Source: Octopus bimaculoides (lineage: Eukaryota). Taken from it: a stretch of DNA of 37,810 nucleotides. Of the stretch, positions 1 through 37,810 are shown one piece after another. The notes beneath the pieces are model-generated. The model made no database searches. It was not told the DNA's origin and was given only the letters and a program-made list of their open reading frames with translations. The first letter of the stretch is position 1. Every line of letters begins with the position of its first letter. The translations under genes were made by a program, and so were the position numbers. The DNA lies in NCBI RefSeq assembly GCF_001194135.2, contig NC_068997.1, positions 19,037,443 to 19,075,252 on the forward strand, written 5' to 3'.

Positions 1-51
<51 letters not shown>

Positions 52-66
52 CATCTATATATATAT
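1..66. repeat. (AT)n microsatellite
   Basis: Direct dinucleotide run at the window start. Confidence 0.95.
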
Positions 67-159
67 GAGAATGAAGAGCACACACGTACATACACACTCG
101 CGCGCTACGCACATGCACATAGATATAGATACATTCATACATACGCACATATATGTAGT

Positions 160-425
160 TGTTGTAGGCATCCGTAGGTCTCTCGAGACCGTGGATTTAC
201 GCCCGAAGAAATCGTTCAGCTGCTGATGGTAGTGCAGCTTTCGTTGTGGCTGTACAGGCCCACATGGCAACCACGCATACAGAGACTGCATTTGAAGGAG
301 CTCTCTGTCGGCGCTACTGATTTTTCCTTCCGTCGAGTGTGCTTTTCTTTGGTGGTGAGTTCCTGTTTTCCATCCGCTCTCTTCATATATAATCTATCAG
401 AGAGCTCATTCAACAAGAAGCAAAT
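160..425 (-). mobile_element. RTE/BovB-like LINE 3' end fragment
   Basis: Minus-strand translation KEKHTRRKEKSVAPTESSFKCSLCMRGCHVGLYSH resembles the basic tract plus CxxC...IGLYSH C-terminus of RTE-clade ORFs, followed by a short ACAACAACT-like tail. Confidence 0.6.
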
Positions 426-487
426 TTACGTTTAAAGCAGTAATATAAACGAATAAAATCATGTCATTCATATTAACTTAAATATCA

Positions 488-916
488 CTTTTCTCTTTTA
501 CTTGTTTCAGTCATTTGACTGCGGCCATGCTGGAACACCGCCTTTTTAGTCGAGCAAATCGACCCCAGGACTTATTCTTTTGAAGCTTAAGTACTTATTC
601 TATCGATCTTTTTTGCCGAACCGCTAAGTTACGGGGATGTAAACACAACAGCATCTGTTGTCAAGCGATGTTGGGGGGGGGGGGACAAACACAGACACAA
701 ACATACACACACATACATACATATACATATATATATATATATACACATATATACGACGGGCTTCTTTCAGTTTCCGTCTACCAAATCCAATCACAAGGCT
801 TTGGTCGGCCCGAGGCTATAGCAGAAGACACTTGCCCAAGGTGCCACGCAGTGGGAATGAATCCGGAACCATGTGGTTGGTAGGCAAGCTACTTACCACA
901 CAGCCACTCCTGCGCC
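488..916 (-). mobile_element. tRNA-derived SINE (abundant octopus-type family), near full length
   Basis: Minus-strand head GGCGCAGGAGTGGCTGTGTGG (A box) and GGATTCATTCCC (degenerate B box), internal AT/GT microsatellite, tail ending GACTGAAACAAGTAAAAGAG. Related copies occur at 3855-4170, 5520-5645 and 20620-20760. Confidence 0.8.
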
Positions 917-1208
917 TATATATATTTTTTTTAATATATTTCCTCTGAGTATATACTTGTGTTTCTACTAATTGCAGCAATTACATAATTAGTGTGGAGA
1001 TGCATTAGTGGACAACGAGAAAGCCTTGACAGTAAATTATTTCGTATTTATAAAACCGATTAACTATGGCGATTAACACCGAAAACAACTTCACGAAAAG
1101 AGCGTTAAGAATCGAAATTAGATATTAAAAATAAGTATATAAAAAATTAAAATTAACTTGCAGAAATGAGAATTATAGTCATGTTATTAATATTAGTTTC
1201 AAATTTTG

Positions 1209-2168
1209 ACATAAGACCAGTAATTTCGGGATAGGGGCTAAGTCGATTACATCGACCCCAGAATTCAACTGATACTTATTTAATCAACCCTAAAGGATGA
1301 ATGGCAAAGTCGACTCCGTCCGTATTTGAACTGAGAATATTAAGTCGGAAGAAATGCTGTTAAGCATTCTGCCAACTCATCGCCTTAATAATATGAATAA
1401 TATTAGACACGATTATGCAAGGCGACGAGCTGACAGAATCATTAACACGCCGGACAAAATGCTTAGCAGCATTTCGTCCGTCTTTGCACTCTAAGTTCAA
1501 ATTCCGCCGAGGTCGACTTTGCCTTTCATCCTTTCGGAGTCGATTAAAATAAGCACGAGTTGAGCACTGGAGGCGATACAATCGACTTATCCCCTCCCCC
1601 GAAATTACTGGCCTTGTGCCAGCATTTGAAATCATTATTAGAAATAGTCATAAGGTGGCGAGCTAGCAGAATCGTTAGCACGTCTTTGCGTTCTGAGTTC
1701 AAATTCCGTCGTGGTCGACTTTGCCTTTCATCTCTTCGGAGTGGATAAAAATAAGTACCAATTGAAAACTGGGGTCGATGTAATTGACTTACCCCTCCCC
1801 AAAATTATTGGCTTTGAATGACAAAACTTGAAACCAATATAAGAAATGATCATCTCAGGAATATAACGAAAATATCTTTTTATCGTAAAGTATCGTTGTA
1901 GGGAGCTCGACAGACATGAAATGAATTTATGTTCTAAGTAATAATATAACGGTTTCAAATTTTGGCACAAAGCCTGCAATTGTACGGATCGAAAATTAAT
2001 CGATTACACTGATCCCACTGCTCAAATGGTACTTATTTTATTGACCTCGAAAGGAAGAAAGGCAAAGTTGACCTAGTCTCAATTTGTTCTCAGAATGCAA
2101 AGTGCTGGAAGAATGCCGCTAAGCATTTTGTTCGACGCGCTAGAGTTTCTGCAGACTCGCTACCTTCA
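1209..2168. mobile_element. Cluster of four copies of a second tRNA-derived SINE family: (-)1209-1385, (+)1421-1640, (+)1654-1840, (-)1951-2168
   Basis: Shared GAGCTGRCAGAATC head, GAGTTCAAATTCC B-box-like motif and central GTCGACTTTGCCTTTCATCCTTTCGG..GATAAAATAAG block. The central block resembles the Meta/Sauria-type SINE domain (from recall). Confidence 0.8.
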
Positions 2169-2452
2169 CAACAATAATGTAATGAAATGAAATTATGGTT
2201 GATACGAACGAACATTATAGAATAAAATTATGTAATACATATTAAGGTGAATATATACTTATATTAAATATATTTAAAGTATGTAATATGTACGAGAGAC
2301 TAGCATCCTAGCCAAGTGGCAAGGTGCCTCACATTTTCTTGATCCTATAGAAACAGGAGTGAAATACCAACACAGCGGATAATACAGTTTCAATGGGGAG
2401 AGAATTAAGGAAATGAGATCAGAAATCTAGATTAGCAGATTAAACAACTTAC

Positions 2453-2831
2453 CTTTATAGAAAGCTATGGCCTTGTTGATGTACAAAGAGAATTTGGAAC
2501 TTTGTGTAGAAGATGGTTCCTTGCTAAGCCAGGAATCTGAAAGAACCAGTAGCATATTTCCAGGACATTGTTCTCCTCCTTCTAACAGAACACTCAAACA
2601 TTCAACAGGAGATGATAAAATGGTGATTGAAACCTGTTCATGGGAGAAAGTCTTAACTTTGGATGTTCTGTCTTGCGTCTCCGGAAAACCGGTTTCGAAT
2701 AATGAATGCTGCAATGCTTTGTAATATTGTCGAGGAATTTCTTCATTAATTCTTGATAGAATTCCAGGAACTTCCCAACATTCATAATTCCACAACGGAC
2801 ATGTATACTCATCAAAACCTTCTGCATCTTC
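2453..2831 (-). CDS. Coding exon 2 of an unidentified minus-strand gene (EDAEGFDEYTCPLWNYECWEVPGIL...AIAFYK)
   Basis: 379-nt open exon. Acceptor ttcctgtttcag|GAA at 2832/2831 (phase 0) and strong donor AAAG|gtaagt at 2453/2452 (phase 1). Normal-complexity protein sequence; phase matches the 4333-4428 exon. Confidence 0.8.
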
Positions 2832-3854
2832 CTGAAACAGGAATAGAATAAAAGAAAATAAATGGAAAATATAATGAATTTCTCTCATTTTCTAAACAAA
2901 ACTAACCAACGAGCGAACCTATAATTGTTTCTCACCTGTTTTGATTTGTGGTACACTGAAAACAATAAAACTGCTGGCATACTTCGTTTGGAAAGTTAAA
3001 AAGAAAAACGACTTTGTTTTAAAGTAGGAAATTCAGAAAAAAAATTAAGAAAAACTATTGGTCATCTTATTTTATTAAACGTATTTGTATCGAAATTTTT
3101 CAAAATGATCAAGCATTAGTAAGGACTTTCTAAAGTCTTAAGGTATATCTTGAAGATTTCGTTATGCACTTAGATAACCCCTTGAGACCATCACCACTGC
3201 GCATCTTTCTATGCTGTGGTTCAACTTGCTAAATATAGTAACTTCGTCTTCCTCAAACCACAACCTACCACCTAAGAAAATATTGTAATCCTAGATGCAA
3301 TATTTATTGAAAAAACAAAGGAACATGAGGACGGTCACATCTGGAAGGTCTTTCATCACAGGTCAAGTCGACCAGAATTCATGAGAGGTTACAAACCAGC
3401 AAACTTTCATACAAATTTTAGAAAAAGTCAATGTAACAATGTGGTGTCTGCACGTTTCTCAAGGGCACCAGCAAAGTTTATTTGCGTCAACCCGGAATCG
3501 AAACCGACCACATAGAGATAAAAAGATAGTCAGAGAGAGAGAGAGAGAGAGAGGCTGGGGGTAAGAGAATATGTAACAAAGACAGAAGAAGGACCGATTG
3601 ACAAATGTTTCACGGTTAGCGATGATTGAGGTTGCATCAGTTTTTCCTTTTTGTTTTTTTTTTAACAATGGCCGATATGAAAACAAAGACACTAACAGGA
3701 GTGGCCAGGAAAAATATATTGCACCACTAAGAAGTAAGAGTTACTGTATAATTGGTAAATGACAGGCGGTGAGTCTGAATGGACCATTTGAAACTGTAAA
3801 CATCAAGCAGTTGGTGGGACACAACCTAAGCATCCATCTCTTTAGTTTTCTTTT

Positions 3855-4170
3855 ATATCTTTTACTTGTTTCAGTCACCGGGTTGTGGCCATGCTGGGGT
3901 ACCGACTTGAATGATTTAATCAAACAAACCAATCCCAGTACATATTTGCGTGTCTGGTACTTATTACTTATTCTGTGGGTTAATTTTGTGAAACTTCTAA
4001 GTAACTGGGATATAAACAAACCAACACCAGTCGTCAAGCGGTGGGAGTGGGTTGACAGATACAAACACAAATACACACATACACCATATACACATATATG
4101 ACGAGCTTCCGCACAGTTTCCGTCTAACAAATTCACTCATAGGTATTGGTCTGCCCGAGGCTACAGTAGA
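3855..4170 (-). mobile_element. 5'-truncated, diverged copy of the 488-916 SINE family
   Basis: Colinear similarity to 488-830 (cttttacttgtttcagtca...ggccatgctgg...tttccgtcta...cccgaggcta). Confidence 0.75.
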
Positions 4171-4332
4171 AGTTGGTAATCTTATAAATACAATCAACTA
4201 AAGCTTTCAATAGATAATCTGTACCACTAGATAATCTGTACCACGTGACACAAATAAAAGTGTTGATATAGATATTACAAACGTGTGTACCTGTGTGTTT
4301 GTGCTTATATGTGTGTGTGTGAAAATACTTAC

Positions 4333-4428
4333 TTGAACTTCTTCGTAAATGTCTTCTTCAGTCACCCATCTTGTTGGAGTTTTCTTGGTATCAAGACTTT
4401 CATTTACAGAATTGGTAACAGCTTCCAT
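4333..4428 (-). CDS. First coding exon of the unidentified minus-strand gene (MEAVTNSVNESLDTKKTPTRWVTEEDIYEEVQ)
   Basis: ATG at 4428 with in-frame stops just upstream; acceptor tttctttctttcttcag at 4452/4451 implies an upstream UTR exon; donor CAA|gtaagt at 4333/4332, phase 0. Confidence 0.7.
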
Positions 4429-4489
4429 CGTTTACTAACAAATAAGATATTCTGAAGAAAGAAAGAAAAATAATGATATTATCTGATTT

Positions 4490-4886
4490 AGTCATAAGGC
4501 CGGTAATTTTGAGATTAGGGAGTTAATGGATACCATCAGTCCCAATGCTTCCAAAGTACTTCATTTTATTGACACTGAAAAGATGAAAGCAAAGTTGACC
4601 GGAACAGGATTTGAACTCAAAAAGTAAATACCGCAAAACAATTTCCCACCCCTCTATCTTTAGTAACTGTTTCAGACTTAGGCTACAGGCTAGCAGTTTA
4701 GCGGGAAGGAAGTTATTTGACATCATCAGCCCCAATACGCCCATGGTACTTTATTTTATCGTTTTCGGTAGGATGAAAGGCAAGGTAAGCCTCGGCTTAC
4801 TCAGAGCATAAAGACAGACGAAATACCACTAAGCCTTTCGCTCGACGTCCTAACGATTCTGCCAGTTCACCACCACCACCACCACC

Positions 4887-4919
<33 letters not shown>

Positions 4920-5200
4920 ATAATGATAATAATAACAACAACAATAATAATTTTTAAAAATAATAATAATAATAATAATAATAATCCTTTCTACTATAAG
5001 CACAGGGCCTGAAATTTCGGAGGAGGGGATGAGCCGATTACATCGACCCCAGTGTTCAAGTGGTACTTATTTTATCCACCCAGAAAGGATGAACGGTAAA
5101 GTCGACCTAGATGGAATTTGAACTCAGAACGTGAAGACGGACGAAATACCGCTAAGCATTTTGCCCTGCGTGCTAACGTTTCTGCCAGCTCATCGACTTC
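4490..5200 (-). mobile_element. Three minus-strand copies of the second SINE family (about 4490-4640, 4640-4870, 5000-5200) separated by a CAC/CAA/TAA microsatellite
   Basis: Repeated ggtacttatttt...aaaggatgaa.ggcaaagtcgacc...gaatttgaactcag blocks matching the 1209-2168 copies. Confidence 0.75.
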
Positions 5201-5665
5201 GCTATAATAATAATAATAACAACAATAACAACAACAACAACAACAATAAATTAATTCTCAATTATATGACAGACACACGCCGTCGTGGGTGGCTATGCAT
5301 AAAGTAACGGTAAATAAAATTTGGAGTCAACATCAATTTCGACCACTGTTCTTCTTTCACATCTACATCATCAACACCCGTTACATTTTGATAACTCAAA
5401 ACGAATTACTGTGTCTACCATTACAATTGGTAACCTTCGACTAACATTTATCGTTACATATATGTATATTTTGCAAATGTATTTTAGCTGAACAATTTAT
5501 AAGCACAACCATAAGACTGTAGATAAGAAGCATCTGTGTGTAGATGCTTCCCAACCATGTAGTCTCGGTCTTCTATTATAGCTCCAGGCCAGCCAAAGTT
5601 TTGTCAATAGATTTGGTAGATAAAAACTGAAAGTAGTCTGTCTCACACAAACACATATATATATA

Positions 5666-5753
5666 GGTAAATTTTCAGATTAACACCTGCACGCTAAAAC
5701 CCTAACCCTAACACCCTAGTGAAAATCGTGCAGGTGTTAATCTGAAAATTTAC

Positions 5754-5754
<1 letters not shown>
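5666..5754. mobile_element. 89-bp MITE with perfect 28-bp TIRs beginning GGTAA (Merlin-like termini) and internal CCCTAACCCTAA
   Basis: GGTAAATTTTCAGATTAACACCTGCACG (5666-5693) is the exact reverse complement of 5727-5754. Flanks are tatatata and tgtatata. Confidence 0.8.
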
Positions 5755-5812
<58 letters not shown>

Positions 5813-6737
5813 NNNNNNNNNNNNNNNNNNNNNNNNNNNNNNNNNNNNNNNNNNNNNNNNNNNNNNNNNNNNNNNNNNNNNNNNNNNNNNNNNNNNNNNN
5901 NNNNNNNNNNNNNNNNNNNNNNNNNNNNNNNNNNNNNNNNNNNNNNNNNNNNNNNNNNNNNNNNNNNNNNNNNNNNNNNNNNNNNNNNNNNNNNNNNNNN
6001 NNNNNNNNNNNNNNNNNNNNNNNNNNNNNNNNNNNNNNNNNNNNNNNNNNNNNNNNNNNNNNNNNNNNNNNNNNNNNNNNNNNNNNNNNNNNNNNNNNNN
6101 NNNNNNNNNNNNNNNNNNNNNNNNNNNNNNNNNNNNNNNNNNNNNNNNNNNNNNNNNNNNNNNNNNNNNNNNNNNNNNNNNNNNNNNNNNNNNNNNNNNN
6201 NNNNNNNNNNNNNNNNNNNNNNNNNNNNNNNNNNNNNNNNNNNNNNNNNNNNNNNNNNNNNNNNNNNNNNNNNNNNNNNNNNNNNNNNNNNNNNNNNNNN
6301 NNNNNNNNAGAGAGAGAGAGAGAGAGAGAGAGATGTGTATTCTAGTTTTCACATCATATAATCAATGAAAACAAGCATTACTATCATGCAAGTGATATGT
6401 TGTTTTTAATCTTACCCCTAAATGACAAGCCTTGTGCCAAAATTTAAAATCATTTTTATTCTTTCCTACGACAAGATGTTGACAACCAAAATTATTGAGA
6501 AATATATCTTCATCAAATTTGTAATTGATAAACATATGAAGGATTCGTTGATTTCCCGGTTTGCAATGAAATTTAATGAAATAATACGGAACTAACACCC
6601 TGTAATACAAAATGTGACAAAAGCTCTGCATGTAAGCAATACGAAACTAACACTACTAAAACAAATATTCCATATAAACACATTGCTTGTACTTTACGCA
6701 TTAATTATTTGTTTTATAAAACTTGACTTTTTCAAAA

Positions 6738-7437
6738 ATGGTTGATCCTGCCGGACAAGCAGACCCAACGGCAATATGCAGTGATGTCATGAATGACCAA
6801 GAAATTCGACAAGAAACATGGAAATTCTTTGATCTAATCCCACAAACTAATACAGAGGAGGTAGCAATTACATGGTTAGCCAAACACCGGCTAATTAGCA
6901 ATTCCGTGAAGTGTCCCACCTGTAGCAATTTATGTACACTGGTCGATCATCCAGAAGATATTGACGGAAAGAGATGGAAATGTGATCTGGACTCCTTCAC
7001 TCAGTCAGTCCGCAACGGATCGATTTTTGAGGATAGTGACGTCTCACTGACAACATTTATATGGCTTATGTATATGTGGTCAAGAGAGCATCTAAATTCT
7101 GAAATAGCTCACGAGACAAAAGTCAATGTAAACACTATCGATGATTTGTGTCAGTATATCCGAGAATTATTGGAAGGATTCTTAGAAGACCATCCGACTG
7201 AGTTAGGTGACGACCCACCGGAGATAGGTGGTTTCGATTCACAAACTGGTAAACCAAAAGTCGTCGAAATAGATGTAACCACAATTTCCAAACCTAAACC
7301 TAACGGGAAAAAACATGTGAAAGGATATAAGGTTTTTGGAGGAATTGAACGAGGAAGTGAAAAATGTTTTCTAGTGCCAATTGAACATCGAAATAAAGAC
7401 GCTTTCGAAGCTGCAATTGTTCGTTGGGTTTTGCCAG
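6738..7437 (+). CDS. Exon 1 of a Merlin/IS1595 (ISXO2-like) transposase-derived gene
   Basis: Open frame from ATG 6738: CPTC...DGKRWKC...SVRNGSIF Zn-ribbon region, HTH-like segment, IGG...VVEID and VFGGIERGSEKCFLVPIEHRNKDAFEAAIVRWVLPG, all typical of Merlin/IS1595 transposases. Donor CCAG|gtatga at 7437/7438, phase 1. Confidence 0.85.
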
Positions 7438-8396
7438 GTATGATTTAATAAAATTCCACATTTCGACTTTCATGTAGAATAATCGGAAATTGTCGAGTAC
7501 ATAAAAAAACTCCGTTTTTTTTGGGTTTTTTTTTACTAATTGATGTTTTAAGAATCGGAGATAATGGCTCCACACACAAAAGAGAGAATTATTTTGCCAA
7601 CCCCGTCTTTCCTGTTTTTTTTCAATCTTTCCTCCCCCCACTTTTTTTCTTCGAAATTCAAATTTAAAAGGTTACGCATATTTAAGTGGACTCTGTTGGA
7701 ATTTCCGAAAATTGTCCCCCACCCCCATTCCAAAACACTTTCACCGGAAATTTTTGTATATTCGGATTCTACATAGTAAATACTATATGCATAGAAAATT
7801 TCATTAAAAAATATTCATTTTTCTGAAAGTTATGACCTCCCAAAGTCTGGCGGGTAAAACCCTGTAGTTATGCCGGAATCATAATCCCAGATGTTTAAAG
7901 TCTGGAGAAAAAAAAAATCCAAAAGAAGTTCGAAAATGAAAAGTTACGGACAGGAAAAAGCCAAGAGGGTATCTTTTTACATCCGTCTTGTGAGACTAGT
8001 GCAGTAGTAAATCTTTACGGCAAAGGGACACGGAATTGGGGTGGAGGTAGGAGTAAAAATGTAAAAACGTCTTATTTTGGGATACAAAAATTCTACTGAA
8101 GGAAACAATCACCCAATTCCTTGTTCTTTTCCTTCTCCATGAGGTTACTATAGCTATTGCCGAAAGTCTATCAGAATCTGCTGACTGGTATAATAGTAAA
8201 AAATTACCGCCAAAAGTACCCACCCTCCTTTTTTTTATTTTATTATTAATTTATTTACTGAAGAATAGTATTTTACAATACGTGAAACTCATCCGAAGAA
8301 AGTAGTTTTGGACAAACTGGATAATTTCCGATTCTATTCTAGAGAAATGTCTCCTATTTTCCTATTTCGCCTGAAACGAAATATTGTGTTTATATA

Positions 8397-9237
8397 GGGG
8401 TGGGTGGGGCAAAATGAGGTGTTTTTACTGCATTTTTGACTTTGGAGATAAAATATTTTTTACAAATATTCAATACCTTTCAAAACTATATTAGCTAAGC
8501 ATTATAACATAATCTGATCACTGTTTCAGGAAATTATCGCCGTTCTTTTAAAGCATATAAAAGGCAAATTTGGCTGGGGCAAAATGAGTAAGTCAAGATA
8601 AATTAAATTTGCTGCTTCAATTCTCCAGGATACAGACTCATACACATGATTATCCATCCTTAGACATCAGAAATGCAACAAAAAATTAAAATATGCAGGT
8701 AAAATAAAAGATAATCAGGGAAAAATAGCACATGATATGAAATCAATGGAACTCAATAAAAAAAAAAAAAACTCAACATAAAATATTCTCTGTAGTGTCT
8801 TCATGATCTGCTGGAGTGTCTTCTTTGTGATATATTTACACACCATGAAGTTAAAGAGAAGAAATTATTGAAATTCGTCATTACTCATTTTAGACATTTT
8901 TGAAACTTGAAAATTATCAAATTCAATATTAGTGTGGGAAAAATTGACTTGGAATCCTATAGAGAAAAGAATATTGATTGCTAAGCACCAAGTATTTTCC
9001 AGATATTTTGTTAGCAATCTCAATTACAATCAGGTCAAAGTTGAAAATTTTCTTGAAAAAAGTGGACCTGCTACCTACTATGTTTTGGATTTGAACAACA
9101 ACTATGCTGACCAATTTTTACTCGTAAATATAATATAAAATACAAAACGATGATTCATTATTTGCAATCTAATGATTTTAGACTAGTAGGGAAAAAATAA
9201 AAATAAACCAGAAATTACTCATTTTGTCTCACCCACC
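8397..9237. mobile_element. Decayed DNA transposon with imperfect ~21-bp TIRs (GGTGGGTGGGGCAAAATGAG), superfamily uncertain
   Basis: 8399-8419 matches the reverse complement of 9217-9237 at 18/21; an internal sub-terminal copy lies at about 8570-8590; residual ORF 8932-9138 (VKVENFLEKSGPATYY) may be a transposase C-terminal remnant. Confidence 0.5.
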
Positions 9238-9456
9238 AAACCTCTAATCACTAGAAGTCCTAAAATTTGAAAACCTAACTCTGTCTTGGACAGGTTTTGA
9301 CATGAGTTGTGGACAGCAACTGTCAATGTGTTTTGTTGTTTGCTTAGAAACTTTTTTGCATTCTTTTGATAGCCATACATGAAAAGTGAAAGTCTATCTG
9401 CAGCAATTTCTGTAAAAAATTTCTATTTTTTAAATTTTCTGAATTGCTTGTGTATA

Positions 9457-10627
9457 CAGGGTGTCCCAGAAACATTTACCCATTGATATTTCTTAATCAT
9501 TCAAAATAAACTTAAGGTAGGATAATGAAATTTGGCACATGCGTTCTAATGTAAATTGTCAATCCATTGCAGTAATTACATTTCAAAATGACCACCTTTC
9601 TCCTTGATCATTGCCTGCAAACAGTGGTCATTAACTTGCAAGAGTGCCATACCACCTCTTCAGTCAACTTGACCCATGAAGACAGGTCTTTCTTCAGATC
9701 TGACACATTTGAATAGGAGTGAGCAGAAAGATTTCTAAGGTGGACCAAATAGCAAAGTCCATGGGATTGATGTCTGGACTTGAGGGAGGCCATATCGTCT
9801 TGTCTCAAAGACCACTGAAATTCTCTTTGCATGACCTCTATGTCAAATTGGATGTGTGGGCCGGAGCCCCATCTTGAGTGAGGATGTAATGGTCACCAAA
9901 GGTTTCTGTAACACAGGGTAACACTCTCATTCAACATTTCCACATAAACTTCACTGTTGACTTTGACACTAGCATTGATGAAGATCAAGGGAGACTTGAA
10001 CCCATCAGATGCAACTGCGCCCTACACCATGAGTGAAGCTGTCTTCTGACAGCGTAAATGATTCCTGCTATCTTCAGGCAAGTTTCTTGCATTACATGCA
10101 TAAAGCCTATCATTCTGCCTGTTGGTAACTGCCTCCATGGTGAAGATCCTCTCGTCAGACCAGATCAACACTTTGTTAGTGGTGCACTTCATCTCAGCTA
10201 ACATGGTTTTACCCCTATCAAGCTGTTTCTTCTTGGGAGCTGCTGAAATTAACTACTGGGATTGTTTCTTGTATGCAGTTAACTTTAAATCTTCTTTAAA
10301 AATCCTGTGCGTTGATGATTTCAAAATATCAAGAGCTTTTGCAGGGATTTCAGTTCATTTGCTTCTTCACAGCTTCAACAATTTGTGTGGTACAAACTGA
10401 TTGTTTCCTACTAGGAGTTGGCTTGCTAAAGGTAGTAGCAGACTCCATATATTGTTTCCAGGTATTGACCACTGCTTTATGGCACACATTGAACTGTCTT
10501 GTGTCCTTGTTGCTCACTCTGGTTGTTTTCAAAGCGACAATCTGGTCACGTTTTGCAATAATTTTGCCTGAACCGATATTCCTTAGGAAGAGTTTTAAAC
10601 ATGGGTAAATCTTTCTGGGGCACCCTG
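9457..10627 (-). mobile_element. Tc1/mariner element (DD37D/maT-like), full length but decayed
   Basis: TIRs CAGGGTGYCCCAGAAASATTTACCCA at both ends, TA on both flanks; minus-strand fragments LIWSDERIFTMEAVTNRQNDR and WPPSSPDINPMDFAIWSTLE, broken by stops and frameshifts. Confidence 0.9.
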
Positions 10628-10686
10628 TATATGTATGTGTTTATGTGTGTGTATGTAACTATATGTATGTGTTTCTGTGGATATTA

Positions 10687-11500
10687 TAAGGCGATATCAA
10701 AAAGTTCCTGGACTAGTTATGTTTGATGAAAAAAATCACTAATTTGCCTAAGTTTTAACATCATCTCCTTCAAAATAGTCCCTTTGCACAGCAATACACC
10801 AGTCCCAGCATTCCTGCCACTTTTGAAATCTGGCCTGGGAGTTGTTTTCTGTAAGCAAGTTGAGGACCTTTTGCAATTCGCTCTGGATCTCAACAGTGGT
10901 GTTAAAATGGTGACTTTTGACCAGTGTTTTCATATTGGGGAAGAGATGAAAGTCCGCAAGTGCTAAATCTAGCAAATAGAGTAGGTGCAGAAGCGATACA
11001 ATGTTGTTTTTGGTGAGAAACTCATGAGTGAGGAGAGCTTGGGGACAGGGTACATTGTCATTGAAGAATCCAATTCTTCATGCTCCATGGATCCAGTTGT
11101 TTTTGCTGACTGTCCTCCCTCAGATGCTTCAAAACGTTGCAGTATAAGTTTCAATTGATGGGTTTGGCCCTGGGGGATGAATTTTCAATGCACACTAGCA
11201 CATTTCTTGGGGGTGATGCTTGTGGCAGGTCTTCCAGGGACATTCTTCTGCTTTTGAAGCACCTGTGCCACTCGAAACATTGCATATGACTCTTTGCCTC
11301 ATCGCTGTAAGCTTGCCAAAGCATGCTCAATACCTCTGTAGCAGACTTCCTAAGTTTAATGCAAAATTTCACGTTGGCTCTTTGTTCCTGTCCACAACAA
11401 AATCGCAGACTACAGCATACATGTGATCACAAAAACACAAATTTCACTACTTGCGAAGTAAACACAGCAATGTCACTCAGATAGTGAATATTGTCACAGA
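10687..11500 (-). mobile_element. mariner (DD34D, Mos1/SETMAR-like) remnant
   Basis: One TIR (..atatcaaaaagttcctggact); fragments KFCIKLRKSATEVLSMLWQAY...QCFEWHRCFKS and DLALADFHLFPNMK...FQKWQECWDWCIAVQRDYFEGD. Internally deleted; second TIR not seen. Confidence 0.85.
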
Positions 11501-12124
11501 AATTGCTGAAGAAAGACTTTTACTTTTCATGTATGGCTATCAAAACGATGTTTTTTTTGTATATGAATTCAGCAACTGGACATGTTAGCCTCCAATTTGG
11601 CTTATAAATCATCTATGCTCACTGATAAATAGCAACACAAAATCAGGTTTTATAATTATTTATCTTTCTTTTTGTTACTGATTGTTGATTAGAGTGTTAC
11701 TTGTCATATTGACAGGTAATTATGGAAGTATGCTTTTTCCACAATGGGTATGCCAGGAAAAATTTAGAAATGGAATATTAATTTTTAAAAGAATGATATT
11801 TATTACCTTAATTAAATTTACAACAGTTCTCATATTTGCAATAAATATATGCTTTTATCAATATAGTTGCAATCTAGTCCATTGAAAACCTACCTCTGCA
11901 AAATTTCATTTTAAAAAACATGTATTTTTCTGAGTTAAACATTAAAGTTGCAGGACACTTGTCCTGCATCTTTTATTGTTAACTTGCTGTTTTATCTTAT
12001 ATTATCTTTCTCCACCTCTTATGTTATATAAAGTGTAACTGGAGAAATCAACCAACCAACTGGCCAACATCTATATCGGTTATTATTATCTAGAGATGAC
12101 AAAATATCTTTATTTTTATTGTAG

Positions 12125-12417
12125 GTACTCACATTGTGTCAGGTGTTTGGGCTGAATACCTTCAAATTAGCCAAATCCAACAAGGCATATATACTCACGA
12201 CTATATAAATCAAATTGAAAGAGATTCAGAAAATCAAACCAGTGATATTGACAGGATGTGGCTTAGAGTCAAGGGAAAATTGCGCCGGAAACATGTAACT
12301 AGTGACAAAGCTGTATTTCAATCTCTCTTAGCTGAATTTATTTGGCGGTCTCATTTTAAGAATGATAATAAATTTGCTGCTTTAATTTACTGTATCACAC
12401 ATTTATATAAAGTATAA
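12125..12417 (+). CDS. Exon 2 (terminal) of the Merlin-transposase-derived gene
   Basis: Acceptor tctttatttttattgtag|GT at 12124/12125 restores phase 1 to give LPG-THIVSGVWAEY...YTHDYINQ...IDRMWLRVKGKLRRKH...LLAEFIWRSH...FAALIYCITHLYKV*, the expected Merlin C-terminal half. AATAAA at 12416-12421 overlaps the stop. Confidence 0.85.
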
Positions 12418-12664
12418 TAAAACATATTTTGTACATTTGTTTGTTCTGTTATTGTTAAATTCATCATTGTTTAATGTTCACTTTTCCATGTTTGCATGGG
12501 TCAATTGAAATTTGTTGAGACAGATTTTCTATGGCTGGATGCCCTTCTTGTTGGCAAATGTCACTGGTTTCCAAGTAAGGTAATACTTCCCATGACCAGA
12601 TATGGTTTTGATAGAAGACTGGCTTATTTACAACTGTCATGTGATGTCAAGACAAGACTATACA

Positions 12665-12705
<41 letters not shown>

Positions 12706-13142
12706 NNNNNNNNNNNNNNNNNNNNNNNNNNNNNNNNNNNNNNNNNNNNNNNNNNNNNNNNNNNNNNNNNNNNNNNNNNNNNNNNNNNNNNNNNNNNNNN
12801 NNNNNNNNNNNNNNNNNNNNNNNNNNNNNNNNNNNNNNNNNNNNNNNNNNNNNNNNNNNNNNNNNNNNNNNNNNNNNNNNNNNNNNNNNNNNNNNNNNNN
12901 NNNNNNNNNNNNNNNNNNNNNNNNNNNNNNNNNNNNNNNNNNNNNNNNNNNNNNNNNNNNNNNNNNNNNNNNNNNNNNNNNNNNNNNNNNNNNNNNNNNN
13001 NNNNNNNNNNNNNNNNNNNNNNNNNNNNNNNNNNNNNNNNNNNNNNNNNNNNNNNNNNNNNNNNNNNNNNNNNNNNNNNNNNNNNNNNNNNNNNNNNNNN
13101 NNNNNNNNNNNNNNNNNNNNNNNNNNNNNNNNNNNNNNNNNN

Positions 13143-15060
13143 GGTAGAAAATGCGAAAATAATTTTATCATGAAGAACATTTTAGTACCGGTTTCAGTCT
13201 TTGCGACTTTTTCAACTTAGAGTAAAGCATGAAAAACAATTAAATTGTGGAAAAATTAAATGAAATAATTTAAAAAAAATATTTCCATAGTTTTCAAATG
13301 CAAGGGACATTTTCCTTTTTTCTGTCTGTCTGTCTCTCTTTTTTACTCATTTGAGTTCTAGGTAGCGGGCAGCAGGTAGTAGTAGTCCTAATATTTGATA
13401 TGAATTCTTGTTTTTGATTGTTTAAGCAGCAGTAGTAGTTGAGAAAGGAAGTGGTGAAGAAGAAGAGAAAGAATAATAAAAATGCAGGAGTGGTATGACA
13501 GTAGTAGGATGTTGGTGGAATCCTCTTAAATGGTCAAGTGACCCATTGTGGTTGGAATTGTTCTGAATAAATTCATGACTTGTGACTGTTCTGAATATAT
13601 TATTTTTAATATTTGTGTGGGTATTATTCTAAGGCCCTTGTAATAGTGTCATTTATGATGGACGCATTCAAAAGCAGTTTATATTTTGTGATAAAGTATG
13701 ACTCTACTAATGTGCTACCTACAGGTTACATCGTCCCTGAATTGATAGAAGGGAAAAATTCTGAAGCTGAGTTGTTTGTTATTGGTGCAAATGTCGATGT
13801 GTTCGCTGAATGCTATTTTTCTGTATTTCCAAAATTTTGATCTGGGATCTATGCAGAGTGATCCTTTGATGTAGGCTGTTTTTGGTTTGGCCTATGTATT
13901 GCTCTCGACACCCAGAACAAATTAATACATATATCAGGTTCTCTGAAGCACGTGAAGTTGCTTTTCACTGTTTAAAAGAGAACTCTGATCCCTCAATTAG
14001 GTTGACGCATATACCACAGTTGGGTCTTCTGCATTTTTTTACATTGTTGTCGAGCGCATTCAGACTTGTATGAAGAGACTTATAGATTTGGGCTGTATTT
14101 TGCTCTTTATAATGGTGTGCATTTGGAGGATTAAATTCATTCTATGGTCCATTTTTAGTAGGGGAATGTTCTGGAGGAGGATGGTGTTGAAGGCTTCATT
14201 GTTAAGAGGGTTGTGTGTAGAGATGTATGGTAGGGCTTTTGGTTGTAAATCCTTCTTTAATTTGGGATGCCTGAGTTCATGGATGTTGAGTTGTAGGGTA
14301 TGTTGACAGCATATATCAATTAGTGATGGTGGGTAGTTCCTGGTAATGATTGTATCCTTTAGTTCATGTAGTCGTGTGTCCCTGGTGCTTATATTAGAAA
14401 CTCTAGTACAAATCCTTTTTGCTAGGTTGAAAGAGATATTCATTCTAGTGTGTCTGAGGTGGCATGAGTTGAACAGTAGATATTGCTTGGAGTCTGTGGG
14501 CTTATAGTATATATCTGTTTCTATTTATTTGTTAGATTTCTTAATGAGGATGTTGAGGAATGGAAGTTGTTGACGGCTATATTCCATCGTGAATTGAATG
14601 TTTACATCAAGTCCATTTATAAGTGCTTGAAACTCTCTAAGTCTCTCTGTACTTTCATGCCAACAAATGAAACAGTCATCCAGATACCTCTTCCAGTTAT
14701 TTTCTATGTAGAGGGAGAATGGATTGCTGTTTTTTTCTAGTACCTTACAATAAAGACTGATTCCTAGATATTCCATGACTAGGTTAGCAAAGGAGGGAGC
14801 CATTCTCATACCCATCACTGTCCCTGATTTTTGTCAATAGAAGTTGTCTTTGAAGACAAAGTAGTTATTCTCCAAGATGAATATTAGCCCTTCTGTTACA
14901 AATTCTTTTTTGATGCGATGTGGGAATACATTGGTGTAATTCTCTAGACAGAATTGAATTGCCTCTATTCCTAGGCTGTGGGGGATATTAGAATAGAGGT
15001 TGACTACATCAAAGGATACTAGTAGGGTGTTTTTGCACATTTTTTATAGTTTACTTTTTC
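13143..15060 (-). mobile_element. Penelope-like retroelement (RT + GIY-YIG endonuclease), decayed
   Basis: Minus-strand fragments LVSFDVVNLYSNIP, GMRMAPSFANL, WKRYLDDCFICW, QFTMEYS..LPFL, FNLAKRICT and LIYVLICSGCREQYIGQT; A/purine-rich 3' region ending in a hammerhead-like pLTR motif near 13183-13220. Confidence 0.9.
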
Positions 15061-16057
15061 TTAAAGAAACATTCAATGCCCCTTCCTCCTCCTCGCCCGC
15101 CCATCGCTTACCAGCTTTCAAAAAGTTAAAATCTCCCAATCTTTCACTTTTGGCTGATGTTTCCCACATGCATAGAATTCTACAGAAATAGTAGGCTTAA
15201 AAATACTAGACCACCACCAGAAAACCTGACATGCTAGAAACAACAGGTAAAAGACATTATTTCTGAAGAAACATCCCTGCATTCCAAACAGCTAAAATTG
15301 AAACATTGGGAGTGTGTAGCTTTTTGAAAGTGGTGAGGTGATGGGTAAAATTCTTAAGAATTTATACTCTCTGTTTTTTCTCCATGTATTACCAAGAATA
15401 AAAATTTGAAAAAAGTAAAAAATGAATTTGGTGTGGAGAGGGAGAAAATTCAAATATTGAAAACATTTTGTGGGTGAAATCCTAATCTCCTGTATCTCAA
15501 AAATAATATAAATCTGTATGAAGGATTTAAGTCAGGTCGCTATGTGTTAGTAGTGATACTGGTAAACAATGTAGACTGGTATTACCTGCAGCATTCTGAA
15601 GAATAAAAAAATAATGTTGTGTGAAAGAAGAGGAAAAAAAATCTCAAAATGGGGAGGTGTTGTGACAGACACTCCCAAGTAAGAAGTGGGTTGTTCCACT
15701 ACTGATAAATACTGATAAATAGTGGACAGACACAGCAAGCAGGGTCAGTTGGCAAGGTACGACATATGGGCCAGTCATGCAGATGACAAAATACATTGTT
15801 ATAATGCGGGACATATCAAACATTGAACCAATTACATTTAGAACCAGTAACATTGGTGACTTACCACTAAATTGGTGACTACCAATTCATTAAAGTAGGA
15901 TTTGAACTCAGGACATGAGAAAATTAGACTGAAGCACCAAATCTGATTGAAATAAGGGAGAGGACTGACCTGCCATCAGGTATATGTTTATCTGTACTAG
16001 TGCATGACCTGTTATTTTATGTAGAGATTAAGCAATATTTTGCTTCATTGAAATATA

Positions 16058-17362
16058 CAGGGGTTGGACAAAATAATGGAAGCACTTTAAAATTTCAAAC
16101 AAATTTATTTTAATATGGAGTAGGACTGCCTTTGGCAGTAACTACAGCTTGAATTCTATGAGGTATGGACTCGTACAAAGTTTGAATTGTTTCCAAAGGA
16201 ATTTTTGTCCATTCTTCAGCTAAAACAGTCTCCAGTTCTTGTAGTGATGATGTTGGAGGATATCGACTCCTTACTTGTTTTTCTAAAATGCACCATAAAT
16301 GTTCAATAATATTGAGATCTGGGNNNNNNNNNNNNNNNNNNNNNNNNNNNNNNNNNNNNNNNNNNNNNNNNNNNNNNNNNNNNNNNNNNNNNNNNNNNNN
16401 NNNNNNNNNNNNNNNNNNNNNNNNNNNNNNNNNNNNNNNNNNNNNNNNNNNNNNNNNNNNNNNNNNNNNNNNNNNTGAATAGTTCTGCAACCATAGGATG
16501 AATTTGATCAGATAAAATGCTTAAATAGTCTTGATTATTAATTCTGCCATGAAGGGAAACCATTGGGCTGGTGGATTTCCAAGATATAGCCTCCCAGATC
16601 ATCACAGATCTTCCTCCATGTTTAACAGTTGGAAGAAGGCAGTTTGGGTCAAATGCTGCTTTTGGCTGTCTCCACATGTATACTCAGCCGGTAGTCGGAA
16701 CTAGGGTAAAGGATGACTTGTATGAGAAAATAACACTCTTTCACTGCTCTAGGGACCAATTCTGTAGGTTTTTACTCCACTCTAAACGCTTTGCAATGTT
16801 TGTTTTTGAAAGTAGTAGTTTTCTGATTGCAGCCCTCTCGTGAAATCTGGCTTTGTGCAGCCCCTGGCAAACAGTTTTTTGGAAACTGGATTCTCGAGGT
16901 GGTCATTAAGCTCTGCAGTAATTTTGGGAGCTGTACTTTTGTGATCTTTTCTAACAATTCGCGTAAGAGTCTGATGGTCCCTATCTGAAAGTTTTGGTTT
17001 TCTTCCAGAGTTTTGTTTCGATGAGGAGGTTTTTCCTTCTTTCTCAAAGGCTGTCATTACTTTCAAGACAGTACTTCTTGATACACCAAACATTTTGGCT
17101 GTTTCTTTACGCTAGTGCCTGCAATACGAGCACCAACAAATTTGACCTCTTTGAAAGTCCGATAGATCTGTCATTTTAATGAATTTTAATTACCTTTTTC
17201 TGATGATATCTGAAAAGAAACATCAATTTTAGCAAAACATATTAAGCAACACTAATAATAAATCAAAAAATATAAAAATAAACAAGCTTTTGATGGTTTT
17301 ATAGATATTCAAAATTACGATGCTATGATGCTAGGCGTTTTCATTATTTTGTCCAACCCCTG
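16058..17362 (-). mobile_element. Tc1-family (DD34E) transposon, near full length, frameshifted
   Basis: 21-bp TIRs CAGGGGTTGGACAAAATAATG; left flank TA, right flank TC; fragments FGVSRSTV...SGRKPKLSDRD, PTVKHGGRSVMIW, PDLNIIEHLW...IQAVVTAKGSPTPY. Confidence 0.92.
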
Positions 17363-17399
17363 TCTGTATATATAATGGTTAAGATTGATTAGGTACACA

Positions 17400-18080
17400 A
17401 TAATATGAAATGTCGAAGTCAGCAATTCTAACGATAAAATTTGTTGTTATAACAGCATGTTGTAGGATGTGAAAGATGAACAATGCATGAAATTTTAGGA
17501 AAGTATTTATTTACCGTTACATTGAAAATACCTTGCCTCGTCGGGCAGATTATAAAATCCAAGAGCATTCAAAAGAAAGTTAAATGTGGTAGAATGTTTC
17601 TTTGCATAGTTTGGCGTATACAAATTGTTAGTAGTAATCCACAGATAGCAATAGAATGATGTTGTAAGAGAAGAGAATTAGAGCTAGTGGAAGTTGTAGG
17701 GTCGTGGGATGTTGTCTCACAGTTGCTGACAGTAAATTTCATTTCTCTGTCTGACTATTGTCTTTAGTATCTGCCTTGCTTATGATCATGCTTCTAGCAG
17801 TCCACTCCCTAACTGATTGAGTTGTCACGAGCCAGCTCATTCAGTTGTCACCAAGTGACTACTCGTTTTTGCTTGGGGCTCTTGCTTTTATAACTATCCA
17901 GAAGGATAGACATATTGTTGAGAACAATGGGCTTCGTTGGTGGTACTGTGATATCTCTATTCTAGCTTTTGGTGAAGTAGAAGAGGTTATAAGGGCCAAG
18001 AGGTGAAGACATTATTTCAGGCAAATGTAAAACTGCTGTCAGAGAAAAACCATTGTTTCACTGTAAGAAAAGTTCTGTTG
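17400..18080 (-). mobile_element. Probable upstream portion of a Penelope-like element
   Basis: Minus-strand NALGFYNLPDEARYFQC-like remnant and a T/G-rich composition like that at 13300-13600. Assignment is from recall of PLE N-terminal regions. Confidence 0.35.
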
Positions 18081-19289
18081 AACTGTTAAGTTAAATTTGG
18101 CTATGGTGGATCGAATTCACTTCATGCCTGCAAGATCCAACATATATATTNNNNNNNNNNNNNNNNNNNNNNNNNNNNNNNNNNNNNNNNNNNNNNNNNN
18201 NNNNNNNNNNNNNNNNNNNNNNNNNNNNNNNNNNNNNNNNNNNNNNNNNNNNNNNNNNNNNNNNNNNNNNNNNNNNNNNNNNNNNNNNNNNNNNNNNNNN
18301 NNCAGGAAATTTTGACAATCAATGTCTGTGTAGGCAACATTTAATTAGTGAATTTAACATTTTTGTAATTAGTTCACCTGTGCCCCACCTCCAATCCAGC
18401 AAATTGATTTTGATGGGCAGAAATCTGTATGTGCAAAGGATCCCCAAATCTATTTAGAACAACATATTAATGGCCTGTGTGTGAACACTGTAGTAAGGAG
18501 TATAAATACCACATTTTGCTAAACTCTGTCCTTGAAATTTTTCCATGTCAACACGATGCATCATTAACAGAGTTTCACTCTCTCAAAAAGTAGATTCATT
18601 TATTTGTCTTCAGAACTTTTATGATTTCAACTTCTCCAACAAGTTGTTTTTCAGCATATTACCCCATGTCATTTATTTTGTTGCTGTCTCAATGGCTTAT
18701 TTTGGACGTCTTTGTTGCCTTTTTGAAGAACTGTTTTGAGAAAAACAGATATTGCAGGTATATCAGATCCTTCTTCATTTGTATGAATGATTTTTCTCAT
18801 TTTTTGCTATCACCAGTGAAATTTCATAGCTTGCTTCAAAGATATGATTCAGGGCTGTAGTTTGTGCAGTCAATTTGGTGTTTTCCTGTCTTTAAATAGG
18901 TACCATTCTGAAGCTATGGCTCTTTACTGGAAACAGTCACTATCTTAATATCCTAAAGAACATTCTCCAATATACTGCAGTAAAGAACCATAGTTTCTGT
19001 ATTGTACCTATTAAGAGATATGTGAACATCAAATTGATCACACTATTACAGTGATGTTCAAATTCCTTTAATAGGAATTAGCAGGAATTTCAATTCCTAA
19101 TATTAACTTGCCTATGAAAACTAGGATAGACTATTTTGTATACTACAGTATTTTCCAGTATTTAGATGGTATGACGAAAAAGTGGAATGGGTGAACTTCA
19201 TCATCAAAGTGAAATAAGAAACATTTGAGAAACTTTATTTCATAAATTTAAATATTAAAATAAAACATATCTATAATTTTTTTTCCTCT

Positions 19290-19642
19290 CTACAAAAGAC
19301 TTGCTCCCCATCTCTCCCAAATCCATACTGAACTAGAGTGGATACCATTATTCTCCTGTTTAGCAGTGGGGGTTAATTCATATTCTACAACTTTTTTGAA
19401 GTTCATTTTACTGAGATATAGATGAGATTCTGAACGGCCTGGATCTCCAATTAAAACCAAAGTGTTATTTGGTAAATTCTTCATCCACCTAGCTACATTT
19501 GCTGAAAGACTGATGTCATAAAGCATGTCACCAAGAAGCACAACATTTGTATACAATGTCTTTTCATGAAACAAGTTTCTATTATCTGTGTTTACTGTAA
19601 CATTATTTAATGCAGAATTCATTCTGATTGCAGCAATTGCCA
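19290..19642 (-). CDS. ETFBKMT: Terminal exon of ETF-beta lysine methyltransferase (METTL20)
   Basis: Acceptor tttttgtattttcag|TG at 19643/19642 (phase 1); VAIAAIRMNSALN...VVLLGDMLYD...VLIGDPGR...KVVEYELTPTAKQENNG parallels human DLVVLGDMFYD/VLIGDPGR/KVVEYSL...QENSG. TAG at 19292-19290; minus-strand AATAAA at 19239-19234. Confidence 0.92.
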
Positions 19643-20779
19643 CTGAAAATACAAAAATTGGAATGGATTAGTAAATGAAACGAAACAAAGTACAATAATA
19701 TGAATATAAAAACTAATGTTGAAATTGTACAGCATAATTGGTATATATTAAGTATATGTGTCAGTAATATAATCCCTATAGCTGAGGAGCAGAGAAAGCT
19801 CTGGCTAGCTGAGTTTCTAAAGAGGAAAACAACCAATTGAGGAATCAACAGTCTGTGATTCATCAATAATAATGTATGGAGCTCATAGGAAGGACACCAC
19901 TCAATTGTCAATGTATCAGCCTATATGAACTGTAAACAGAAGTTTTATATGGTCTCTTGACCTGCAAGAAATAGCATCCTGTTAAAAGAAAAAATATACT
20001 GGAAGATATCATCCTACATACTGCTAAAACAACATGATCATAGCTGGAATACCTCTGATCTCACAACCAGAGATGAGAAATAGGAGCCAACAAGAGGGTC
20101 ACAGCATGACTGCTCAAACTGCAAAAAATAACAGCCAAATCTTCCTCAGATCATACCATTTTAAAATAAGAAAACATATTGAATAGTATGACTCTGAATA
20201 AAAGATAGGACAATCATGGTTAGAATGCCTCTGATCAATCAAATCATGGCTGAGATAGAAGTAAGAAAAAGCTGTAAACAGGCCCCATGAGGATGCACTG
20301 CTTGCCACTGCAAATAGCAGCATTATATATTGTTGAAGTGATTTATTAAGTTGCAATTTTTCATCTGAAATTCTGAAGAAGGCAAGCATAAACCATTTTA
20401 GTAAATCATTTCTTCACTCATTTTATAGAGATGAGAGATAAATCTGAATAAAAAAGTTTTATCAACTTTTGATATACTAGCACAGAAAGAAAGCATTCAT
20501 GAAAGGAGAAAGTAAAACATTGGAAGTAACAAGAGTATTATTATGCAAAGATGAAATTATAAATCATTTTTGAACAGAGTACCATGATAAAAACTCAAGG
20601 CATGCACGCATGCATGCAATCCACTCACAATGCTTTGGGTTAGCCCAGAACTATAGCAGAAGGCATTTGACTAAGCTGCTGCACAATGGGACTGAATCTG
20701 AAATTACATGGTTCATAAATGAACTTCTTAACTGCACAGCCATGCTCAAGCCAATGTATTGAAATATAATTCTGCTTTA

Positions 20780-20990
20780 GGGGGACTATAGCATTGTGGA
20801 TAGCAGAAGAGAAACTGAGTTCAAAATTAGTTGTGGAGGGAACCTGTGGAAGAGGTAGACTCAGGAAGACATGGGTCAAGGTGGTGAAGCCTGATCTTCG
20901 AATGTTGGACCTAACAGAGGTAATGACAAGTGAGCAAAACCTTTGGCAATATGCTGTGCTTGAGAAGACTCGTCAAGCTAAGTAAAATCA
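20780..20990 (+). mobile_element. RTE-clade LINE 3' fragment
   Basis: VEGTCGRGRLRKTWVKVVKPDL...W.YAVLEKTRQAK is the typical RTE ORF C-terminus; similar to 25750-25925. Confidence 0.75.
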
Positions 20991-20999
20991 TAGTAGTGG

Positions 21000-21590
21000 T
21001 TGTTACCAGTGTCATATGAAATCATAGTTGTGGCTGTTGCCAGTGCCATGTATATGGCACCTGTGCCGGTGGCACATAAAAAGCACGCACTACACTCTTG
21101 GAGTGGTTGGCATTAGGAAGGGTATCCAACTGTAGAAACCATGTTAAAGCAGATTGGAACTTGGTGTACCCCTCCAGCTTACCAGTTCCAGTCAAACCGT
21201 CTAACCCATAGCAGCATGGAAAGAAGAAATTAAATGATGATGATGATATATATATGGCACTTGTGCCCGTGACATGTGTAAGGATTTTCGTGCGAGATCG
21301 TTGCCAGTGCCCCTGGACTGGCTCTTGTGCAGGTGGCACATAAAATACACCATTTTGAGTGTGGCCGTTGCCAGTACCGCCTGACTGGCCTTCGTGCGGG
21401 TGACACGTAAAAGCACCCACTACACTCTCTGAGTGGTTGGCGTTAGGAAGGGCATCCAGCTGTAGAAACTCTGCCAAATCAGATTGGAGTCGGGTGTAGC
21501 CATCTGGTTTCACCAGTCCTCAGTCAAATCATCCAACCCATGCTAGCATGGAAAGCGGACGCTAAACGATGATGATGATGATGATGATGT
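21000..21590 (+). mobile_element. Two tandem partial copies of an RTE-associated non-autonomous repeat ending in (GAT)n
   Basis: Repeated aaaagcac..actacactct..gagtggttggc.ttaggaagggcatccagctgtagaaac...aacccatg..agcatggaaag + gatgatgat tail. Confidence 0.75.
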
Positions 21591-21739
21591 ATATGTATAT
21601 ATATATTGATAAAAGTAAGTGCCTGATTCAAAGAATACTATAATGTTAAGTATGGAACTAAATAGTTCAGAAACATCATGCTACTCATTTAAAGCCATTA
21701 ACAATATTGACATGTAAGCTTTAGTTAAAGGAATATTAC

Positions 21740-21870
21740 CTGGATCTATGTCATTTGCAACAACATGAGATGCTCCAAGCAGTTTGCTTACAATCGCTAA
21801 TGCTCCACATCCACTGCCCAAATCAAGCACAGATTGATGTTTGATGATTCCACTGTTATCCAGCAAAAAT
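21740..21870 (-). CDS. ETFBKMT: Internal exon of ETFBKMT with SAM-binding motif I
   Basis: Acceptor tattatttag|A at 21871/21870 (phase 2); (R)FLLDNSGIIKHQSVLDLGSGCGALAIVSKLLGASHVVANDIDP; donor CCAG|gtaata at 21740/21739 (phase 1) matches the 19642 acceptor. Confidence 0.93.
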
Positions 21871-22103
21871 CTAAATAATATGATAATACACAGTCAATAT
21901 TTAATGAAAGAGCTGACAAAAATTATGTCTGCATGCATGCATACATACATACATAGCCCTAACTACAGTGAGCATGATATGATTAGCAGTGAGGGAAGAT
22001 CTAGGGCTCACCAGGTTACAATGGTGCTAGATATAGATACAAATAATATTAATTAAAATTTTAAAATTTGTAGTGTTAGTGAAAATGTATGCTCATTGGG
22101 AAT

Positions 22104-22365
22104 ACAGTAATCCTTTGACTATTGTGGGTGTTACGTTCTAAAACCTCTCACAGAAATAATTAAAATCTAAAAAATATAAATACATAACAGCCACAGAAAC
22201 CTGCGATATACTGAGGAGTTCACGATATAAATTTACATATATTAGCCAGAAAAATTTGCAATGTACTGAGTGCGCAATAGGTGAACCACGATGTACTGAG
22301 TGCACGATAGGTGAACTACGACAAAGCAAGTTTTTATTTGAAATTTTTTTTTGTAACTACAGATT
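22104..22365. mobile_element. Possible Tigger/pogo-type MITE remnant with a 30-bp internal tandem duplication
   Basis: TA|CAGTAATCCTTTGACTATTGTGGG terminus; atgtactgagtgc..ataggtgaac.acg occurs twice at 22261-22320. Matching second TIR not convincing. Confidence 0.4.
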
Positions 22366-22638
22366 TACAAAAAACAAAATTTAAATAAAATCCTTTTTCA
22401 CTAAGTTCTAGTAGAGTGAAATTATAGGGCCCAGGGATGAAACAAATATATTAATAATGCATAATAGATATCATATAAGTAAATCAGTGAAGAAATTAGA
22501 TAAGTTAAATTAATTAAATATATCTTTTTACCCAGTGCTTAACTCCATAACCATGAGAAGAGAAGGCATAGTGGTGTTCATTTAATAATGATAGTGTTGC
22601 AGCCGTGTAGGTATTTGATTAATTATAATCTAGGTGGG

Positions 22639-22639
<1 letters not shown>

Positions 22640-22673
<34 letters not shown>

Positions 22674-23470
22674 TTAACATCCACTTTCTATACTGGCATG
22701 GGATAGATTGTATGACTAGAACTTATGAGCCGGAGAGCTGCACCAGATTCCAGTCTAATTTGGCATGGTTTCTACAGCTGGCTGCCCTTCCTAACACCAA
22801 CCACTCCAAGAGTGTAATGGGTGCTTTTGCATGCCACCTGCATGGGTGCCATTTACATGACACCAGCAACAACCATGACTACGATTTATGGGTGGGTGCC
22901 ATTTACATGACATCAGCAACAACCATGACTACGATTTATGGGTGGGTGCCATTTACATGGTATTGGCAGTGACCATGACTAGGGTTCATAGGTACCATTT
23001 GTATAGCACCAGCAACAACTATGACTCACAGATGCCATTTACATGGCATTGCCAATGACCATGATTCCTGGGTACCAATTTACATGGCACCATAGTCATG
23101 GCCATGACTAAGATGTGCAGGTGTCATTTACATGGCACTGGTATAAGCCATGAGGATTCACAGATGTCATTTACATGGTACCATCAACAACCATGACTAT
23201 GATGCATGGGTGTCGTTTACATGGCACTGGGAGTGAATGACCATGACTATGATTTACAAGTGCCATTTACATGGCACTAGCATGGCCACAACTACAATTT
23301 CACTTGGCCTGACAAGTCTTCTCATGCACAACATATTGCCAGAGTTCTCAGTCACTTGTCATCACCTCTGAGAGGCCCAACGTTTGAAGATCATGCTTCA
23401 CCCCTTGTCCCATGTCTTCCTAGGTCATCCTCTTCCGCAGGTTCCCTCCACAGTTAGAGATCAACACTTC
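22640..23470 (-). mobile_element. Reverse copy of the (GAT)n-tailed RTE-associated repeat, with RTE 3' sequence and an expanded minisatellite
   Basis: Starts with (CAT)n and tttctacagctggctgcccttcctaacaccaaccactc; ends with the reverse complement of the RTE C-terminus (23300-23470). Confidence 0.7.
22844..23300. repeat. Diverged minisatellite, about 10 units of 40-50 bp, core GTGCCATTTACATGGCAC
   Basis: The core recurs in each unit (perfect at 23260-23277); the first two units are nearly identical. Confidence 0.85.
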
Positions 23471-23484
23471 TTTATGCAGCTGTC

Positions 23485-23487
<3 letters not shown>

Positions 23488-23561
<74 letters not shown>

Positions 23562-23565
23562 CACA
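23488..23565. repeat. (CA)n microsatellite
   Basis: Direct dinucleotide run. Confidence 0.95.
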
Positions 23566-24456
23566 GAGGGAAAGTAACTAGGCATTAGAAATTGCATAAA
23601 GAATTTTTAGTATCACTGAAGTCATGACAAAAACATTTTTTAAACAGACAACACTAATGAGGATTTCTTATTTTCTTATTGTCTCATTTCTTGTTTCCAG
23701 ATGGCCAGTCACTTGACTGTTCAGGAGCAAGCTAAGATAGCAGTACACTATGAAGTGTGGAATTCCATTGTTTTCACAGATGGTGGCGTGTATGGAAAGG
23801 TAATCATACAACACTACGTCCAGAGACAATAAAACGTTGTCTGCAAAGTTGATGACCACAGGCTCTGTGAATGATGCAAGAAGAAGTGGCCATCCAACCA
23901 CATCCCAGTCACAAGAAAACGTGGCAACAATGCAACAAATGTTTAATAGCAGCCTGCAAAAATCAATATGTCAAGCAGCTCATGAAAGTGGACTAACAAG
24001 GCACACAATACATACGGTGTTGCATAAAGAATTGAATTTTTGTCCATGGAAACTCCATTACATGCAGGAGCTAAAACTTAAAGACTGTAACTGCAGAAAT
24101 CCAGAACTCCAGAACTCCAAGAAGTCCAGATCTCACTCCATGTAATTTTTATCTGTGAGGTTACACAAAAAAGGAAGTGTACAAGACAAAACCCCACACA
24201 CTGGGGGACTTGAAGACATGGATTCAGGAGGTTCTCATTGATATCCCAGATGATGTCCTTCAGATGGTTGGACATTCCATCCCTGGCTGTTTGAAGAAAC
24301 TGGCTGACGCCATCGGTTCTTATGTTGAAATATAAAGATTTACTTTCATTTTCCCATGTAATAGAAAACATGTATCATTTGTTTCAATAAATTTGTAAAA
24401 GGAATATGGATTTTATTACCAATTTATCAATGCCTACTTACTTTTCACCCACCCTG
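23564..24456 (+). mobile_element. Internally deleted Tc1/mariner element (DD41D rosa/Visitor-like or DD37D)
   Basis: Right TIR (reverse complement CAGGGTGGGTGAAAAGTAAGTAGGCATT) followed by TA; degenerate left TIR aaagtaactaggcatt; fragments KLMTTGSVNDARRSGHPTTS...KSICQAAHESGL...LHKELNFCPWKL and RSPDLTPCNFYL. Confidence 0.75.
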
Positions 24457-24477
24457 TATATATGTATATATGCATGT

Positions 24478-25925
24478 GTGTAGGAGGATGCTCTAAAAGC
24501 ATAGTTGCTAGAATAAGAATCAGCTGGGCAAAGTTCAGAGAAGTATTACTTTTTCTGGTCAAAGAACCTCTCCTTCAGAGTGAAAGGCACATTGTATAAT
24601 CCCTGTATAAGAACAACTATATATTGGGTCATCTCATAAATAACGTGGTTTTTTCAATTGCTTTAACTAAAAGTCGAAGGGATAAATTAATTGCATCAAC
24701 TTGCTATAAAATCAAGTTGTAATTTTACCTTGTACTTATTCTTAGTGCACATTTTGAAAAGTGCAGTTCAATTTTAACAGTTATTTTCCCAAAGCTATAA
24801 TAGAAGTGACAAAGGAGCATATCCAGTATATTTTATTTTATGAGTTCAATAAAGGCAACAATGAAAATGGAAAGTACAAGGAATATTAATGCAGCATATG
24901 GGGATCGGACGATAAGCATAAGCCAGTGTCAATGGTGGTTCCAGAAATTCCGAGCTGGAAACTGCAGCCTAGAAGACGAGCCTCATCCTCGAAGATCTGT
25001 AGAGCTTGATGAGGACATTCTGCAAACCCTGGTGGAACAAGATCTCATTGTAACCATTGAGGAGCTAGCAGAGAAGCTTGCATTTGGTTATTAAACCATT
25101 CATTGACACCTGCACTAGAAGAAAAATGACCATCTTTGGTTTCAAGATGAAAGGTGTTCTTCCATCAGGATCATGCTCACCCACAAACAGCAAGGATGAC
25201 ATTTCAAAGGCTGGAGCAATTTGAATGGGAAACGATGCCCCACCCACAATATTTGCTGGACATTGTCCCATCTGATTATTATTTATTCTGTTGTCTTCAA
25301 AATCATTTGGACAGAAAAAATATGAATTCTGTGGACAAGGTCAGAACAGTACTGGGGGAATATTTTTCCACACAGACAAGTGAATTTTGGAAGAGAGACC
25401 TTGCAAGTCTAAAAGATAGATAGAAGAGCATTGTAGAAAAATATATTTTAGATTAAAAAAGAACTTTGTTTATCTTAATTTTGAAAAATAAAAGAAGTAT
25501 TAAAAAAAATGGCATTATTTATGGGATGACCTAATAAATGGTAGTGAAACAAGGGCTGTGACTACAAAGGACATACGAAGGCTTTAAAGAAATGCAGTCA
25601 GCATGCTCCAATGTGAGTGTGCATGTACAAATAAGGGCAAATGTTTTAAGAGAAAAATTGAGTATAAGAGGCATTAGATGTAGTGTGCAAGTGAGAAGAT
25701 TGCGCTGGTTTGGTCATGTGATGCATATGGATGAGGACAGCTGCATAAAGAAGAACTGATCTCTAAATGTGGATGGAACGTGTGGAAGAGAGAGACTTAA
25801 GAAGGCATGAGATGAAACAGTGAAAAATGATCTTCAGATATTCAGCCTCACAAGGGAGATGACAAAACACAAAGATGATAGGCAATTTGTTGTGCTTGAG
25901 AAGACTTGTTCAGCTGAGTAAATTC
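24478..25925 (+). mobile_element. RTE LINE 3' fragment (24478-24623 + 25535-25925) split by a mariner insertion
   Basis: GGCSKSIVARIRISWAKFRE before the insertion continues into NGSET-AV...RLRWFGHVMHMDEDSCIK...GTCGR after it. Confidence 0.8.
24624..25534 (+). mobile_element. mariner (DD34D) element, 911 bp, internally deleted
   Basis: 22-bp TIRs (19/22 match, TTRGGTCATCYCATAAATAAYG), TA on both flanks; fragments TRNINAAYGDRTIS...WFQKFRAGNCSLEDEPHP and FHQDHAHPQTA...HPQYLLDIVPSDYYLF. Confidence 0.92.
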
Positions 25926-26285
25926 GAGTGTATAGAGACATGTCATTTATGTCTATTCCCCTTGTACACAATCTGTCCCTGACAAACACCCCAACACATC
26001 CTGTCTTCCTAACATCCCAAATTGGCTTCACTATATTTCTCTCTCTCTTTGCATCCTTGTGAACCTACTTGCATTCAATAAGCCTCTATTGAACCTCTTC
26101 CCTACAACATATTCCTAACACTCCCTCCTTCTACTTCTGTCCATTCCATACATTCTTTCTCCTCCATCTCCCACTCTCATTTTGCAACATCACAAACTTA
26201 CCCAATCCTTGACTCCACTTATATATACCTCCCTGTAACTTTACGCTCAACCACATGTCCACACGTGGCCAAATATTTGCTACGT

Positions 26286-26530
26286 TTTTGGTCCCCCTGA
26301 GTTTACTGATAGGACTTGCTTTCTATTTTTGTGTCTATGTATAAGCTTTTTGTCTCTCTATACTTATTATTTACATTTCTTATATATTTTTTAATATTTT
26401 TACTGATAGGACCTGCTGATAGGACTGTACTGATAGGATTTGCTTTCTATATTGTGTCTATGTATAAGCTTTTTACCCTTCTATACTTTTTACTTGGATT
26501 TTATATTTTTATATATTTAAAAAAATTTTT
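26286..26530 (+). repeat. Local tandem duplication of about 125-130 bp plus short tgataggac repeats
   Basis: tactgataggacttgctttctat.tt.gtgtctatgtataagcttttt occurs at about 26304 and 26429. Confidence 0.7.
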
Positions 26531-27141
26531 TATATTTTTTACATAATTATAGAGTTAATGCTTTTGTATTTTTTCCACACATATTTTTCTGTTTTCTCCC
26601 CTCCACCCTGTTTTTTCCATGTACGTCTATAGACACGTAATGGAACCTTATATGTGCGCGCTCGTGAGTGTCTGCGTGTGTGCGGGTGCGTTCATATATA
26701 GATATATATGCATGCATGCGATAATATGCGCAGTTTTAGACGCGCTTTAACCTTATAGCTTTCCCACACTGTTTCTTGTTTTTAGCCCTATATAAAATAA
26801 ATTTTTTTGCGTGCGTGTGTATAGGTGCAGAGTTGTTGTGTGCGTGTGAGTATGGATGTGTATGCGTGTATATATATACATGTGTACATATATGTATAGT
26901 CTTTAGCGAATGTATGGGTGAGCATGAGTGTGTTTACATACATGTATAGTTTTTTGGCGAGTATGTGGGTGAGCATATGTGTGTTTAAAGCGAGGGTGGT
27001 TTTAGTATATAAGTATAGGCGGATGGACGGATTGGTGTGCTTACGCGAACCTACGGTTTTTTCAAATAAGCTATGTAGCATTCTTCTCTACTCGCAGTTG
27101 TCATTCAGTAATAATGTCTTACGGTTGAGTTGATTTTTATG

Positions 27142-27233
27142 TATTTCCCTGAAGAGAAGATTACTTTTTTCTCAACATCATTCATTCCTTTGGAATGAAC
27201 CAATTGTAATTTTCGAAACATATGTCGGAAATA
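27142..27233 (+). ncRNA. Type I hammerhead ribozyme, intact core (Penelope-pLTR type)
   Basis: Stem I TATTTCC/GGAAATA (7 bp), core CTGAAGA (27149-27155), stem II GAAGATTAC/GTAATTTTC (9 bp, one G-U), GAAA (27215-27218), self-complementary stem III ACATATGT, GUC cleavage triplet 27224-27226, then AATAAA 27230-27235. Confidence 0.85.
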
Positions 27234-28679
27234 AAAGAAATCATTTAATACATGCGTATAACTCCATTTATTTAATCTTGTATTTATTCAAAATACCTCA
27301 GATTAACAGGTTGTTTCTACCTCATAAACAGGAGTTACACCAAAGTTATTTTGTGAGCTTTGCTACCCTGGNNNNNNNNNNNNNNNNNNNNNNNNNNNNN
27401 NNNNNNNNNNNNNNNNNNNNNNNNNNNNNNNNNNNNNNNNNNNNNNNNNNNNNNNNNNNNNNNNNNNNNNNNNNNNNNNNNNNNNNNNNNNNNNNNNNNN
27501 NNNNNNNNNNNNNNNNNNNNNNNNNNNNNNNNNNNNNNNNNNNNNNNNNNNNNNNNNNNNNNNNNNNNNNNNNNNNNNNNNNNNNNNNNNNNNNNNNNNN
27601 NNNNNNNNNNNNNNNNNNNNNNNNNNNNNNNNNNNNNNNNNNNNNNNNNNNNNNNNNNNNNNNNNNNNNNNNNNNNNNNNNNNNNNNNNNNNNNNNNNNN
27701 NNNNNNNNNNNNNNNNNNNNNNNNNNNNNNNNNNNNNNNNNNNNNNNNNNNNNNNNNNNNNNNNNNNNNNNNNNNNNNNNNNNNNNNNNNNNNNNNNNNN
27801 NNNNNNNNNNNNNNNNNNNNNNNNNNNNNNNNNNNNNNNNNNNNNNNNNNNNNNNNNNNNNNNNNNNNNNNNNNNNNNNNNNNNNNNNNNNNNNNNNNNN
27901 NNNNNNNNNNNNNNNNNNNNNNNNNNNNNNNNNNNNNNNNNNNNNNNNNNNNNNNNNNNNNNNNNNNNNNNNNNNNNNNNNNNNNNNNNNNNNNNNNNNN
28001 NNNAAAGGAAAAATATATATATATATATAGAAATAAAAATGAAAATGGAAGGACAATATCCTAAGGAGTGGCTAGAGGAAATTTAAGGTAAGGGTATTTA
28101 GGTCAAGATATTGGAGAATTATTAAGAATATATCTATTCATCTGTATATTTAGAATAATACAATAATCTAAAGTACTGAAATTAAAACCATAGAGAACAT
28201 TAATAGTTAAATTAGAATAAGACAAACATTTATAGTTAAATTAGAAAAAGATATACATTTATGTGGGGTAGGAGAAGAGAGATATTATTTACAAGAAAAC
28301 CATAAGAAGAGAAGATATCAATGGCCAAAACAAATCAAAGTGAAAGGGGGTGGGGAAGAAGGAGAAGGAAAAAAGGGGAGGAATAAAGTTAGAAAATCAG
28401 GACTAAACTAAGAGTATTAAAGCTATGGTTTCAGAATTGATAAAATGGTAGAAGAGACTTAGAATAGCTAGAGAAATGTAGGAATATTATCAGTGGGTTG
28501 GGAAAGGTTAAAATGTATTCCAAAATTTTTATACTTTAAAGCTATAACTTAAATGAAGTAGTTAATAGTCTGGGATATGAAAGAGATTAAAATATATTAT
28601 TAGCAAGATTTACTTTTTAAAATATTTAAAGGTGCGAGAGTAACAATGTACACATAGAACCCTAAGGTCAGATCTATTG

Positions 28680-29590
28680 TTAATTAGATTAGGATTGTCC
28701 TTAAGTTTAAAAATTTCATAAATTTCCATAGAGCACAGTCCACAGCCGTATCTACTATTTCTATAGGGTTGTGCCCTCCTGATGATTTCCCATTTAAGGG
28801 TAAAATAGGCACGTTTTTCAATCCTTTAATGATAATCATTATTTTCAACACTTTCCCCGCAGCATTAACACACAACACAGCAGTAAAACGAGCTTTGGTA
28901 ACACCACAGTGACTTGCATCTACATTTTTATTGTCAACAAAGTCTACGGTTGTTGAACTCAACATGTCAACATATACAGGTGTTTCATCCATATTATAAA
29001 TCTGGTCAGCATCCTTATCTGCTGTTAATACTGGAATGCTATCTTGATGGTCACTGGCGATTTGTGCCTTTTCTCCAAGTGTTTTATTGTCTGCTTGACC
29101 AACATGTGTAATCTTTCTTACAGTCAGTTAATTCCATTTCATGAAATTGAAAATCCATTTATCAGAACATCTAAAGCTGTTCATTTCAATTCCAAACCTT
29201 TTTACCAATTCAAAAGTATATTCCTGTAAACGGCGATAATTTACAATTATATTGTTTGCACACCGAACAACAATCCACTGTAAGAGTTCAATCTCTAGAT
29301 CTCTATGCGCTGGTCCTCTACCTCCACCAATTGATCTGTGCCTCCTCTTGTCTGACAAATTGATTAACTCAGTTTCTTTTGTGCACCATTCTCTCAATTG
29401 TTTTCTATCAATACCTAAGTCTCTTGATGCAGCTGATAAATTGCCAGAATGTTCTTTCACTCATTTAATAGCACTCAATTTTTCACTAATGGTATATGAT
29501 CATTGAACATGTTTTGATATATTTTCTTTCAGCTCCATTTTGGGAATAAAAATCCTTTGAATTTATCTACAGATGTATTTACTCCACCAA
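28680..29590 (-). mobile_element. pogo-family (POGK-like) transposon remnant
   Basis: Brinker/CENP-B HTH-like segment (GNLSAASRDLGIDRKQLREW...LEIELLQWI...FRCSDKWIFNFM) and DDE_1 start (MDETPVYVDM...RFTAVLCVNAAGKVL); TA|CAGTAAATTTTGG terminus at about 29580; 3' end truncated. Confidence 0.85.
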
Positions 29591-30224
29591 AATTTACTGT
29601 ACAATAACGTAATGAAGCTTGCAACAAGATAATTAGTAATGACACATGTAAGGAACATTAACAGCAAGACAGTGGTTATTCCCTGGATATTGGTGTTACA
29701 AGTTGAGATATTCAAGGTAAATCAGATCATGTAGCAATGATGACAAATATAATCAGATCAGACAAGTAGCATGGGGCAGCTGACGAACTATCAGATAGCG
29801 GTAATCAATCAAAGGGTGTTGCATTACTCCTCTGATGAAATAAAGCTAGTGCCGAACAGAGCAAATGAATGTCTAAACAGAATGCAAACAAGACACTAAC
29901 TCTGTTTCAACTTTTAACCACAAATAACTGCCCAACCAAATAAACACCCATGGCGATCTAATGGATAGACGGATTTTCAGAAAACCCCGGTATATGTTAA
30001 ATAAAATGAGACAACAAAGCCAAAGCTGTGTGGAATTTTCAGGACATGTGAGTGTACATTTCTTGAAGAATGTACACACACGTGCAACCTTTAAAGGACA
30101 CAAAAATGTAAGCCTAAAGACTTACACTTTTTTCCCTTTTTCTTTTCCTTTTTCCTTTTTTCTCCTGTCAGTAGTCCTCTGATAAAGTCCAAATCATTCT
30201 AATGATCATTATTTACAGTATTTA

Positions 30225-30331
30225 CATTTAACGGATATTTGTCCTCATCTTGTTTGTTGAGGGCATATGGTGTAGTAGTTAAGAGCACAGGCTACTAACC
30301 CCAAGATTCCGAGTTTGATTCCAAGTAGTGA

Positions 30332-30369
<38 letters not shown>

Positions 30370-30520
30370 GTAATAATAACAACAACAACATCGAAAAATA
30401 CCTTAGGAATAAGAACCCAAGTTTGAAAATTCCCCAAGAAACCTGATGAAGGCTGGAGGGTGTATTAACCGGAATGTTGTGTTAACAACAAACAAGATGA
30501 GGACAAATATCCGTCAAATG
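30225..30520 (+). mobile_element. Composite non-autonomous element: 35-bp inverted repeats flanking a tRNA-like head, (AAT)n and a degenerate hammerhead
   Basis: 30225-30259 vs 30486-30520 match 34/35 as inverted repeats; A box TGGTGTAGTAG and B box GAGTTTGATTCC within 30261-30333; CTGATGA at 30443-30449. Confidence 0.7.
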
Positions 30521-30620
30521 NNNNNNNNNNNNNNNNNNNNNNNNNNNNNNNNNNNNNNNNNNNNNNNNNNNNNNNNNNNNNNNNNNNNNNNNNNNNNNNN
30601 NNNNNNNNNNNNNNNNNNNN

Positions 30621-31040
30621 CACGTTGCTCCAGTCCACTCAGCTGGCAAAAATGAAGAGTACCTGTATTTTAAAGGGCCAATCGTGTCACATTCTGTGTC
30701 ACGCTGAGTTACCCTGAGAACTATGTTAAGGGTACACGTATCCGTGGAGTACTAAGCCGTTTACAGGTTAATTTTCAGGATCGTGCTGTTCCGCTGATCC
30801 GATCAACCGGAACTCAAATCGTTGTAACCGACTGAGTACCGGTTACTTTCGAACGATGGCACCACGCAGGTTAGGTGGGCGGACCAACCGGTCCTGAACG
30901 CAATGCCACTTTTTCGTAGGGCTATTCATTTACAGCTGAAAGGACTTGGACAACGTGAAATGAAACATCCTGCTCAAGAACACAACAATAGGACCCGAAA
31001 CTGCGATCTTGCGATCGTGAGTGCAACACCCAGCCATGAT
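30621..31040. mobile_element. SINE fragments: (+) about 30621-30840 and (-) about 30845-31040
   Basis: ccactcagctggcaaaaatga..gtacctgtattt..aaagggcc block, then a reverse tgctcaagaacacaac...gaacc/gaaactgcgatcttgcgatcgtgagt tRNA-SINE-like segment. Family assignment from recall. Confidence 0.55.
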
Positions 31041-31059
31041 ACCATATATAAGACGAATA

Positions 31060-31268
31060 CGAGGGTGAGCTGAAAAGTTCCTGGCTTTAAGGGTCTTGCG
31101 AAAGACTTGGTTGGAGGGCCAGCCTTCTGAGTTCTTTTACAGAGTTTAGAAAAACTGAAAGACCGCTTCAATAAGTGTGTGAATCTGAGAGGAGAATATG
31201 TCGAATAAAACCATAATTAACTTATCCTCCTGTATATGTGACATATACCGAAGACCAGGAACTTTTCG
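31060..31268. mobile_element. mariner-derived MITE
   Basis: TA|CGAGGGTGAGCTGAAAAGTTCCTGG left TIR; right CCAGGAACTTTTC-G|TA with about 10 bp deleted; internal mariner C-terminal remnant (RFNKCVNLRGEYVE). Confidence 0.75.
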
Positions 31269-31929
31269 TAGAATTAATGCTTCTTCACCTCCCGCAACTA
31301 CTTTACGTTTCTCTTTGTGCTTTAACCATCCAGCCACATTATCAACTCATGCCTTGAAGTTGCGCTCATTTCACACAGACAGCTCACGCAACTTTCCTCC
31401 AATTTTCGCGATATATAAACCAGCAATTAAGTTAAAGGAAATATAATCGTGTGAGGTTTATGTATTTTGTTTCGTTGATTGATTGACAAATAACGAGAGA
31501 AAGAGAGACAGAGCGAGGGAGAGAGAGACAGAGACAGAAAGAGAGAAACTCACACCAACACAGATATATGTACGGGATGCAAATTTAAATGTGCCAAAAA
31601 TAGAAGATGATCTAACGTAACGTTAGGCAGCATTGGGCGGCGGCAGATTCCAATATGACAGAGGAAATGTAAAAACAGGAAGGAGTTTTGGCGAAATAAT
31701 AAGTTTCGAAGACATAAACAAATCAATATTAGCTTCAAGCAGTGGTGGGGAAGGGGGAAACACAATCACAAAGACACACATATACACACACACAAACACA
31801 CACACACATACTCACGAAGTATATATGTAGCAGTATATAGTAGAAGTTTCTAGCCATGGTACCGCGCACTAGGACTGAACTTCAAACCACCAAATTCCAA
31901 TGCGCGCTTCTTAAACCACACATCCATGC

Positions 31930-31960
<31 letters not shown>

Positions 31961-31975
31961 CTAAAGTAAACTTAC

Positions 31976-32134
31976 CAAAACAAAATGAAAACTTGGGTCG
32001 AATCTTAAAAGCCCGGAAGACGTATCGCTTTTAACTGTTTCCTTGTGGTAAACAAAATGTGAAGTGATTTGATAAATTCGGACAAACGAACTTGAATAAA
32101 GCGAGTAATGTGAATTGTGTGCCCGCGTAAGCAT
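31976..32134 (-). other. Candidate 5' exon of a minus-strand gene (possibly ETFBKMT)
   Basis: Strong donor TTTG|gtaagt at 31976/31975; open frame from ATG 32134 (53 codons, MLTRAHNSHYSLYSSSFVRIYQ...); ETS-type CCGGAAG at 32013-32019. No homology evidence. Confidence 0.3.
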
Positions 32135-32139
32135 ATCTA

Positions 32140-32203
<64 letters not shown>

Positions 32204-32662
32204 TGTNNNNNNNNNNNNNNNNNNNNNNNNNNNNNNNNNNNNNNNNNNNNNNNNNNNNNNNNNNNNNNNNNNNNNNNNNNNNNNNNNNNNNNNNNNNNNN
32301 NNNNNNNNNNNNNNNNNNNNNNNNNNNNNNNNNNNNNNNNNNNNNNNNNNNNNNNNNNNNNNNNNNNNNNNNNNNNNNNNNNNNNNNNNNNNNNNNNNNN
32401 NNNNNNNNNNNNNNNNNNNNNNNNNNNNNNNNNNNNNNNNNNNNNNNNNNNNNNNNNNNNNNNNNNNNNNNNNNNNNNNNNNNNNNNNNNNNNNNNNNNN
32501 NNNNNNNNNNNNNNNNNNNNNNNNNNNNNNNNNNNNNNNNNNNNNNNNNNNNNNNNNNNNNNNNNNNNNNNNNNNNNNNNNNNNNNNNNNNNNNNNNNNN
32601 NNNNNNNNNNNNNNNNNNNNNNNNNNNNNNNNNNNNNNNNNNNNNNNNNNNNNNNNNNNNNN

Positions 32663-32693
<31 letters not shown>

Positions 32694-33635
32694 ATATGTA
32701 TGCATGTATGCATGTATGTATGTATGCATGTATGTGTGTGCTTATACAGATATATATGTGTGTGTGTGTGTGTTAACGATTCTACCACCTTGCTGCCTTT
32801 TTGGTAATTAGTAATAATAAAAATTATTGATTCTTCGCTTTTAAGAATTGATTGATATTTGCATAGAATTGCGCTAAATCGTTTCGGTCTTGTATAGACG
32901 ACCATTCAACCTTTTATCTTTGTTATTGCAACTCCGACCTAAACTTGTAAATATTCAACATTTTACGAAGGAAAACGTTAAGAACTGTTCCCCCATTTTC
33001 TGAGTCTTGTCTCGTTAGTGGTAAGATGCCAGCTAAATGGTTGCGCTCACCAGATTTGATGCCCAGCCACGATAAATCAACTGAGCGTAATAGCGTTAGT
33101 GGAGCTTTGAGATAGATATACATTTTCCAAGTTAACAAGGATTTAACCAGATACTATAGCAGCTGTGGAGTAACTACTGTCCTTGACATAGATTGGAGCA
33201 AATTGTGAAAGTGGATCAACAGTGGTTGAGTGCATATCTTTTACGCTGTGAACTACTTCTTATCAAACGGAACATGATATCGAAGTGGAATACAATTATT
33301 TCCTGTTTTAGCTATTTCAATTGCTTTCCAGATGTAGTTGACAAATGAATAACACTTTGCACCGGATAGCTCGCTCCCTTTCCTGAAAACATGTCGTTCA
33401 CCTGGTTTGAACTTCGATTCACAACTACATCGTATTCGTATTTAATTTCATGGCACTATTTCATTGCCTGAGTGATTCTGATTCGCGCCACAACTTCATT
33501 ACACGCAATGAAAGTAAACACTCGGAACCACTACTTCAGACCGGCTTCAAATGTAATCTTGACCAATCGATGATTGTTAACCATGCACGTTCTCGCATTT
33601 TGTCGGGGTTTTTTTTTTTTTTTAATATAATAAAA

Positions 33636-33851
33636 TATTGATTTCAAATTTTGGTACAAGTCCAGCAATTTTGGGGGAGGAATAAGTCGATTACATTGAC
33701 CTCAGTGCTCAACTGGTATTCATTCTATCGACTCCATAAGGATTAACGGCAAAGTCAACTCCGACAGAATTTGAACTGAAAACGGACAGACGGAGGAAAT
33801 GCCGCTGAGCGTTTTGCCAGCGTACTAACGATTCTGCCAGCTTGCTACCTT
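33636..33851 (-). mobile_element. Copy of the second SINE family
   Basis: tttcaaattttggtacaag...aagtcgattacattgacc...ggcaaagtcaac...gaatttgaact...acgattctgccagct matches the 1951-2168 copy. Confidence 0.8.
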
Positions 33852-34130
33852 ATCCTATAATAAAATGTTTTTAAAAAAAGGTACTCTTTCTCAAGCTCAC
33901 AAAGAAGCTTTGTTTTATTTNNNNNNNNNNNNNNNNNNNNNNNNNNNNNNNNNNNNNNNNNNNNNNNNNNNNNNNNNNNNNNNNNNNNNNNNNNNNNNNN
34001 NNNNNNNNNNNNNNNNNNNNNNNNNNNNNNNNNNNNNNNNNNNNNNNNNNNNNNNNNNNNNNNNNNNNNNNNNNNNNNNNNNNNNNNNNNNNNNNNNNNN
34101 NNNNNNNNNNNNNNNNNNNNNNNNNNNNNN

Positions 34131-35075
34131 NATCGCTTAACTTTCGTTCCTTGTCTCGGCCACCGTCTGATTATGCTAGATCGTATATTTTCCCGCTTCT
34201 TGTGGAAGGGACGCGTCTCGATGGTCAAGCGATCTATCTGCTGTCAACACCCGCTGCGTAGTGACCTGGGCATACAGCGACTGATGATGCGCAGACATGC
34301 GCTGAAGCGACGACATCTCCAGTGCTTCCTTGATGGTGAAAATGTGTAGTCGCCGTTCGCCAAACACGCATTTCCGCAGCTAGTTTCTTTAACGGAGCTG
34401 CAGTCCTGGGTAAAACAGAAACCGAGAGGGAGCATTTGGAAAGTGGAATGTCTTCAAACGCTCACAGCCCTCAGCCAAGCGGACACTGCGATAGGTGGAA
34501 AGTCCATTTTAGCATTTTATAGAGGATTAGTAGTGGAAAAGTGCGATGACATTCTTGGATAATTTCCAAAAATTTCTGGTCTAGATGTGCTACTGCGGAT
34601 CTTTGCCTGTTCAAGAAAAACTTTACAGACACGGAAATGCCGTCAGTTGAGCATGTCCACTATGCGCACAGTACGACGAGACGGTCCTACATGCACTCGT
34701 CCAGTGTCCGAGCATTGCTGACCTGTAGGTTTATGTCGAATACCTGCTGTTGCGTGTAGGACGGATCCAACTGTCAACTGAATCCATTGTGAAGATCGTC
34801 CCGCCGCCTTCCTTTAACCGAGAAGGAAAGGCTGTGTTTATATGCCTGGTGGTCATGGCGAAAGAGGTTGTGTGGTGGACGAGATTGAAGGGACTGAAGA
34901 CAAACACTTTCTCGTTGGCCAATCCCTGATGAACTTCTTCCAGTTTCACTTGAAAAGGAAAATAAGGATAGAGAGGGAAGTGTTGTCTTCCAGCCACTTT
35001 GCTGAAAGATGAATGAAAGTAACGAGAATGGTGCGAGTGAACGGGCTTGCCCCGAGCATACGCCTGTAGTTGGAA
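34131..35075 (+). mobile_element. L1/Tx1-clade LINE ORF2 3' fragment, decayed
   Basis: RFLWKGRVSMVKRSICCQHPLRSDLGI (FLW.G...GGLG motif) and CCHC knuckle CPLCAQYDETVLHALVQC followed by KEVVWWTRLK, with in-frame stops; ends at an A-rich tract. Confidence 0.85.
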
Positions 35076-35954
35076 AAAAGAAAAAAAAGACACCTGCCCC
35101 AAAAGTCATTGTTTTTTATGGGGGTTTTTCCATGAGNNNNNNNNNNNNNNNNNNNNNNNNNNNNNNNNNNNNNNNNNNNNNNNNNNNNNNNNNNNNNNNN
35201 NNNNNNNNNNNNNNNNNNNNNNNNNNNNNNNNNNNNNNNNNNNNNNNNNNNNNNNNNNNNNNNNNNNNNNNNNNNNNNNNNNNNNNNNNNNNNNNNNNNN
35301 NNNNNNNNNNNNNNNNNNNNNNNNNNNNNNNNNNNNNNNNNNNNNNNNNNNNNNNNNNNNNNNNNNNNNNNNNNNNNNNNNNNNNNNNNNNNNNNNNNNN
35401 NNNNNNNNNNNNNNNNNNNNNNNNNNNNNNNNNNNNNNNNNNNNNNNNNNNNNNNNNNNNNNNNNNNNNNNNNNNNNNNNNNNNNNNNNNNNNNNNNNNN
35501 NNNNNNNNNNNNNNNNNNNNNNNNNNNNNNNNNNNNNNNNNNNNNNNNNNNNNNNNNNNNNNNNNNNNNNNNNNNNNNNNNNNNNNNNNNNNNNNNNNNN
35601 NNNNNNNNNNNNNNNNNNNNNNNNNNNNNNNNNNNNNNNNNNNNNNNNNNNNNNNNNNNNNNNNNNNNNNNNNNNNNNNNNNNNNNNNNNNNNNNNNNNN
35701 NNNNNNNNNNNNNNNNNNNNNNNNNNNNNNNNNNNNNNNNNNNNNNNNNNNNNNNNNNNNNNNNNNNNNNNNNNNNNNNNNNNNNNNNNNNNNNNNNNNN
35801 NNNNNNNNNNNNNNNNNNNNNNNNNNNNNNNNNNNNNNNNNNNNNNNGCAGAATATTTACTGCAGCCCATCTTTTATGCCAAGATAAAACAATGTACATG
35901 ATAATACTTCCAATCAGTTAAGATAAGAAACCATGAAAGCCACTGCCTGGTACT

Positions 35955-36287
35955 GCATTATTATCGTTTTTATCATTATTATTATTATTGTTGTTGTTGT
36001 TATTATTATTGTTGTTGCTGTTGTTGTTGCGTCTGGAAGAAATGGCCGAGAGAAAGCTGTCCCCGAAAGGTTGGGCACGTGATCTTTGCAGGTTCTCTGG
36101 GATCGGTGAACTCGTAATGAGATGTTTGGACACAATTCCTTGGATGTTGGCGATTCCTTGGATTTGGCACGAATGACTGGACACTCGGTTTGTTTTGACG
36201 ACTATGTTTTGGCGTAGGAGACAAATGCATACGGACGCTCACGCAGAAATATACACATCCAGAGAGAGTGAGAGACAGAGCGGGAAG

Positions 36288-36320
<33 letters not shown>

Positions 36321-36350
36321 TGTGTGTGTGTGTGTGTGTGNNNNNNNNNN

Positions 36351-36400
<50 letters not shown>
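35955..36400. repeat. ATT/GTT trinucleotide and AG/GT dinucleotide microsatellites around a short unique segment
   Basis: Direct simple repeats at about 35955-36028 and 36260-36400. Confidence 0.85.
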
Positions 36401-36402
<2 letters not shown>

Positions 36403-36879
36403 AAGCATTAAGATGTCTGATGTCAAATGTCAAATAAGTTAGCGTCGAATCGACGACACCAAAGAAGGGGCGCTAAAACGGCTCTTACTCCACACCCCGT
36501 GCTTATAAAATTCTGTTTGAACTGTTGCAGGGAAGACATAAGCAGAGACAAAATTCCAAGAAAACGATATTCTGGAGATAAAGGACAGAGCAAAATGGTC
36601 GAGAGGATGCTTGAACGGTGGAGTTAGGAAACCAACCAGCTCCAAGAAACAGGAGCCATTAGGGTAGCGATAGAAAAGACATAGAAAGGAGACAGCACAC
36701 TTGTGGACCAAATACTGGAGTATGTAACGTATTTATTGAAATTCGATCTCTAACGATATTTGGACATCCTAATTGTATTCTTATTTAATTTTTCTAATGA
36801 GTATTTGCTTAACAAAATTTAGGTAATTAAGATGTTCAGCAAAACACTATTCAATACAAGATAAAGGGGAAAAAACGTC

Positions 36880-37779
36880 AGGACGACAACGACAAGACGA
36901 CGACGACAGGACGACGAAGACGAAGACGACGGGTCGACAACGACGACGATGACGGGTCAATAACTACGATGACCATGAAGATGATGATAATCAGGATCAT
37001 CATCATCTTCGTGATAAATCATCTCAGCGACGACGGCGAGCCCTCCGCCAATCTTGAAGCTTCTGAATTGCCGTTTCTAAAACCTTTTCCTTAACTTGAC
37101 GCTGACTCCAATAACAACAACAGCAACGTCGACAAAAACACAGCGATTAGGACGATAACAATGATTATAATAATAATAATAAAGAGGAGGAGAGAATGCT
37201 CATGAAACTTACCTATTATTTCTGTTTGCTGTTTCTTTTTTTTTTTTTTTTTTTTCTAAGCGCGTGTTATCTTTTTTCCACTTGTGTGATAAGTAAAGAC
37301 CAGTCGAAGTAATCAGCTCTTACTGTTGTAGTGCGGCTTGCAGTGAACCAGTTTAGAATTGAATCGTATTTTAAAACAAGTCGTATTTATAAACCATTCA
37401 GACTCAAGTATTTTCACTTTTGATTCAAGCTTAGCTTTTGTTGTTTATTTTCGTTTTTGTTTCCCCTTGTGTTTGTTTTATATGTTTTTCATTTATAGTG
37501 GTGTGTTTTGTTTTGGCGTTAATATCATTATCATCATCATCATCATCATCATCATCATTATTATAATTATTATTACTATTAACAATTGAATATAGACGAC
37601 ATCACTTAAGAAGAGTGTTTTAAAAGCTGATTGGACAACTAAAAAAACAGAAAATGGCGAAGGGTGATAATTATTTCACTGCTCTTGAAGAATGATTGGC
37701 TCATTGCTCTATAGAAACGGATTTAGAAAAATGCACACACGCGCGCACTCGCACTCGCACACACACATACCTACATACA

Positions 37780-37810
<31 letters not shown>
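36880..37810. repeat. Low-complexity GAC/GAT/AAT tracts and terminal (CATA)n
   Basis: Degenerate (GAC)n at 36880-36990, (ATC/ATT)n at 37520-37580, (ACAT)n at the window end. Confidence 0.8.

What the first reader, a model, noticed from the sequence alone, without database searches (positions are those of the whole stretch)
6738..12417. Intron-containing, apparently domesticated Merlin/IS1595 transposase gene
Seen in sequence: two ORFs 4.7 kb apart join through canonical phase-1 GT/AG sites (CCAG|gtatga ... ttgtag|GT) into one uninterrupted 330-aa protein. It covers the whole Merlin transposase from Zn ribbon to the C-terminal LAEFIWR helix, has a poly(A) signal at the stop, and has no TIRs or TSD bracketing it. 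Established knowledge: Merlin is a eukaryotic DNA-transposon superfamily related to bacterial IS1016/IS1595, and autonomous copies are compact and TIR-bounded. Inference: both exons stayed open while the transposase remnants inside the intron decayed, which points to purifying selection on a host gene. Merlin domestications are rarely reported and I do not recall one from cephalopods.
Basis: partly seen in the sequence, partly recalled or inferred. Interest (0 to 1): 0.88.

Follow-up and report, generated by a model that had tools for sequence, protein, structure and literature searches.

The report
Octopus gene domesticated from Merlin transposase
This is a real two-exon Octopus bimaculoides gene (already annotated as uncharacterized LOC106879382) that descends from a Merlin "jumping gene" enzyme, has lost a catalytic residue, and is kept intact by natural selection as one of about eight such genes in octopuses, which probably now bind DNA and no longer cut it.

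Summary
Exon 1 (6738-7437) and exon 2 (12125-12417) join through a phase-1 GT/AG intron into a 330-aa protein. That protein is identical to RefSeq XP_014784396.1 (O. bimaculoides LOC106879382, uncharacterized).

The domestication reading is supported.
- **Orthology:** the locus is collinear with O. sinensis LOC115214311 and has the same intron and the same intronic transposon debris.
- **Constraint:** exons differ by 2.5% with no indels. Intron and flanks differ by 7.5% with 44 indels. dN/dS is 0.24 (p = 5e-4). Exon 1 of a third octopod gives 0.20.
- **No transposon ends:** no terminal inverted repeats bracket the gene.

It is not single-copy. It belongs to an Octopus family of eight paralogous lineages, 59-66% identical to this protein and partly in tandem. 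All sampled members have the same intron, and seven lineages have orthologues 90-98% identical between species. Three lineages each lost a different catalytic acid; this one reads D179-G240-D276.

A motif, AATACGAAACTAACAC, lies 32-221 nt upstream of the ATG in eight of nine lineages.

The most likely function, which is inferred, is a non-catalytic DNA-binding regulator. The gene model and Merlin homology were already public. The domestication, the family structure and the motif appear unreported.

The parts
6583..6598 (+). Upstream motif copy A (AATACGGAACTAACAC), 155 nt before the ATG
   Evidence: It has one mismatch to the family motif. The same position is occupied in O. sinensis (L001 9847) and in a third octopod (L004 82).
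6638..6654 (+). Upstream motif copy B (AATACGAAACTAACACT), 100 nt before the ATG. Candidate shared cis-regulatory element of the family.
   Evidence: It is identical in three species. The core 10-mer ATACGAAACT was found 13 times in about 118 kb of fetched loci, always 45-221 nt upstream of a family ATG (my estimate of the chance expectation is about 0.3). Later loci added further upstream copies. There is no counterpart downstream of any stop codon.
6738..7437 (+). Coding exon 1 (aa 1-233 plus the first base of Gly234). It encodes the N-terminal helices, a putative Cys-rich zinc ribbon (C59, C62, C66, C82), a helical linker, and the first half of the RNase H-like core with D179 (7272-7274).
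   Evidence: The ORF is intact in O. sinensis and in a third octopod.
7438..12124 (+). Phase-1 GT...AG intron, 4687 nt
   Evidence: The same intron position and phase occur in all seven other gene models reconstructed, representing three paralogous lineages plus the O. sinensis orthologue. Intron lengths range from 2.5 to 8.4 kb.
9359..11550 (-). Decayed mariner-type element inside the intron, with 65-nt inverted repeats at 9359-9423 and 11486-11550. A second element is nested within it, with 31-nt inverted repeats at 9453-9483 and 10601-10631.
   Evidence: One search gives the inverted repeats. One search gives a weak HTH_48 (Mos1) hit at 11154-11426, below the Pfam cut-off. Window 9508-12667, which covers most of this element, is collinear with O. 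sinensis.
12125..12417 (+). Coding exon 2 (aa 234-330 plus the stop). It encodes the second half of the RNase H-like core. G240 (12142-12144) replaces the second catalytic Asp, and D276 (12250-12252) replaces the catalytic Glu. The C-terminal helices follow.
12416..12421 (+). AATAAA hexamer overlapping the stop codon; possible poly(A) signal
   Evidence: The hexamer and 60 nt after it are conserved in O. sinensis. Its use as a poly(A) signal was not tested.

Best explanation
The region encodes O. bimaculoides LOC106879382, a host gene derived from a Merlin (IS1595-like) DDE transposase.

Shown:
- It is a two-exon gene at an orthologous, collinear position in at least two Octopus species. Its exon 1 is also present in a third octopod.
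- It evolves under purifying selection.
- No transposon ends are detectable.
- It belongs to an Octopus family of eight or nine paralogous lineages. All sampled members share the same phase-1 intron, and most share a promoter-proximal motif.
- The full transposase architecture is retained and predicted to fold confidently.
- The catalytic triad reads D179-G240-D276 instead of D-D-E. Two sister lineages have lost a different acidic residue, and one of those (the 048 lineage) was tested and is strongly constrained.

Inferred:
- The protein can no longer cut or join DNA.
- It is retained for a non-catalytic role, most likely sequence-specific DNA binding through its N-terminal helix / zinc-ribbon module. 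It would act as a transcriptional regulator or as a repressor of related Merlin elements.
- The conserved core would serve as an oligomerisation or interaction scaffold.
- The upstream motif AATACGAAACTAACAC co-regulates the family, and may be bound by the proteins themselves.

My confidence is about 0.85 that this is a selected host gene of transposase origin, and about 0.45 for the specific DNA-binding, non-catalytic mechanism.
For: **Identity**
- The protein is an exact match to XP_014784396.1.

**Homology**
- PF12762 scores 32 bits against a cut-off of 27.
- There is a full-length alignment to canonical transposases of about 328 aa.
- The AlphaFold2 model has pLDDT 83 and pTM 0.81. Its best PDB matches are retroviral integrase catalytic cores.

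**Orthology**
- Window 6313-15401 is collinear with O. sinensis L001 9594-23057, including the intron and most of its mariner debris.

**Selection**
- The CDS has 25 differences in 993 nt and no indels.
- The 4850 aligned non-coding nt have 363 differences and 44 indel events (Fisher p = 3e-10; P of no indel = 1e-4).
- dN/dS is 0.235 (p = 4.6e-4). Two paralogue-orthologue pairs give 0.114 and 0.065.
- Exon 1 of a third octopod gives 0.20, with the donor site conserved.

**Family**
- There are eight lineages, and seven have Obi/Osi(/Ovu) orthologues at 90-98% amino-acid identity.
- The phase-1 intron after LPG is the same in every gene model reconstructed.

**Catalytic decay**
- EIDESK has become EIDVTT, and three residues are deleted from the VxHxxxFVDP block across the family.
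- The catalytic Glu is Asp in most lineages.
- D2 is Gly in this lineage, D1 is Gly in the LOC106879048 lineage, and the third acid is Asn or Ser in the LOC106868237 lineage.
- HMM scores are lower than for canonical relatives.

**No terminal inverted repeats**
- The best inverted match scores 22 bits, against a shuffled mean of 21.6. The same holds for five paralogue loci.

**Motif**
Against: - No transcript evidence could be examined. No Logan contig encoded a spliced product, and the only Logan relatives read through into the intron.
- Of the three orthologue pairs tested, this gene has the highest dN/dS (0.235), so constraint on it may be partly relaxed.
- DNA binding, zinc binding and loss of catalysis are all inferred. 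No Pfam zinc-ribbon model matches. The fourth Cys of the canonical ribbon is Asp here and His in most paralogues.
- O. bimaculoides carries many other Merlin-like sequences (191 annotated, PMC8101967). A genome-wide census of decayed copies of this particular family could not be made.
- Orthologues outside the octopods were not found, but unannotated cephalopod genomes could not be searched.
Confidence: 0.8

Rival explanations
1. The gene is domesticated, but the family is still a nuclease or recombinase system. Paralogues that keep three acidic residues (D-D-D) would cut DNA. The window protein (D-G-D) would be a non-catalytic partner or regulator within a hetero-oligomer.
For: Five of eight lineages keep Asp at all three catalytic positions. 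The catalytic core (aa 196-255) and the C-terminus are the most conserved parts among paralogues, with 0.77-0.92 pairwise identity, more than the zinc-ribbon loops. The RNase H-like fold is predicted with confidence.
Against: The blocks around the first Asp (DESK to DVTT) and before the third acid (a three-residue deletion) are altered in all family members. Three lineages lost an acidic residue, and the one of them that was tested remains strongly constrained (omega 0.11 in the D1-to-Gly lineage). So catalysis is not what selection preserves in at least those lineages.
Confidence: 0.12
2. It is an old, immobile Merlin copy that is drifting neutrally, and its reading frame is still open by chance.
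For: There are no terminal repeats, a catalytic residue is lost, and the intron is full of other transposon debris.
Against: Exon divergence is one third of the neighbouring non-coding divergence. There are no indels where about 9 are expected. dN/dS is 0.20-0.24 in two independent comparisons. Seven of the eight lineages remain intact and 90-98% identical between O. bimaculoides and O. sinensis/vulgaris.
Confidence: 0.03
3. It is a member of a still-active, intron-containing autonomous Merlin transposon family. Conservation would then reflect selection for transposition.
For: Several paralogues share the intron. O. bimaculoides is rich in Merlin-like sequences (PMC8101967).
Against: The comparisons made are between orthologous, collinear loci, where a resident transposon copy would evolve neutrally. 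The closest paralogue is only 66% identical. No terminal repeats were found at six loci. Several genes sit in tandem clusters. Introns are 2.5-8.4 kb and filled with other elements. This copy lacks the second catalytic Asp.
Confidence: 0.03
4. The two exons are conserved for a reason other than this protein, for example an unrecognised overlapping feature, and the spliced mRNA is not made.
Against: The pattern of change is codon-aware: 13 synonymous against 12 non-synonymous differences over 206 against 784 sites. Splice sites are conserved in all species and paralogues examined. Two separate public annotations, NCBI RefSeq and the UniProt entry for O. bimaculoides, carry the identical model. 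O. sinensis paralogues carry several RefSeq isoforms.
Confidence: 0.02

Closest known systems
Merlin / IS1595 (IS1016, ISXO2-like) DDE transposases
   Same: There is full-length homology at about 35% identity to canonical eukaryotic Merlin transposases of the same length. The DDE_Tnp_IS1595 domain scores above the Pfam cut-off. The N-terminal Cys-rich module and the RNase H-like core are shared.
   Different: The catalytic triad is D-G-D rather than D-D-E. There are no terminal inverted repeats or target-site duplication. The locus is fixed and orthologous between species. A 4.7-kb intron is present, whereas the nearest canonical relatives are single uninterrupted ORFs on 1.3-5 kb contigs. The NCBIfam IS1595 score (37) is below its cut-off (75), while canonical relatives pass (78-101).
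Putative Merlin domestications proposed in protists (Stentor, Perkinsela, Bodo saltans; PMC8101967)
   Same: These are Merlin-related ORFs preserved without terminal repeats or target duplications. Some show synteny between species, and some lack the DDE motif.
   Different: Those cases are in protists and were proposed from ORF preservation. In the passages I read, no dN/dS or family analysis was given. Here the host is an animal, selection is quantified at orthologous loci, and the gene has expanded into an intron-bearing family. The same paper lists this octopus protein only as one of 191 Merlin hits.
Transposase-derived host gene families such as FHY3/FAR1 and MUSTANG (Mutator-derived, plants), PGBD1-5 (piggyBac-derived) and CENP-B/TIGD/JRK (pogo-derived)
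   Same: This comparison rests on my own knowledge, not on a test here. In each, a whole transposase ORF is retained as a host gene, terminal repeats are lost, paralogues have expanded under purifying selection, catalytic residues are often mutated, and the DNA-binding domain is reused. FHY3/FAR1 bind a defined promoter motif.
   Different: They come from different transposon superfamilies. For the octopus family, no binding site, expression pattern or phenotype is known. The upstream motif is only a candidate.

Membership tests
Merlin/IS1595 transposase superfamily (protein homology) | DDE_Tnp_IS1595 (PF12762) domain above the gathering score | tested here: met
   32 bits against a cut-off of 27, aa 197-309. 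Paralogues score 32-44 bits and canonical relatives 60-76 bits.
Merlin/IS1595 transposase superfamily (protein homology) | NCBIfam NF033547 IS1595 family transposase above its cut-off (a model built for bacterial proteins) | tested here: not met
   36.9 bits against a cut-off of 75. Canonical eukaryotic relatives P0018 and P0012 pass with 101 and 78 bits.
Functional Merlin transposon (mobile element) | Intact D-D-E catalytic triad | tested here: not met
   The triad reads D179, G240, D276. The alignment with 16 canonical relatives shows EIDES / ISDGW / HTQNIExxW at these positions.
Functional Merlin transposon (mobile element) | Terminal inverted repeats (starting GG) and an 8-9 bp target-site duplication bracketing the ORF | tested here: not met
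   There is no inverted match above the shuffled background within 2 kb on either side in the O. sinensis orthologous locus (22 bits against a mean of 21.6). The same holds at five paralogue loci. In the window itself, only 430 nt upstream and 290 nt downstream lie before assembly gaps.
Functional Merlin transposon (mobile element) | Multiple dispersed, near-identical copies | tested here: inconclusive
   Among annotated and predicted proteins, the closest paralogue is 66% identical, and the window holds no second copy. A tBLASTn of whole octopus genomes, which would find unannotated decayed copies, was not possible.
Domesticated transposase (host gene) | Orthologous, syntenic locus in different species | tested here: met
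   Window 6313-15401 is collinear with O. sinensis CM016865.1 (L001 9594-23057), with the same intron and shared intronic elements. The upstream side beyond 6313 is hidden by a gap.
Domesticated transposase (host gene) | Intact ORF and dN/dS significantly below 1 between orthologues | tested here: met
   dN/dS is 0.235 (Fisher p = 4.6e-4) against O. sinensis and 0.20 for exon 1 against a third octopod. The paralogue pairs give 0.114 and 0.065. The CDS has no indels where 9 are expected.
Domesticated transposase (host gene) | Transcription and correct splicing | not testable with these tools
   The only support is indirect: identical models in RefSeq and UniProt, and multiple RefSeq isoforms for paralogues. 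No spliced contig was found among the Logan-derived proteins.
Domesticated transposase (host gene) | A demonstrated host function | not testable with these tools
   No paper in the searchable library mentions these genes.

The most novel reading that the evidence does not exclude
Octopods carry a lineage-specific, self-regulating family of Merlin-derived DNA-binding proteins. In this reading, members recognise the conserved AATACGAAACTAACAC element in their own promoters, an element inherited from the ancestral transposon's 5' end. Catalytically dead members (D-G-D, G-D-D, D-D-N/S) and possibly active members (D-D-D) would work together, either as a transcription-factor network or as a host-controlled DNA-cutting or transposon-silencing system. 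This would be the first functional Merlin domestication described in an animal.
Probability: 0.15. Interest if true: 0.8.

Novelty: new member of a known kind. Interest (0 to 1): 0.5.

Why it matters
Transposase domestication is a recurrent source of new regulators and recombinases, with RAG1, CENP-B, PGBD5 and FHY3/FAR1 as known examples. The Merlin superfamily has so far contributed only tentative cases in protists. This locus gives a quantitatively supported animal case. It also comes with unusually informative features:
- an expanded family of eight conserved paralogous lineages;
- three independent losses of different catalytic residues, with strong constraint measured in one of those lineages (omega 0.11) and moderate constraint in the window lineage (0.235);
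- a shared, ancient promoter-proximal motif that gives an immediate binding-site hypothesis.

It also adds a lineage-restricted gene family to the short list of octopod-specific gene expansions. The gene models exist already, so the value lies in the interpretation and in the experiments it makes possible, not in a new kind of system.

Tried and rejected
1. **Terminal repeats around the gene.** I searched the window, the O. sinensis orthologous locus and five paralogue loci. Nothing rose above the shuffled background.
2. **Is the upstream motif one arm of an old terminal repeat?** No copy with up to 4 mismatches lies within 1 kb downstream of any stop codon, so it behaves as a 5'-only element.
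3. **Ends of the nearest canonical Merlin.** I fetched P0019 on freshwater-metagenome contigs L014-L019 to compare its ends with the motif. Only low-complexity A/T-rich inverted matches were found, and the motif was absent. This was uninformative.
4. **Spliced transcripts among Logan-derived proteins.** The relatives found (P0010, P0031, P0050, P0051) all read from exon 1 into the intron, so they are genomic or unspliced.
5. **Species of the third octopod.** I tried to identify it from its run accessions (SRR11869384, SRR11869391). No paper was found.
6. **Solved structures.** There is no sequence relative in the PDB. Fold search returns only generic retroviral-integrase cores.
7. **High-scoring long hits P0052 and P0053** (representative search). 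They turned out to be chimeric gene models that string together many canonical Merlin fragments. They are not closer relatives.
8. **Is the 'intron' a transposon insertion into an intronless ORF?** Rejected. The same phase-1 position is used in every gene model reconstructed, with unrelated intron content and lengths.
Full report

Yes, to the base.
- The window has an ATG at 6738 and an open frame to 7437. A donor CCAG|GTATGA follows.
- At 12124/12125 there is an acceptor TTGTAG|GT, and the frame runs to TAA at 12415-12417.
- The two pieces are 700 and 293 nt. They join in phase 1 into 993 nt, which is 330 codons plus the stop.
- The junction splits the Gly codon of the motif LPG|T. P233 and G234 are invariant in an alignment of 24 homologues, and nothing is missing or added at the join.
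- The spliced protein passes the Pfam gathering score for DDE_Tnp_IS1595 (32 bits against 27). It aligns over its whole length with canonical Merlin-type transposases of about 328 aa.
- An exact-sequence look-up shows the 330-aa product is XP_014784396.1, 'uncharacterized protein LOC106879382 [Octopus bimaculoides]'. In UniProt it is A0A0L8G3P2, 'ISXO2-like transposase domain-containing protein'.

**2. Surroundings**

- The window is 37% G+C, has ten assembly gaps and is full of transposon debris.
- Gaps at 5813-6308 and 12706-13142 leave only 430 nt upstream and 290 nt downstream of the gene. Any statement about terminal repeats made from the window alone is therefore weak.
- The intron (7438-12124) contains a mariner-type remnant bounded by 65-nt inverted repeats (9359-9423 and 11486-11550). 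A second element is nested in it, with 31-nt repeats at 9453-9483 and 10601-10631.
- That remnant gives a weak Mos1 HTH_48 match, below the Pfam cut-off.
- AATAAA overlaps the stop codon (12416-12421) and is conserved in O. sinensis. The hexamer occurs 1.4 times per kb here, so it proves little.

**3. Orthology and selection**

The closest protein is O. sinensis LOC115214311, at 97% identity and the same length. I fetched its locus as L001.

*Collinearity.* Window 6313-15401 is collinear with L001 9594-23057. This runs through the 5' flank, exon 1, the intron (including most of the mariner debris), exon 2, the 3' flank and 2 kb beyond. The O. sinensis gene has the same donor and acceptor sequences.

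*Divergence.* Exons and neighbouring non-coding DNA differ sharply between the two species.

| Region | Aligned nt | Substitutions | Indel events |
|---|---|---|---|
| Exons (CDS) | 993 | 25 (2.5%) | 0 |
| Intron and flanks | 4850 | 363 (7.5%) | 44 |

- About 74 substitutions and 9 indels would be expected in the CDS under neutrality. Fisher p = 3e-10 for substitutions, and the Poisson probability of no indel is 1e-4.
- Within the CDS there are 13 synonymous and 12 non-synonymous differences, over 206 and 784 sites. This gives dN/dS = 0.235 (p = 4.6e-4).
- dS (0.066) matches the non-coding divergence, so the deficit is specifically in amino-acid changes.

*A third species.* A more distant octopod, known only as Logan assemblies of runs SRR11869384 and SRR11869391, carries exon 1 with the same GTATGA donor.
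- It has no indels.
- dN = 0.050 and dS = 0.243, giving omega = 0.20.
- Its flanks are only 78-84% identical and contain indels.

These comparisons are between orthologous resident copies, where a transposon would drift neutrally. The constraint is therefore host-level.

**4. No transposon ends**

- In the O. sinensis locus, the best inverted match between the 2 kb upstream and the 2 kb downstream scores 22 bits. Shuffled sequence gives a mean of 21.6 and a maximum of 24.3.
- Five paralogue loci give the same negative result.

**5. A family, not a single gene**

Database searches and cluster look-ups show eight paralogous lineages in Octopus.

| Lineage | O. bimaculoides gene(s) | Arrangement |
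|---|---|---|
| Window | LOC106879382 | alone |
| 047, 048, 049 | LOC106879047, LOC106879048, LOC106879049 | clustered on CM046607.1 |
| 236, 237, 238 | LOC106868236, LOC106868237, LOC106868238 | tandem on CM046614.1 |
| 799 | LOC106877799 | alone |

- The other lineages are 59-66% identical to the window protein.
- In a neighbour-joining tree they form one clade on a long stem, separate from canonical Merlin transposases.
- Seven of the eight lineages contain O. bimaculoides plus O. sinensis and/or O. vulgaris orthologues, at 90-98% amino-acid identity.
- A ninth lineage (P0010) appears in the third octopod.
- I reconstructed seven further gene models, covering three paralogous lineages plus the O. 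sinensis orthologue. Every one has the same phase-1 intron after LPG. Intron lengths run from 2.5 to 8.4 kb, and splice-site sequences are conserved.
- Two more orthologue pairs give dN/dS = 0.114 (p = 8.5e-9) and 0.065 (p = 1e-13).

The nearest relatives outside the family are only about 35% identical. They lie as uninterrupted ORFs on short contigs. The exhaustive representative search shows nothing intermediate: P0006 scores 614 bits and the next genuine hit about 330 bits. The two long hits in between are chimeric gene models.

That is not what is seen. The copies are old and diverged, partly tandem, without terminal repeats, and seven of the eight lineages are conserved between species.

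**6. What has changed in the protein**

Canonical relatives carry three blocks: VVEIDESKFFHRKYHRG, I(I/V)SDGWxAY and VxHxxxFVDPxxxxHTQNIExxW. The table shows what the octopus family has at each.

| Feature | Canonical | Octopus family | Window lineage |
|---|---|---|---|
| Block 1 | EIDESK | EIDVTT | D179 kept |
| Block 2 | ISDGW | ISDIW | IVSGVW, so D2 is G240 |
| Block 3 | FVDP...NIExxW | three residues deleted; NID(R/K)MW in most lineages | D276 |
| Linker | absent | conserved 7-residue insertion (ELGDDPP) | present |

- The D2-to-Gly change is shared by the window gene and its O. sinensis orthologue.
- The LOC106879048 lineage instead has the first Asp replaced by Gly (VEVGMF).
- The LOC106868237 lineage has Asn or Ser at the third position.
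- So three lineages have each lost a different catalytic acid. The 048 lineage was tested and is under strong constraint (omega 0.11).
- Family HMM scores are correspondingly lower than for canonical relatives.

AlphaFold2, run on the 24-sequence alignment, gives a confident model (pLDDT 83, pTM 0.81). It has N-terminal helices, a three-stranded Cys-rich ribbon (aa 58-90), a helical linker, and a beta-beta-beta-alpha-beta RNase H-like core. Foldseek matches the core to retroviral integrase catalytic domains. No sequence relative has a solved structure.

The fourth Cys of the canonical ribbon is His in six lineages. It is Asp in the window and 048 lineages. No Pfam zinc-ribbon model matches, so zinc binding is an inference.

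**7. A shared upstream motif (not in the original finding)**

While comparing the 5' flanks of paralogues I found AATACGAAACTAACAC(T).
- In the window it occurs at 6638-6654 (exact) and at 6583-6598 (one mismatch).
- The same two sites occur in O. sinensis and in the third octopod.
- One or two copies, sometimes as an inverted pair 20-30 nt apart, lie 32-221 nt upstream of the ATG in the 047, 048, 049, 236, 237 and 238/LOC115219239 lineages and in the P0010 lineage.
- The core 10-mer ATACGAAACT was found 13 times in about 118 kb of fetched loci, always in that upstream position. Three further upstream copies appeared in the loci fetched later. From sequence length and composition, I estimate about 0.3 chance hits.
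- The rest of the 37.8-kb window has no other match with up to 3 mismatches.
- Only the 799 lineage lacks it.
- No inverted counterpart lies downstream of any stop codon. It therefore behaves as a promoter-proximal element and not as a relic terminal-repeat pair.

Its survival across paralogues whose other non-coding DNA is unalignable implies selection on a cis-element. Its function is unknown. Co-regulation of the family, or binding by the proteins themselves, is a hypothesis.

**8. How it most likely works**

*Shown:* this is a selected host gene of Merlin transposase origin, with the full architecture retained and a broken catalytic triad.

*Inferred:* two acidic residues cannot hold the two-metal centre of a DDE enzyme. 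The window protein is therefore most likely non-catalytic and kept for DNA binding or protein interaction. That is the usual fate of domesticated transposases, which become transcription factors, transposon repressors or chromatin proteins.

The main rival within domestication is that D-D-D paralogues still cut DNA and the dead members act as partners. The high conservation of the core among paralogues keeps this open.

The neutral-relic, active-transposon and not-expressed readings are each contradicted by several independent results, as set out in the rival explanations.

**9. Comparison with what is known**

- The protein is a homologue of Merlin/IS1595 transposases. The locus fails the tests for a mobile Merlin element: triad not met, ends not met.
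- It meets the testable criteria of a domesticated transposase: orthologous locus, intact ORF, omega below 1, and loss of ends.
- PMC8101967 surveyed Merlin across eukaryotes. It noted 191 hits in O. bimaculoides and lists XP_014784396.1, XP_014783956.1 and XP_014768888.1 in its supplement. It proposed domestication only for protist cases (Stentor, Perkinsela, Bodo).
- Full-text searches for these gene identifiers found no paper at all, and searches combining octopus or cephalopods with Merlin or domesticated transposases turned up no paper describing this family.
- In how it works, and from my own knowledge, it most resembles expanded transposase-derived regulator families such as FHY3/FAR1.

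**10. Verdict**

The gene was already annotated, it is a member of an eight-lineage family, and it is catalytically degenerate. This is a new member of a known kind, the domesticated DDE transposases, and apparently the first quantified Merlin case in an animal. Interest is moderate (0.5). The most useful outcomes are the family-level picture and the testable motif.

Noticed in passing
window 6583-6598 and 6638-6654; also L001 9847 and 9902, L002 1566/1603 and 9780, L003 5917/5956, L004 82/136, L006 2795, L010 246, L011 1431, L012 1416, L013 1430/1469: A conserved motif, AATACGAAACTAACAC, lies 32-221 nt upstream of the start codon in eight of nine paralogous lineages, sometimes as an inverted pair. 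It is absent elsewhere in the fetched loci and downstream of the genes. It is a candidate family-wide cis-regulatory site.
   Followed up: partly
Proteins P0004/P0039 (LOC106879048 lineage) and P0045/P0006/P0046 (LOC106868237 lineage): Two other lineages lost a different catalytic acid: the first Asp became Gly, and the third acid became Asn or Ser. The 048 lineage was tested and remains under strong purifying selection (omega 0.11).
   Followed up: yes
Protein alignment A2, around window residues C82-D85: The fourth Cys of the canonical CxxC...CxxC ribbon is His in six octopus lineages. It is Asp in the window and LOC106879048 lineages. Whether zinc is still bound is open.
   Followed up: no
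O. sinensis LOC115219239 isoforms (P0002, P0044, P0006); locus L003: RefSeq isoform X2 joins exon 1 of one tandem paralogue to exon 2 of the neighbouring one. Its N-terminus is identical to X3 and its C-terminus to X1. The shared intron position may therefore allow exon mixing between tandem genes, or the model may be an annotation artefact.
   Followed up: partly
O. vulgaris CAI9735743.1 (P0047): This gene model fuses the 799-lineage Merlin-derived N-terminus (up to the third catalytic block) to C2H2 zinc fingers. It could be a host-transposase fusion or a mis-joined model.
   Followed up: partly
L001 11065-12997 (O. sinensis intron): A roughly 2-kb insertion with 99-100% complementary inverted arms (201 and 387 nt) is present in the O. 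sinensis intron and absent from the window. It looks like a recent species-specific insertion or an assembly foldback.
   Followed up: no
window 14063-14833 (-), 16785-17111 (-), 24810-25420 (+), 28687-29460 (-): The rest of the window holds other decayed mobile-element ORFs: a reverse-transcriptase fragment, HTH fragments that look Tc1/mariner-like and Tc5/pogo-type, and a mariner-like piece. No other intact gene was recognised.
   Followed up: partly
window 5750-5812, 6309-6352, 12659-12705: Assembly gaps are bordered by dinucleotide microsatellites: TA repeats at 12659-12705 and simple repeats around the 5813-6308 gap (seen only as repetitive SL/YI translations). The gaps probably mark unresolved simple repeats and not large missing sequence.
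   Followed up: no
Protein P0059 (1656 aa, unknown organism): This long protein has three tandem Merlin-like modules whose catalytic blocks are degenerate (IEINVF, IHTKEW). It may be an independent domestication in another animal.
   Followed up: no
O. sinensis LOC115214512 isoform X4 (P0008) against O. bimaculoides LOC106879049 (P0005): No separate O. sinensis or O. vulgaris orthologue of LOC106879049 was found. An alternative, truncated exon 2 in LOC115214512 X4 resembles it, which hints at lineage-specific loss or decay of one family member.
   Followed up: no
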